Made by a program: the position numbers and the translations under genes
Shown: positions 1 through 64,000 of the stretch, in pieces
Layout of the letters: the number at the start of each line of letters is the position of its first letter
How positions within the stretch are numbered: the stretch's first letter is position 1
From: Escherichia phage vB_EcoM-813R1
Sequence record: ON470617.2
Length of the DNA: 64,000 nucleotides
Direction: 5' to 3' (one strand)
The notes under the pieces: model-generated
What the model was told of the DNA's origin: nothing
The model's input: the letters and a program-made list of their open reading frames with translations, nothing else
Database searches by the model: none

Positions 1-33
1 TCTTACAAGTTTGGTGAAAAAGGGAGGCGGGAA

Positions 34-477
34 ATGATTGGCTGGGGTGTATGCGTTCTTGCGTTAGCCTTAGCCGATCGCTATTTGCTAAAACGCAAGG
101 ACATCACGCATTTAGAACTTGGTGATGTGGAAATTAAACCGGGTTTCATCCGGGTGCCGTTCAAATACCGGTCTAAATTCCCGTTTTTGCGCGGCGCAAC
201 GGTCAGATATTGGATCCGCGATGTTCAGAAGCCGACGACAGTGATTGAAGGCGAACAACGTTGTTTGACGTCGGCTGAACAGGGCGAAAACAGTGAATGG
301 TTGTACATACCCACTGAATATATGGGTAAAGGAGAGCGACTGTGGCATTTCAACGTCATGGTTACGCATGGCGACTCGTTCATTAACCCGTTGTATCGGA
401 TTTTCCCTGTTACTCAGCAAATCCGCAGAAGTTACGTAATAAATCTCGCACAGGATGTGTCAGATGACGAAAAATAA
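34..477 (+). CDS. hypothetical protein, 147 aa; sits where P1 has lydB upstream of hdf-darA (positional guess only); the true start may lie upstream or outside the window
   Basis: Six-frame ORF 34..477; no motif recognised; synteny with the downstream hdf/darA block. Confidence 0.4.
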   Translation: MIGWGVCVLALALADRYLLKRKDITHLELGDVEIKPGFIRVPFKYRSKFPFLRGATVRYWIRDVQKPTTVIEGEQRCLTSAEQGENSEWLYIPTEYMGKGERLWHFNVMVTHGDSFINPLYRIFPVTQQIRRSYVINLAQDVSDDEK

Positions 478-1066
478 GTATGCAACGGTCGATTTTGACC
501 AGGTTAATGAAAAGGGGCTGAAATCCCTTATCGCGGCGATCAATAAAACCGGTGTTACGGTAATTGAGGTTGACTCCAGCAACCGCGCAACAACGAAAGA
601 TGGCGTTAAAGTTAAAACCGCAAAGCTGGTTCTTAACGACGGACAAATTCTTGCCATACAGGTAAACGATACTGGCGATATATCGTCTGTGAGGCTGAAT
701 GGAAAAGCTATTCCTAACGCTCAATCGCCGGATATCAAGACGCTTGGTACCGTCATGGGGCAAGCGGCCCGCAAAAACTCCGCAAAATTCCAGAAATCAC
801 TGATCGCCAAAGCGAAACGTGTTGCCAATCCGGTAGACAAGAAACCGGCAGTAAAATCCAACTTTCAGCGCCTGCAAGAGGCAAAACAGCGGAATGCTCA
901 GGTGGTTGCCGCTTATAAATCAGCGCAGAACTCGGTGTCTTTCAATCAACAGCAGATCACTGATTTGCGGGCGAAGCTGGATAAGGAGACAGGCCGACTC
1001 AATAACGAAAAGGCCCGAAATGGCGAACTCAAACGCCGTCTTAAGCAACTGAAAGCAGGAAATTAA
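455..1066 (+). CDS. hdf: Hdf-like protein (homolog of a DarA fragment), 203 aa
   Basis: ORF 455..1066; shares a conserved segment (…KNSAKFQ… followed by a K/R-rich coiled-coil stretch) with the 617-aa ORF immediately downstream; position upstream of darA. Confidence 0.55.
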   Translation: MCQMTKNKYATVDFDQVNEKGLKSLIAAINKTGVTVIEVDSSNRATTKDGVKVKTAKLVLNDGQILAIQVNDTGDISSVRLNGKAIPNAQSPDIKTLGTVMGQAARKNSAKFQKSLIAKAKRVANPVDKKPAVKSNFQRLQEAKQRNAQVVAAYKSAQNSVSFNQQQITDLRAKLDKETGRLNNEKARNGELKRRLKQLKAGN

Positions 1067-2986
1067 CATGGAACAGTTCAATATCAATAAAGGGGTGACG
1101 ATCAAGCCTGGGCTTGACGTGCTTCCCCGCCAGTGACTGATGATGAATATCGCGCATTAATGGCCGGTGAGGACCGCTATCTGATGACGGAATCCAACAC
1201 CCTGGAGGAAATCGAGGCTACGTTCTTCTATGACACGCCGATCCACTGGTGTGCTACGGATTTACTGGAGGCGATTAGTTCTACTCGTTTGCAGTTACAC
1301 CGGACCATGCAGGCATTTGTCCGGGCATTGAACCAGAAGCTGAATGGTACCGGAATCTCTGCGGGGAGTGATAAAACGGGGGATGTGGCCCAGAGCGGCG
1401 CGCGCGCGATCGGCGGCGCTGAAATTGGCCGGGCACGTAACGTTAACGGGCTGCCGGTCTTGCCAGCCATTATTCCGCTCAGTGATGGTCAGACTATCAG
1501 CATTCTGTTTCATAGCCCGACAGCGGAAAACCGGATCACCAATAGCGATACGCTGGTTGCTTTCCAGTTCTTACTGAATAAAAAAGACGTTACTCACACC
1601 GTTGCTCCGATGAGTGGACGTGATATGACGCTGGCGCAGGTCACCATGAAACTTGCCAACCTTGCAGAGAAAAACTCGGCAAAATTCCAGCGTGCGCAGA
1701 AGAAGAAAAAAGCCCTTGTTGATGAAATAACCCAACTACAGGCTGACAGTGACCAGAAAGAGGATGCCATGAGCGACCTCGCGGATCAGGTGGCAGCGGT
1801 AGAAGGGCAGAAGGCAGATCTGGAGCAGAAAATTAACGCTGTTGCATCGGAAGCGGATTCTCTTTATGAAGAGAATGAGCGTTTGCAGACGGAGATTGAT
1901 CAGCTCAATCGCACTGGTGGGCGCGATACCATTGCTCCAGCGGGGATGACTGGTGGGCACTCTCGCGCGCTGACGGATCGCCTTGCCAGTATCAAAAATC
2001 GTATGCATATGGACGGGGAAGTGACGCTCAGTAATGGTGCATCAATGAAGCAATTCATTGGGGGCGGCGAAGGGTATATCCAGTTAACCGATCCGGATGG
2101 CAGCGTATACATGATCAAGGCTAAATCCATACAGGGTGTGGACATGGCAGATGCGATCGGCAAGCTGTTTAAAGCCTATAAAGCGGGTAATGTATCGGAA
2201 TACCTGGTCCAACCAGAAGAACATAAACCGGAAAACGTCGAACCTGAACCAGCGGAGGATACCGGTAGCTCTTCGCCTGAACCAGAAGTCTCTGTAGGTG
2301 CATATCGATATGCCCTGCAAATGCGTCCGGCGGCCCCTGGCGCAATACCTGAAGGTAACAAAGCAATTCTGCCGCGCCCTGATGAAGGTGACCCGTATTA
2401 TGAATATGCACGCTACGGCATTGCTACTTACGATACCCCGCTTTCTGATCAGCAAATGAGTGAGTACGACCTGAAGTTATTGCCTCGCGAGGATTCTTTC
2501 GACTTCCTGGCGAAGACACTTACTAATGGTCCGTTTGGCAAATATGCACAAAAAACTCTGGATCTGGCCACCAGCTCACCAGACGAGTTCCGCGTAATGC
2601 TGAAAACTCAGTTTCAAAAAACTTTCCCCAATATTGCGTTTCCGGGGGGCGCTGGCACCGAGAAAATGGTGCAGAGCATGATCAATACATTGCAGGCCGA
2701 AGTCGGTGAGATTACTCAGCCAGAACCGGCCCCGGCACAGCCTGATGAAACGGTTAGCGAAGCAGATGCAGAGGCTAATAAAGCCATTGAATATCTCAAT
2801 AACGTGATGGATATGCAAAGCACTGACATGGCGGAGATCCGTAACGCTCGGGGCAATGTCCGGGAAGCGATTGCAGCCCTTCAGGCTGCCGGACGTTTTG
2901 AGGAAAACGAAGAGCTGGTTAACGGCGCAGCTCGCCACCTGGCTGATCTGTTGGTAGCAATCCAGAAAGCGGGGGTAGCGGCATGA
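1067..2986 (+). CDS. darA: DarA-like antirestriction head protein; reading frame interrupted near 1125..1135
   Basis: 617-aa ORF 1133..2986 plus a 22-codon ATG-initiated ORF at 1067 in another frame; combined length ~639 codons; internal similarity to the hdf product; operon synteny hdf-darA-ddrA-ddrB. Confidence 0.55.
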
Positions 2987-3348
2987 CACTATCAGCTATT
3001 GAGTTAATGGATCTCAGCGATAAGTTGGATGCTCTGATGTCCAAAGCGGCTACCGCGAGTGGCATGGAGTTGCTGGATATCAGCGATGAAATTGACCAGA
3101 TCATGCAACAGATGGGGTACGGTGTGTCCGGCGGCAGTAGTGGCGAGGAAAAACAACCTTCGGTACATGATGGTGTGCCAAAACTGGTTGCTGATTTCCT
3201 GGCTGATAAATTCGTCGATCAGAGCACCGATGCATTTATCGGTACGTTACAGGACTTGAGTCAATATGTTGGCACATACATCGACCTGGACCAGGTTAAA
3301 CAGCACACGGCGGCATGGATAGCCGCCAACATTAAAGAGGCAGCGTGA
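2983..3348 (+). CDS. ddrA: DdrA-like small protein, 121 aa, start overlaps the darA stop
   Basis: ORF 2983..3348; 4-nt start/stop overlap with darA suggests translational coupling; position. Confidence 0.45.
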   Translation: MTLSAIELMDLSDKLDALMSKAATASGMELLDISDEIDQIMQQMGYGVSGGSSGEEKQPSVHDGVPKLVADFLADKFVDQSTDAFIGTLQDLSQYVGTYIDLDQVKQHTAAWIAANIKEAA

Positions 3349-3354
3349 CATCCT

Positions 3355-3374
3355 CCACGCCCCGAAGGGCGTGG
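3355..3374. terminator. GC-rich hairpin (ccacgccc-cgaa-gggcgtgg) just after the ddrA stop; could equally be the subterminal hairpin of the adjacent IS end
   Basis: Perfect 8-bp inverted repeat with a 4-nt loop read directly from the sequence. Confidence 0.4.
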
Positions 3375-3387
3375 ATTCCTGCTACGT

Positions 3388-4595
3388 TCAGGCTGTCGCC
3401 TGAATCATTTCGGTGGGTTCCTGCTTCAACGGGCGGCCTGACTGCACCATCCCTCCACAGGCAAGTACGGCGTGCCCCGCCGCTAAAATGTTACGAGCGC
3501 CGTTTACATCGGCGTTCGCTGTATATCCACATACCTGGCATCTGAATTTACTTTGTGACAGGCGATTTTCTTTCGCTGTATGACCACAGCACGCGCAACG
3601 CTGGCTTGTGTACGCTGGCGGAACAGCAAGCACCTGACCGCCACGCCAGAGCTGCTTGTACTCAAGCTGGCGGCGCATTTCATACCAGCCCTGATCCAGT
3701 ATCGAACGGTTTAAACCTGATTTTGCCCGGACATTGCGACCCGGATGACTTATCGTTCCCGCCGCTGACTTTGACATGTATTTAACCTTCAAATCCTCAA
3801 TGACAATCATTGCGTGGTTTTTGCTGACGGTCGTTGTGACTTTGTGAAGGTAGTCCCTGCGGATATTTGCGATACGGGAATGCAGTCGCTGTATTTTGCG
3901 TTTCTGCTTCTGCCAGTTGTTGCTGAATTTGACCTTGCGGCTTAACTGTCGCTGAAGTCTCGCCAGCTTCTTCTGGTTTTTCTGAAAACTATTTACAGGT
4001 TCAAAGACTGTGCCATCTGACAGCGTGGCGAGTTTAGCCACGCCAGCATCCAGTCCGACCATTGATGCTGAAGGGTGAACAGGAGTGGATACCTCTCTTT
4101 CTGTCTGAATACTGATGTACCACTTACCGCAGGACTGGCTGACAGTAACATTTTTCACAATACCCGTGACCTGACGGCTATTCCGGTAGCGCATCCAGCC
4201 AAGTTTCGGCAGAAAAATACGGCTGTTTTCCTGATCGAGCTTAACACCCTGCGGGTAGCGGAATGCATCATTCTGTCCCCGCTTTTTGAATCGGGGAAAA
4301 GCTGCCCGATTCTGGAAGAAGTTTTTGTAAGCCCGCTCAAGGTCTTTCAGTGACTGTTGCAATGGCTGTGAGGGAGAATCTTTAAGCCATTCGGTTTCAG
4401 TGTCTTTTTCCACTCAACCAACCAGGAAGCCATTTTCGTGTAAGGGATGTATTTTTTACCGGCCTCATGATTCTCATTCTGAAGCGCCAGAGCACGGTTG
4501 AAAACGAAACGACAAGCTCCGGCAAAGCGCCTCATTTGATGCTCCTGTTGACCATCTGGTTTTAACCGGAATTTGAATGACACCTGTTGTTTCAT
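3388..4595 (-). CDS. tnpB: TnpB (IS605 OrfB-type RNA-guided endonuclease); frame broken near 4400 in an A-run
   Basis: 341-aa C-terminal ORF with RuvC-like region and zinc finger (…[37 protein letters not shown]…) plus 82-aa N-terminal ORF ([37 protein letters not shown]…) in a different frame. Confidence 0.85.
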
Positions 4596-4693
4596 GTCAC
4601 TATTTTAAGCAAAAATAGCCGGGAGGAAAACTGTGCCTTATATCCCCACTATGAGGAGCGTAGGGGCGGCACATTGGATAAGGCGTAACAGGG

Positions 4694-7680
4694 ATGAGCT
4701 TAAGCGATCAGGTGGTAATGGCCACCAGCATAGAAACGCTGATCGAGCTGCTAAAGAACCTGCCCGATTATGGGCGGGTTTCGTATGTGGTGACAGCGAA
4801 GGGAGACGAGGTAAAAACAGCGTTTGATATCGTCGATGCCTCAGCTATTTTGGTATCCAATACTCTGGATGGGAAAATTAATCCTGACTATCCCCGGGAA
4901 CTTCAGCCGCGCGACCGGACCCGCGCATCCAGCCTTCTTCAGGTTAACCAGATATCCAAAGATTTGCGGCCTGCTCAGCTTACCGATTCCGGATTATCCA
5001 GCCATGGCGCACCGATAATTGGTGAGGACAATGCAGTTGAGTCAGGTAATGGACGTACCATGGGGATCATTAAAGCCTATCAGGACGGTAATGCGGATCG
5101 GTATCGGGAGTACCTGATTGAACATGCGACCGAATTCGGCATACGTACTGAAAAGGTTGAATCAATGACGGCTCCGGTACTGGTGCGCCGCCGGTTAACG
5201 AAGGTTGACCGCGTTCAGTTTGCCAAGGACTCAAATATTTCTGATCTTCAGGAAATGGCAGCCAGTGAAAAGGCTTTTGTTGATGCCGACAGCATAACAC
5301 CGGCGATGATGGCGCTGTTTAATCCGTCAGAAAGCGGAGATCTGCTTAGCCGCAGTAATGACGCGTTTATTCGCGGATTCATGACGCAAGTTGGTGCCAC
5401 ACAGGCTGCTGGCCTTGTAACGGAAGATGGGCGACCAACACGGCAACTTGTTGACCGTATACAAAACGCGATCTTTGCCAAGGCATATAAGGATGCGCGC
5501 CTGGTAAGGATGGTTGCAGAAGAACCTGATCCGGATATGCGTAATGTTCTGACGGCGCTTAATGCGGCAGCCAATGATTTTGTCCAGATGCAGGCTTTAT
5601 CAGGAGAAGCGCACAAGCAGGCTGTGACAACTATTGTTGATGGCATTGAGACAGCGGATAGCCTCGATAAAAAGGCGCTGGCGGCATTGAAAGATGCGGT
5701 AGACCTGGTAAGGCAATCGAAGGAGTCAGGCCAGCATATTACCGATGTTATTGCTCAGGGGGATATGTTCAGCGAAACAGCCCCGGAAGTGAAAGCTCTC
5801 GCGTTGTTCATCGTCGCGAATAACCGTAGCGCGAAGCGTATGGCCACCGCCTTTAAATTGATGGCTCAACGTATCAATGATGAGTTACAGCACCAGGGCC
5901 AGGCGCTGGGGGATATGTTTGGCGGTGGTGATGTGTCGTTACAGGATATCCTTCGCCAGGTGTCTCAGGAACTGGAAAACGAAGGCATGCAAGGGATATC
6001 CGGCGGTCTTTTCGAGTCCGTTTCCGGCGGTAGTTACAACGGTGTTGCTCCATATACCAGCTTGCTATTACATCGGGCATCCGGCATCAAAGACATTATT
6101 CATCTGATCAGGCTGCTTTCCCGTACAGATCCCCAGGATGAACAGCTTGTACAAGTGCTTGCGCATTTTGTTCGAATGCCTGTTGCCGACGTGAATAAAT
6201 GGTGCCGATTATTCGGTATCAGCAATTCGTTACTTCGCGGCTTGTTAAATCACGCATCCTCCCTTGGGCGCGATGGCTTTGACGAGATAGCGCAGGCGAT
6301 AAAAAACGGAGATATGCCACCAGCTATTGACTGGTTTTCCATTCGCCCAACCAGGGTGAAAGCATTCCTTAGCGCGGCGCATTCGGCATCACCATTGGCA
6401 GAAATGGTTCAGAGGTTGTCGCTCATATTCACAGACCATACCGCGTTGGGTGATCTGACTCTGGACGAGATGAAAGAAGCCTCCATTCAGTGGGCCGATC
6501 AACAAAATGAGGTTAACTCAGACTTCTTGCCAGCATTCAGGAAGGCCGTTAGTAAAGCGGATGATGCCCGTGGAATTCTGAAGGCATTTAAGGCATTGCA
6601 AAGTCGTGTTAATAAACATGTCGGTGATATCGATGGGGTAACGGCGGAAGGCCGGGATATCCTTAAAGAGCACGGCATAACGCCAGAGTTTATTGATGAG
6701 ATCAGGACTGATATGCAGCGTGAGGTCGTATCGTCCCTGCAAATCGTAGCCAGAGCGTTGGCGGATGCTAATCCGAAGAGTGCGGCCATTGTTAACCGGG
6801 TTATTGGTGATATTGAAGCATCGGAGGGCATGGGGGCGCTGAAACTCTTCCTGTCGCGAGCGTTTAATCCTAACGGCAATATTCTCCTGGCATTATTGGT
6901 GAGGCTAAAAAGTATGTCAGTGAAGAAGAACTTGAGCAGCTTGACCAACTACTTAAGCGATTCTCATATAACCCGCAGACACGCTGGCAAATGAATCAGC
7001 GAAGTATGGGTTCGGTCCACGAGAAAGTGTTATCTGCCATGAACAGTGCGATCGCAAACTCATCCGTATCTGAAGAAAAAGCTCTTGAGTGGGCCGACTC
7101 TTTTATCACGGAAGAAGTGGAAGAAGCCCGCGCTGGACAGAATGGTGGGATAGACCTGCGCAAGGAACTTGCTGATATTTATCGCCTGACCGGCGGGAAA
7201 ATATCGACCTTATCAAAAGTGGTTCACCACCAGGGAAGGGCATATGCAAATCTAAATGGTGTTGTTGCTGTCAATTTGAACGATGAAAATGCAAGTGCAC
7301 TGTGGCACGAGCTGGGTCATCATCTTGAGTACAGTAACCCTGGTTTGTTAGAGAAAGCCCGGTCATTCCTGAAGGCCAATGTTGAAGGGGATAAGCCATC
7401 TTTCGTCAATATCGGTGGGCGTGGCAAGCCTGAATGGTGCTTCAGATCTCGATTGAGTAATATTTATATGGCGAAGGTATACCCGCCAGCCTCAGTAAGT
7501 AACACCGGGAAAATTCGGCAGAAATCACCGACTATTTCCAAAACGTCAGCAACGGAAGTATTCTCTATGGCTCTTCAGTTGTATCATGACAAAGAGGCCG
7601 CTGCCGCATCACTGATGAATGGTGACGGATTGCTGGAACTGTTATTAGGTGTGGCAAAGGAGCTAAATAATGCAGATTAA
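4694..7680 (+). CDS. ddrB: DdrB-like large protein (~990 aa); frame interrupted near 6890; N-terminal region has a ParB/Srx-like motif (…YPRELQPRDR…)
   Basis: 766-aa ORF 4694..6994 continues as readable protein in the frame of ORF 6991..7680 when shifted by one base near 6890 (…EEELEQLDQLLKRFSYNPQTRWQMNQRSMGSVHEKV…); position after ddrA. Confidence 0.45.
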
Positions 7681-7978
7681 AATCGCAGCGCCATTAGGCG
7701 GAGATGCCATTATCGAATTTGATGATAATGAAGAAGTTTCCGGGCGTTTAAGCATTATCTCCGGTGACATTACCGAGGACATGATCGCTGAAGCCATAGC
7801 TGGGGCAAATCCCAATAGCTATATGGGATTCGTTAACACCCTTGATGCTCCCGCAAGTGATGTTCTCCGAACGCTGCATCTTTACGCTGGCTGGTTTGTT
7901 GATTGGCCAGCAGTAGATGGTGGCGATGAGGACGACGACGATGATTTTGGTGATCATGTAGACCAGATCGTATATTGA
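7670..7978 (+). CDS. hypothetical protein, 102 aa, acidic C-terminus (…DGGDEDDDDDFGD…)
   Basis: ORF 7670..7978 overlapping the end of the upstream gene; followed by a terminator. Confidence 0.5.
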   Translation: MQIKIAAPLGGDAIIEFDDNEEVSGRLSIISGDITEDMIAEAIAGANPNSYMGFVNTLDAPASDVLRTLHLYAGWFVDWPAVDGGDEDDDDDFGDHVDQIVY

Positions 7979-7980
7979 AG

Positions 7981-8008
7981 AAATCCCGCCAATCGGCGGG
8001 ATTTTTAC
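7981..8008 (+). terminator. rho-independent terminator (aatcccgcc-aatc-ggcgggatt followed by a T-run)
   Basis: 9-bp stem plus T-tract read directly, immediately after the 7978 stop. Confidence 0.55.
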
Positions 8009-8032
8009 CTCACGAGAAGCTTTTTTCTGATG

Positions 8033-9103
8033 TCAGCCAACAGTGCTCGTGCAAATCTCTTGGTGGTTTTTCGACAAATGCCTCTTCAGCCACATCCTGC
8101 CAGGGATTTGTTTAGCCCATTCAGCTATAGCGTTATGGTTTGCCGAGAATAACGGTATTGTATAGGCCTTCAGCCAGTCTAATGTGCTGGAGTTGTGTTT
8201 TTGAGCGTGATGTTTCGCATGGTGTTTGGCGATCACGATCGTAGGCACTACCCATTTACTACCGTCAGTCATTGTGAAGTGCATATTACGGGGAACAGAT
8301 GACTTTTCCATCAACTCCCGAATCCCGGGAAATTTCCCCAAGATCAATCGGCGATATTCATCGCTATTGCGCCCACCAAACTCTTTGGCTTTGAATTCAA
8401 GATATGCTTCAGAAACGAGAGGTGAATCCTCTGTGTTTAGAGTTATCGCCGTGAAAAAACCAGCAGGATTGTTTTTACTATGGGCCAACCGGTGATGCGA
8501 ATCATAAAAGTACCCTTTCTCGCGTTCCGATGGTTTCGACAGCAACAGCAGGCGCGAGTCATAATTGGTTAAATTGCCAGTTATCACTGCATGAGCGCGA
8601 TCGCTGATTTCCGCCGAGTTAATAACGATGAAAAGATCGTGCGGTCCAGTAAAACCAGCCAGAGACTCTTCGTTATTCAGACAATAGGTTATATAGACGC
8701 ATCCCCATGTTTCACTGATATGCACCAACCCTTTGTCAGGGTGTATTCTGAAATAATTGCCAAGAAAAGGGTGTTTTTGGGTAACTCGCTCCCAATAACG
8801 GAACATATAGTCAATTATTGTTTTTCGACTATCGTTAATCGCAGGAGAAACAACCACTGTACGGGAACACGAATACAGTATTGTTTGCAGGATGCTAATC
8901 ACTGCCACAATAGAGGTTTCCCCAATACCATGTGGTGTGGTGGCAGTGACTTTGGCTCCGGTGTTCTTTATCGCGTTAATAATTTTTGCTTGATGAGGTG
9001 TTAACTCAATATCAAGCAACTCTTTTGCTGCCAGTTCCCAATTGTCTTTATACCGTTCTATCAGTGCTAACCAGGCAGATTCATTCTGTATACGATTAAT
9101 CAC
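8033..9103 (-). CDS. terminase large-subunit-like ATPase paralog, 356 aa, no nuclease domain, degenerate Walker A
   Basis: Clear similarity to the ATPase half of PacB in this window (e.g. LLLSKPSEREKGYFYDSHHRLAHSKNNPAGFFTAITLNTEDSPLV vs [44 protein letters not shown]); Walker A position reads HGIGETS (no lysine) where PacB has GHGTGKSD. Confidence 0.6.
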   Translation of the reverse strand: MINRIQNESAWLALIERYKDNWELAAKELLDIELTPHQAKIINAIKNTGAKVTATTPHGIGETSIVAVISILQTILYSCSRTVVVSPAINDSRKTIIDYMFRYWERVTQKHPFLGNYFRIHPDKGLVHISETWGCVYITYCLNNEESLAGFTGPHDLFIVINSAEISDRAHAVITGNLTNYDSRLLLLSKPSEREKGYFYDSHHRLAHSKNNPAGFFTAITLNTEDSPLVSEAYLEFKAKEFGGRNSDEYRRLILGKFPGIRELMEKSSVPRNMHFTMTDGSKWVVPTIVIAKHHAKHHAQKHNSSTLDWLKAYTIPLFSANHNAIAEWAKQIPGRMWLKRHLSKNHQEICTSTVG

Positions 9104-10004
9104 TTTCCACCTCTTCCGTGGTGTTTTCTTGCAGTTCTGTTAATGCAGCACGACATAGGTTCCGGGCATTGGCTATAGCCACACTTTTGACTTCATCCGT
9201 CATCGTGCAGGTAATGTACTGATCGAGTTCTTCAGCGCGGATGATGCTTTTGCCAATCAGAAACTGTATTTGCCATAGCAGATCGGCATCCATAATCAGA
9301 ATTTCTGCCGGGCCTTCAGGGCCAGCCGGGAAGGAAACATAAGACTGTTTGCCCAGGCCGACAACTCGACAACTTGCTTCAAGAATTGCGCGCTTGAGGT
9401 CTGACTTTATAACGGAAACAGGTTGATTTTCACCAGTGATTACGCCGTTGACATGGAAAGGCATGTAGCTTGAAATACGCTCCACTTTCCACACGCCAGC
9501 AAGCGATCCTTCATGCAGCACAATGGGGGTAACCGCGAGTTTCATCTCACCATATAACTGCTGGCAGATAGCTGGATTGCTGAATACATCTAAAGGCTCA
9601 CATTCAAACAGCGGCGCAATCTGCATGAGGTCCATCATGGTCATCCCTGGGGTACGAGCAGTAATGAATTTGCGCATACCAGTATCCATTGCGCTCCAGA
9701 TTGCTACACCATGCTTTTTGCTCACTTCTTCAGTAAAGCCAAGGTGGCACATGATGGTTTTTTCGATAGCCAGATCGGAGATAGAAACCTTTTCGCCAGG
9801 TACACCATCATTATTGATGGTCACTTCGACACTCTGGCCATTACGCAGGCGGTATTGAATTGTTTTAGTATTTTGTGCTGCCATAGTCTTTTCTCTGCTT
9901 AAAAACTGATGTATTGCGCCTTCAGGTGGGTCAGGAATGTTTTCCCACCAGCGAAAGCAATATCTCGGGGTGTTCTGTTCGTTAAAAACGCGTTCCATTG
10001 CCAA
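9096..10004 (-). CDS. hypothetical protein, 302 aa
   Basis: ORF 9096..10004, same strand as and overlapping the start of the terminase-like paralog; no motif recognised. Confidence 0.5.
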   Translation of the reverse strand: MAMERVFNEQNTPRYCFRWWENIPDPPEGAIHQFLSREKTMAAQNTKTIQYRLRNGQSVEVTINNDGVPGEKVSISDLAIEKTIMCHLGFTEEVSKKHGVAIWSAMDTGMRKFITARTPGMTMMDLMQIAPLFECEPLDVFSNPAICQQLYGEMKLAVTPIVLHEGSLAGVWKVERISSYMPFHVNGVITGENQPVSVIKSDLKRAILEASCRVVGLGKQSYVSFPAGPEGPAEILIMDADLLWQIQFLIGKSIIRAEELDQYITCTMTDEVKSVAIANARNLCRAALTELQENTTEEVESD

Positions 10005-10086
10005 CTTTGGCGTTTTTTAGCGAGTTCGTGCTTTTGTTGGCGTTTGGACCACCGCTTTTCTTTCAGTCGTTTTTTACTCATAAACT

Positions 10087-10575
10087 CTAAAACGGAATAT
10101 CGTCTTCAAAGTCCATTGGAGGTTCGTTATTGGCGCTGCTCTGAGGTTTGCCACCACCGCTGTATTGCTGGTGGTTTTGAGGTTGGTTTGACTGCCCCCA
10201 GCCATTTGAGGACTGTGAATCGTCGCGGCGAGCGCCGATCATTTGCATGGTGCCGCCCTGGCTGACGATAATTTCCGTCGTGTAACGTTCTACACCGGCG
10301 TCATCTGCCCACTTACGGGTTTTAAGTTTCCCTTCGATGTAGACCTGAGAACCTTTTCGTAAATACTCACTCGCAATTTCAGCAAGTTTTCCGAACAAAA
10401 CGACTTTATGCCATTCTGTTTGCTCTTTCTGTTGGCCCGTTTGCTTGTCGCGCCATGATTCATTCGTTGCGATGCTGAGTCTTCCGACCGCGCCGCCATT
10501 TGGTATATACCTGATCTCCGGGTCTTGCCCCAGGGTGCCAATCAGGATGACTTTGTTTACACCGCGTTGTGCCAC
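10087..10575 (-). CDS. ssb: single-stranded DNA-binding protein
   Basis: OB-fold N-terminus ([23 protein letters not shown]…), Gly/Gln-rich linker and acidic C-terminal tail …DFEDDIPF. Confidence 0.95.
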
Positions 10576-10594
10576 TTATCTTACCTAATAAAAT

Positions 10595-10611
10595 AAATTA
10601 ATTAGAGCAAT
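10595..10611 (-). promoter_or_regulatory. C1-operator-like site (aaattaattagagcaat) between ssb and lyz
   Basis: 16/17 match to the P1 C1 operator consensus ATTGCTCTAATAAATTT (reverse complement), in an intergenic region. Confidence 0.5.
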
Positions 10612-10744
10612 AATGTATATCTTTGAAACGTAGCTAACAAGTGATTTGCATTATCCTGTGCCTTCTAAAGGGATCGAGTCAGTCGGTATTGGCTGTGAAT
10701 GGGTGTTTGTCCTGGAGCGTAAAAAATTCGCTTATGAGGTCTTT

Positions 10745-11302
10745 ATGAAGGGAAAAACAGCCGCAGGAGGCGGTGCAATTTGCGCTATCGCGGTGATGAT
10801 TACCATCGTGATGGGTAATGGCAATGTGCGAACCAACCAGGCGGGGCTTGAGCTGATTGGTAACGCTGAAGGTTGCCGACGTGATCCATACATGTGCCCG
10901 GCGGGGGTATGGACTGACGGGATCGGTAATACACACGGAGTAACGCCGGGTGTGCGAAAAACCGACCAGCAAATCGCCGCTGATTGGGAAAAGAATATCC
11001 TGATCGCTGAACGCTGTATTAATCAGCACTTTCGGGGCAAAGACATGCCCGATAATGCCTTTAGCGCAATGACAAGCGCGGCATTCAATATGGGATGCAA
11101 TAGTTTACGGACCTACTACAGCAAAGCGCGAGGCATGCGAGTAGAAACGTCCATCCACAAGTGGGCGCAGAAAGGAGAATGGGTGAATATGTGTAACCAT
11201 CTCCCTGATTTCGTGAACAGTAACGGCGTGCCCCTGCGAGGTTTAAAGATTCGCCGTGAAAAAGAACGCCAGCTTTGCCTGACGGGACTGGTCAATGAAT
11301 AA
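10745..11302 (+). CDS. lyz: SAR endolysin (T4-lysozyme-like, GH24); likely start is MKGKTAAGGGAICAIAVMITIV… inside the longer six-frame ORF 10646..11302
   Basis: N-terminal Gly/Ala-rich weakly hydrophobic signal-anchor-release segment followed by a lysozyme catalytic region; 185 aa from the internal Met. Confidence 0.9.
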   Translation: MKGKTAAGGGAICAIAVMITIVMGNGNVRTNQAGLELIGNAEGCRRDPYMCPAGVWTDGIGNTHGVTPGVRKTDQQIAADWEKNILIAERCINQHFRGKDMPDNAFSAMTSAAFNMGCNSLRTYYSKARGMRVETSIHKWAQKGEWVNMCNHLPDFVNSNGVPLRGLKIRREKERQLCLTGLVNE

Positions 11303-11549
11303 ACTCCGGCAGCTCCGCCGACTTTCGACAATGAAGTTATCGCTGGCGGCGATAGTTTTCGACTCGATTTTCATGGCGGTATATGTGCTCAATGAGACGT
11401 GGCCACTGGAACCGCTATTATATGCCGGGCTTCGGCTGTGCCTGACATTTTTGAGCATGGCTGCAAGATTGATGCAGCAGAAAGAAACCGCTTCAGATTG
11501 CCCACGTCGCGCGGTGCGAAAATATATGGCACGCAGACGAAGGCGATAA
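11295..11549 (+). CDS. small hydrophobic protein, 84 aa, directly downstream of lyz (possible lysis accessory or membrane protein)
   Basis: ORF 11295..11549 overlaps the lyz stop and ends just before a terminator; hydrophobic segment …LSLAAIVFDSIFMAVYVL…. Confidence 0.35.
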   Translation: MNKLRQLRRLSTMKLSLAAIVFDSIFMAVYVLNETWPLEPLLYAGLRLCLTFLSMAARLMQQKETASDCPRRAVRKYMARRRRR

Positions 11550-11560
11550 TAGTTAACGAG

Positions 11561-11588
11561 AACCCCGGCAGCCGCCGGGGTTATTTTT
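11561..11588 (+). terminator. rho-independent terminator (ccccggc-agcc-gccgggg plus T-run)
   Basis: 7-bp GC stem and T-tract between convergent lyz-side and pro-side transcription. Confidence 0.6.
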
Positions 11589-11593
11589 GATGG

Positions 11594-14324
<2,731 letters not shown>

Positions 14325-14390
14325 TTAATTAGAATAATTCGCATCGTGTTTGAACGGAATTTAACACTAGTCACTTGTTAAGGATTACCA

Positions 14391-17300
14391 ATGAACAAGC
14401 TATCTATGGGGGTGTTTCGCTGTTCAAGTGTCAGCGAAATATTGAAATACATTAGGGCAATAACATCTCACCGAGCGCCGATTAGATACGGCGTGGAAAA
14501 GGTGGAAGGCAAAAGCTATGACCGACTACGCCGGGAGGCGAATCAGAAGGCGATTGATTTGCTTAATTCGCTGGTGGACGGCGCGACACTGACAGATGAA
14601 CAGCGCCAGATCCTGGCTGGGTACACCGGTGAAGGCGGCATTGGCGGGTCCGTCTCCGAATATTACACACCAAAGCCGATCGCTGAAGGTGTCTGGGAGA
14701 TCATGAAGCTCTACGGCGCGGACGTAGGTAACACTCTGGAACCATCGGCGGGAACCGGCGTTTTTAATGAGACAAAACCGGTTGGTACGGTGATGACCGC
14801 GACTGAGATCAGCAGTGTTTCCGGTCGTATAAACCAGCTGTTACATCCGGAAGACAGCGTACAGATTTCCCCGTTCGAACAACTGGCTGTAAGCACGCCT
14901 AACGATTCATTCGACCATGTGGTGGGTAACGTTCCGTTCGGTGGTCGTGATAACACACGCAACATCGATAAACCTTACGCAGAAGAAACGGACATGGGGT
15001 CTTACTTCATGCTCCGCATGTTGGACAAGATAAAGCCTGGCGGATTCATGTGCGTGATTGTGCCGCCGTCCATTGTTTCAGGTTCAAACATGAAGCGGTT
15101 ACGCCTGCGTCTATCCCGTAAAGCTAAATTTCTTGGCGCTCACCGCTTGCCTACCGGTACTTTTGACGCAAACGGGACCAGTACGGTCGTTGATGTGGTG
15201 CTGATGCGTAAACATCCGGCAGAGATGGCTGAGAAAATCCCCTGGTGGATGAAGGCACTCTTGAATCGGCAAATGTGCTTTGGCCAACGTTTATTTCTGG
15301 CAAGTGGTTTGAAAAGGACGGCCGCCGGTTTGTTCATGGTACTCAGGAGAAGGGATTCCAGGGCGTATTGAGGTTCGTGCCGACGGGCAGATTGATAACC
15401 TGGCTCTTAAAGCGAAGCTGATTCATCGTTTCGAAAGTCGTATCGACTGGTCTTTGCTCGATATGGCTGAACCGTCACCGACCGCAGATGTTGTTGATGA
15501 AGGGGAAATGCGCCTGATTAATGGCGTATGGCAAAAATATGCTGGTGGTCGCTGGATTGAAGCTGATGCCGGGAAGGAGCTGAAGATTGATGTTGCCAGT
15601 TATGGCGCGGATAGCTGGGAGGCTCTTCAGCGTAACCTGACTACCACAGAAGGTCGTCTCGGCATGACATTTACCCAGATGGCAAATGTCCGCGATAAGT
15701 ACACCACATCAATCAGCGACGATATGGTGCAACTGGTGGACTGGATTAACAGCCAGCCTGAAAAATACCGTGAACGCTTGTATCGCGGGGCGATGATTGG
15801 CCGGATGTTAATTGAATATCAGGATATGAAGGCCGCCGGGCATAGTGCTGAACAAATCGAACAGCAGCGCCTTTCTCTGGTATCCCGTTTGCAGGCAGAG
15901 ATTGACCGCTTTGGTAATCCTGGTCGCGGTCCTATAGCGAAATTGTCGGGGAGCGGTGCGCGCGCCTGGTTTGCTTTCCGTGGTGCGATTAAGCTGGATG
16001 GCACTATTTCAGACGAGCTGACAGGAAAGCTGGTTACGCATGACTCCAGCGCCAGTTATGACTCCACCAGCTATCAGGACACCCTGCGTTATCTCTATAG
16101 CGATCTTACCCGCGATCCAATCCAGCTCGATGATTTCCGCCTTGCGTTTACCGGCGAACTGCCAGCCAGTGATGACGAGTTGCTTAATTTATTGGCCAGC
16201 ACCCTGGTATTGCGGTTTCACCGTATGGCGGGATTGTTCCGTTTGCCCGCGCCACCAGCGGCGACATTAACGAGATAGTGGCTCCAAAACAGGAATTCCT
16301 CGCCACGCTCCCCGACGGTCCAGTAAAGAACAACGTCCTTAATCAGCTGGCAGCGATCGAAGAGAAGCGCATCAAGACGCCAGCAGAGAATATCCGGTTT
16401 AAGCTCAATAGCCGTTGGTTCGACCGTTCCGTCATTCTGGAATTTTTGCAGGAAAACGGCTATCCGGATCTGCGCTATGTGCAGTCAGTGCAGCTGGAAG
16501 GCGACGAAATGGTTTCTGACACCTATCACGGTGGTGATGGCCTGTTCGTAGGACACCGATACGGTGTCGTCCAGCGCAAGGATAAAGAAACAGGCGAGAT
16601 CCGCTACGAGTGGGACCGTAAATCAGGTGAAAACGCGACCGGGTTCCCGGCACAGCTGGAAAAGTATCTCAATGGTGCGCGTATCGGTGGCAAAGATAGC
16701 GCGACGGCGAACGGCTACCGCGAGCAGATGGCACTGCTTGAGGACCAGTTCAATAAGTGGATCAAGACGCACGATCGCTACGATGAGTTGGTTGCCAAAT
16801 ACAACGATGTGTTCAATAGCAATATCCCGTATGAACACTCTGGCGATCCGCTTGGGTTGAAGGGATTAAGCGGTAAGCGCCAGCCATTTGATTACCAGAA
16901 TAGCGAGGTGCGCCGACTGTCCGAAGATGGGCGCGGCATCCTGGGCTTCGGCACCGGGCTGGGTAAAACGACGACCGCGCTGGCGCTTGAGGCGTTCAAC
17001 TATGAGAACGGTCGCTCCACCCGTACTGCTTATGTAGTGCCTAAAGCAGTGCTGGAAAACTGGTATTACGAAGCAAAAGAGTTCCTGAGTGAAGAGGCAT
17101 TCAGTAACTACCTGTTCGTCGGTCTTGATGTGCTGATGGATGGCGATCAGATTCGCCAGGTGCCGGTGCTCGATGAGAACGGTAAACCTGTTCTTGGTAC
17201 TGATGGCACTCCAGTTATGCGCGATGCTCTTAAGCTGGCAGATGAAGCCACTATCACGGCGCGGATGAACGCGATCCCGCACTCAAATTACCGTGCAGTC

Positions 17301-20300
17301 GTGTTTACCAAAGAACAATACGCCCGCATTCCGCTACGTGATGACACCGTAGATGAGCATGCACAGGATATGCTTTATGACTTCGTTGCCGCTGGGCGCG
17401 TAGCCAGCGCAATGGATTCCGATTCCCATCGCAAAGAGGCGGCGCGTCGCCGGGTATTGTCGGAGTATTCAGATACCGGCACCGAAAAAGCAGAGAAGTA
17501 TCCGTACTTTGAGGATATGGGCTTCGATAGTGTGATCGCTGACGAAGGTCACAACTACCGCAATAGCTATAAAAATGGTCGCGAAGCGTCACAACTGGCC
17601 TATCTGCCCACCAGCGCGGTGGCGCAATCGGCGCGGGATATGGCAATTAAAAACGCGTACCTGATGAAAAAGAATGGTGGGCGCGGACCGGTTCTCCTGA
17701 CTGCAACGCCAGTCGTTAACACCCCGATCGATGCATACAACATGCTTTCTCATGTTCTGCCGAAGGAATACTGGCAGAAGATGGGGATCTACGGTCCTGA
17801 TGACTTCGTTAAATTCTTCGGCAAGACCAGGCTGGAAACGGTACAGAAAATCAGCGGTGAAGTTGAAGAAAAATGGCACTGGTGGGCTTTGAAAACCTTG
17901 ATGCGCTGCGCGGTATATTCCATCGCTGGGTAACGCTTAAAACGGCGGAAGACGTTAAGGATACCGTGGAGATCCCGGAACTGGACGAACACCAGCAGGA
18001 TGCACCACTTACTGAAGAACAACTGGCGGCGTATGAAGAATTGCGTCAGCAGGCGGAAGCGGCGGCCAAAGCCAACAATGGCGTAACGACCTCGGTCAAT
18101 GAAGACGGCGTGATTGAGCACGAGAAGGCCCGTCCGATCTTCTCAATAATCAGGGATATGGACCGCGTATGTACTGACATGGACCTGTACTATCGCCGGA
18201 TCACCTATCGTTTCCTGCCGGAGTACGCCGATGCGGTGCAGCAGCTGGCGGACAGTTTGCCTAAACAAGCCACCAGCGAAGACGACGACAGTGATGATTC
18301 AATCACGCAGCAATCGCAATACTCCCTGATAGATAAGGGCGAGTTTATTCAGTTACAGGTTCCGGAAGCGTTCGAGCAGGAAGTGAATAAGCGCCTGGCC
18401 AGGTTTGGCATTGACGAACAGACCGTAACTCACCCCGTTACGCCCAAATACGCGAAGCTGATTGCCACGCTGAAGGAGTTTTTCCCGGAAGGTAAGCAAA
18501 TCATCTTCACCGATGAAAAAACGCAGCACCAGAAGCTCAAGCGCATTATCTGCAATGCTCTTAACCTTGAACCTTCAAAGGTGGGGATACTGAATGCTCA
18601 GACGGTTGCCGAGGCAGGTAAAACCGGTAAGAAACTGAAAGCGGTTAAACCGCCGAAAGAGTTACCGGATGAACCAACAGATGCACAGATAGCGAAATAC
18701 AACGAGCAAATGGCTCTGTATGACGCCTATATCGCGCAGCAAAATGAAATGTCGTTGGGCGGTCTGGAAAAGATTGCAGCCGACTTCCAGGAGGGCCGGA
18801 CTCCGATCATCATCTGCAACAAAAAGGCAGAGGTGGGTATCAACCTGCATCGAGGAACGACTGACATCCATCATCTGACGTTGCCATGGACTCCAGCCAG
18901 TATTGCGCAACGAAACGGTCGCGGTGCCCGAGTTGGCTCCAACCGTGCAAGCGTTCGCGTTCACTACTACTGCGGCAAGGGTTCTTTCGATGAATACCGA
19001 CTGAAGACGCTGAAGCGTAAAGCAGGCTGGATCTCCGATATCCTCCGTTCAGATAAGTCAGAAATGGAGAACGCCGACGCCAACGATATGATCGAAATGC
19101 AGATGTATACCGCTAAGGATGATGGCGAACGTCTGGCAATGATGCAGGTTCAAATGGATAAGGCGAAAGCTGCGAAACGCGCTCGCCAGAAAGAACAGGC
19201 TACTATCGACCTTCAGAACTACATCAAGGTGCAGCACGCAGCTGGTGAGGATGTGGAGGTACTTACCGCTGAATTGGAGCGAAGCAAAGCGGAACTTGAA
19301 AAGACCACCGCCGACGTCGCCAAATTCAAACAGGCGGTAATGGCCAAAGCAGCTGATAACGCAGACTGGAAAGCCCGCTGGGGTAGCGTCCATCACACAG
19401 ACCGTATGTTGTTAGCACAGTATCGCGCGTCGTTGAAAAGCGCCATTCAGCGCAAGGCTAATATCTCTCAGGCCATCTCCCGCTATGAGAAATTATTGAA
19501 CCGTACTCAGAAGGCCGCGACGGATATCAAACGCCTGCGCCCGCAGGTGGAGGATGCAATAAATAAAGGCATTCTGGATGTTGATCCTGATCTGGTTAAC
19601 CATGCGAATGAGTTCCTTGTTATCGGCGATCGCTCATGGCGTGTAGGCCAATACTACGATTGTGCCGGTGATATCGTTCGCATTAAGTCGCTGGACTTCG
19701 ACAGCCAGCGCGCAGACGTGGAGATCATCTTTACCTTCAAAGGCACCAAATCGGGTAACTGGGATGTGAAGACGCTGGATAAACAGGTTGATGTAACTCC
19801 CGATGAAGATGCTGTTATGCAGAAAATCAGTGGTGGCGTCTCCATCGCCGGGATTAACGACATCATTTCCTGTGACGATTTCTACCGTTTCCAGCAGCGC
19901 GGCATGATCAAAATAACTGACTCGTACGGCGTTCAGACTACAGAGTCAGGCTATAGCATTGATTTTGTTGGTACCTATACGGACCCACTGAAGCATGCGG
20001 TTTACCCGGATCGCCGTGACGGCGCGCTGAAGTCGTCAATTGCAAAATGGGTGCTTGGTATGATGTCGGAAGGGAATAACCGCCAGGTCCGTTTGGCAGA
20101 AGTATTCCTGACTGAACTGTTTGGCTCCAATTATGGCGAGGTAATCGCGTCATACGGAGATACTCTATCCCCTGAAGCACTTCAGGAGAAAATAGCGGAT
20201 TCGATCGCCAAAATGCCGGAGAAAACAAGCCAGGGGCTACTCGTAACGGGGATTCTGAACTTGAGGTCACCAATGCTATTTTCGGTACCCATGAGTTCCG

Positions 20301-21153
20301 GGCGTCAGATTATGAGATCACCACAGCACAGTTTGGCACCATTGGCATTTACAGCAATAAAGACGAGATCAAGCAGGCAATGGACGCAGCAAGTGCGCGC
20401 ATTGCAGCAGAACGGAAAGCCAATCTGAATCATGCAGTCGCCGCGCTGACTCAATCGTGGGTAACAGCAATCAGGGAGGCCGCCACCACAGGAAAAATCA
20501 CACCGGCAATTGCGGATGTCGTAAACGACGGCTCTAAATTTATGGATGCCTATAAAATGGATGCGGTGCAGTTGCCATCAGCCTATGGCCAACTCAGCTA
20601 TCGCATAACCTACAACCTGGTATCAATGTTTACTGACCTTGCCATCCTTGGGCTGGTGGACCTTAACGAGGTTACGCCGGAATTACTCAGCATGCGCAAG
20701 AATCATGTGGAGATATTGCAGAGAATTAACACGGTTCTTGCCGGGCGCACCGATGAAGAGAAACAGGCCGACGCTGATCGGATAAACCTGGCCCTTGGCA
20801 ACATCACGGAGGAAGAAATTGCCGCCAGAAACGAGAAACAAGAAGAGTTATCATCAATACAGGGTGATGCCACCAGCATAGCTCAGTCTCTTGGTCTGAA
20901 TTATCGCGTATCCACCGCCGATCTGAAGATGATGTACGCACCAAAATTCGCCGCTGGCGAGGTATTTGGGCTTCAGGAAGCCTCAGGCATGAAAGGCGTT
21001 CTTTTCCGTGCGAAAGACGCAATCAAGGCGAAATTCGGCGCTCGCTGGCTGCCAGCGAAGGCGAAGAACAGCGATTTCCCGGGTAACTGGTGGATTATCG
21101 AGACAAAACACAACGTGGCGGACGTTCTGGCCGTCATCCAACAATACGCATAA
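14391..21153 (+). CDS. darB: DarB-like giant antirestriction protein (N6-adenine methyltransferase plus SF2 helicase), ~2250 aa, split into five frames in this assembly
   Basis: Collinear same-strand ORFs 14391..15371 (MTase-like, …GNVPFGG…), 15454..16278, 16278..17933 (Walker A GFGTGLGKTTTALA, DEAH-like VIADEGHNYRN), 17873..20428 (helicase C-terminal), 20380..21153; readable protein continues across each junction in a shifted frame. Confidence 0.8.
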
Positions 21154-21186
21154 CAGGAGCGCCCGGTTCGCCGGGCGTCGCATAAT

Positions 21187-21627
21187 ATGGCCACACTATC
21201 TGATACAATAAAACCGAATAAAACATATCTTGAGGCGGTACTGCGTACAGCGTTGTTAGGAAAGACAGAAGACGAATACGTTGATTTCTTCCTGTCAGGG
21301 CTACGCGGGCGATTACTGAAAAATCCCCGCCTGTACCGCAGCTATGGTCCATACTGGCCGGAAATTAAAAAATTATTACTGGAGCGCGGTTATGGTAATT
21401 TCGGTCGTCTCGTTGACCGTGACGTTCGCAAAATTTACCGTTATGACCGCCCGGCGCTAACACTCATAGCCGCGACGCTCTACAGCCAGGAGCGTTTTGA
21501 TAATGGTCAGATATACTCAGCCTGGCATTTACTGCCAGTGCCTGAAGAAGTTGACGACCAGGACTATGAGTTTGAGTCTTACGATTTGGAAGTTGAAGCC
21601 TTGGCACAGGCTGGAGAGAAAACTTGA
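21187..21627 (+). CDS. hypothetical protein, 146 aa (P1 ulx position)
   Basis: ORF immediately downstream of darB; positional assignment only. Confidence 0.5.
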   Translation: MATLSDTIKPNKTYLEAVLRTALLGKTEDEYVDFFLSGLRGRLLKNPRLYRSYGPYWPEIKKLLLERGYGNFGRLVDRDVRKIYRYDRPALTLIAATLYSQERFDNGQIYSAWHLLPVPEEVDDQDYEFESYDLEVEALAQAGEKT

Positions 21628-21842
21628 AAAAGCGATACTACACAGTAAAGCATGGGACGCTACGAGCATTACAAGAGTTTGCTGACAAGCATAACGTTGA
21701 GGTGCGCAGGGAAGGGGGAAGTAAAGCTCTGCGCATGTACCGTCCGGACGGGAAATGGCGTACGGTCGTCGATTTCAAAACTAACAGCGTTCCCAGGGCG
21801 TCCGTGACCGGGCATTCGAAGAATGGGAGCAGATCATCATAG
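21624..21842 (+). CDS. hypothetical protein, 72 aa (P1 lxc position)
   Basis: ORF with 4-nt overlap to the upstream gene, upstream of mod; positional assignment only. Confidence 0.4.
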   Translation: MKKRYYTVKHGTLRALQEFADKHNVEVRREGGSKALRMYRPDGKWRTVVDFKTNSVPRASVTGHSKNGSRSS

Positions 21843-22022
21843 ATAATGCATTGCTTCTCAATGCGGATTAAACTTCCCCAAATTATGGCTGTTTGCTCAC
21901 CGAGCATCGCTCAAAGAAGCACGATTCTTCAAACATATAGATAGTGATAGTGCCACAACTTCTGGCTCTAACGGGCTGGGGAGGCGGCGCTTTGTTGCTA
22001 AATGATCTGGTTTAAAATGGAT

Positions 22023-23962
22023 ATGAAAAAAGAAACGATTTTTTCCGAAGTAGAAACGGCTAACAGCAAGCAACTGGCTGTGTTGAAAGCTAATTTCCCA
22101 CAGTGTTTTGATAAAAACGGAGCCTTCATTCAAGAAAAATTGCTTGAGATTATTAGAGCATCGGAGGTTGAACTCTCTAAAGAATCATACAGTTTAAACT
22201 GGCTGGGTAAATCTTATGCCCGTTTGTTGGCCAATCTACCACCGAAAACGTTGTTGGCAGAAGATAAAACACATAACCAACAAGAAGAGAACAAGAACAG
22301 TCAAAACCTGTTAATCAAAGGGGATAACCTCGAAGTATTGAAGCATATGGTTAATGCTTATGCTGAAAAGGTGAATATGATTTACATTGACCCACCATAC
22401 AATACGGGTAAAGATGGATTCGTCTATAACGATGATCGCAAGTTTACACCAGAACAGCTTTCTGAACTGGCAGGTATCGAGCTTGATGAGGCTAACCGCA
22501 TACTTGAATTTACCACCAAGGGTTCAAGCAGTCATAGTGCATGGCTGACATTCATTTATCCTCGTCTTTATATTGCACGTGAACTTTTAAAAGAGGATGG
22601 AGTAATATTCATCTCCATAGACGATAACGAAGATAAACAGTTGGGATTATTATGCGACGAAGTATTTGGGCAAGGTAATTTTGTTGCAAAACTCCCTACA
22701 ATCATGAATCTCAAAGGCAATCATGATAACTTTGGCTTTTCAGATACGCATGAATATATATATGTATACGCTAAAAACAAAGATGTTTGTAGTTTGGGGC
22801 AATTCGATATTGATGAAAGTGAAGTTGAAAAAGAGTGGGATGAAGATGAATATGGGCTATTTAAAAGAGCTGATACATTAAAGCGTACTGGCCAAGATGC
22901 TTTTAGAAAATCAAGACCAAAAGGTTGGTTTCCGGTATTCATCAATTCAGAAAATAAGGTTTATGTAACAGATGATGATAAACCTCTTAACGAAGATGAC
23001 TATGTACTTTACCCAGTAAGCCCTACGGGTGAAGAGCTTTCATGGTCGTGGGGAAAGAAAAAATAAATGATGAGTTTTATAATCTAATAGTAATAGATAT
23101 AAAAGATGGTAAAAATATCTATAAAAAACAGCGGCCTGCTCTTGGAGAGCTACCAACTAAAAAGCCAAAATCAATTTGGTATAAACCTGAATATAGTACA
23201 AGCACGGCGACAACTGAGCTTAAAAATCTTTTAGGTGCAAAATTATTTGAAGGACCAAAACCTGTTCCTCTTATAACCGATCTTGTAAAAATAGGAACAA
23301 AAAAGGATTCATTAGTTCTTGACTTTTTTGCTGGCTCTGGTACGACAGCAGAAGCTGTTGCATATTTAAATGAAAAAGATTCAGGCTGTAGGAATTTTAT
23401 ATGCATACAAAAAGATGAAGTTATAAATAAAACAAAGAATGCCTATTCTCTTGGCTATAGATCTATTTTTGAAATAACAAAAAAAAGGATACAGGAGGTA
23501 TTTAAAAAAAGCACAACCACAAGTGATAATGCGGCTAAAATAGGTTTCAAAGTGATTCATACTATTGATGACTTTAGAGCAAAAGTTGAGTCTGAACTTA
23601 CGCTCACTAATCATACATTCTTTGATGATGCGGTATTAACGCCTGAACAGTATGATGCCCTATTGACTACATGGTGTGTATATGATGGTAGCTTGTTAAC
23701 AACACCTATTGAAGATGTTGATCTTAGTGGCTATACAGCACACTTTTGCAATGGCCGTCTGTATTTGATTGCACCTAATTTTACTAGCGAAGCATTGAAA
23801 GCGTTGCTCCAAAAGCTGGATTCAGATGAAGATTTTGCCCCAAACAAAGTCGTGTTTTATGGTTGTAACTTTGAAAGTGCAAAACAAAGGGAGCTTAATG
23901 AGGCGCTAAAAAGTTATGCTAACAAAAAATCTATTGAGTTAGATTTAGTGGTAAGGAACTAA
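22023..23962 (+). CDS. mod: Type III restriction-modification methyltransferase Mod (EcoP1I-like); frameshift in an A6 run at about 23055
   Basis: ORF 22002..23066 with the DPPYN catalytic motif and ORF 23042..23962 with the AdoMet motif DFFAGSGTT; junction …SWSWGKKK* / …KEKINDEFYN… differs by one A in a homopolymer. Confidence 0.85.
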
Positions 23963-23964
23963 TC

Positions 23965-26873
23965 ATGTCAAAAGGGTTCACATTCGAAAAGAACTTACCG
24001 CATCAGAAAGCAGGTGTCGATGCGGTGATGAACGTTTTTGTTTCCGCGACATCTCATCAGGAGGATAATGTTTCTATTCGCCTGTTAGTTAATCCAGAAT
24101 TACGGCTTACTGAACAGCAATACTATAAAAATATAAAAAAGTTCAGGAACTCAATGGTATTGAACATGTAAAAAATAATTACGATGCTGGAAGCAACGTA
24201 ATCGATGTTTCTATGGAGACAGGTACAGGTAAAACGTATACCTACACTAAAACAATTTTTGATCTGAACAAATCATTTGGCATTAATAAGTTTATCATTA
24301 TTGTTCCTACTCTATCGATCAAAGCTGGAACAGTGAACTTTTTGAAAAGCGATGCGTTAAAAGAACACTTTAGAGATGATTATGAGCGTGAAATAAAGAC
24401 TTACGTTGTTGAAAGTCAGAAAAATGCCGGTAAAAGCACAAAATCGTATATGCCTCAAGCTATACATGATTTTGTTGAAGCTAGTAATTTCAATAAGAAA
24501 TATATACACGTTCTTGTTATTAACACGGGAATGATTCACTCTAAGAATTTAAATTCCACTTATGATGTTGGCTTGCTTGACAATCATTTTGATTCTCCCT
24601 TTTCAGCTCTTGGTGCGGTAAAACCATTCATTATCATTGATGAACCACATAAATTTCCTACTGGTAAAAAGACATGGGAAAATATAGAGAAGTTTAATGC
24701 TCAATATATTATCCGCTACGGTGCGACCTTTAGTGAAGGCTATAAGAATTTAGTTTATCGACTTACAGCAGTGGATGCATTTAATGAAGACCTTGTTAAA
24801 GGTATTGATGCGTACATTGAGGATATTGTTGGTGATGGTGACGCCAACCTAAAGTTCATTAAATCTGATGGGGAAGAAGTTACATTTGAGCTAAATGAAA
24901 ATAACAAGAAAACTTTATTTAAGTTAACAAAAGGTGAATCTCTATCTAAGACACATAGTGCTATTCACGATTTAACTCTTGATGCCTTAGGCAAGAATAC
25001 AGTAGTGTTGAGTAATGGTATTGAGCTAAAAATTGGTTGCTCAATAAACCCCTATTCTTACGATCAGACACTTGCTGACAGCATGATGAGGAAAGCTATC
25101 AAAGAACACTTTAAGTTAGAAAAAGAGTTTCTGACACAAAGGCCACGCATAAAGCCTCTTACTCTTTTCTTTATTGATGATATTGAAGGTTATCGTGACG
25201 GTAATAATATTGCCGGAAGTTTGAAAGCTAAGTTCGAAGAATATGTTTTGGCAGAAGCTAATGAACTGTTAAAAATAGAAAAAGATGAGTTTTATAGTAA
25301 CTATCTTGAAAAAACAGTTAAAGATATATCTTCCGTTCATGGCGGTTATTTTTCAAAAGATAACAGTGATAAGGATGATAAAATCGAGAAGGAAATCAAC
25401 GAAATCCTTCATGACAAAGAGCTTTTGCTGTCTTTAGATAATCCACGTCGTTTCATTTTCTCCAAATGGACGTTGCGTGAGGGATGGGATAATCCTAATG
25501 TCTTTCAGATCTGTAAGCTCCGTTCGAGCGGTAGTACCACATCCAAGCTTCAAGAGGTAGGGCGCGGTTTGCGTCTTCCTGTGAATGAATACATGTGTCG
25601 AGTGAAAGACCGCAATTTTACCCTTAAATATTATGTCGATTTTACAGAAAAGGATTTTGTTGACTCACTTGTTAAAGAGGTCAATGAGAGTTCTTTCAAA
25701 GAAAGGGTTCCAAGTAAGTTTACTCAAGAGCTTAAGGAACAAATCAGGGCTCAGTATCCTGAGCTTTCATCCAGAGCACTAATGAATGAACTTTTCAATG
25801 ATGAAATCATTGATGAAAATGATAATTTCAAAGATTCAGATGCCTACAGCCGCTTAAAATCCAAATATCCAGCAGCATTCCCTATAGGAGTGAAACCAGG
25901 TAAAATCAAAAAAGCTACTGATGGAAAAAGACGCACTAAAATGCGTGTTGGTAAGTTCAGTGAGCTGAAAGAACTATGGGAATTAATCAATCAAAAAGCG
26001 GTGATTGAGTACAAAATAAACAGTGAAAATGAGTTTTTATCCATTTTCAAGTCATTCATGCTCGAAGAAACAGAACGATTTACCAAATCAGGCGTTCATA
26101 CTCGCATTGATAAAATTTACATCCACAATGATATGGCAATGTCGAAAAGCATTGTTAGTGATGACGATGACTTTGCTAAGCTAAACACAATGAGTTATCG
26201 AGAGTTTCTCGATAACTTATCACAGACTATTTTTGTTAAACATGATACTTTACATAAAGTTTTTTGTGATATAAAAGACACTATTAATATCACTGAATAC
26301 CTGAATATTCAAACAATCAGAAAAATTAAATCTGGTTTTAGTAAGTATTTGTTGAACAATTCGTTTAACAAATTCAGCCTCGGATATAATTTGATTTCGG
26401 GTTCAATTCATCCCACAAAGTTCACAAATGCTGATGGTAAGCCTCTAGACGAGGTATTATCAAGTGATCTTGGTGTATTACAGGATAATTCAAAAGCACC
26501 ATTAGATACTTATCTTTTGAAGAGGTTTTTTATGATTCAGAGCTTGAAAGGCGTAATATAACAGATAGAGAGATCCAGTCTGTTGTTGTTTTTTCAAAGA
26601 TACCGAAGAATTCTATTAAGATCCCGGTAGCTGGTGGATACACTTACTCACCCGATTTTGCTTATGTTGTAAAAACAGCAGAAGGTGATTATCTTAACTT
26701 TATCATTGAAACAAAAAACGTAGATAGTAAGGATAGTTTACGGCTTGAAGAAAAAAGAAAATTGAACATGCCAGGCGCTTTTCAATCAAATAAGTCAGTC
26801 TGTTAAAGTTGAATTCAAAACGCAGTTTGCTAATGATGATATTTATCAGTTAATCAAGAGCGCATTACCATAA
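23965..26873 (+). CDS. res: Type III restriction enzyme Res subunit (EcoP1I-like helicase-nuclease); at least three frame interruptions
   Basis: 68-aa N-terminal ORF 23965..24171, 782-aa ORF 24213..26561 starting at Walker A (METGTGKTYT), and further readable C-terminal segments 26562..26873 in other frames; first junction is an A6 run near 24145. Confidence 0.8.
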
Positions 26874-26882
26874 TTCCAGTTT

Positions 26883-26907
26883 AAAAGGAGGTGAAAACCT
26901 CCTTTTT
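26883..26907. terminator. bidirectional hairpin terminator (aaaaggaggt-gaaa-acctcctttt) between convergent res and the mat-position gene
   Basis: Perfect 10-bp inverted repeat flanked by A/T runs on both sides. Confidence 0.6.
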
Positions 26908-26948
26908 ATGACATCCAACACGACCTGAAAGAAGTGGCGCTCAGGTCG

Positions 26949-27590
26949 TTAAAAATAGTTTCCCTTTCCAGTTAAGATTCCATGTGGAACGCTTTTTTCC
27001 GCAAGTCTCTGTGTGCCGCGAATTATGTTAATCAGTGGGCTTAGTAACGATGGTTCCTGGCGTGGCTCAACTTCTCCAGCCATTGCCCTGATGTAGTCGG
27101 AGTTTGCAACGTTGTTGTATTCCGTTGCGAAGCAGCATAACAACGTCAGAACGTGCTCTGTCGTTATTTCGCTCCAGTTGATGTTGAAAAATTCATCGCC
27201 TTTTTTGTCATGTTCGGAATCGAAGATGCTTTGGTGGAGGATGTATTTGCCGGATTCCTTGCGCGGTAACTTGATCGCTTTCTGGCGTTCCAATTCCTTG
27301 TAAATCTGCATTGCTTCAATCAGTACCGGTCTACCGTTCATGAAGGGATCACGCAACCTTACACGCTGGCCAACTCGACCGGTAATAAAGCTGTTTTCCT
27401 CTTCCACCAGCACGATAAAACCCTTTTCCTCTTTTTCTCGCAATTCGCGCAGCAGCTGGAGTTCCATATCGCGGCGGCGTTCAGGGTAGCTGGTCCGCTC
27501 AGCCATTATCAGCTCATTGTTGATCCATGCAGCAGTCATTGACGCCGGTTTGCCGACGCTCATTGAAACAACGCATATTTTCTTATCCAT
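26949..27590 (-). CDS. hypothetical protein, 213 aa (P1 mat position)
   Basis: ORF 26949..27590 between res and ref; positional assignment only. Confidence 0.5.
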   Translation of the reverse strand: MDKKICVVSMSVGKPASMTAAWINNELIMAERTSYPERRRDMELQLLRELREKEEKGFIVLVEEENSFITGRVGQRVRLRDPFMNGRPVLIEAMQIYKELERQKAIKLPRKESGKYILHQSIFDSEHDKKGDEFFNINWSEITTEHVLTLLCCFATEYNNVANSDYIRAMAGEVEPRQEPSLLSPLINIIRGTQRLAEKSVPHGILTGKGNYF

Positions 27591-27777
27591 AGCGCCCCTA
27601 CAAAAAGAAAAGCCACCAGCGGCGGCTTAGCAATACAACAGAAGGTAGCGCCCGGTACTCAGACTGTGCCGTCCATGGAATATTTGAAAAGGGATCCATC
27701 CGTACCGGGCGTGTGATGATTCTGACTCAAGTCACTTGTCAGTTGTCAATCATTTAAGATTAAAAATAATATATTTA

Positions 27778-28337
27778 TTAGTGCATGATGTTTGCCATTT
27801 CATAGGCGTCAGCCAGCAACTCCATCTCTGACTTGTTCAGCAAGGTGAATTCTTTCTTGCCTCCAACCACACCATCGGCATGAACAGGGACCAGCCAGGG
27901 TATTTTTCTCTTACTTCAGCCGGTGCTGCATGCTGGTGGTGCCATCTACAAAGTGGCAATTGCTTTTTGTGACAACCAGGCGCGGTACGACCGGAGATAT
28001 GGTGCAGAGACACCTCTTCAGATATTACTCCATGCATATAGCAGGCAATGCAGGGGAGAGCGCCAAGAGCATTGGCTATGCGCCGTTCCTCCGCCGTCGG
28101 TGTTCGTCCCTTCAAGTCACGAGATTTTATTTTTACCGCGCTTTTCCGCGTTTTGCTGGCTGGTGGGCGCTCTTTCTGTTTAGCGATACGGCGATCGATA
28201 GTATTCCGCATTTTCTGATATTGAGATTCTCGCCAGGCCGGATCAGCCAACTTCTCCCGTTGCCGAGCGATCGCTCGTTCTCTGGCTGCCTTCTGCCACT
28301 TGCGGCACTGTTCAATTTTTTGTTCGATTGTTTTCAT
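27778..28337 (-). CDS. ref: Ref-like HNH endonuclease (recombination enhancement function); C-terminal frameshift near 27905
   Basis: ORF 27837..28337 with HNH-like motif (…CHKKQLPLCRWHHQ…); downstream out-of-frame continuation reads …PWLVPVHADGVVGGKKEFTLLNKSEMELLADAYEMANIMH* ending at 27778; total span is one nt short of an intact frame. Confidence 0.75.
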
Positions 28338-28433
28338 ATGGCAAAAAAAGCGGCCTAATGGCCGCCAATGATGTCAAGGAGTGAAGTAATGGCAACGTCT
28401 TCGTAGTTGACAAAAACTGCGGCTCAATTATAG

Positions 28434-28450
28434 CAATCAATTAGAGCAAT
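28434..28450 (-). promoter_or_regulatory. C1-operator-like site (caatcaattagagcaat) upstream of ref
   Basis: 14/17 match to the operator consensus; intergenic. Confidence 0.4.
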
Positions 28451-28582
28451 GATAGATATTTTGTTAATCGCGAATCACATTTTTTCACTTCAGTACCTGT
28501 GTGCTATACTCCTTCTTGATTGATTGGATGCGGAATACAAACCCGCTCTTTTGTGCAGCCTGGCTCCTTGCCAGGCTTTTTT

Positions 28583-28894
28583 TTATTTCAGCATGGAAGC
28601 TGTTAACGCTTTGGACCTTGCTGAACTGATTGAGAGGGCTTTGTCAACGTGCCCCAAAAATTCGCCAAACTCAGACATCACTTTGGCAAAACCGCGCCGT
28701 GCTTCTTCCTCGGTGGCATTCATCACGAAATGTTCAGCACTACGAATACTTTTGACAGGGAACGCAACAGATATTGAGTCAATATCAGCCATTCTATCGC
28801 TTAACTTTACAGTGACAATGACGGCTGGCGACTGAATATTAGTGCTTACAGACAGCACTACATATTTTCCGCCGATGTCGAAATCCTTTCTCAT
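28583..28894 (-). CDS. hypothetical protein, 103 aa, between cre and ref (P1 cra position)
   Basis: ORF 28583..28894; positional assignment only. Confidence 0.5.
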   Translation of the reverse strand: MRKDFDIGGKYVVLSVSTNIQSPAVIVTVKLSDRMADIDSISVAFPVKSIRSAEHFVMNATEEEARRGFAKVMSEFGEFLGHVDKALSISSARSKALTASMLK

Positions 28895-28944
28895 ATGTCA
28901 CCATAAATATCAAATAATTATAGCAATTTCTTATATATTGACGG

Positions 28945-29976
28945 CTAATCACCATCTTCCAGCAGGCGCACCATTGCCCCCGTTTCACTATCCAGATTAC
29001 GGATATAGTTCATGACAATATTTACGTTGGTCCAGCCACCAGCTTGCATGATCTCCGGTATTGAAACTCCGGCGCGGGCCATATCTCGCGCGGCTCCGAC
29101 ACGGGCACTGTGTCCAGACCAGGCAAGGTACCTCTGGCCAGAGTCATCCTTAGCCCCGTAAATCAATCGGTGAGTTGCTTCAAAAATCCCTTCCAGGGCG
29201 CGAGTTGATAGCTGGCTGGTGGCAGATGGCGCGGCAACACCATTTTTTCTGACACGGCAAAACAAGTAGTTATTCGGATCATCAGCCACACCAGAGACAG
29301 TAATCCATCGCTCAACCAGTTTAGTTACCCCCAGACTAAGTGCCTTCTCTACACCAGCGGTGCTAACCAGCGTTTTCGTTCTGCCAATATGGATTAACAT
29401 TCTCCCACCGTCAGTACGTGAGATATCTTTAACTCTGATCCTAGAAATTTCGGCTATACGTAACAGGGTGTTATAAGCAATCCCCAGAAATGCCAGATTA
29501 CGTATATCCTGGCAGCGATCGCTATTTTCCATGAGTGAACGAACCTGGTCGAAATCAGTGCGTTCGAACGCCAGCGCCTGTTTTGCACGCTCACCGGCAT
29601 CAACGTTTTCTTTTCGGATCCGTCGCATGACCAGTGAAACAGCATTGCTGTCACTTGGTCGTGGCAGCCCGGACCGACGATGAAGCATATTTAGCTGGCC
29701 CAAATGTTGCTGGATAGTTTTCACTGCCAGACCGCGCGCCTGAAGATATAGAAGATAATCGCGAACATCTTCAGGTTCTGCGGGAAACCACTTCCGGTTA
29801 TTCAACTTGCACCATGCCGCCCACGACCGGCAAACGGACAGAAGCATTTTTCAGGTATGCTCAGAAAACGCCTGGCGATCCCTGAACATGTCCATCAGGT
29901 TCTTGCGAACCTCATCACTCGTTGCATCGACCGGTAATGCAGGCAAATTTTGGTGTACGGTCAGTAAATTGGACAT
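28945..29976 (-). CDS. cre: Cre tyrosine recombinase with an in-frame TGA at codon 42 (29851..29853); the six-frame ORF therefore starts at Met44
   Basis: Full-length match to Cre (MSNLLTVHQNLPALPVDATSDEVRKNLMDMFRDRQAFSEHT* then KMLLSVCRSWAAWCKLNNRKWFPAEPEDV… through …MVRLLEDGD); span is exactly 344 codons; adjacent loxP. Confidence 0.95.
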
Positions 29977-29983
29977 TTAACAC

Positions 29984-30205
29984 TCAGATAATGGTTTTAA
30001 GTAAAGTGTACAGGATCGGCTCTGCCTTTACCTGTTTATGGTTCTCGTCATAGAAACGCCAGCGACCGCGCGTGCGTTCTATTTTCTCTTCACCGCGCGA
30101 TAATGACAGTTGACAACTATCACGATCAAACCCTTTTGCCCGCCAGTAACCACGGTTTTTCTCAAGCTCAAGATGAGTGGACACTTTAGCAACTGAATAT
30201 CCCAT
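29984..30205 (-). CDS. small hypothetical ORF, 73 aa, in the loxP-cre interval; may be non-coding promoter/leader sequence
   Basis: Six-frame ORF only. Confidence 0.25.
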   Translation of the reverse strand: MGYSVAKVSTHLELEKNRGYWRAKGFDRDSCQLSLSRGEEKIERTRGRWRFYDENHKQVKAEPILYTLLKTII

Positions 30206-30394
30206 TTTTCACCTCTGATTGATTGGTGGTGCTAAGTGCGCTACGCGAAATCTGGAGCACTAACACTGCCAACTTTTCACAGATTTTACGTAGCGCAACC
30301 TTGATCAAATGATCAAGTGATCACTATTTGACCTGATAAGGTATTGAACTGTATGGATTTACAGGTAAATTGATCATGTTCAATAACCCTTAAG

Positions 30395-30428
30395 ATAACT
30401 TCGTATAATGTATGCTATACGAAGTTAT
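30395..30428. other. loxP: loxP site, 34 bp (13-bp inverted repeats around an 8-bp spacer)
   Basis: Exact sequence ATAACTTCGTATAATGTATGCTATACGAAGTTAT read from the window. Confidence 0.98.
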
Positions 30429-30471
30429 TAGGCCCGAAGAGGAGTTTACGTCCAGCTGCGCATAAAAATCA

Positions 30472-30488
30472 AGAATTATTAGAGCAAT
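30472..30488 (-). promoter_or_regulatory. C1-operator-like site (agaattattagagcaat) in the immC region
   Basis: 15/17 match to the operator consensus, between loxP and coi. Confidence 0.5.
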
Positions 30489-30554
30489 AAATTTTGAGAG
30501 AAAAATCCCACTCCACCAGCCAAAAACTGGATTGTTTTTCATAGTTGTTTGACA

Positions 30555-30571
30555 ATTGCTCTAATAAATTA
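30555..30571 (+). promoter_or_regulatory. C1 operator (attgctctaataaatta) upstream of coi and c1
   Basis: 16/17 match to ATTGCTCTAATAAATTT. Confidence 0.6.
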
Positions 30572-30809
30572 TAGTTTTGCCGCCGTTTCGTAATACGACT
30601 TTGGATTCACTATTTAATGTGTCTTCAGCGTTGTAGAGCGGCTCAGAAGGAAATGAGCAAACAGGGAAACCTTATACAACGGCATTACAGCTATGCATTG
30701 CTCATCTTACACACAGCGCAATGTTGTTAGATTACCCCAGCATGGATCATGGGTGAAACAGTAGGTCAGAGCTTCAGGCTCTGTGTTGTCAATACAGTGA
30801 GGCATAATT

Positions 30810-31019
30810 ATGGCTTTCATTCCACCAACCATCGACGACGTTAGACATTGCTCTAACGCTTTATCTGTAGACCCTGCCGAAACCGACGCTGCCCGCGCCA
30901 TTGCTGAACACTACTCAAAGATATCCAATCAGGAGTACCGCATCACCCAAGACGACCTGGATGATCTCACTGACACAATCGAATATCTCATGGCCACTAA
31001 CCAGCCAGACTCACAATAA
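30810..31019 (+). CDS. coi: Coi, C1 inactivator, 69 aa
   Basis: ORF 30810..31019 (MAFIPPTIDDVRHCSNALSVDPAETDAARAIAEHYSKISNQEYRITQDDL…) immediately upstream of c1. Confidence 0.85.
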   Translation: MAFIPPTIDDVRHCSNALSVDPAETDAARAIAEHYSKISNQEYRITQDDLDDLTDTIEYLMATNQPDSQ

Positions 31020-31129
31020 ATGCACTAATAAATCTATTATTTTCGTTGGATCCTTCTATAATGGTGGCCAACAACTCCCAGTGTAATCCGCTGTGAGTTG
31101 TTGGCCATGTCAATTCTGGAGGAGGATCA

Positions 31130-31978
31130 ATGATAAATTATGTCTACGGCGAACAACTGTACCAGGAGTTCGTCAGCTTCAGGGATCTCTTTCTAAAAAA
31201 GCTGTTGCACGCGCCCAACACGTTGATGCCGCCAGCGACGGTCGTCCTGTACGCCCGGTTGTCGTTCTACCGTTCAAAGAAACGGACAGCATTCAGGCTG
31301 AAATTGATAAATGGACTTTAATGGCGCGGGAACTGGAACAGTACCCAGACCTCAATATCCCAAAGACTATTTTATATCCTGTGCCTAACATCCTTCGCGG
31401 TGTGCGTAAGGTTACGACTTATCAGACAGAAGCTGTGAACAGCGTCAACATGACCGCTGGCCGCATTATTCATCTGATTGATAAGGACATTCGCATCCAG
31501 AAAAGCGCGGGGATCAATGAGCACAGTGCGAAATACATAGAGAACCTGGAAGCAACAAAAGAGCTAATGAAGCAGTACCCGGAGGATGAAAAATTCCGTA
31601 TGCGTGTACACGGCTTTAGCGAAACAATGCTGCGCGTCCACTACATTTCCAGTAGCCCTAACTACAATGATGGTAAATCAGTTAGTTACCATGTGCCGCT
31701 GTGTGGTGTGTTTATCTGCGATGAAACTCTCCGTGATGGAATCATCATCAACGGTGAATTCGAGAAAGCAAAATTTAGCCTTTATGACTCTATAGAACCG
31801 ATCATCTGCGACCGCTGGCCGCAGGCAAAAATATATCGCCTGGCAGATATTGAAAATGTAAAAAACAAATTGCCATCACTCGCGAAGAGAAAAAGGTCAA
31901 ATCAGCCGCATCAGTTACGCGCAGCCGTAAAACTAAGAAGGGGCAGCCAGTAAACGACAACCCCGAAAGCGCGCAATA
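31130..31978 (+). CDS. c1: C1 repressor of lysis; two single-A homopolymer frameshifts (about 31203 and about 31868)
   Basis: N-terminus MINYVYGEQLYQEFVSFRDLFLKK (ORF 31130..31321) then the body in the frame of ORF 31093..31953 (…AVARAQHVDAASDGRPVRPVVVLPFKETDSIQAEIDKW…); C-terminal tail …KQIAITREEKKVKSAASVTRSRKTKKGQPVNDNPESAQ* is recovered in a shifted frame. Confidence 0.9.
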
Positions 31979-32003
31979 GTTTCTATCCGGCATGGTCAAT
32001 GAG

Positions 32004-33488
32004 TTATTCATTAAGCCATGCCAGAGCTTCATCAACCTGCGCTTCGTCTTCGACGCTAAGCACTTCATCCTGGGGAACATAATCAGCCAGCATAGCGAAA
32101 CAATATGTATCCCAATGGTCTGGTGAGTGCAGGTTGAGTTTTTTCTTCATATCCTCCTTACTCATCACCTTCCATTGACCTGCGGAGTTAATCCCTACAG
32201 GGATTTTCGACGCTTCCTCAATAGTTTCATTACCCTTATCCAGTCTCATACGACCAGATTTTACGGCCTCTGCGGCTTGAACGTTGGCATAAGCACGTTT
32301 ATCAAAGTACAGGCTCTTATCTTCACGGCTATGCATCTTTTTACCCCAGCGTATACGCTGTACGGTAATACCATAATACTCGTACATCAGATCCGCCGTT
32401 GCTTTACCCAGGCCATCGCCGTCTATCGCTATGGTGATATTTGGGAATCGCTCAGGATTACATTCTGCGAAAATTTTGGCGGCAAGCTGCGTTTCTGTAA
32501 CGTCTGTGTATTCCAGCATTCGATAGTTGATTACACGGCGTTTATTTCGCTGGCCGGACACCATCATGATATTGATAACGGACTTATCCCGTCCCGTACC
32601 ACCAGCAACGTCCACACATGCAAGCCAGCCCCATCCTTTTGCAATCTTGACTTTCCGCCGCGTTGCACGTTCAACCTCATCACGTCCAAGAAGGAAGCCA
32701 TCCTGTGATTTAGGGAATAGGCCGCGTACCTTAATCATGTACATAGGGTTATCACGCCCGCCGTACTCCGCCAGCTTCATTTTGATAAATGCTGGCGTTA
32801 CCAACGGTGATTCCTCACTGTTAAGCGTGATCGCCGTATAAACGCCATCAGGGTTACCAGGACGCTTGGCCAGTTTATGGTGTGTATCGTAGAAATAGCC
32901 GCTTGGGCGTGTAGGCTGTGACAGCAATAAGATGCGGTTATCCTGTCCGGTAAGAGCACCGGTGATGATACCGAAAGCTCTATCACTGACACCGGAGGCT
33001 TCATCGATAATATACAGAAGATGATCTGCGTGTTCACCGGCGAGAGCTTCTTCACTTCCCAGACGAAAGCCCTTCGGTACTACAGTCCATACACCTTTAC
33101 CAGTAATCTCATAGAAAGCGGTTTCTGTCAGAACAAAATAATCAGCAAGCCATGGGAAACGGCTGGTGGCAGTAGCCCAGTTTATCTTGATGTACTTGAA
33201 TATACCGGTCATTACCTGCTGAATTTTGTTCGCAACGATAATGGCACGGGCACCTGGATACATGATTATGAACAACATGATCATGATAGAAGTCATGTCT
33301 GATTTCCCGGTACCGTGACCAGACGAAACAGATGTCTTGCTACCCTGTTCCTGCACAGACTCAATAATCAGATCCTGCTGCCAGGTAGGTGTTTTGCCGA
33401 ACAAAACATCAGCGGCCGCAATCCAGTCATAACGATATAGCGCCACCAGCTCGCGCCAACGTGGATCCGTTACGCAACTTCTGGCCAT
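32004..33488 (-). CDS. pacB: terminase large subunit PacB (ATPase plus nuclease)
   Basis: 494-aa ORF with Walker A (GHGTGKSD) and a C-terminal nuclease-sized domain; directly downstream of pacA. Confidence 0.85.
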
Positions 33489-34679
33489 TAATCATCATCC
33501 CCGTATAGCTTGCGGGTAACTTCTTCGTCTTCCTCCTCGTCTTCGTCCGGTCTTGTTCCAGCCATGGGTCGTTTGATACACCTTCAGTATCAACATCTCC
33601 ATAACCGCCTGTATCAACGATATCGGCGATTTCTTCCCTACGCTGCTCAATCCACAATGCGGCATCGGCGCGGCGGTTGGCGGCCCGTTCTCGCGCAACT
33701 TTGTCCAGATCTTCAAGAGAAGGGCCACCGACGGCTGTTTGCCTTTCCTCATCATCGGTATTGGTCTTAGGAGCACGCAGATCGGCTTTGATTTGCTCCA
33801 GCATCAGGGGCGGCACTTTCCCGCCATGCGCCTCGATGAATTCAGCTGCTTCCAGCACTGACCAGTTATTTTCACGCTTTCGTTCGTATGCCAGCTTAAC
33901 AATGCCAGCTTGCCCCATAGACAAAGCGTGCTTTTCCGCCTCCCGGCTTTCTTTTCGATAGTTATTCCGGATGCTGTAAATGGTGTTGATCAGGCTGCTT
34001 ATCTGCGCGGAACAGCTGTTTAGCATGCTCGCGATACGGTATTCAGGCGGAGTACCTTCATCATCGTCTTTTTGCTGATCGCGCATTTCCTGCACCAGGC
34101 GAATACACGTATCCTGGCGTTCTCCAGCATAAGGAGATGAGAAAGAGACTTTTCCAGAAGAGTGGTTTCCAGAACATCGGCCCCGGACCGACGCAACATA
34201 GCGCGCGCGGCCTTCCGCGCTTCAACGTTATCTATCAGGTAATCGCCAGCTTCGAATTCAAAGCGTTCACCATCATCATCCAGGGTGTCGCGTTCCAGGC
34301 GATCACGTAAGGTCCGGTGGGCGCGGGTGATCACGTCATGATCATCAGAACGATCATTTATGCGCTTATTCTGGCGCTTCGCGTTCTCGACTGCGGCACT
34401 GACAACAGCATTAACTCTTTGTTTTTCAGCCATTTCAGCCACAATGTGATCACCTGCACGTTGATCATTAGCGTGATCAATGATCATGCTTTTTAGTGGT
34501 TTTCTGACAGGCTTATTTGGCTTACGGCTGTCCGCTGTTCCGGTGTCTTCTTTGAATGCACGGAGATAACGACGTGCGGTGTTTGGGTTGAGATTAAACT
34601 CGGCGGCATATTGTGCGATGGTGTAACCACCATCTCGCGCCAGGCGAGCAAAATTCTTCTTGTGATCGTCCCAGGTCAC
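33427..34679 (-). CDS. pacA: terminase small subunit / pac-recognition protein PacA; frame interrupted near 34050..34100
   Basis: N-terminal ORF 34020..34679 with an HTH-like segment (…[25 protein letters not shown]…) and C-terminal ORF 33427..34095 in another frame; contains the pac site. Confidence 0.7.
34299..34490. other. pac: pac packaging site: two clusters of TGATCA/G hexamers, each carrying a GATC Dam site, inside pacA
   Basis: Four GATC hexamers at 34300..34358 and four at 34447..34490, read directly. Confidence 0.75.
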
Positions 34680-34765
34680 TTATGCTTCCTTTCGTATAAA
34701 ACTCTTTTTGACGCGAGGGTAACGAAAGTCACATGTCAAAAGGCCCGGAACGGGCAAGCAATCAA

Positions 34766-35218
34766 TCAGATACGTGCGGATGTGGCATTACCGTAATGAC
34801 GGTGCTGACGGACCACCTTATTGAAAAGTTGACGCGCCATCACCCAAGGCTGGTGCTCCCGGCGTTCCTTTTCGTCCTGCGTCATATAGAGTTCGTTCTG
34901 GAGTTTTTCATCAAACCGGCGCGGAGCGCGGCTGCGGCGAAAGAATTCAGGATTCAGAGAGTGGATCTGAAATCTACGTGGGCGTGTACTGTCATCAATC
35001 AAAACAGACGAATACTTAGACACAGCGATAGCCTTTAAGCGCAGATAAACATCGCGCTTATCGACATCCAGATGCGGGTATTCCTTTTCAAGAATTGCTG
35101 CGAGATCTTTCGCTGATAGAAGAGATTTAGTGCGGATCATGTAATCCGCAATCTCGTACGATGTTATTCGTGAGTGATTTATTTCCATGAAGTGGCGTCC
35201 CTGCCAGTTAAGTAACAT
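34766..35218 (-). CDS. lpa: Lpa-like late promoter activator, 150 aa
   Basis: ORF size and position upstream of pacA, with a C1-operator-like site upstream; positional/size assignment only. Confidence 0.5.
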   Translation of the reverse strand: MLLNWQGRHFMEINHSRITSYEIADYMIRTKSLLSAKDLAAILEKEYPHLDVDKRDVYLRLKAIAVSKYSSVLIDDSTRPRRFQIHSLNPEFFRRSRAPRRFDEKLQNELYMTQDEKERREHQPWVMARQLFNKVVRQHRHYGNATSARI

Positions 35219-35288
35219 CCTGTCACCTACTGATTAGCCCATGTCAACTAATCAACGTCGAATATAATACCCTCGATTAAAGAAATAG

Positions 35289-35305
35289 CAATACATTAGA
35301 GCAAT
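35289..35305 (-). promoter_or_regulatory. C1-operator-like site (caatacattagagcaat) upstream of the lpa-position gene
   Basis: 14/17 match to the operator consensus. Confidence 0.45.
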
Positions 35306-35306
35306 T

Positions 35307-36349
35307 TTATCTAACGCTCGACGAATGACTTGTGATAGCGCCGACTCCAAGCGCGTAATCAAAGAACAATCGTTGATGCATCGCCAGCCTACCGTGCGTC
35401 TTCTCCCAATTATCGCGGTCACGCTCAATATCACGCTGGCATGACTGGCACAGAGGAACAGCATAAATGTCATGCGCGCATAATCGACTATGACGAACGA
35501 TATAAGGCGTAATGTGAGCGCCAGCTCCCGCAGCTCCACAGCCACAGCATGGACGGGAAGCCACAAAATCCATGTACTCGGGCAATTTTAGCGATTGAAG
35601 TTTTGGTATTTTGAAATGCGCCATGCCAGGGTCGGCGTCAACATCCACAGGGCATACTTTTGCACGCATCGGCGCGGCGCGTTCTTCCATCATCTGAACA
35701 TATGCTGTAGCGCGATCGTCATACGGGCGAATATCCGCCTCTTTCAGAGGTCCGCTATCCTGCGGAGTAGCCTTCATCTTATTTATTGATATGCGGCAGA
35801 CTTCTTCCGGCATCAGGTGCATCATGTTGCGCATGAAAGCCCACCAGCACAGCTCCTGAATACTTAAATCATGGCTATTTGAAAGGCCCATTTCCTGACG
35901 GGCGACATCCAGTATCCAGTTAACGCGATTATTGTGCAGCGTTTCTTTCAGCTCATTAAAACCACGCATCCGGTAATGGTTATCGTGATGCCAGCACAAC
36001 AACACCGCGCTATTGTCTCGTTCAGCGTGGACAATATGGTTGTCACACCAACTACGATCTGCGGCCTGGCATTGACCCTCTTTCCTACGCAACCACGCCA
36101 CCAGCGCGTCAATTCCACCAATACGGCGAAACAGTTCATCGCTGTTAAAAACGGCTGCAACGCCTCATTTGTTGCCATGGTTTGCTCGGTAACAACGAGG
36201 CCGTCTTCCATGTGCTCGATTAACTCACGCGGCACCGGCTCCATAATAAATTTACGGCCAGCCTCCACCAGCTTTCTGACCTCCTGATCCACTTTGAACG
36301 TGGCGAGGCCAAGCTCTTTCTGTACAAAGGGAGTAATTACGGCTTTCAC
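35307..36349 (-). CDS. hypothetical protein split into two frames (264 aa and 133 aa), Cys/His-rich (P1 pdcB position)
   Basis: Overlapping same-strand ORFs 35307..36101 and 35948..36349. Confidence 0.45.
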
Positions 36350-36376
36350 ATCACACCTTTAATCACTGATTGGGCT

Positions 36377-36577
36377 TTATCTGCTGCCCGGCATTCTCTG
36401 TTTAAGCACAACCATTTCCTGACGGCATAACACAGCAATAGCGGTCCTGACTCCAATTTGCTTACCAACCAGGTATTGCTTTACCTTGCGGCGACTCGCG
36501 CCATCAAGAAGCATCTTTAACGCTTCACGGGACAATTTGTTGTATTTGCGTGCCATTAATCTACTCCGCAGAACCAT
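36377..36577 (-). CDS. small basic protein, 66 aa
   Basis: ORF only; overlaps the doc 3' end. Confidence 0.3.
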
Positions 36578-36941
36578 ACAATCTACGTAACGTGTCGGCG
36601 ACAGAAGATACAGATATCTCGCCAGTCGCAGCGCCTACAGTAAGGTCTGCCAGTTCAGGTGAATCAAATACCTGCACCCCGTTACGGCGTAGAAATAGCA
36701 GCGCACTGTTTAGCGCGGTACGCTTATTGGCATCATTGAATATATGCCCTCTCGCTGTAGCCACCAGGTAGGTGGCGGAGACTTCGAAAAGGTCGGTGAT
36801 CTCTTCGTAGGCAACTCTGGCCTGAACTCTCCCGATAATGGCCTCTGCCCTACCCGGATCAGACATTCCCGGCAGGCCGCCGTAGCGGCTTATATTCGCA
36901 TCATGAAGCGCAATAAGTTCTTCCGGTGATATATGCCTCAT
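36561..36941 (-). CDS. doc: Doc toxin (Fic-fold kinase), 126 aa
   Basis: [43 protein letters not shown]…; stop of phd overlaps the doc start. Confidence 0.95.
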
Positions 36942-37168
36942 TATCGGTTAACCAGTTCCTTGTTGGTGGAGTCCAGGGTGTCAAACAGGGATGCAAATTC
37001 AGCATCCAGCGCCGCTTTTTTGTAGGCTTCGAAAGTAGCCTTGCTGACAATTACTGCTGGCTCACGGCCTCTGCGGGTGATTTCAACCTCTTCCCCGGCT
37101 TCAACATTGTTGAGCACTTCAGAAAGGTTGCCACGCGCGGTACGGAAGTTAATGGATTGCATAAACAC
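36941..37168 (-). CDS. phd: Phd antitoxin, 75-aa ORF
   Basis: [65 protein letters not shown]…; immediately upstream of doc. Confidence 0.95.
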
Positions 37169-37234
37169 CTCGTGTACTCGTTATGTGTACACAATTATAA
37201 ACTTCACAGGCATAAAGCACCAGCACTTTGCAGC

Positions 37235-37624
37235 TTAAATAACCGGACAATCATCAAATTCCCCACTTCGGGCATCATTGATGACATGAGTGATCACACC
37301 AAAAACAGCATTACTGCCCGTGTATCCATCGTCATCTACTGGTAACGCCTCTTTCTTCCCGGTGCTTAAATCCTCCAGGTGCTGGCGCGGATACTTCCTG
37401 TATCTCTTTATGCGATATTCACCCTCCATAGCGCACACAAGCAGAGAACCATCAACCGGAGTAAGCGAGGAATCAACCACCAGCAAAGCACCCTGCAATA
37501 TTCCCTCACGGTGATGGCTATCAGCTGCCCGCATGAAGTAGGTCGCTGAAGGATGTCTAATTATCTGCTGATCAAGAGAAATTCGGCTTTCAACATAATC
37601 CGCCGCAGGAGAAGGGAAGCCCAT
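37235..37624 (-). CDS. humD: HumD (UmuD' homolog, S24 LexA-like peptidase fold)
   Basis: 129-aa ORF; UmuD-like C-terminal domain architecture; position next to phd-doc. Confidence 0.8.
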   Translation of the reverse strand: MGFPSPAADYVESRISLDQQIIRHPSATYFMRAADSHHREGILQGALLVVDSSLTPVDGSLLVCAMEGEYRIKRYRKYPRQHLEDLSTGKKEALPVDDDGYTGSNAVFGVITHVINDARSGEFDDCPVI

Positions 37625-37719
37625 AGCGTTTTACCTCAATGATACTGTTTATTCATACAGTATACATTGAAAAGGCATAGTTTGTGAAAGCGGGGTTTGT
37701 AGGCGCGCCACGCTGGGGG

Positions 37720-38019
37720 CTAATCACATTTCTCCCCCATCTTGCCGTTATTTTTTGGTGCATCCTCGTTCTGATACACCGGATCGCTCCCTTTTGGCAA
37801 CTGGAGGCTTAACTGCCGATAGTGCCGTAACCGTTCCATGAAATAGGTGCGCAGATTCTCTGGTTGCTCGCGGGCTACCTGTTCAGCTATGACAGGTATG
37901 TTCAATCGCTCTTTGTACGCCACACCGCTGGCAGCCAGATCAACGTTAACCTTATCCCGTTCTTCCTGACTTTTAGCTGCAATATTCCAATCGTGCATAT
38001 CAAATCCCATCCAGAACAA
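37720..38019 (-). CDS. hot: Hot, homolog of DNA polymerase III theta subunit (HolE)
   Basis: …[43 protein letters not shown]… resembles E. coli theta. Confidence 0.8.
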
Positions 38020-38658
38020 TTGCGTAACGACTATTATTTAACCAGCAAAGTAACTTTTAATTTTTTTTCTTTTCCCATTGATTTTTGTGCACAGCTTATC
38101 TGCCTTGCCGTGCGCAGAATCAACTTTTTTCTTCCTGATTTATCCACAAAGTTATGCACTTGCAAGAGGGCCATTTTCTAAATATTGTGATGTTTCACAA
38201 ATGAAATGAATTTTGATTAATGAAGATAAGGAGAAAATTTGAGATGCAATCATGACGTTAATAGATAGGGTCTGCATTACAGACCCCATCCGCATCAAGG
38301 AATTAGCCGTTCCCTGATGTTGTTCCGAAAACATGTGCCGTAAGCTCACGTTAACGACTTTCTTTCACCGAATCCAACTATATAGGGGTTGGGTTTCTAC
38401 GTCAACGTGAGCAAGTGCTCCTTTACATTTGACAAGGAACCACCTTAATGACTGCTTTTTTCAGTTCCTGAGTGCATTTTTAGATGCGCCTGTTATTAGC
38501 CAGATTCTGGCGATCATCCTCATCATCGTTTTGATTTTGCTTTTAAGGTCAGTAAAAAATGGAATTATGCACTGGCTTACTTAATGTTCAGTGAAACATT
38601 AAAATCTCCTTGATGTGGAAACAATCATTTTCTGTATGTGCTGGTGGGTACCTGTAGT

Positions 38659-39021
38659 TCAGCTTTCGTTGGCATTTAACTTCGTCTTTGCTTTCTCCAC
38701 CAGCAACTTCCAGATGCCTATTTCATTAGCAGCCGCCTTGATGGCGGCATAAAAAGCATCTTGCTGATCGTAACGCTGAATCTGTTTTTTCAGTTTTGCC
38801 TCCACCAATTTAATTTCATTACGTGCTTTCTGAAGCCGCAGCGCCGCCCGGTTACGTCTGTTCTTGTATAGCGCGTTAATCTCTGATAATTGCTTTAATT
38901 TACCAGCCTGACTGCGGATTATCGCCTCTCTGACTTCTGCCGTGCGTCTCATCTGATCTCTTAAGAGTTCACCGTTTTCGATAATTCTTTCAAGGTGTTT
39001 GATGTGATCTGCAACTCTCAT
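38659..39021 (-). CDS. hypothetical coiled-coil protein, 120 aa
   Basis: ORF only. Confidence 0.45.
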   Translation of the reverse strand: MRVADHIKHLERIIENGELLRDQMRRTAEVREAIIRSQAGKLKQLSEINALYKNRRNRAALRLQKARNEIKLVEAKLKKQIQRYDQQDAFYAAIKAAANEIGIWKLLVEKAKTKLNANES

Positions 39022-39797
39022 ACTTCACCCTCGCTTGTATCGCCAGCATCCACCAGCGGCAATAAAGCCCTGGCCATCTTATGAACCAATAGTGCATCAA
39101 TAATGCCAAGCGTATGCCCCGGCTTAATGTTTAATGCCGCCTCAAGGTGACACCTTTCCAGGCCACTTTTCTCGGCTTGTTTATGATGATCTGGTGTAAT
39201 AACGTCGCCCAAAACACGGCTAATTCTTTCTCGTAATTGCTGGGTGCCAGCACACTTGATCGCTGTATCGTGGAGACGGTTAACCAGTTCGCGATAAACA
39301 TGCGGCTTAATTCGGATACGTTCACCGGTGACGCCCTTTCCTGGTGCTGGCACCGAACTATCCGGAATATCCGGATAGTTGCCAGCCTCGTAAGCTACCC
39401 GCAGCCAGTGCATGAATGTTTCAGTGGACACACAACCACAGTCCACATCGATTTTCCCGCGTTGCTGTTCCAGCCATTGCCCAAAATCCAACCTGTAAGT
39501 CTTACTTTCAAGTTCATCACCATTGAACTCGACTTTCTGCGACGCTATGAGAGCTGATTCGTATTGTTCGCGAGTGACAACTGACTGGTATTCATCGCTA
39601 TCAAGGTCACCAATTGGAAGCTCAATCTCACAACAAAAATTGCGCCCAAAGAAAGTGTCTTTTTTGTGGTCTGAGCCAAAAGCAAAAGTCGCGCATGGTG
39701 CCATTAAATTGACACTGGGTAGGTAACAATAACTCATTCCATCAGGCCACCCGCCGCACTTAGGCAGTTCCTTCACTAACAAGTCGATAAACTTCAT
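39018..39797 (-). CDS. hypothetical protein, 259 aa
   Basis: ORF with 4-nt overlap to the downstream gene. Confidence 0.5.
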   Translation of the reverse strand: MKFIDLLVKELPKCGGWPDGMSYCYLPSVNLMAPCATFAFGSDHKKDTFFGRNFCCEIELPIGDLDSDEYQSVVTREQYESALIASQKVEFNGDELESKTYRLDFGQWLEQQRGKIDVDCGCVSTETFMHWLRVAYEAGNYPDIPDSSVPAPGKGVTGERIRIKPHVYRELVNRLHDTAIKCAGTQQLRERISRVLGDVITPDHHKQAEKSGLERCHLEAALNIKPGHTLGIIDALLVHKMARALLPLVDAGDTSEGEV

Positions 39798-39930
39798 TTT
39801 TTATCATCTTTGCAAGCCGCCAAAGCCATTTGGGCAAGTGCCAATACTTCATCTGCCGTATATCCAGCACCGTGACCATACATTTCGATACGGGAAATAA
39901 TCTCTGATATACGCTCTTCAGTGATTCTGG

Positions 39931-40305
39931 TCATTTCTTTTTGCGCCATTTCTTTTCACATTCCTTAGTCCATTTTTCAATGTTCATTTTGGCAATATCA
40001 GTCATTCCATCACCTAAGAAATACTTTCTCCGGTACGTCTTGCACTTAAACCACACTACAACAGCCACCAGCCAGAAAATAAAAGGCCATACAGCAATAC
40101 CAACTCCAGCCGCGATAAAGCCCAATAGCCATAAATGAAGCTCTCCAACTTCTGTTTGCGGCAATATTCTTAAAGAATTAAGCAGCAGACTGAAGGAATA
40201 GTCGTATGCATTGGCGGTATAAGACATGCAATCCATATAATTAAAGTCATAGCCTGCGGCTGCCGCCCATAATGGGCGGTCAAGAAAATGTTTTAGTGTC
40301 ATCAT
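39931..40305 (-). CDS. hypothetical membrane protein, 124 aa
   Basis: Hydrophobic segment …LWLLGFIAAGVGIAVWPFIFWLVAVVVWF…. Confidence 0.45.
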   Translation of the reverse strand: MMTLKHFLDRPLWAAAAGYDFNYMDCMSYTANAYDYSFSLLLNSLRILPQTEVGELHLWLLGFIAAGVGIAVWPFIFWLVAVVVWFKCKTYRRKYFLGDGMTDIAKMNIEKWTKECEKKWRKKK

Positions 40306-40311
40306 ATAAAT

Positions 40312-40701
40312 TTAAGGTTCAGACCAGTTATCTTCAATAGCAATGCTTAATCTTTGTAGCCATTCTGCTAATTTCAGCATTGCTTCTCTTTCGCTTAAAC
40401 CACGAGGAAAATCATCAAGCGAAATTGTTGGCTTGAAGCCCCCGTAATTATCTATTTCAACAGTCAGATTTTGCTCCAGCACGGTATTCCTTACGCGGCT
40501 ATTGTGCCGAAGCAAATATACTGAACGTGATTTATTGGTTTTATGGTCAAACTGATATTCGGTAAGTATCATCTGGCTTTTGCCATGACTATTACCTCTC
40601 CACATACTTACCTCACTTAATAAAACAACTCCATGCGTAGTTGATGATTTTTTCCCACGTAATATAAATCTGCACTCCGGCAGTAAAACCAAAGCCAACA
40701 A
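40312..40701 (-). CDS. hypothetical protein, 129 aa
   Basis: ORF only. Confidence 0.45.
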   Translation of the reverse strand: MLALVLLPECRFILRGKKSSTTHGVVLLSEVSMWRGNSHGKSQMILTEYQFDHKTNKSRSVYLLRHNSRVRNTVLEQNLTVEIDNYGGFKPTISLDDFPRGLSEREAMLKLAEWLQRLSIAIEDNWSEP

Positions 40702-40783
40702 TTGCTGAAAAAATCAAAACATTTACTTTTGACATTATAAATTTTCTCTCGGTGTCGTAGGTGATAGCACCATAATTGATAAT

Positions 40784-41035
40784 TTAGTGAGTTAGCAGTT
40801 CCATTTTTTGGATGATTTCCGCATGAGCATCATCGTTATCAACACTTAACTCGTTTAATGCCTCTCGCACTACATCAACTTCTTCTGGTTGGAAGAAGTC
40901 ATCTCGGTAGTCACCAAATAGAACCGAAACAAGCCTGCCACCAGCAACATCAAGATTGGCGCTAACAGGTGGCTCTTTGCCATCCTCAAATTCGACTACA
41001 AAAGTTATTTTTCCCATCGTTACCACCAGCGACAA
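40784..41035 (-). CDS. hypothetical protein, 83 aa
   Basis: ORF only. Confidence 0.4.
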   Translation of the reverse strand: MSLVVTMGKITFVVEFEDGKEPPVSANLDVAGGRLVSVLFGDYRDDFFQPEEVDVVREALNELSVDNDDAHAEIIQKMELLTH

Positions 41036-41099
41036 ATTGAATACAAACCCAGTGCTGCCGCCATCACAATTCCTACCGTGGTGAATGCTTCAGGCCAGC

Positions 41100-41987
41100 T
41101 CATTGATTCACCTCCTGCGGCGGTTCTGGTAGCGGCATCCAGAACAAGGCGTTCCCTAACCACGATAAAGTGCCGTCGCTCAACTCCACGTATTCCCCTT
41201 GCACCTGGCCTGCCATATACTCGCCGTGCTTTGAATAAATTAAAATCCAATCATCTTGAGCGGGCATTCGCTCACTACAGCTTATCCAACTATCCGGAGT
41301 TACCGGAGAGTTGCCAGCCAGTCTACGCAAAACAGCCTTAACAGCCTCAATACGGTCATCATCGCAATTTTCCAGCGTATCTATGCGGTCGAGCATGATG
41401 ATGGCGTTATCAATATCAGGATTGCCAGTCCACTCATTACCGCGATTGGATTCGGCAGCCTGGTTGCCAGATGCTGGCTGATTGTCGGCTTGGCTATAGC
41501 TAACAGCACGGCAGGCATCCTCTACGTTCTTCACTGCATCTGCGCAGTAGTTATAGCGATTGCATTCCACTAACTTCTGCTTGAGATTTTCAATTGCTTG
41601 CGCGACATCAGCCTGTATTGGCGGAACGGCTGTTTGCTCTCGAACGTCATTAGTCGCTATCGGTTCTGCTGCCAACTGACTGGCATATTTGTTAATGGTA
41701 ACGATAAGCTCTTGCTCGGCCTCATCCAGACAATCACCGATACCTCGCCTGTCACCGTCAAAATCATCGAAATCGGCACGAATCCTGGCAACCTCCCGGA
41801 TTGCGGACAACACTTCACCAGGAATAAGCGGAGAGTTGCCCGATAGTACATTCTGCTCCAGCGATGCCAGAGCAATTCGTGCCAGTTCTTCCGCTTCTTC
41901 TGCTGGCAGTACAACGTTGCTACCAGGTCCGTATGTTTCGCGCCACTGCCTGATTGTCAGCAGTCGCTCTTTGGTAATAGTGGTCAT
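41100..41987 (-). CDS. hypothetical protein, 295 aa
   Basis: ORF only. Confidence 0.5.
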   Translation of the reverse strand: MTTITKERLLTIRQWRETYGPGSNVVLPAEEAEELARIALASLEQNVLSGNSPLIPGEVLSAIREVARIRADFDDFDGDRRGIGDCLDEAEQELIVTINKYASQLAAEPIATNDVREQTAVPPIQADVAQAIENLKQKLVECNRYNYCADAVKNVEDACRAVSYSQADNQPASGNQAAESNRGNEWTGNPDIDNAIIMLDRIDTLENCDDDRIEAVKAVLRRLAGNSPVTPDSWISCSERMPAQDDWILIYSKHGEYMAGQVQGEYVELSDGTLSWLGNALFWMPLPEPPQEVNQ

Positions 41988-42260
41988 GTGTTAGTCCTTA
42001 TCCTGCTGTACTTTCAACTGATGAGGGGAATAAAATCTTTTCATCAAATCCGGCATTCATATCATGAACAGCAACACACCAATCCATTGACGAACGATTA
42101 TCAAGAGCCTCCATGATTTCATCCATGCGGCGCAGGTCATACAGGTAAATGCTTTTATCGCCAATGGTGTAAAAACCAATTTTTTCGGTGATGGGCAGCG
42201 ATCAAGAACGTCCTGTAATTCGCTCAACCATGCTTGTTCTTTTTTGTCAAAGTTGCCATA

Positions 42261-42818
42261 TCACTCTCCTTTGATGCCAATGCCAGCGGCGCGGGAATCA
42301 TCCCATCGCTTTACTTCTTCACGAATTACGTCAATGCATTCTTTCGAATCCATTAGGTAATCTTCATCAAAAAGACGTTCCTGTTCGTTTTCTATCGCAA
42401 CAATGATTGCTTCAACTAACTTTTGTGCCTGAGAACCACTTTCTAACTCTGCTATGCGCTTACTCCCATCAGAGATAACACCTTCGTAATACTCACGCTG
42501 CTCGTTGAGTTTTGATTTTGCTGCTTCCAGCTCAACGCGCAACTTCCCTACCGTTAGTGCAATATCCTCGTTCTCCTGGTCGCGGGATTTGATGTATTGC
42601 TGGTTCCTTTCCCGTTCATCCAGTAGTGCCAAAGCAATCTTTGGATTAAAGGCAGCAATAAATTCAGCGTTGTTTTTCAGAACGTGTTGCGCAATGGCCT
42701 GACTACTTAGTCGGACCTCATAACCACGTGCGCCACGGTGTGGTTTATATGAGTCCCAGTCTCCCCACGTTGCCTTCTCTGCCGCCTCACGCAGTGCCTG
42801 ATAGTCAATCTTGTTCAT
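42261..42818 (-). CDS. Ead/Ea22-like coiled-coil protein, 185 aa
   Basis: N-terminus MNKIDYQALREAAEKATWGDW… is paralogous to the ORF at 43116..43841. Confidence 0.5.
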   Translation of the reverse strand: MNKIDYQALREAAEKATWGDWDSYKPHRGARGYEVRLSSQAIAQHVLKNNAEFIAAFNPKIALALLDERERNQQYIKSRDQENEDIALTVGKLRVELEAAKSKLNEQREYYEGVISDGSKRIAELESGSQAQKLVEAIIVAIENEQERLFDEDYLMDSKECIDVIREEVKRWDDSRAAGIGIKGE

Positions 42819-42819
42819 G

Positions 42820-43152
42820 TCACATCACCCTGAATCCGTTGCATTTACGTAAGAAATCGCAGATATAGCCCTTCATTTTTTCATGCCAATCTCGATCATT
42901 CCCATTGCACCAACCATCAGGTGGAGTCCAGTTTTCTATCAGAGCAGCCATTTTCTTTGCTTTCGCCGGAGTAGCTGTTGCGGTATCGCAGTAATGACGA
43001 GTGTCAACCAACGCATCCATACCATCGATATCAAGTACGCAAAACCATGTGTGATTCGGAATTCCTACAGGTGGTATTTGTTGCCCACGTCGACGTTTAT
43101 CAATAAGATATACACTCACTGCTTGCCTCCTTTGCGAATCTGTTCCGCCCAT
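42820..43152 (-). CDS. hypothetical protein, 110 aa
   Basis: ORF only. Confidence 0.4.
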   Translation of the reverse strand: MGGTDSQRRQAVSVYLIDKRRRGQQIPPVGIPNHTWFCVLDIDGMDALVDTRHYCDTATATPAKAKKMAALIENWTPPDGWCNGNDRDWHEKMKGYICDFLRKCNGFRVM

Positions 43153-43841
43153 TCTTCAAGGGATTTCTCCGCATATTCACCGGACAGGCCATCAATCGGA
43201 TGCGGTTCATTAGCCAACTCTTCTTTCGCTGACAAAATCATGCGTGTAACGTCGAAAACTTCACGCAAAGATTTATTGATAAATCCGTGATTGAACGCAG
43301 CAGCAAGACGGCTGGCGGTATAGTTAATCCCCTCGTTGCGTGCTTCCGCACGAATTTCAGCCAGAAAAGCATCGGTGGCTGAAATATTTCCTGTTGCCTT
43401 CATGGCCCCCAAAATAACCAGAACGCCATCTCGCCCAACCTCCTCAGCGATAACCTCGGTGTTGTCGCCAACAACATCGCAGAATGCCTGAACTGCCTTA
43501 CGAGCCAGCTCATTCTCCGCCGCCAGCGCCGCGCACTTGGCCTCAAGAGCGGCAACCACTTCCTGATGGTCTTTGTACTTAACGTATGAGCCGGAGATGT
43601 CATCACCTTCGGTGTTTAGCCATGCGTCATTGCAATTCACTGCGTAGGTTCTGATGCTCATGTTGATGCTCTCCCGCCCCTGACAGACGCTAGGCCAGTC
43701 AATAAAGTATCCGCAATGCCTACCCTCAGACGTGCGCGCAGGATAAATGCCGTTATGACCCGGCAAAATATATGCTACCCATTCATCTTGCGTTGCCTGT
43801 TTCGCCGCCTCGCGCAGTTCTTTATAGTTAATTTCGCTCAC
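43116..43841 (-). CDS. Ead/Ea22-like coiled-coil protein, 241 aa (paralog of 42261..42818)
   Basis: N-terminus MSEINYKELREAAKQATQDEW…. Confidence 0.5.
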   Translation of the reverse strand: MSEINYKELREAAKQATQDEWVAYILPGHNGIYPARTSEGRHCGYFIDWPSVCQGRESINMSIRTYAVNCNDAWLNTEGDDISGSYVKYKDHQEVVAALEAKCAALAAENELARKAVQAFCDVVGDNTEVIAEEVGRDGVLVILGAMKATGNISATDAFLAEIRAEARNEGINYTASRLAAAFNHGFINKSLREVFDVTRMILSAKEELANEPHPIDGLSGEYAEKSLEEWAEQIRKGGKQ

Positions 43842-44074
43842 TGGTTGCCTCCTTTACGGATCTGCGCTGCGATGCGCGAAAAAAGACTCCCGCGTATGAC
43901 TGTTAAGAGCTGGCGCGAACGCTGCGTTAAGAACAGCAGCATCACAGCCGTCATCAATATAGAGCGCAATTTTTTCTCCAGGCGCGCTTTGGCTTCCTGC
44001 AACTGCATACCCCGGCACGCACGCGGGATATAATCAGCAATTTGAGCGATAGCCTTTTCGTTCTGTTTAAACAT
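43838..44074 (-). CDS. hypothetical protein, 78 aa
   Basis: ORF with 4-nt overlap. Confidence 0.35.
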   Translation of the reverse strand: MFKQNEKAIAQIADYIPRACRGMQLQEAKARLEKKLRSILMTAVMLLFLTQRSRQLLTVIRGSLFSRIAAQIRKGGNQ

Positions 44075-44270
44075 GCTTCACCTCGATAGGCTTGATGGTG
44101 TCTAACAGCAGTCGGCGGCGCGTATTTTCTGCAAAATGGCGGCGTCCAGTTTCTTTGTGGTAAAACTCGTTTTTGCCGACGACCCACATCCGCTCTGTTT
44201 GGTGCAGTTTTTTTACCTGCGGACCGTCTTTGGTGATCACGGTGCCGGTATGGGTTTTTACGATTGTCAT
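44067..44270 (-). CDS. hypothetical protein, 67 aa
   Basis: ORF only. Confidence 0.35.
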   Translation of the reverse strand: MTIVKTHTGTVITKDGPQVKKLHQTERMWVVGKNEFYHKETGRRHFAENTRRRLLLDTIKPIEVKHV

Positions 44271-44353
44271 GCCACTACCTATTCGAACAGATGAACGAGA
44301 CAGGCCGATGCTCGTCCACCTGAAAAACTGACGATTTGATGCATACTCACGGT

Positions 44354-45082
44354 TTATTCCTGAATGCGCTTAAACTCGATTACCCACACCCAGGGATTAG
44401 CGTTCCAGCTTTCTTCACCATAGATGGATTCCCACAGACGCTGGAACGCAACCTTGGCCATTGCGAAATCCCCCTTGGGAGTAAGGAATGTTCCCGGGTG
44501 ATCAGGAAGCAAACTTCCAGCAGGCGGAACGCCCTCATCCCTTGCATCGCATTCGCTGATATCGTTCAACCGCTCAACGCGCACGTTGGTAATTTCCAAC
44601 AGGATGCGTGATGCCCATCGCGGCATGTGAATTGATGGACGCCACCCACCATCAAACTTTTCATTCACAGTGTGAGGTTTCCAGTCGGCATCATCGGGTA
44701 TCGACCATAAACCGTAATCACCAGGCTTTTGCTCACAACTGGCCCGATAAATCCTTGCTGCGTTCTTCTCATCGCCACGACAAAGGTTGTCGTTCCAGTC
44801 CACACTGCAACCATCTTCATTGCCTAATATCGCCCATGTTTCACGAACCCAAATTCGATCGCCGACGATACCAAAGGGGCAATTGAAAACACTGCTTACA
44901 CCATCAGCCCCGTACCACTGAAAACCTGCACCAATTTCCCTAACCATCACTGGTGCTTCTGGACCAACTTCCGCAGGCTGATTTTTCATTATCCGCCGCG
45001 TCTGCGTTTTCCTTCCTTCGAGGATGGCTCGGACCATCTCATCGTTGAAAATCATGCCGCGCTCTTTCACTTCGCCTTTCAT
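44354..45082 (-). CDS. hypothetical protein, 242 aa
   Basis: ORF only; N-terminus MIFNDEMVRAILEGRKTQTRR…. Confidence 0.5.
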   Translation of the reverse strand: MKGEVKERGMIFNDEMVRAILEGRKTQTRRIMKNQPAEVGPEAPVMVREIGAGFQWYGADGVSSVFNCPFGIVGDRIWVRETWAILGNEDGCSVDWNDNLCRGDEKNAARIYRASCEQKPGDYGLWSIPDDADWKPHTVNEKFDGGWRPSIHMPRWASRILLEITNVRVERLNDISECDARDEGVPPAGSLLPDHPGTFLTPKGDFAMAKVAFQRLWESIYGEESWNANPWVWVIEFKRIQE

Positions 45083-45259
45083 GCATCCCCTTACCCATGC
45101 GCGACGATGCCGCCAAAAGTGATAGAGAACAGCCAGAAATAGATCGCGGCCATAATGATTTTGAATGCCGTGTTCATATTTTCAGCTCCTGTGATTGATT
45201 GGATACATGCCGCGCCTTGCGGCATGTTTTTATTTTCACTTTCTCTGTTTTAAAAATCA

Positions 45260-45276
45260 ATATTTATTAGAGCAAT
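45260..45276 (-). promoter_or_regulatory. C1 operator (atatttattagagcaat)
   Basis: 16/17 match to the operator consensus in an intergenic region. Confidence 0.55.
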
Positions 45277-45782
45277 TATTGTTGGTGGAGAAGCGCGTTT
45301 TCATACTCCCTGACCATTAACGTAAGTACGCCGTGACTCCTGAAAACACGCGCCACTTCAATCTTATCTTCCAGCGCGAACGCAATTTTACTTAGACCAA
45401 TTTTCTTCAGGAGATCAATCTTTGCTGGACCGTCATTTCTGTCATCGGTGGCAGGACGCATAGATAGCAAAGGCTCAGCCCCGTTTGTTACGTACTTCCG
45501 CAGCCAGGCTCGTGTTTTATCCCTTGCGATCTCACAGCGCCCGGTTACAAACCAGACCGTGTAAACGTTAAATAACTGGCGCACCATATCAATAACCGGA
45601 GTGATGGGAGTATCGGTGTCACAGGCGAGATTAAACTCGTTCCAGTCCTTTGTTAATGCACCTTTACCTGGTGGCGGAAGCAAATGCAGTCTGTCTTCAG
45701 TTGCCTCTGATATTGTTCCATCAATATCGACTATGACGATATACGGACGTTCCTGGTGTGCGTGTTTATTGAAAATACTCAA
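45276..45782 (-). CDS. HAD-superfamily phosphatase-like protein, 168 aa
   Basis: DxDGT motif (…IVIVDIDGTISE…) near the N-terminus. Confidence 0.5.
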   Translation of the reverse strand: MSIFNKHAHQERPYIVIVDIDGTISEATEDRLHLLPPPGKGALTKDWNEFNLACDTDTPITPVIDMVRQLFNVYTVWFVTGRCEIARDKTRAWLRKYVTNGAEPLLSMRPATDDRNDGPAKIDLLKKIGLSKIAFALEDKIEVARVFRSHGVLTLMVREYENALLHQQ

Positions 45783-45854
45783 ATGCCCTCCTCATTGGAC
45801 GAAAAAAATGCTGGTGGGCGCACTCCACCAGCATTAAAAGTGACGCTGTAACTA

Positions 45855-47057
45855 TCAGCGGACGTAAATAGTGCCGCCGTTCTCTTTTTCCCATGCATCG
45901 CTACGTGCATAGCAAACATCGAGAAGTCTTCTTGCCGCTGTTTCCTCTAAACCCAATTCGACAACCAACTGCTCATGACGGCGGGTAACCACATCAAACA
46001 GGGTATGCAACCCTTTAGTTGCCAGATCATCAATGAATTCCGGTTCGAACGGCAGCTCTGCATCTGCCAACATAACCTCTTGCGCCCACTCAACTCGACG
46101 GACCAATTCCGGGCGGCGGCTTTCCATCTCTTTACAGATCAATTCATGGAAGAACTCTACCCAACCTTCCGGCTGGAACTCGCGGAAAATTGCCAACGGC
46201 TGGAAGTTTGGCATCAACCATTCGTTGATTCGGATATCAATGGCATAGCCCATGTCGCAGCAGAACTGATAAGCAAAGTCCAGCTTAGAAACGATATAAG
46301 GACGCTCGTTATTGAACTCTTTAGGCGATGAGATCCCATAAGCCAGGAGGCGCGGGAAGAAGGAGATTTGCCCTAACGTCGGATGAAGTTTGCTTGCAGG
46401 GAAACGGCGCTCAGTAATGCCATACATTTCCTTCTTGAGCGTCGCAAATTTGGCATTCTCATTAACCAGCGCGGTAACCTCTGCTTTTTTATTAGCAAAT
46501 GCCACGCGCGCTTCGCTTGCATCTTTAATAGTTTTTTTGAGCTGTTGGTTAAGGTCGGCGACCTGCTTACGCAGTTCCTGTCGCTCGCTTTTAGCTTTGT
46601 TATAGCGTTTCTCAAGGTTAAAAGGATCAAGTTTCATGATCTCTTTATATTGAGATTTTAGCGTTGAAATCTGTGAGTTCCGCAGTTCAACCATCGCGGT
46701 CATTTCATTGAGTTTTGTTTCCAGCTCAATGCTTATACGTTCGGCATTATCAGCACGCTGGTTGGCGTCATGCGTCGCATTGTCGATCGCGTCCTGTTGC
46801 TGGCGTTTCAAATGTTCAATTTGTAGCTGAAGCTCTTCAATTTCTTTACCCTTCAGACCGAGATCCAACTGCATATTTTCAGCTGCATCTACCAGGGAGT
46901 TATGGCTATCAGCTTCTGCGTTATAAACATCAATAAGCTGTGCGTGAAGCATCTCCGCTGACTGAACCGCATTATCAAAAACGCGCTGTGAGGTCATCAC
47001 AACTAACGCGGCGTTGCGCGGCCCGGATGTTCTGGATAATGGCCGGGATACCGGCAT
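45855..47057 (-). CDS. hypothetical protein, 400 aa, with a long coiled-coil segment
   Basis: ORF only. Confidence 0.5.
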   Translation of the reverse strand: MPVSRPLSRTSGPRNAALVVMTSQRVFDNAVQSAEMLHAQLIDVYNAEADSHNSLVDAAENMQLDLGLKGKEIEELQLQIEHLKRQQQDAIDNATHDANQRADNAERISIELETKLNEMTAMVELRNSQISTLKSQYKEIMKLDPFNLEKRYNKAKSERQELRKQVADLNQQLKKTIKDASEARVAFANKKAEVTALVNENAKFATLKKEMYGITERRFPASKLHPTLGQISFFPRLLAYGISSPKEFNNERPYIVSKLDFAYQFCCDMGYAIDIRINEWLMPNFQPLAIFREFQPEGWVEFFHELICKEMESRRPELVRRVEWAQEVMLADAELPFEPEFIDDLATKGLHTLFDVVTRRHEQLVVELGLEETAARRLLDVCYARSDAWEKENGGTIYVR

Positions 47058-47116
47058 TCAGGACGTCAGGGATAGATACATTTTCGATTGATTGGTTTTG
47101 TGCTGAAGTGATCATT

Positions 47117-47335
47117 TCAAAGTTCCGTATTAGCTTGTGCTTCGGTCATTTTTCCTAAGTATGAAGGAGGAAGGACTACGCAATTTGTATCCAGTCCCTC
47201 ACCTATGGCAGCCTGTAAAATTCTGGCTAAGGTGAGTCTCTTGTTGCGATACCTGGTGATGACATGCCTGATACCGCCGGTCGGCGTAACAAAGGCGATC
47301 AGCCAGTAGTGATATTTCCGTCGGAATGGCCACAT
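47117..47335 (-). CDS. hypothetical protein, 72 aa
   Basis: ORF adjacent to the operator pair at 47350..47414. Confidence 0.4.
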   Translation of the reverse strand: MWPFRRKYHYWLIAFVTPTGGIRHVITRYRNKRLTLARILQAAIGEGLDTNCVVLPPSYLGKMTEAQANTEL

Positions 47336-47349
47336 AGTGCACCTTGTAG

Positions 47350-47366
47350 ATTGCTCTAATAAAAAC
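47350..47366 (+). promoter_or_regulatory. C1-operator-like site (attgctctaataaaaac)
   Basis: 15/17 match to the operator consensus. Confidence 0.5.
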
Positions 47367-47397
47367 GTGATGAGTGTACATCACGTTTTAAAAATAT

Positions 47398-47414
47398 GGA
47401 ATTATTAGAGCAAT
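47398..47414 (-). promoter_or_regulatory. C1-operator-like site (ggaattattagagcaat), inverted relative to 47350..47366
   Basis: 14/17 match; the two sites flank the palindrome cgtgatgagtgtacatcacg. Confidence 0.45.
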
Positions 47415-47504
47415 ATTATTCTGATTCTCGCTCAAAAAATGAGCTGATAAGGGGGAGCCAATCCTCTGACACTTCGCGAGGTCGCGGTTTGCCGTGGAAA
47501 AAGA

Positions 47505-48116
47505 TTATTCGGCAGTCTTTTGGTAATGCCCCATTCCCCTGGAGTAACGCGCGCTCGCATATTTTGAACCAGGTTCCACAACATCGGCCTTGTAACTTAC
47601 AAACCATCCTGGATACAGATCCTGAAATGCTGGTGTATCATCGCCCATAACCTTTCGTAAGAACCCCTGGTCACCCCAGCACTCAGTAGTGACACAACGA
47701 GAAATCCAACCTTCCGGATCTTGCCAGAATGAACTCCAGATATGCGCTTTAACACTATTTGGTATCCACAGGGCACCGCTACCACGATATTGTGGATGGT
47801 AAAAATCCCTAAGCATGGTGAAGCTGGTTGGTGGATGCTCTAGGATTGGGCGTATATCACCGGCAATAACCGTGTCCAAATCCAGATAGAACAGATCATC
47901 GGTTATATCCGGTCGGAACAACTCGATTTTCGCCCACCAGCCACGGCACTTTTGCCACTGGTTGATCAATGGGATAACTTTGACGCCAGGTACATGTAAA
48001 CACTTCAGGTCTGTCAGGCAAATAATTTCATAGTCTTTTGGCAGTTGATTAACCAGCCACTGCACATCGGAAGCGTTATAGTCACCACCAGAGCGAAGAA
48101 CTAAAGCAATCTTCAT
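47505..48116 (-). CDS. hypothetical protein, 203 aa
   Basis: ORF with 4-nt overlap to the upstream phosphatase gene. Confidence 0.5.

Positions 48117-64000: not shown

Follow-up and report, generated by a model that had tools for sequence, protein, structure and literature searches.

A non-autonomous IS609-family element with tnpB and a predicted omegaRNA at the ddrA-ddrB junction of a P1-like phage-plasmid

Using the empty site of phage P1 as the reference, we located an inserted element of the IS609 family (IS200/IS605) at positions 3345-4677, on the minus strand, of the 64,000-nt stretch of Escherichia phage vB_EcoM-813R1 (sequence record ON470617.2) that was analyzed here and is referred to as the window. 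We consider it likely, with good confidence, that the element belongs to the IS609 lineage as a non-autonomous form with the structure left end (LE), tnpB, right end (RE), in that order, that it encodes a predicted RNA-guided nuclease along with its omegaRNA, and that it goes back to a single insertion in ddrA. The element is 1333 bp long in the window versus 1335 bp in intact relatives. The P1 empty site is GAGGCAGC|ATAAGGCG, and its comparison with the occupied site shows no target duplication. The junctions are identical in all 13 of the occupied P1-like genomes sampled, and homology with 40 other loci ends exactly at the RE terminus, with unrelated flanks beyond. Terminal inverted repeats were looked for and none were found, the two ends being unrelated to each other; both ends carry subterminal hairpins, as is the case for the IS200/IS605 family.

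The first-pass annotation of this DNA had described a solo tnpB, without tnpA, on the opposite strand between ddrA (2983-3348) and ddrB (starting at 4694), and the open reading frames (ORFs) confirm this arrangement, including the position of the tnpB stop codon (3388-3390), 40 nt from the ddrA stop codon (3346-3348). The span of 3350-4690 that had been given for the element has to be replaced by the one derived from the P1 empty site, and the element does not end 40 bp away from ddrA, as had been assumed: RE reaches into the ddrA stop codon. The possibilities that the element is an ancestral feature of the P1-like backbone, or a fragment without ends, had also been raised. The site is empty in P1, in P7 and in about 383 of the 474 P1-like plasmids in PLSDB (~80%), which speaks against an ancestral backbone feature, and both ends are recognizable and homologous to the IS609 ends.

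No gene for TnpA, the Y1 (HUH) transposase, is present between LE and tnpB: the tip of LE is 83 nt from the tnpB ATG, compared to about 496 nt in full IS609 copies. In full-length relatives, E. coli FDAARGOS_401 among them, an intact tnpA is placed between LE and tnpB and encodes a Y1 TnpA of 138-143 aa with an HVHLL motif, and other E. coli strains have IS609 copies in which both tnpA and tnpB are intact. Because it lacks tnpA, the element is classified as a non-autonomous IS200/IS605 derivative, the form in which tnpB elements are most often found (PMC10055086).

LE (4596-4677, minus strand) aligns with LE of the E. coli K-12 IS609 and with a compact element of the plasmid NZ_CP028585.2. It has the form CCAATGTGCCGC..GGGGATATAAGGCACAGTTTTCC and contains an imperfect hairpin inside GTGCC..GGCAC, where alleles differ in a compensatory fashion; after it, a short leader extends to the tnpB ATG. 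The window copy has one G fewer than relatives in the run at 4663-4666. Directly 5' of LE is the target motif TTAT (4678-4681, minus strand; context CTTAT), which is the predicted TAM. In a set of 30 related loci, LE is preceded on its 5' side by TTTAT in 14, TTTAC in three, GTTAT in two, CTTAT in two and ATTAC in one; the remaining eight flanks differ, mostly because the motif is shifted by one base or the end is poorly placed. In the E. coli genome set, LE is located on plasmids in 140 of 142 places, and the full-length LE matches among the matches listed are on molecules about as large as P1-like plasmids.

The tnpB gene (3388-4595, minus strand; an insQ-type gene for an RNA-guided endonuclease) was assigned on the basis of ORFs, Pfam and the match to ISDra2 TnpB. 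Its product is 402 aa long in relatives, and the gene is intact in pEC-16-35-3 (NZ_CP093228.1), the nearest public relative. In the window, tnpB is split into two ORFs, 4595-4347 (82 aa, HTH domain) and 4413-3388 (341 aa, RuvC and zinc ribbon), because one T is missing from the run at 4405-4409; thus, the first-pass annotation was right that tnpB is present and overlooked the 1-nt frameshift that splits it. The Pfam domains HTH_OrfB_IS605, OrfB_IS605 and Cas12f1-like_TNB were detected with E-values of 1e-34, 2e-24 and 2e-17, respectively, and the solved ISDra2 TnpB structure matches over residues 5-376 (E = 9e-52), so that a chance resemblance is out of the question. The motifs GLDAG, VIEDL and NADVNGA, as well as two CxxC pairs, are at the expected places, as judged by eye from the printed alignment to 9yyg. 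The intactness of the HTH, RuvC (D-E-D) and zinc-ribbon parts refers to the intact allele of the relatives and not to the frameshifted copy in the window.

Over 25 kb, the window differs from pEC-16-35-3 by 3 substitutions and 13 single-base deletions. All 13 deletions are in homopolymers, many of them at CCWGG sites; hence the split of tnpB is a likely long-read assembly error. Judged from this sequence comparison, the frameshift is most likely an artefact of sequencing or assembly. A genuine tnpB pseudogene was considered as well, and it is unlikely, since every indel relative to the nearest relative is a homopolymer deletion. As a practical warning, apparent pseudogenes in the window (tnpB, darA, ddrB and others) are likely to represent homopolymer errors and not biology.

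These observations bear on the possibility that the element is an inert passenger, i.e., an immobile dead relic that spreads by vertical descent and backbone recombination while its TnpB and omegaRNA are idle in this setting. The frameshifted tnpB of the window, the absence of tnpA and the pLH10-b-1-B allele with its 15-nt in-frame deletion are all compatible with a relic. IS609 is among the nine TnpBs that were chosen and purified for testing in one study, and the literature searched, in the parts accessible to us, gives no activity result for IS609 TnpB. However, the window frameshift fits the genome-wide homopolymer error pattern, 12 of the 13 occupied genomes sampled have the full 1209-nt tnpB ORF and the remaining one is still in frame, and the motifs listed above are at the catalytic and zinc positions. 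The dN/dS ratio among the P1-site tnpB alleles compared is about 0.17-0.22, which also argues against a relic, with the caveat that gene conversion from the chromosome could preserve the ORF without local selection. On this evidence, we regard an inert element as rather improbable.

The element also contains a predicted omegaRNA scaffold (3345-3514, minus strand; core from ~3491 to 3345), which is supported by RNAalifold, by controls and by the hairpin fold, and which consists of the final ~125 nt of the tnpB coding region and the 43-nt non-coding RE. At its 3' end, the scaffold has the hairpin CCACGCCC-UUCG-GGGCGUGG, followed by AGGAUGUCAC; the RE hairpin has 9 bp, with a fold z of -3.0. For 41 loci, RNAalifold predicted 46 pairs, 17 of which have compensatory changes, and the fraction of paired cells was 96.1%, compared to 39-49% in slid controls. 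In 500 shuffles, the observed value was never reached on four of the five measures; on the remaining one, which counts further pair types, four shuffles reached it. Since helix 8 of the RNA model coincides with the DNA hairpin that TnpA would recognize, its covariation is not RNA-specific. The structural case rests on the 41 related loci, whereas Rfam gave sub-threshold matches: at permissive E-values, no family reached its gathering score, and the matches at 3332-3515, to RAGATH-18 (28 bits; gathering score 44.9), HgcC (22.6; 50) and sot0042 (17.8; 88), do not amount to membership. Of these families, sot0042 is an archaeal omegaRNA family, and the sot RNAs are treated as omegaRNAs (PMC12558985). 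A conserved structured RNA that covers the 3' end of tnpB and RE fits the expectation for an omegaRNA, and the intact predicted scaffold, consistent with the family structure, is a further point against an inert passenger.

The predicted guide, GCUGCCUCUUUAAUGU(UGGC) (3325-3344, minus strand), corresponds to the sequence immediately 3' of RE; it is 16-20 nt long and antisense to the last ddrA codons. The earlier proposal that the 3' end of ddrA is the flank encoding the guide holds. A minus-strand terminator-like hairpin (3328-3308) begins directly after a guide of 16 nt. The empty site of P1, like that of most plasmids without the insertion, reads exactly TTAT followed by GCUGCCUCUUUAAUGU; the predicted target is TTAT-GCTGCCTCTTTAATGT in the P1 empty site (target form TTAT-GCTGCCTCTTTAATGTTGGC), and some empty-site plasmids carry variant target sequences. 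A seed variant, ACCGCC.., occurs in CP057689.1. No TAM-flanked target was found within the window, where the sole guide match has TCAC at the TAM position. The final base of RE is C in all P1-site copies (TCAC) and A in all 40 other loci (TCAA). This terminal C might impair cleavage by TnpA or, conceivably, the function of the omegaRNA; the deviation from the family-wide TCAA could block excision and, in this respect, is in line with an immobile relic.

At the ddrA side of the insertion, the last four bases of the gene (3345-3348, the G of GCG and TGA) are supplied by RE, and GCA TAA of P1 has become GCG TGA in the occupied site. RE thus rebuilds the final Ala codon and the stop codon, and the 121-aa DdrA is unchanged. 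The assignment of ddrA (2983-3348, plus strand) is based on the ORF and the P1 comparison. The ddrB gene (4694-7680, plus strand), also assigned from its ORF, has kept its own start region, which lies downstream of the insertion at a distance of 16 nt. Another homopolymer deletion, near 6885, splits ddrB in the window; it is annotated without a pseudogene flag across the stretch covered in all 13 occupied genomes sampled, and has its full length of 2988 nt in RCS47, SJ46 and pEC-16-35-3, the three for which the whole gene was covered.

The element is convergent with the hdf-darA-ddrA-ddrB operon, its guide region is antisense to ddrA, the terminator-like hairpin lies right after the 16-nt guide, and the insertion leaves the reading frames of both ddrA and ddrB intact. 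All this might be expected of a co-opted regulator that tunes this anti-restriction operon in place of serving as a nuclease, either through antisense transcription into ddrA/darA or because the 1.3-kb insert frees ddrB from the late dar promoter. However, the promoter and terminator scans are at the shuffle expectation (3 found versus 1.9, and 2 versus 1.8), about 80% of the P1-like plasmids do without the element, and the ddrA stop codon is retained with either TCAA or TCAC at the end of RE, so that selection is not required to explain it. Furthermore, nuclease motifs are present in TnpB, in contrast to inactivated TnpB-derived regulators, such as the TldR-type proteins. A regulatory role is, accordingly, extremely unlikely in our estimate. 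With regard to the first-pass suggestion that ddrB may be uncoupled from the darA promoter, the scan of the element revealed no convincing plus-strand terminator.

The identical occupied junction is found in about 15-19% of P1-like plasmids (>70 plasmids). The 13 sampled copies have one junction, one unusual final RE base and one LE in common, and these shared features point to their descent from a single insertion event. Internal differences among the copies lie in blocks, and the K-12 chromosomal IS609 has several of these blocks in identical form; the allele divergence is thus best attributed to gene conversion by other copies of IS609. Alternatively, the ddrA-ddrB junction could be a hotspot that was struck repeatedly by different IS609 variants. 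Such recurrent insertions are suggested by the divergence of same-site alleles, which reaches 4.3% compared to at most 2.6% in the flanks, and by flank diversity that is not lower beside the junction. Conversely, the 13 copies share not only the junctions, the unique terminal C of RE and the unique LE, but also a 5' coding variant (MKQQVSF..) that was unseen in chromosomal copies, and the block differences identical to K-12 IS609 have the form expected of gene conversion. A 4-nt target is estimated to occur at several hundred sites per ~95-kb genome, which makes repeated chance hits at exactly the same position unlikely. We therefore consider recurrent insertion very unlikely. Independent insertions had been entertained as the origin of the ~4% allele divergence in particular and were rejected on the grounds that the copies share unique ends and have SNP blocks identical to chromosomal IS609.

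With regard to the spread of the single insertion, no hitch-hiking dip in flank diversity was found beside the junction, and a recent sweep is thus unsupported. In seven genome pairs, the elements are 0-3 SNPs apart in 1335 bp, and the flanks, which carry 23-70 SNPs per 2.7 kb, begin to differ at a distance of 40-400 bp from each junction.

The element was inserted on the bottom strand, directly 3' of TTAT, in the last sense codon of ddrA, without target duplication. A mechanism can be proposed by analogy with established TnpB/OMEGA biology. The tnpB product would act as an RNA-guided nuclease, with the structured RNA as its omegaRNA and a guide of 16-20 nt transcribed from the adjoining ddrA (GCUGCCUCUUUAAUGU...). 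The complex is predicted to cut, in a TAM- and guide-dependent manner, TTAT followed by a guide match, i.e., the empty ddrA-ddrB junction of sibling or incoming P1-like genomes, whereas its own locus would be spared because RE (..TCAC) stands at the TAM position. Repair from an occupied copy would then copy the element into the cut site (homing, or drive), and without a template, the empty genome would be lost. For transposition to a new site, the host chromosome would have to provide IS609 TnpA in trans.

Whether the element thereby functions as a natural gene drive and an exclusion weapon among P1-like phage-plasmids, cutting empty junctions, is a more tentative proposal, which we regard as possible but rather doubtful. 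There are precedents for homing by TnpB (PMC10055086) and for a TnpB gene drive in plasmids (bioRxiv 10.1101/2025.02.20.638934). If the proposal is true, a cut genome would be lost or, through recombination with the resident copy, would itself become occupied; the near-identical elements amid diverged flanks in the seven pairs would be explained; and the variant targets of some empty-site plasmids would be candidate resistance alleles. The pattern in the seven pairs is, however, also expected from one old insertion combined with ordinary, frequent recombination among P1-like backbones. As P1 plasmids have a low copy number, the chances for a drive would depend on co-residence or superinfection.

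The insertion is already annotated in RCS47, SJ46 and dozens of plasmids, and its type is unremarkable, with tnpB-only IS200/IS605 elements ranking among the most abundant bacterial genes. Its value is modest: a classic model phage here offers a natural setting for tests. About one-fifth of the P1-like plasmids are occupied, and the rest, variant targets aside, carry a perfect TAM and target site; TnpB homing, drive or superinfection exclusion between temperate phage-plasmids could therefore be measured with existing strains and P1 genetics. As for other insertion sequences, the first-pass annotation had noted the absence of IS1, and IS1 is indeed absent from the window. The location it gave for IS1 in P1, between mod and lxc, is incorrect: NC_005856 has IS1 between isaA and isaB, and IS5 within mod. 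Across the lxc-mod spacer, the window and P1 are colinear.

The closest counterparts of the element are the copies of the same insertion, with identical junctions, in RCS47 (NC_042128), SJ46 (NC_031129) and more than 70 PLSDB plasmids. The identity is 99.8% to RCS47 and pEC-16-35-3 and 96.3% to SJ46, and the window copy differs from the RCS47, SJ46 and PLSDB copies by two additional 1-nt homopolymer deletions. The existing labels are 'insQ transposase IS605' or 'RNA-guided endonuclease TnpB family protein', with the ends, TAM, omegaRNA and target left unannotated, and our literature search, which did not extend to the original description of RCS47, found no publication describing the insertion.

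Compared to IS609 of E. coli K-12 (insQ/b1432, with the tnpA remnant yncK), tnpB and RE are 94.7% identical over 1235 nt. By the ISfinder convention, copies of the same IS have roughly 95% or more DNA identity. About 57 nt of the K-12 LE are homologous, including the common GGGGATATAAGGC core, and the TTAT-type flank 5' of LE, the RE hairpin and the GGAGGATGTCA terminus are also shared with IS609. Apart from the absence of tnpA, the differences are in the first ~100 nt, including approximately the first five codons, which represent a distinct variant with a diverged LE, and in the last base of RE, which is C and not A.

Whereas the TAM of ISDra2 from Deinococcus radiodurans is TTGAT, the apparent TAM of the element is TTAT. 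Homology with the ISDra2 TnpB-omegaRNA system (solved structures 8EXA and 8H1J) extends over the full length of the protein (E = 9e-52). In common with ISDra2 and with the IS605-family homing system of G. stearothermophilus (PMC8612924, PMC10055086), the RNA covers the 3' end of tnpB and RE, the guide is read from the right flank, the TAM is the transposase target motif beside LE, and the predicted target is the scarless empty site. The element described here differs in that its host replicon is a low-copy phage-plasmid and not a chromosome. The closest functional parallel for the drive proposal is the work of Mears et al. (bioRxiv 10.1101/2025.02.20.638934), in which a plasmid-borne IS605-family TnpB has a guide that matches the IS-free version of the plasmid. 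Their system combines an active IS, complete with its transposase, with engineered ColE1, pSC101 and conjugative plasmids, whereas the present element is natural, lacks tnpA and resides in a temperate phage-plasmid replicon. In both cases, occupied and empty plasmids coexist in populations.

The genes ddrA (2983-3348, plus strand) and ddrB (starting at 4694, plus strand) are separated by 1345 bp in the window, versus 12 bp in P1, and the intervening DNA carries two overlapping minus-strand ORFs (4595-4347, 82 aa, and 4413-3388, 341 aa) that jointly contain the three Pfam domains of TnpB, namely HTH_OrfB_IS605 (2e-17), OrfB_IS605 (1e-34), and Cas12f1-like_TNB (2e-24). No tnpA was found in the element between ddrA and ddrB. 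The first-pass annotation had described a tnpB without tnpA on the opposite strand between these genes, and its core reading, a solo-tnpB insertion of the IS200/IS605 family, is supported by these domains, by the empty site in P1, and by homology to IS609. The span of 3350-4690 that it proposed does contain an insertion, but the exact ends had to be corrected: comparison with the P1 empty site, i.e., GAGGCAGC directly joined to ATAAGGCG, places the inserted DNA at 3345-4677. Neither a target duplication nor terminal inverted repeats were found at these ends. On the minus strand, the left end (LE) boundary lies between ...CGCCTTAT and CCAATGTGCCGC..., followed by tnpB and the right end (RE) boundary between ...GGAGGATGTCAC and GCTGCCTCTTT.... 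The RE supplies the last base of the final ddrA codon and the stop codon (GCA TAA in P1, GCG TGA in the window); thus, DdrA is unchanged, at 121 aa. The start region of ddrB is intact, 16 nt downstream of the LE. Among occupied relatives, i.e., those with the element at this junction, all 13 sampled genomes have ddrB annotated with no pseudogene flag, and the gene is full-length (2988 nt) in all three with the whole gene examined. The first-pass annotation had suggested that the insertion may uncouple ddrB from the darA promoter; promoter and terminator scans gave results at chance level.

The split of tnpB in the window is probably a long-read homopolymer error rather than a biological frameshift, judging by related sequences. 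The closest public relative of the window, the IncY plasmid pEC-16-35-3 (NZ_CP093228.1), differs from it over 25 kb (window 1-25000) by three substitutions and 13 single-base deletions in the window (1124, 4405-4409, 4663-4666, 6885, 8102, 15238, 15360, 16201, 17868, 20232, 21791, 23057, and 24134), all of them in homopolymers and many at CCWGG (Dcm) sites. These deletions, which affect darA (~1124), a T-run of tnpB (4405-4409), a G-run of the LE (4663-4666), and ddrB (~6885), explain why darA, tnpB, ddrB, darB, and other genes look frameshifted. A full-length tnpB ORF of 1209 nt is present in 12 of the 13 related occupied genomes, and the thirteenth carries a 15-nt, in-frame deletion. The pattern resembles uncorrected long-read error; therefore, the ORF breaks in the window should not be taken as pseudogenes. 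The 120.8-kb "linear" plasmid record NZ_CP029117.1 has a second, heavily frameshifted ddrA-tnpB region at its start (1-3253), which has the look of an assembly overlap left untrimmed and unpolished rather than a true duplication. The intact 402-aa TnpB of the relative RCS47 (NC_042128) aligns with the solved ISDra2 TnpB (residues 5-376, E = 9e-52), and inspection by eye of the alignment to the top match located GLDAG, VIEDL, and NADVNGA at the expected RuvC acidic positions and two CxxC pairs at the zinc ribbon.

The IS content of the window differs from that of reference P1 (NC_005856), as the first-pass annotation had suggested, although not in the manner described there: it placed the IS1 of P1 between mod and lxc, whereas the IS1 of NC_005856 (22626-23393) is flanked by isaA and isaB, and its IS5 is located within mod. 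The absence of IS1 from the window is borne out, and IS5 is absent as well. The lxc-mod spacer, compared within window 21620-22220, is colinear with P1 and 99.3% identical. In the stretch compared for isaA and isaB (window 7980-10090), an isaA homologue at ~9080-10052 is 94% identical to that of P1, and the minus-strand ORF on the isaB side (8033-9103) is unrelated to P1 isaB.

In the phage collection, the element is present in RCS47 (99.8%) and SJ46 (NC_031129; 96.3%), and the site is empty in P1, P7, JL22, phi456, and others. The junction region occurs in 474 PLSDB plasmids; it runs through without a break (empty site) in 383 of them and is broken at the insertion point in about 72-91; thus, the element is polymorphic, occurring in about 15-19% of P1-like plasmids, and is not a backbone feature common to all P1-like genomes, the case that the first-pass annotation had named as contrary to its reading. 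In the P1-like E. albertii plasmid pEA36_1 (NZ_CP117591.1), homology breaks off a few bases short of the ddrA stop, and unrelated DNA including gldA takes the place of ddrB, a layout by which the ddrA-ddrB junction looks like a more general rearrangement point.

The junctions are identical in all 13 sampled occupied genomes, and alleles diverge by up to 4.3% in the element versus at most 2.6% in the flanks. The element differences are clustered in blocks, several of them identical to the K-12 chromosomal IS609: a 12-SNP block (element ~895-951) in pHeN100, pM121-2, and pLH10-b-1-B is the K-12 sequence, and in SJ46, pLAO38, and an E. albertii plasmid, 8 of the 9 variable sites of a block at ~118-182 agree with K-12. 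The alleles are mosaic in this way, which indicates gene conversion between plasmid and paralogous chromosomal copies. Independent insertions were considered as well; the identical junctions together with the blockwise differences point to gene conversion instead. In seven genome pairs, the elements differ by 0-3 SNPs in 1335 bp, while the flanks begin to differ 40-400 bp away from each junction and accumulate 23-70 SNPs per 2.7 kb; no fall in flank diversity near the junction was found in the sampled occupied genomes. This pattern would be expected if a single insertion had been followed by frequent recombination among P1-like backbones, and equally if TnpB had stimulated homing into empty sites. 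For the P1-site tnpB alleles compared, dN/dS is about 0.17-0.22.

No Rfam family reached the threshold for the tnpB 3' end and RE of the element. A permissive scan gave weak matches to HgcC, the archaeal omegaRNA (TnpB guide RNA) family sot0042, and RAGATH-18, exactly on this region; sot RNAs are treated as omegaRNAs (PMC12558985). From an alignment of the 3'-terminal 180 nt of 41 related elements, with TnpB 50-93% identical to the query, RNAalifold returned 46 pairs in eight helices, 17 of the pairs with compensatory changes, including one long-range helix in which ACAUUU in the coding region pairs with GGAUGU at the RE tip. The fraction of cells paired was 96.1%, compared to 39-49% when partners were slid by 1-3 columns, and there were 85 double-change cells, compared to 5-26 in the slid controls. 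The observed value was reached by 0 of 500 shuffles on four of five measures, and by 4 of 500 on the fifth (further pair types). Because most of the structure lies within the coding sequence, the covariation is not explained by a TnpA-recognised DNA hairpin; helix 8 is the only one ambiguous between RNA structure and such a hairpin.

In the window, the predicted omegaRNA scaffold extends from about 3514/3491 to 3345 (minus strand), and the predicted guide from 3344 to about 3325 (minus strand; GCUGCCUCUUUAAUGU(UGGC)), which is antisense to the final part of ddrA. In 30 related loci, the sequence flanking the LE on its 5' side reads TTTAT in most cases and TTTAC, GTTAT, or CTTAT in others; thus, TTAT/TTAY is both the target motif and the predicted TAM. 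TTAT followed by the predicted guide sequence reproduces exactly the empty site found in P1 and in the commonest empty-site plasmids. The sole near match in the window is the occupied site, with TCAC of the RE in place of the TAM, and such replacement is the usual way in which these elements spare their own locus. A terminator-like hairpin at 3308-3328 (minus strand; TGGCGGCTATCCATGCCGCCG then TGTGCTGTTT) begins directly after a guide of 16 nt; it could fix the 3' end of the omegaRNA, or it may be a coincidence within the ddrA coding sequence, since the scan overall was at shuffle expectation. Some empty-site P1-like plasmids depart from the predicted target, CP057689.1 (TTAT-ACCGCCTCTTTAATAT) by two mismatches in the first three TAM-proximal positions and NZ_CP019054.1 by one mismatch at position 12, and these would be candidate cleavage-resistant alleles, if TnpB is active.

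The comparisons define the ends of the element, its target motif, and its empty site, and they show that the nuclease motifs are intact in relatives, that the RNA structure is conserved, and that guide and target match. By analogy with the established TnpB/OMEGA mechanism (PMC8612924; PMC10055086; bioRxiv 10.1101/2025.02.20.638934), the RNA would be expressed and loaded onto TnpB, the complex would cut TTAT-flanked empty sites, and either repair would copy the element into the cut site or the empty genome would be lost; moving to new sites would depend on IS609 TnpA supplied in trans. What interest remains lies in the element as a possible natural system of drive or exclusion, based on TnpB, among P1-like phage-plasmids.

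The element itself is of a known kind, already annotated in public records. Of 5426 complete E. coli genomes, 5015 contain sequences of the IS609 tnpB/RE kind. Matches of 84-97% identity to part or most of the element (20-85% of the query) were seen in Morganella phage IME1369_01, filamentous phage If1 (ORF348), and two short Salmonella and E. coli phage records, and Aeromonas phage AP1 carries a 291-nt fragment. The RE terminus is GGAGGATGTCAA, followed by unrelated DNA, in 40 of 40 other loci, and ...GTCAC in 13 of 13 P1-site copies, an A-to-C change at the last base that may lower excision by TnpA. The compact LE-tnpB-RE form is also found, at unrelated sites, in Citrobacter chromosomes and in E. 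coli plasmid NZ_CP028585.2 (2963-4300), where tnpA is either deleted or survives as a 66-nt remnant and the LE is flanked by TTTAT/TTTAC in each case; genes beside the NZ_CP028585.2 copy look phage-derived. Compared to IS609 of E. coli K-12 (insQ/b1432, with the tnpA remnant yncK), the tnpB and RE are 94.7% identical over 1235 nt, and the element's first ~57 nt show homology to the LE of IS609 (CCGGTGCGCCG..GGGGATATAAGGCGCGGTTTTCC in K-12, CCAATGTGCCG..GGGGATATAAGGCACAGTTTTCC in the window). Full-length relatives, including that of E. coli FDAARGOS_401 (its transposase is named IS609-family by NCBI), encode an intact Y1 transposase of 138-143 aa. In full IS609 copies, tnpA lies between the LE and tnpB, with ~496 nt from the LE tip to the tnpB ATG, whereas in the window element tnpA is wholly absent and this distance is 83 nt.

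Follow-up and report, generated by a model that had tools for sequence, protein, structure and literature searches.

A conserved, catalytically degenerate paralog of the large terminase PacB at the isaA locus of a P1-like phage-plasmid

The TL locus and its reading frame

The window analysed here is the whole 64,000-nucleotide stretch of DNA from Escherichia phage vB_EcoM-813R1 (ON470617.2). Its ORF list contains a minus-strand frame with a GTG start, 8033..9103, encoding 356 amino acids. This gene, called TL below, has isaA, ssb and hxr as neighbours. It sits in the well-known isaA-IS1-isaB region of the model phage P1, and the isaA-TL locus is a known variable region (PMC9603915, PMC6906374). 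The features of the locus are collected in Table 1.

Table 1. Features of the TL locus, with the pacB gene used for comparison (positions in the window)
Feature	Position	Strand	Description
GC-rich hairpin CCCGCC-GATT-GGCGGG	7985..8000	.	between convergent hxr and TL; T runs on both strands
TL (dead PacB paralog) gene	8010..9103	-	364 aa after one-base repair; window ORF stops early, at 8033
C-terminal domain of TL	8010..8311	-	about 100 aa, residues ~265-364; non-nuclease; mobile; common to phrog_17928 proteins
One-base deletion site	8100..8105	-	CCC vs CCCC in a relative, within a CCTGG Dcm motif
Degenerate Walker B, LFIVINSAE	8609..8635	-	residues 157-165; Ile161-Asn162 for Asp-Glu
Degenerate Walker A, PHGIGETS	8912..8935	-	residues 57-64; Glu62 (8920..8918) for Lys
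isaA-TL junction	9096..9113	-	8-nt stop/start overlap GTGATTAA; GAGGTGG Shine-Dalgarno-like sequence precedes the start
isaA (P1_gp017 homolog)	9096..9884	-	262 aa from Met41; open frame reaches upstream to 10004
ssb	10087..10575	-	first gene of the co-directional ssb-isaA-TL array
C1 repressor operator	10595..10611	-	one mismatch to consensus; just upstream of ssb; Ossb/Op21 of P1
pacB, intact large terminase	32004..33488	-	comparison paralog; 494 aa, about 23 kb from TL

The window carries CCC at positions 8103-8105, where MH422554 reads CCCC. This deletion puts the final 22 codons of the window ORF out of frame. When the base is restored, the frame ends at a stop at 8012..8010 and equals the common form P0001, which has 851 member sequences; the frame loss costs TL only the last 30 of its 364 codons. 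Like deletions are found at positions 6886, 33549 and 34113, where ddrB and the essential pacA are split. Because all four one-base deletions found sit at CCWGG and two of them break pacA, the TL frameshift was rejected as meaningful biology and is probably a sequencing artefact; the same caution holds for Dcm-site frameshifts of the window in general. The length of 356 residues would thus be produced by the deletion, the real product probably having 364. A preliminary description of this DNA had considered that the ORF could be a frameshift fragment of a longer intact gene. A frameshift is indeed present, but no longer intact TerL is recovered: even the repaired product ends before the nuclease domain, as that description had stated.

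The 302-residue partner ORF is isaA. It is 94% identical to P1 IsaA over 304 aligned positions and matches phrog_2326 (E = 8e-149). Its homologs begin at its Met41 (ATG at 9884..9882). The preliminary description had assigned no named P1 gene, which is right for TL but not for its partner. That the two frames overlap on the same strand was also correct, but isaA lies upstream of TL and not downstream: the isaA stop codon (9098..9096) overlaps the GTG start of TL (9103..9101) by 8 nt. This arrangement suggests that isaA and TL are translationally coupled. In a CRISPRi screen, isaA was non-essential (PMC10695390).

Judging from the operator and the gene order, ssb-isaA-TL is likely to form a C1-controlled operon, probably expressed early; ssb and isaA are separated by a gap of 200 nt. 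The hairpin beyond TL was read directly from the sequence and is not listed by the consensus terminator scan; it is likely to act as a bidirectional terminator.

TL matches PHROG 5902, a family of unknown function (E = 6.5e-171, residues 1-337 on profile positions 1-333 of 359). No useful match for TL or IsaA was obtained in Pfam, NCBIfam, PADLOC or a PDB sequence search, and no PADLOC-DB 2.0 defence model matched either protein at E values up to 0.1. In the literature searched, neither the TL protein nor any dead terminase paralog was found described. Existing annotations call TL hypothetical or, wrongly, 'terminase large subunit'; annotation pipelines should not name it a terminase.

Homology to PacB and loss of the catalytic motifs

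BLASTP aligned TL with PacB at 36% identity over 266 residues (E = 4e-55), far beyond chance. The match was confined to the ATPase half of PacB, in agreement with the homology proposed in the preliminary description. TL also matches phrog_2 (TerL, E = 3e-9), and its best Foldseek matches in the PDB are all large terminases (Sf6, D6E, T4, P74-26 and HK97). By sequence homology and structure prediction, TL thus has the TerL-type ASCE P-loop ATPase fold.

The P-loop alignment is gap-free (TTPHGIGETS in TL) and places a Glu opposite the Walker A Lys of PacB. In the AlphaFold2 model of TL (pLDDT 75), the loop that joins strand 51-55 to helix 63-76 ends with Glu62. As modelled, Glu62 occupies the Walker A Lys place of a P-loop fold, which bears out the substitution first read from the sequence. 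A conserved Lys elsewhere in the loop had been envisaged as well; the P1-type loop contains no Lys at any position. At Walker B, FIVINSAE of TL aligns with YIIDEASG of PacB, and Ile161-Asn162 are found at the end of strand 156-161 of the model. Motif III, a Thr in PacB, is also lost. Finally, the RNase H-like nuclease domain is missing from TL, with 364 residues as compared to a median of 493.5 in canonical relatives.

TL shares these losses with an entire clade. It groups, in a neighbour-joining tree, with other short TerL-like proteins whose catalytic motifs have degenerated, beside the PacB clade; some members of this wider clade have about 250 residues. The Walker A Lys is conserved in 100% of the 126 canonical relatives, whereas E, R, H, T, M, I, C or Q is found there in the degenerate clade. 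At Walker B, the Glu and the Asp are conserved in 100% and 90% of canonical relatives, respectively; in a 13-member degenerate set the pair is gone, except for an Asp in P0067 and P0089 and a Glu in the L006 copy. Overall, out of 32 columns with a conservation of 80% or more among the 126 canonical relatives, the degenerate clade has lost 15, chiefly in or beside Walker A, Walker B and motif III.

In some relatives the next loop position is a Lys (GIGHKS, GVGTKT, GIGQKT), as would be expected if TL had retained ATPase activity through an unconventional active site. However, the P1-type loop lacks any Lys, the Walker A position reads eight different residues across the clade, and both motif III and the acidic residues of Walker B have disappeared too, which makes this explanation very improbable. 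The sequence comparisons support the view that TL is terminase-like but catalytically dead and devoid of a nuclease domain, a stronger statement than the compromised catalysis initially suspected from Walker A. The motif losses predict that TL would neither translocate DNA at the expense of ATP nor cut it.

The C-terminal domain of TL was considered as a remnant of the PacB nuclease. MAFFT paired an 'AK.IPW'-like motif, but an hhalign comparison of this domain with the nuclease domain of the PacB family gave a probability of 0.2%, and the candidate was rejected. A domain of about 95 residues is shared instead with the stand-alone 98-residue gene_35 product of Cronobacter phage JK004, encoded two genes 3′ of DnaB, and with the C-terminus of a DUF1351-like protein of Xanthomonas phage SAC, encoded between DUF2303 and ERF-exonuclease-SSB. 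In all, the TL-type domain follows DnaB in two elements and is flanked by DUF2303 and ERF-exonuclease-SSB in a third.

Distribution, selection and genomic settings

About 162 plasmid records contain TL at full length. The copies fall into three lineages, with identities of roughly 98%, 52% and 48%, and the frame is intact across lineages that differ at about 50% of their amino acids. Natural carriers of TL include MH422554-type P1 and plasmids such as NZ_CP067234. About a fifth of the plasmid records with a PacB-like gene also have TL. Comparisons restricted to unsaturated synonymous sites gave dN/dS values of 0.09-0.40. Therefore, TL is under purifying selection and is not a decaying pseudogene. 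The missing catalytic motifs, the frameshift in the window and the lack of the gene in many P1-like elements might recall a non-functional remnant of a duplicated pacB. With such dN/dS values, an intact frame in so many records and a conserved C-terminal domain, and with a frameshift that fits the artefact pattern also breaking pacA, a remnant is scarcely credible. A conserved dead paralog under selection means that the terminase fold has been reused for a job without enzyme activity.

TL is missing from reference P1, where IS1 plus isaB stand at this place; nucleotide similarity between TL and P1 stops a few codons into TL. The idea that TL is the uninterrupted form of P1 isaB was rejected: IsaB is unrelated (E = 0.19), and isaB and IS1 replace the whole gene in P1. 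Since reference P1 has no TL, TL is dispensable for P1 packaging. This bears on the possibility that TL regulates the packaging of its own phage, as a timer or brake that would restrain PacA or the pac site for as long as proheads and concatemers are not ready. TL is a PacB paralog whose lid stays PacB-like, as does the N-terminal segment in most clade members. Such a regulator is nevertheless quite improbable, given that only a fifth of PacB-bearing records and not even reference P1 possess TL, and that TL is not encoded among the late packaging genes. Thus, the role in regulating or competing with packaging put forward in the preliminary description is not supported.

Indeed, packaging genes never adjoin TL. 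The gene is found either in the probable ssb operon or in a cre-dut-Tad2-like cassette; in relatives it lies beside dut, a Tad2-like gene, doc/phd, dnaB or a ref-like gene. A Tad2-like gene stands directly upstream of isaA in SJ46, in Ro157c2YLVW and in the L003/L005 type, at both genomic positions; the window itself has no Tad2-like gene. TL is part of a movable [Tad2-like]-isaA-[TL] cassette that occupies two different places in P1-like genomes. IsaA also occurs without TL (P1, SJ46 and L004), and in L012 and L014 the more distant TL-like genes have no IsaA homolog within 6 kb. The TL-like gene follows a DnaB-like helicase in L012 and a Ref-like RecA-dependent nuclease in L087. Among the short degenerate relatives, genomic context was placed for P0030, P0032 and the L012 type; no viral contigs were found for P0028 and P0029.

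These settings can be read in two further ways. TL might assist early DNA replication or recombination as an accessory factor, its dead ATPase fold providing a scaffold that binds DNA or protein. The C-terminal domain would tether it to SSB, a DnaB-type helicase or the recombination machinery, and TL would perhaps protect or handle DNA ends or concatemers. The ssb operon of the window, the DnaB-like and Ref-like neighbours in L012 and L087, and the domain in JK004 and SAC all point in this direction, as DUF1351 genes typically flank genes of single-strand annealing proteins (PMC8093625). However, the argument is one of gene neighbourhood, phage early regions mix DNA metabolism with anti-host genes, and reference P1 replicates and recombines without TL. 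We regard this role as rather unlikely.

In the second case, TL would be a counter-defence protein, either a terminase look-alike that blocks or simply escapes Avs1-3 or Upx, with which hosts sense large terminases, or part of an anti-defence cassette with IsaA and the Tad2-like gene. The recurrence of a gene of the anti-Thoeris family directly upstream of isaA in several lineages, the probable early expression and the patchy, accessory distribution of TL are in line with this. Moreover, Avs2 and Avs3 read the bound ATP-Mg and active-site residues of terminases, Avs3 also the nuclease domain (PMC13601566), and these are the features that TL has lost. But sensors activated by binding would be expected to be triggered, not blocked, by a binder, TL may escape recognition altogether having lost its ATP site, and the window does without the Tad2-like gene. 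On balance, counter-defence is unlikely.

Proposed binding role and comparison with known systems

Because TL would be unable to hydrolyse ATP or to cut DNA, it probably acts as a binding protein and not as an enzyme. In most clade members, identity to PacB is 37-51% in residues 1-55 and 176-262, as compared to 26-40% in the core, residues 56-175. The N-terminal helices and the lid would thus be the most PacB-like parts, while the nucleotide-binding core has drifted; for this reason we read TL as a protein that imitates the PacB ATPase domain without its catalysis and would occupy whatever normally binds or recognises the large terminase. Soon after induction or infection, the C1-controlled ssb operon would supply TL, which would draw partners of terminase into unproductive complexes, either a small subunit of the PacA type or the TerL of P1-like competitors; IsaA would serve as cofactor or regulator of TL.

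Motif loss, fold, selection, distribution, grouping of the clade, retained PacB-like surfaces, dispensability, accessory context and regulation are all consistent with such a mimic acting in conflicts between mobile elements, and prophage proteins that block packaging via terminase are known, for instance TERi (bioRxiv 10.1101/2025.02.27.640495). Several observations argue the other way. In P1-type TL, the N-terminal segment and the core are equally similar to PacB (27% each, the lid being at 51%). TL never neighbours packaging genes, the domain at its C-terminus is found in replication and recombination contexts, IsaA and TL-like genes each occur without the other nearby, and PADLOC contains no known defence family for the pair. 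Furthermore, a C1-repressed operon would not shield a lysogen against superinfection unless a further promoter exists, and poisoning of terminase by a dead subunit would put the packaging of its own phage at risk too unless self and non-self are told apart or the effect is counteracted. We weakly favour a role in conflict, either among phages or of phage with host; sequestration of terminase partners by a PacB mimic is possible but doubtful. Interference with other phages, as initially suggested, is no more than a reasonable hypothesis.

It is a realistic, if tentative, possibility that isaA-TL, often preceded by a Tad2-like gene, constitutes an undescribed terminase-mimicry conflict module, which would either poison the terminase of competitors, with IsaA providing a cofactor or self-immunity, or block or evade those immune sensors of the host that detect large terminases. 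Large terminases are regarded as essential enzymes that do not vary, a constancy on which bacterial immune sensors rely. If the module exists, the wider clade of degenerate TerL-like proteins, with about 250 residues, would be a family of such mimics; if TL is a mimic, it would offer a genetically tractable case of a phage using a copy of its own packaging motor as a weapon or a shield.

Among known systems, the stand-alone T4 vs.8 is also a phage-encoded paralog of its phage's terminase ATPase domain, with no nuclease domain and no known function (PMC13601566). Compared by description only, TL differs from it by the loss of both Walker motifs and by its extra C-terminal domain. TerI of the Listeria TERi system belongs to a class of mobile-element proteins that bind terminase components to stop the packaging of competitors, and TERi pairs the inhibitor with self-immunity proteins (bioRxiv 10.1101/2025.02.27.640495). 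By analogy, self-immunity is one possible role for IsaA. Ppi of SaPIs and Rpp of PICIs are further packaging-interference proteins. To our knowledge, TerI, Ppi and Rpp are small proteins unrelated to TerL, and in this they would differ from TL.

The SAC DUF1351-like protein, of phrog_17928, and JK004 gene_35 resemble TL in their C-terminal domain of about 95 residues; their remainder is unrelated to terminase, and they belong to replication or recombination modules. PacB of P1, the pacase B subunit, is clearly a paralog of TL, with 36% identity in the ATPase domain and 51% in the lid, a TerL-type ASCE fold and a gene in the same genome. In contrast to PacB, TL lacks the Lys of Walker A, the Asp-Glu pair of Walker B, the motif III Thr and the RNase H-like nuclease domain; it carries an unrelated C-terminal domain of about 100 residues and is encoded in a probable early accessory operon away from pacA.

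A terminase ATPase fold without its catalytic residues

The window belongs to a P1-like phage-plasmid; over positions 7500-10500 it matches two 'P1' records, MH422554 and MH445380, at 96.6% identity. As noted in the preliminary description, the gene of the terminase-like protein (TL) and a 302-aa ORF form a co-oriented pair; both lie on the minus strand. The partner, which had been left unassigned, is however the product of a named P1 gene, isaA (P1_gp017, 94% identity). Because IsaA homologs measure 262-268 aa and their alignment begins at Met41 of the window ORF, the ATG at 9884 is the likely isaA start. No sequence match to IsaA was found in Pfam or in the PDB. Its predicted model is poor except for residues 35-120, and the closest structural neighbour of this model is an uncharacterised phage protein. 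isaA was graded non-essential by a CRISPRi screen (PMC10695390).

Table. Coordinates of the features in the window and in related loci
Feature	Sequence	Coordinates	Strand	Remarks
TL ORF	window	8033..9103	-	356 aa, GTG start
isaA ORF	window	9096..10004	-	302 aa
pacB	window	32004..33488	-	494 aa; near-identical records annotate pacB or large terminase
C1 operator, one mismatch	window	10595-10611		just upstream of ssb; corresponds to Ossb/Op21 of P1
C1 operator, perfect	window	61439-61455		overlaps a second site on the opposite strand
GC-rich hairpin CCCGCC-GATT-GGCGGG	window	7985-8000		between TL and convergent hxr; T runs on both strands
Tad2-like gene	L092 (SJ46)	1801-2646
Tad2-like gene	L093 (Ro157c2YLVW)	2518-3195
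Tad2-like gene	L005	3521-4222
Tad2-like gene	L003	5332-5994
Stand-alone 98-aa domain protein	L089 (Cronobacter phage JK004)	4010-4306		two genes downstream of a DnaB-like helicase
470-aa DUF1351-like protein with the domain as its C-terminus (phrog_17928)	L090 (Xanthomonas phage SAC)	2879-4291		between a DUF2303 gene and ERF-exonuclease-SSB
TL	L006 (NZ_CP031917)	5046-6053		begins ~30 residues late
Short TerL-like protein	L014	5863-7278
Short TerL-like protein	L087	6001-6792

In BLASTP, the 356-aa TL product aligned with PacB across 266 residues at 36% identity (E 4e-55). As had been proposed, the alignment was confined to the ATPase half of PacB. The P-loop of TL (TTPHGIGETS) aligns with that of PacB without gaps, confirming that the Walker A lysine is replaced by glutamate. 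The Walker B motif is also gone, TL having DLFIVINSAE where PacB has the motif, a loss that the preliminary description had missed. An AlphaFold2 model was made for the common 364-aa form of TL, from a shallow alignment of eight sequences (mean pLDDT 75). Its best matches among solved structures were all large terminases (Sf6 gp2, D6E, T4 gp17, the P74-26 ATPase domain and HK97). In the model, Glu62 ends the loop joining strand 51-55 to helix 63-76, and Ile161-Asn162 ends strand 156-161. As modelled, these residues occupy the canonical places of the lysine and of the Asp-Glu pair, which provides the structure-guided check proposed in the preliminary description and upholds the Walker A substitution. 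No conserved lysine is placed elsewhere in the P1-type TL loop. Overall, TL has a TerL ATPase fold devoid of the ATP-hydrolysis residues and of the nuclease domain. The term 'catalytically compromised' is thus justified by the loss of the Walker A lysine, the Walker B acids and the nuclease domain. Since the residues for ATP hydrolysis are lost, TL is unlikely to be a residual ATPase. We infer that it would act through binding.

Residues ~265 to 364 of TL are conserved within the family, including in the divergent copy of locus L012. A leftover nuclease was rejected for this C-terminal domain, as a profile comparison with the nuclease domain of PacB showed no similarity (hhalign probability 0.2%). 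The domain matches PHROG 17928. Two further carriers of it (~95 aa) were found by tblastn in phage genomes, JK004 and SAC. The position of the JK004 gene resembles that in L012, where the TL-like gene directly follows dnaB. DUF1351 genes usually flank genes of single-strand annealing proteins, a slot also taken by Gam-like genes (PMC8093625). From this placement and the contexts in JK004, SAC and L012, the domain is a mobile module of early regions devoted to DNA metabolism or to action against the host, and it is an undescribed one. Its occurrences, as well as the ssb, dnaB and ref neighbours of TL and TL-like genes, suggest a possible role of TL as an adaptor in early replication or recombination, a reading that comes close behind the one we weakly prefer, a role in conflict between phages.

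Reading frame of TL and comparison with reference P1

Positions 8103-8105 of the window read CCC where MH422554 has CCCC. Restoring the base gives a TL of 364 aa with its stop at 8012..8010. The restored tail, ...IPWQDVAEEAFVEKPPRDLHEHCWLTSEKSFS, closely matches P0001, the common TL form (851 member sequences), and is recognisably kept in relatives of only 47-53% identity. Therefore, the intact TL gene is only eight codons longer and still lacks a nuclease domain. The preliminary description had considered that TL might be a frameshift fragment of a longer intact gene; there is indeed a frameshift, but a small one, and the eight codons gained do not make a longer TerL gene.

Relative to close relatives, ddrB is split at ~6886 by a one-base deletion (766 + 229 aa instead of 995 aa). 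pacA, the small-subunit gene, is broken twice in the same way, at 33549 and 34113, leaving two ORFs, of 222 and 219 aa, rather than one of ~397 aa. All four one-base deletions found (6886, 8103-8105, 33549 and 34113) fall within or abut the Dcm methylation motif, CCWGG. Dcm sites are prone to systematic errors in nanopore basecalling, and the pattern looks like methylation-linked basecalling error. Because of this location, and because an element with pacA interrupted at two places would be unable to package DNA, all four deletions are probably assembly artefacts. Other apparent pseudogenes of the window should be judged with this pattern in mind.

Nothing in reference P1 corresponds to TL. 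At the nucleotide level, similarity to NC_005856 runs through hxr to window position 7976 and resumes from 9080; between these points, reference P1 carries isaB and IS1 in place of TL. IsaB is unrelated to TL (E 0.19) and was rejected as its counterpart. The isaA-IS1-isaB stretch is a documented variable region among P1-like elements (PMC9603915, PMC6906374). Since laboratory P1 lacks TL, the protein is dispensable for packaging.

Conservation of TL and its degenerate clade

In a tblastn search of plasmids, ~162 of the 782 records matching at least the PacB-like part contained full-length TL, ~120 of them with at least 80% identity and the others with ~48-53%. The diverged copies remain in frame and paired with IsaA. 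In L003, L005 and L007-L011, an IsaA homolog (~42-48%) is encoded immediately upstream of the TL homolog (47-53%). Where synonymous sites are unsaturated, Nei-Gojobori dN/dS ratios of TL range from 0.09 to 0.40, the lowest for L005 versus L007 (9.5 non-synonymous and 26.5 synonymous differences). TL is therefore a conserved accessory protein under purifying selection, which makes a dead remnant unlikely. In L006, ~77 nt separate isaA from a TL that appears shortened at its N-terminus and may be truncated or frameshifted; among the clade members examined, only this TL keeps Glu as the catalytic Walker B residue (IIVTEAAL).

When 1.84 billion representative proteins were searched exhaustively with a profile, 1147 relatives were obtained. 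Motifs were counted in the best matches of at least 200 aa, the TL copies from the loci and earlier protein matches. In this set, 126 relatives were canonical, with both the lysine and the catalytic Glu (median 493.5 aa). The 18 relatives lacking both were all short. They measure 228-268 aa or, where the TL C-terminal domain is present, 362-368 aa, and also include P0002 (438 aa, with an apparently spurious upstream ORF extension at its N-terminus) and P0030 (444 aa, whose C-terminal extension is a different one). Neighbour-joining, without support values, placed all included degenerate proteins but one in a single clade beside the PacB clade. This wider clade comprises short TerL-like proteins with little beyond the ATPase domain, lacking the Walker A lysine and the Walker B Asp-Glu, for example P0028, P0029, P0032, P0034, P0067 and P0089 (~230-265 aa), P0030, and the products from L014 and L087.

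The clade has lost 15 of the 32 columns conserved at 80% or more in the canonical set. Most lie in or beside Walker A (S56, G57, H58, K62) and the Walker B region (D162, E163, S165, G166), or are H153 and T193 of motif III. The kept columns are structural, e.g. Q37/Q38, G59, G61, G151, F199, S227-P228, G244, Y250 and G256-x-F-P. At the Walker A lysine position, E, R, H, T, M, I, C or Q is found, a variety that looks like relaxed constraint. In most clade members, the peripheral segments, residues 1-55 (N-terminal helices) and 176-262 (lid), are closer to PacB (37-51%) than the nucleotide-binding core (26-40%). In P1-type TL only the lid stands out, at 51%, both other segments being at 27%. Because PacB-like peripheral segments are retained, the locus is an accessory hotspot and terminase-targeting prophage systems such as TERi offer a precedent, we weakly favour a role in conflict, in which TL would be a PacB mimic tying up the terminase partners of competing phages.

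Genomic context and comparison with known systems

The window has ssb, isaA and TL in the same orientation. The C1 operator consensus of P1, with up to three mismatches, has thirteen sites in the window, including that upstream of ssb, as compared to 0.38 expected by chance, so the element appears to have an intact immunity circuitry. No good sigma-70 promoter match was found between the three genes on their strand. The isaA stop overlaps the TL start (GTGATTAA) behind a Shine-Dalgarno-like GAGGTGG, which suggests that TL is coupled to isaA. The hairpin after TL is likely a bidirectional terminator, and is absent from the output of a consensus terminator scan. From this arrangement we infer that ssb-isaA-TL would be an early, C1-repressed operon.

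In another lineage, the isaA-TL order follows cre, two small genes, dut and a Tad2-like gene, and precedes convergent doc/phd. In several P1-like lineages, and at two genomic positions, the next gene upstream of isaA carries a Tad2-like domain (PF11195, Thoeris anti-defence 2 family) at its C-terminus. In SJ46 and Ro157c2YLVW this Tad2-like gene directly precedes isaA at the ssb locus, and both lack TL. The window and reference P1 have instead a gap of ~200 nt from ssb to the isaA start. From the arrangements at the two sites, (Tad2-like)-isaA-(TL) thus behaves as a modular cassette with IsaA as its most constant member. In L087, a distant TL-like gene follows a Ref-like RecA-dependent nuclease and an IsaA-like gene is 2.7 kb away. 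In L012 the TL-like gene adjoins dnaB, with no IsaA homolog within 6 kb. Among the loci placed, no TL or TL-like gene was in a packaging module.

The Tad2-like neighbour hints at a possible counter-defence role, again close behind the conflict role. Avs2 and Avs3 read the bound ATP-Mg, the active-site residues and the nuclease domain of terminases (PMC13601566), the very features lost in TL. Their loss would at least hide an early-expressed TerL-like protein from those sensors.

The literature search found no paper on a catalytically dead terminase paralog or on the TL protein. The description of TL is on solid ground and, given that P1 is a model phage, somewhat unexpected. TL is homologous to functional large terminases but lacks four of their defining features: the Walker A lysine, the Walker B acids, the nuclease domain and a location in the packaging module. 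It should not carry the annotation 'terminase large subunit', as it now does in MH422554 and MH445380. The nearest described case is vs.8 of T4; this paralog of the terminase ATPase domain stands alone and retains the Walker motifs, whereas TL has lost them.

Follow-up and report, generated by a model that had tools for sequence, protein, structure and literature searches.

Frame breaks in the EcoP1I-type mod and res genes of a P1-like phage-plasmid: almost certainly an assembly artefact in a known system

Introduction

Does the restriction-modification (R-M) locus at 22023..26873 of the 64,000-b stretch of DNA analyzed here (hereafter, the window) record the decay of a restriction system, a phase-variable gene caught in its OFF state, or sequencing error? 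As given, neither mod nor res has an intact open reading frame, as the first-pass annotation had already recognized. It had proposed either that restriction was lost while the Dar/Dmt antirestriction functions were retained, or that homopolymer errors had broken both genes, and had singled out an A-tract in mod as a potential phase-variation switch. Our analysis indicates that the breaks are almost certainly an assembly artefact in a known system. To judge from the sequence, the locus is very probably an ordinary, intact EcoP1I-type operon of a P1-like IncY phage-plasmid, and its five frameshifts errors of an unpolished long-read consensus.

Results and discussion

Identity of the mod-res locus

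The locus consists of two genes encoded on the same (plus) strand, with mod located directly 5′ of res:

22023..23962, plus strand: mod, EcoP1I-type Type III methyltransferase and specificity subunit, 646 aa in relatives; one frame break
23965..26873, plus strand: res, Type III restriction subunit with helicase and endonuclease, 970 aa in relatives; four frame breaks

The outer limits, 22023 and 26873, are exactly those assigned earlier. The mod gene has annotated counterparts in P7, P1, and pEC-16-35-3, to which it aligns. After repair, which makes the sequence equal to the reference, Mod contains the N6-adenine methyltransferase domain N6_N4_Mtase (PF01555, E = 2e-43) and the C-terminal Type III domain T3RM_EcoP15I_C (PF18273, E = 4e-34), whereas Res combines the ResIII domain of superfamily 2 helicases (PF04851) with the C-terminal endonuclease domain RE_endonuc (PF19778). 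Repaired Res also matches the NCBIfam model PRK15483 with 1081 bits (cutoff 564) and aligns along its full 970 residues to EcoP15I Res (4ZCF_C, 2004 bits). Furthermore, repaired Mod (646 aa) is a single residue (S294F) off the EcoP1I Mod of P1 (X06287), and repaired Res (970 aa) is two residues off P1 Res (X06287). Both the domains and the near identity to the P1 proteins thus bear out the proposed EcoP1I-like Type III identity. By analogy with EcoP1I, Mod would recognize and methylate the target site, and a Res2Mod2 complex would be expected to cut unmodified DNA.

A separate deletion, near 27601, lies in the vicinity of mat. We considered the possibility that it breaks an extended mat ORF and rejected it, because the long P7-type mat frame is also closed in the intact reference. 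The short, 213-aa form of mat therefore applies to this lineage, and the deletion is upstream of this form.

Five single-base deletions

In the sequence as given, the mod frame starts at 22023 and stops at 23066, after ...SWSWGKKK, with the remaining part of Mod encoded in another frame to 23962, and res falls into fragments of 68 aa and 782 aa plus what remains of the C-terminal part. Aligned with P7, P1, and pEC-16-35-3, the locus shows exactly five 1-base deletions, one in mod and four in res, so that the "three or more" breaks counted earlier in res are in fact four. All five deletions are located in simple tracts (A7 to A6 in three cases, T5 to T4, and CCCAGG to CCAGG). These tracts, and the longest homopolymer of the locus, are as follows:

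23058..23063, plus strand: A6 tract in mod (A7 in relatives), the sole mod frameshift, codons K-K-K-I, residues ~345-348
23479..23486, plus strand: A8 tract in mod, the longest homopolymer of the locus, intact in the window; A7 in the public record pTB422
24135..24140, plus strand: first frameshift in res; A6 here, A7 in relatives
26515..26518, plus strand: second frameshift in res; T4 here, T5 in relatives
26751..26756, plus strand: third frameshift in res; A6 here, A7 in relatives; the public record pTB422 also has this tract shortened
26771..26775, plus strand: fourth frameshift in res; Dcm site CCAGG here, CCCAGG in relatives; belongs to the Dcm-associated class of errors

The A-tract of mod had initially been placed at 23049..23055, which is about 8 nt too low. 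A stretch that measures 5101 b in the window is 5106 b long in every phage record and in almost every plasmid and E. coli record. When the five bases are restored, 22023..26873 becomes identical at 4856/4856 positions to the intact mod-res of the E. coli plasmid pEC-16-35-3; the five deletions are accompanied by zero substitutions.

Five frameshifts in the sequence as given would be in line with real pseudogenisation, whereby EcoP1I restriction and modification were lost through the decay of a costly defence or through selection against restriction. Indeed, this operon is naturally inactivated elsewhere: in the reference P1, mod is interrupted by an insertion sequence (mod749::IS5), and some plasmids carry IS1 and ISVsa5 insertions in the mod-res operon. 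RefSeq also marks mod or res as "frameshifted" in four public plasmids. The latter are single frameshifts and lie at different tracts (pTB422 shares the shortened res tract at 26751..26756), and therefore provide no evidence of a shared switch; they may themselves be errors. Against pseudogenisation stands the combination of five deletions with not one substitution in 4.85 kb. Moreover, loss of mod with res initially active would be lethal in ways that depend on the order of events, and four independent lesions in res would be superfluous in a dead gene.

Error pattern across the window

The window is collinear with pEC-16-35-3 over all 64,000 b, and differs from it by 55 deletions, 3 insertions, and 6 substitutions. 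Indels thus outnumber substitutions ~10:1, and deletions outnumber insertions 18:1. The indel rate in mod-res (5 in 4.85 kb) equals that of the entire window (58 in 64 kb). Longer runs are more often shortened: A/T runs of up to 5 lose a base in ~0 cases, A/T6 runs in 13 of 73 (18%), and A/T7 runs in 13 of 19 (68%), with the longer G/C runs affected as well (G/C5, 7/33; G/C6, 2/3). G/C runs of 3-4, by contrast, are shortened only where CCWGG overlaps them (13 of 59 such runs, compared with 0 of 845 others; Fisher p = 1e-16). The same motif holds two of the six substitutions, all of which are transitions, and one insertion. Dcm or homopolymer classes cover 57 of the 64 differences, namely, 21 that are Dcm-associated and 36 deletions in homopolymers of at least 5. 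Such tract-specific deletions throughout the 64 kb, linked to both tract length and Dcm sites, strongly support the reading of the breaks as homopolymer-type errors, which had been offered as one of two options.

Genuine homopolymer frameshifts could, in principle, also have accumulated plasmid-wide in a mutator host deficient in mismatch repair. The concentration of deletions in homopolymers and the exclusive presence of transitions among the six substitutions would be in line with this scenario, given that both are features of mismatch-repair-deficient spectra. However, mutator spectra consist mostly of transitions, lack a 10:1 excess of indels, and include both +1 and -1 changes, whereas here the ratio of deletions to insertions is 55:3 and that of indels to substitutions is 10:1. 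Nor would a mutator explain the limitation of short G/C-run deletions to CCWGG, and a plasmid-prophage with frameshifted c1, pacA, and darB would not be maintainable as a functional element. The probability of a mutator origin appears to be negligible.

The two dominant classes of Nanopore consensus errors in Enterobacteriaceae are those at Dcm motifs (CCAGG/CCTGG) and in homopolymer lengths (Wick et al. 2019, PMC6591954). Judging by the error signature alone, the sequencing platform was most likely Oxford Nanopore. Under the long-read error explanation, four of the mod-res frameshifts would be under-called homopolymers, and the fifth would reflect one base dropped where Dcm methylates CCWGG. 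The actual molecule would then be expected to encode full-length, presumably active Mod (646 aa) and Res (970 aa). If the breaks are long-read errors, they therefore represent no biological loss.

Restriction and antirestriction genes are damaged alike

Indels are found in 25 of the 66 CDSs in the window (~40%), that is, in 23 genes besides mod and res, and are spread over genes irrespective of function or essentiality. There is one deletion in darA, five in darB, and two each in dmt, c1, and pacA; ref and lxc are affected too. Because darA, darB, and dmt are damaged as well, the suggested contrast between lost restriction and retained Dar/Dmt antirestriction is false. For the same reason, and considering that the indel density in mod-res is the window average, we rejected locus-specific decay of the R-M system.

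This distribution also bears on pseudogenisation in general. Lesions alike in kind and density occur in the 23 remaining affected genes, among them c1, the repressor gene needed for prophage maintenance, and pacA, the terminase gene, both frameshifted. The dependence of the deletions on Dcm context lacks a mutational rationale. Thus, we consider real pseudogenisation of the operon very improbable. Were the frameshifts nevertheless real, they would point to a dead prophage rather than to selective loss of restriction.

The A-tract of mod and phase variation

Phase variation via simple repeats is common among Type III mod genes, and a 1-base change in a tract located within the ORF, as is the case here, would toggle expression. 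Accordingly, the A-tract of mod could be viewed as a slipped-strand switch, with the sequenced population being OFF (A6). We compared 80/81-nt queries carrying either A6 or A7 with PLSDB and complete genomes of E. coli. A7 is present in 48/48 plasmid records that include the sequence, as well as in each of the 38 full-length matches in E. coli, and neither set has a single A6, so that nothing points to allelic differences in tract length among the 86 full-length public records. In the Klebsiella mod orthologue, with 89% identity, the sequence at the tract position is AAGAGGAAAAT, in which the homopolymer is broken up; hence, the A-run of mod represents just lysine codons.

The survey of Type III mod genes by Atack et al. 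(2018, PMC5909438) applied a criterion of at least 9 bases for mononucleotide tracts, although tracts of 7-8 are able to switch in C. jejuni and N. meningitidis (PMC5909438). The tracts of mod fall below the 9-base criterion, being A7 in relatives and A6 here, with A8 as the longest run in the gene. The A7 tract is positioned mid-gene, within residues 257-394 of Mod, a central stretch that is not alignable to EcoP15I Mod. A switch in mod would also leave the four similar frameshifts in res unexplained, and A/T7 runs are commonly shortened anywhere in the window. The suggestion that the tract serves as a phase-variation switch is therefore not sustained, given its constancy in the 86 records, its disruption in Klebsiella, and its length below 9 bases, and it is highly improbable that the sequenced population was in an OFF state.

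Low-rate slipped-strand switching at either the A7 (23058..23063) or the A8 (23479..23486) tract of mod appears extremely unlikely as well. If it did occur, a subpopulation of carriers of P1-like plasmids would turn off modification, and restriction with it, and both A6 in the window and the A8-to-A7 change in pTB422 would be genuine OFF variants and not errors. We also considered and rejected programmed frameshifting at the A7 tract: the A-run begins at a codon boundary (AAG AAA AAA ATA), which, judged by reading, is not the usual register of a slippery heptamer, and all relatives encode Mod in one frame.

Implications

The main value of the locus is one of caution, namely, that the window derives from an unpolished long-read assembly. 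All pseudogene calls in the window are therefore suspect, as are other findings built on frameshifts in homopolymers or CCWGG motifs. Once corrected, the locus is a textbook EcoP1I system, carried by P1-like IncY phage-plasmids, which are a common family in E. coli and Salmonella. It makes no open question testable.

Comparison with known systems

The differences between the window and its reference resemble the Oxford Nanopore error profile (PMC6591954) in clustering at Dcm motifs and homopolymers; the attribution of this assembly to that platform is based on the error signature alone. The locus shares with phasevarions (modA, modH, and others) a homopolymer inside a Type III mod ORF, where a change in length turns the gene off, but its tract has 7 bases rather than at least 9, is invariant in the 86 full-length records, and is not kept in the orthologue.

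In the case of EcoP15I, the structural prototype of Type III systems (PDB 4ZCF), the N- and C-terminal parts of Mod are near identical and the domain content is alike, whereas Mod residues ~257-394, the stretch that contains the A7 tract, do not align. We take this stretch to be the target-recognition region; EcoP1I recognizes AGACC and EcoP15I CAGCAG. EcoP1I itself (P1 X06287; P7 AF503408) shows the same order of mod followed by res, the same 2-nt spacer, 99.7% nucleotide identity, and the same flanks, darB-ulx-lxc upstream and mat downstream. Unlike in the reference P1, with its mod749::IS5 allele, mod in the window is free of IS5, and what sets the window as written apart from EcoP1I are its five 1-base deletions.

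Single-base deletions in mod and res

Both genes of the EcoP1I-type Type III restriction-modification operon are interrupted in the window:

22023..23962, plus strand, mod
23965..26873, plus strand, res

The limits reported by the first-pass annotation (22023-26873) are exact, the first position being the annotated mod ATG and the last the final base of the res stop codon, and its observation that both genes are out of frame is borne out by the text of the sequence. The mod frame ends at a stop at 23066 (after SWSWGKKK), with the remaining Mod in another frame up to 23962, and res consists of pieces of 68 aa and 782 aa plus a C-terminal remainder. Base-by-base alignment to phage P7 and to the closest relative, the E. 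coli plasmid pEC-16-35-3 (NZ_CP093228.1), which carries an intact operon, showed that the only frame-affecting changes are five 1-base deletions. The A6 tract noticed in mod is among them, although it lies at 23058..23063 rather than 23049..23055.

Single-base deletions in mod-res (relatives to window; window coordinates)
mod, A7 to A6, 23058..23063
res, A7 to A6, 24135..24140
res, T5 to T4, 26515..26518
res, A7 to A6, 26751..26756
res, CCCAGG to CCAGG, 26771..26775

With the five bases restored, the 4,856-bp mod-res sequence matches the intact pEC-16-35-3 operon at all positions. The region 22001..26000 is a low-GC island (35% G+C, backbone ~50%), which fits an R-M cassette gained horizontally; because of this composition, mod-res contains many A/T runs that draw homopolymer errors.

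Probable sequencing-error signature of the window

All 64,000 b are collinear with positions 31733..95784 of pEC-16-35-3 in one alignment, with 55 single-base deletions, 3 inserted bases, and 6 substitutions. The interruption is not peculiar to mod-res, which shows no enrichment (5 indels in 4.85 kb vs 58 in 64 kb). A/T runs of up to 5 are essentially never shortened relative to pEC-16-35-3, compared with 13 of 73 A/T6, 13 of 19 A/T7, and 2 of 5 A/T8 runs, and G/C runs of 3-4 are shortened only where they overlap a Dcm site, CCWGG (13/59 vs 0/845; Fisher p = 1e-16). Of the other differences, two substitutions out of six, a single insertion, and a deletion of the central A in a CCAGG likewise lie in Dcm motifs. 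In total, 21 Dcm-associated differences and 36 deletions in homopolymers of at least 5 explain 57 of the 64 differences. These rules point to the sequencing process, not to biology, and a mutator origin of the deletions is scarcely credible. In Oxford Nanopore consensus sequences of Enterobacteriaceae, two classes of error are reported to predominate (Wick et al. 2019, PMC6591954), those at Dcm motifs and those in homopolymer length, and the signature suggests that the platform of this assembly was Oxford Nanopore. Collectively, the mod-res frameshifts are almost certainly sequencing errors: artefactual breaks in an already known system.

The substitutions at 4896 (CCAGG to CCGGG) and 29851 (CCAGG to TCAGG) fall within Dcm motifs and are probably methylation-related miscalls rather than real SNPs, which leaves just four substitutions over 64 kb as candidates for true ones. 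At 54791..54795, inside the CDS 54215..55230, GGAAAAAATGGCAAACG of the relative is replaced by GGAAAAATGCAGCAAACG, with one A lost and CA inserted; this difference belongs to neither the homopolymer nor the Dcm class, and either a genuine variant or a local error of the consensus may lie behind it.

Distribution of indels among genes

When the indels were mapped to the 66 CDSs annotated in pEC-16-35-3, 25 carried at least one, including mod (1), res (4), the c1 repressor (2), the pacA terminase (2), ref (1), lxc (1), and further genes of morphogenesis and the replication region. Since darA (1), darB (5), and dmt (2) are affected as well, the proposed loss of restriction with retention of Dar/Dmt antirestriction fails: taken at face value, the sequence shows everything broken at one rate. 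Real decay of mod-res, which the broken frames alone might suggest, is accordingly very improbable. With 25 of 66 CDSs apparently frameshifted, any frameshift or pseudogene finding in the window is doubtful, and all findings that rest on one should be discounted.

The c1 gene (31130..31979) bears two A7 to A6 deletions, near 31194 and 31859, of the same error class as those in mod and res. From established P1 biology, a doubly frameshifted c1 would not allow stable upkeep of the prophage-plasmid; were the deletions real, the prophage would be unable to stay in lysogeny. A T6 to T5 deletion is also found in a TnpB-family gene among the darA-operon genes (3388..4595, minus strand), annotated in pEC-16-35-3 as an RNA-guided endonuclease.

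The mod A-tract and phase variation

The A-tract had also been put forward as a possible phase-variation switch, of interest even in a corrected sequence. In a survey of Type III mod genes, the criterion for mononucleotide tracts was a length of at least 9 bases, with the remark that tracts of 7-8 can switch in some species (PMC5909438). Using an 81-nt query with A7, we found that 48 of 49 PLSDB records match at 100%, the remaining one, an E. albertii plasmid, having A7 as well and a substitution elsewhere; the A6 version of the window has an exact match in no PLSDB record. All 38 full-length matches in complete E. coli genomes are likewise 100% identical, with A7. The tract lies mid-gene, within the central Mod stretch unalignable to EcoP15I Mod, and a Klebsiella orthologue (89% identity) reads AAGAGGAAAAT at this position, indicating that the A-run is merely successive Lys codons and no conserved element. 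Nothing thus supports switching of an invariant A7, and phase variation of mod is extremely improbable, although switching at very low rates is conceivable.

Frameshifts and insertions in related plasmids

RefSeq flags frameshifts in mod or res of four public P1-like plasmids:

pTB422, mod A8 to A7, and res A7 to A6 at the same tract as in the window
pMTY9803, mod, one AT unit missing from an (AT)n run
pUTAK-8-2, mod, AGACC to AGAACC
pPEC145_2, res, A5 to A6

The changes affect simple tracts at different positions and give no evidence of a switch common to the four; they may or may not be errors. The extra A of pUTAK-8-2 lies within AGACC, the EcoP1I recognition sequence, and is therefore possibly a basecalling error induced by methylation from the active Mod itself.

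The well-documented inactivation of the operon is IS insertion, by IS1 or ISVsa5 in some plasmids and by IS5 in reference P1 (AF234172, 2376..3570), where mod is split (mod749::IS5), whereas the window, P7, and most plasmids have mod without this IS5.

Relationship to EcoP1I and EcoP15I

Over 21900..27000, the window shares 99.7% identity with phages P1, P7, and phi456 in their mod-res region, and 99.7-99.9% identity with dozens of P1-like plasmids from E. coli and Salmonella. After repair, a single residue (S294F) separates Mod (646 aa) from P1 EcoP1I Mod (X06287), and two residues separate Res (970 aa) from P1 Res. These near-identities and the domains of the repaired proteins, N6_N4_Mtase and T3RM_EcoP15I_C in Mod and ResIII and RE_endonuc in Res (NCBIfam PRK15483, 1081 bits), bear out the original EcoP1I-like Type III label. 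EcoP15I Mod can be aligned with the repaired Mod save for residues ~257-394 of the latter, a central stretch that corresponds to the target-recognition region. The Res subunit of EcoP15I (PDB 4ZCF) matches the repaired Res end to end.
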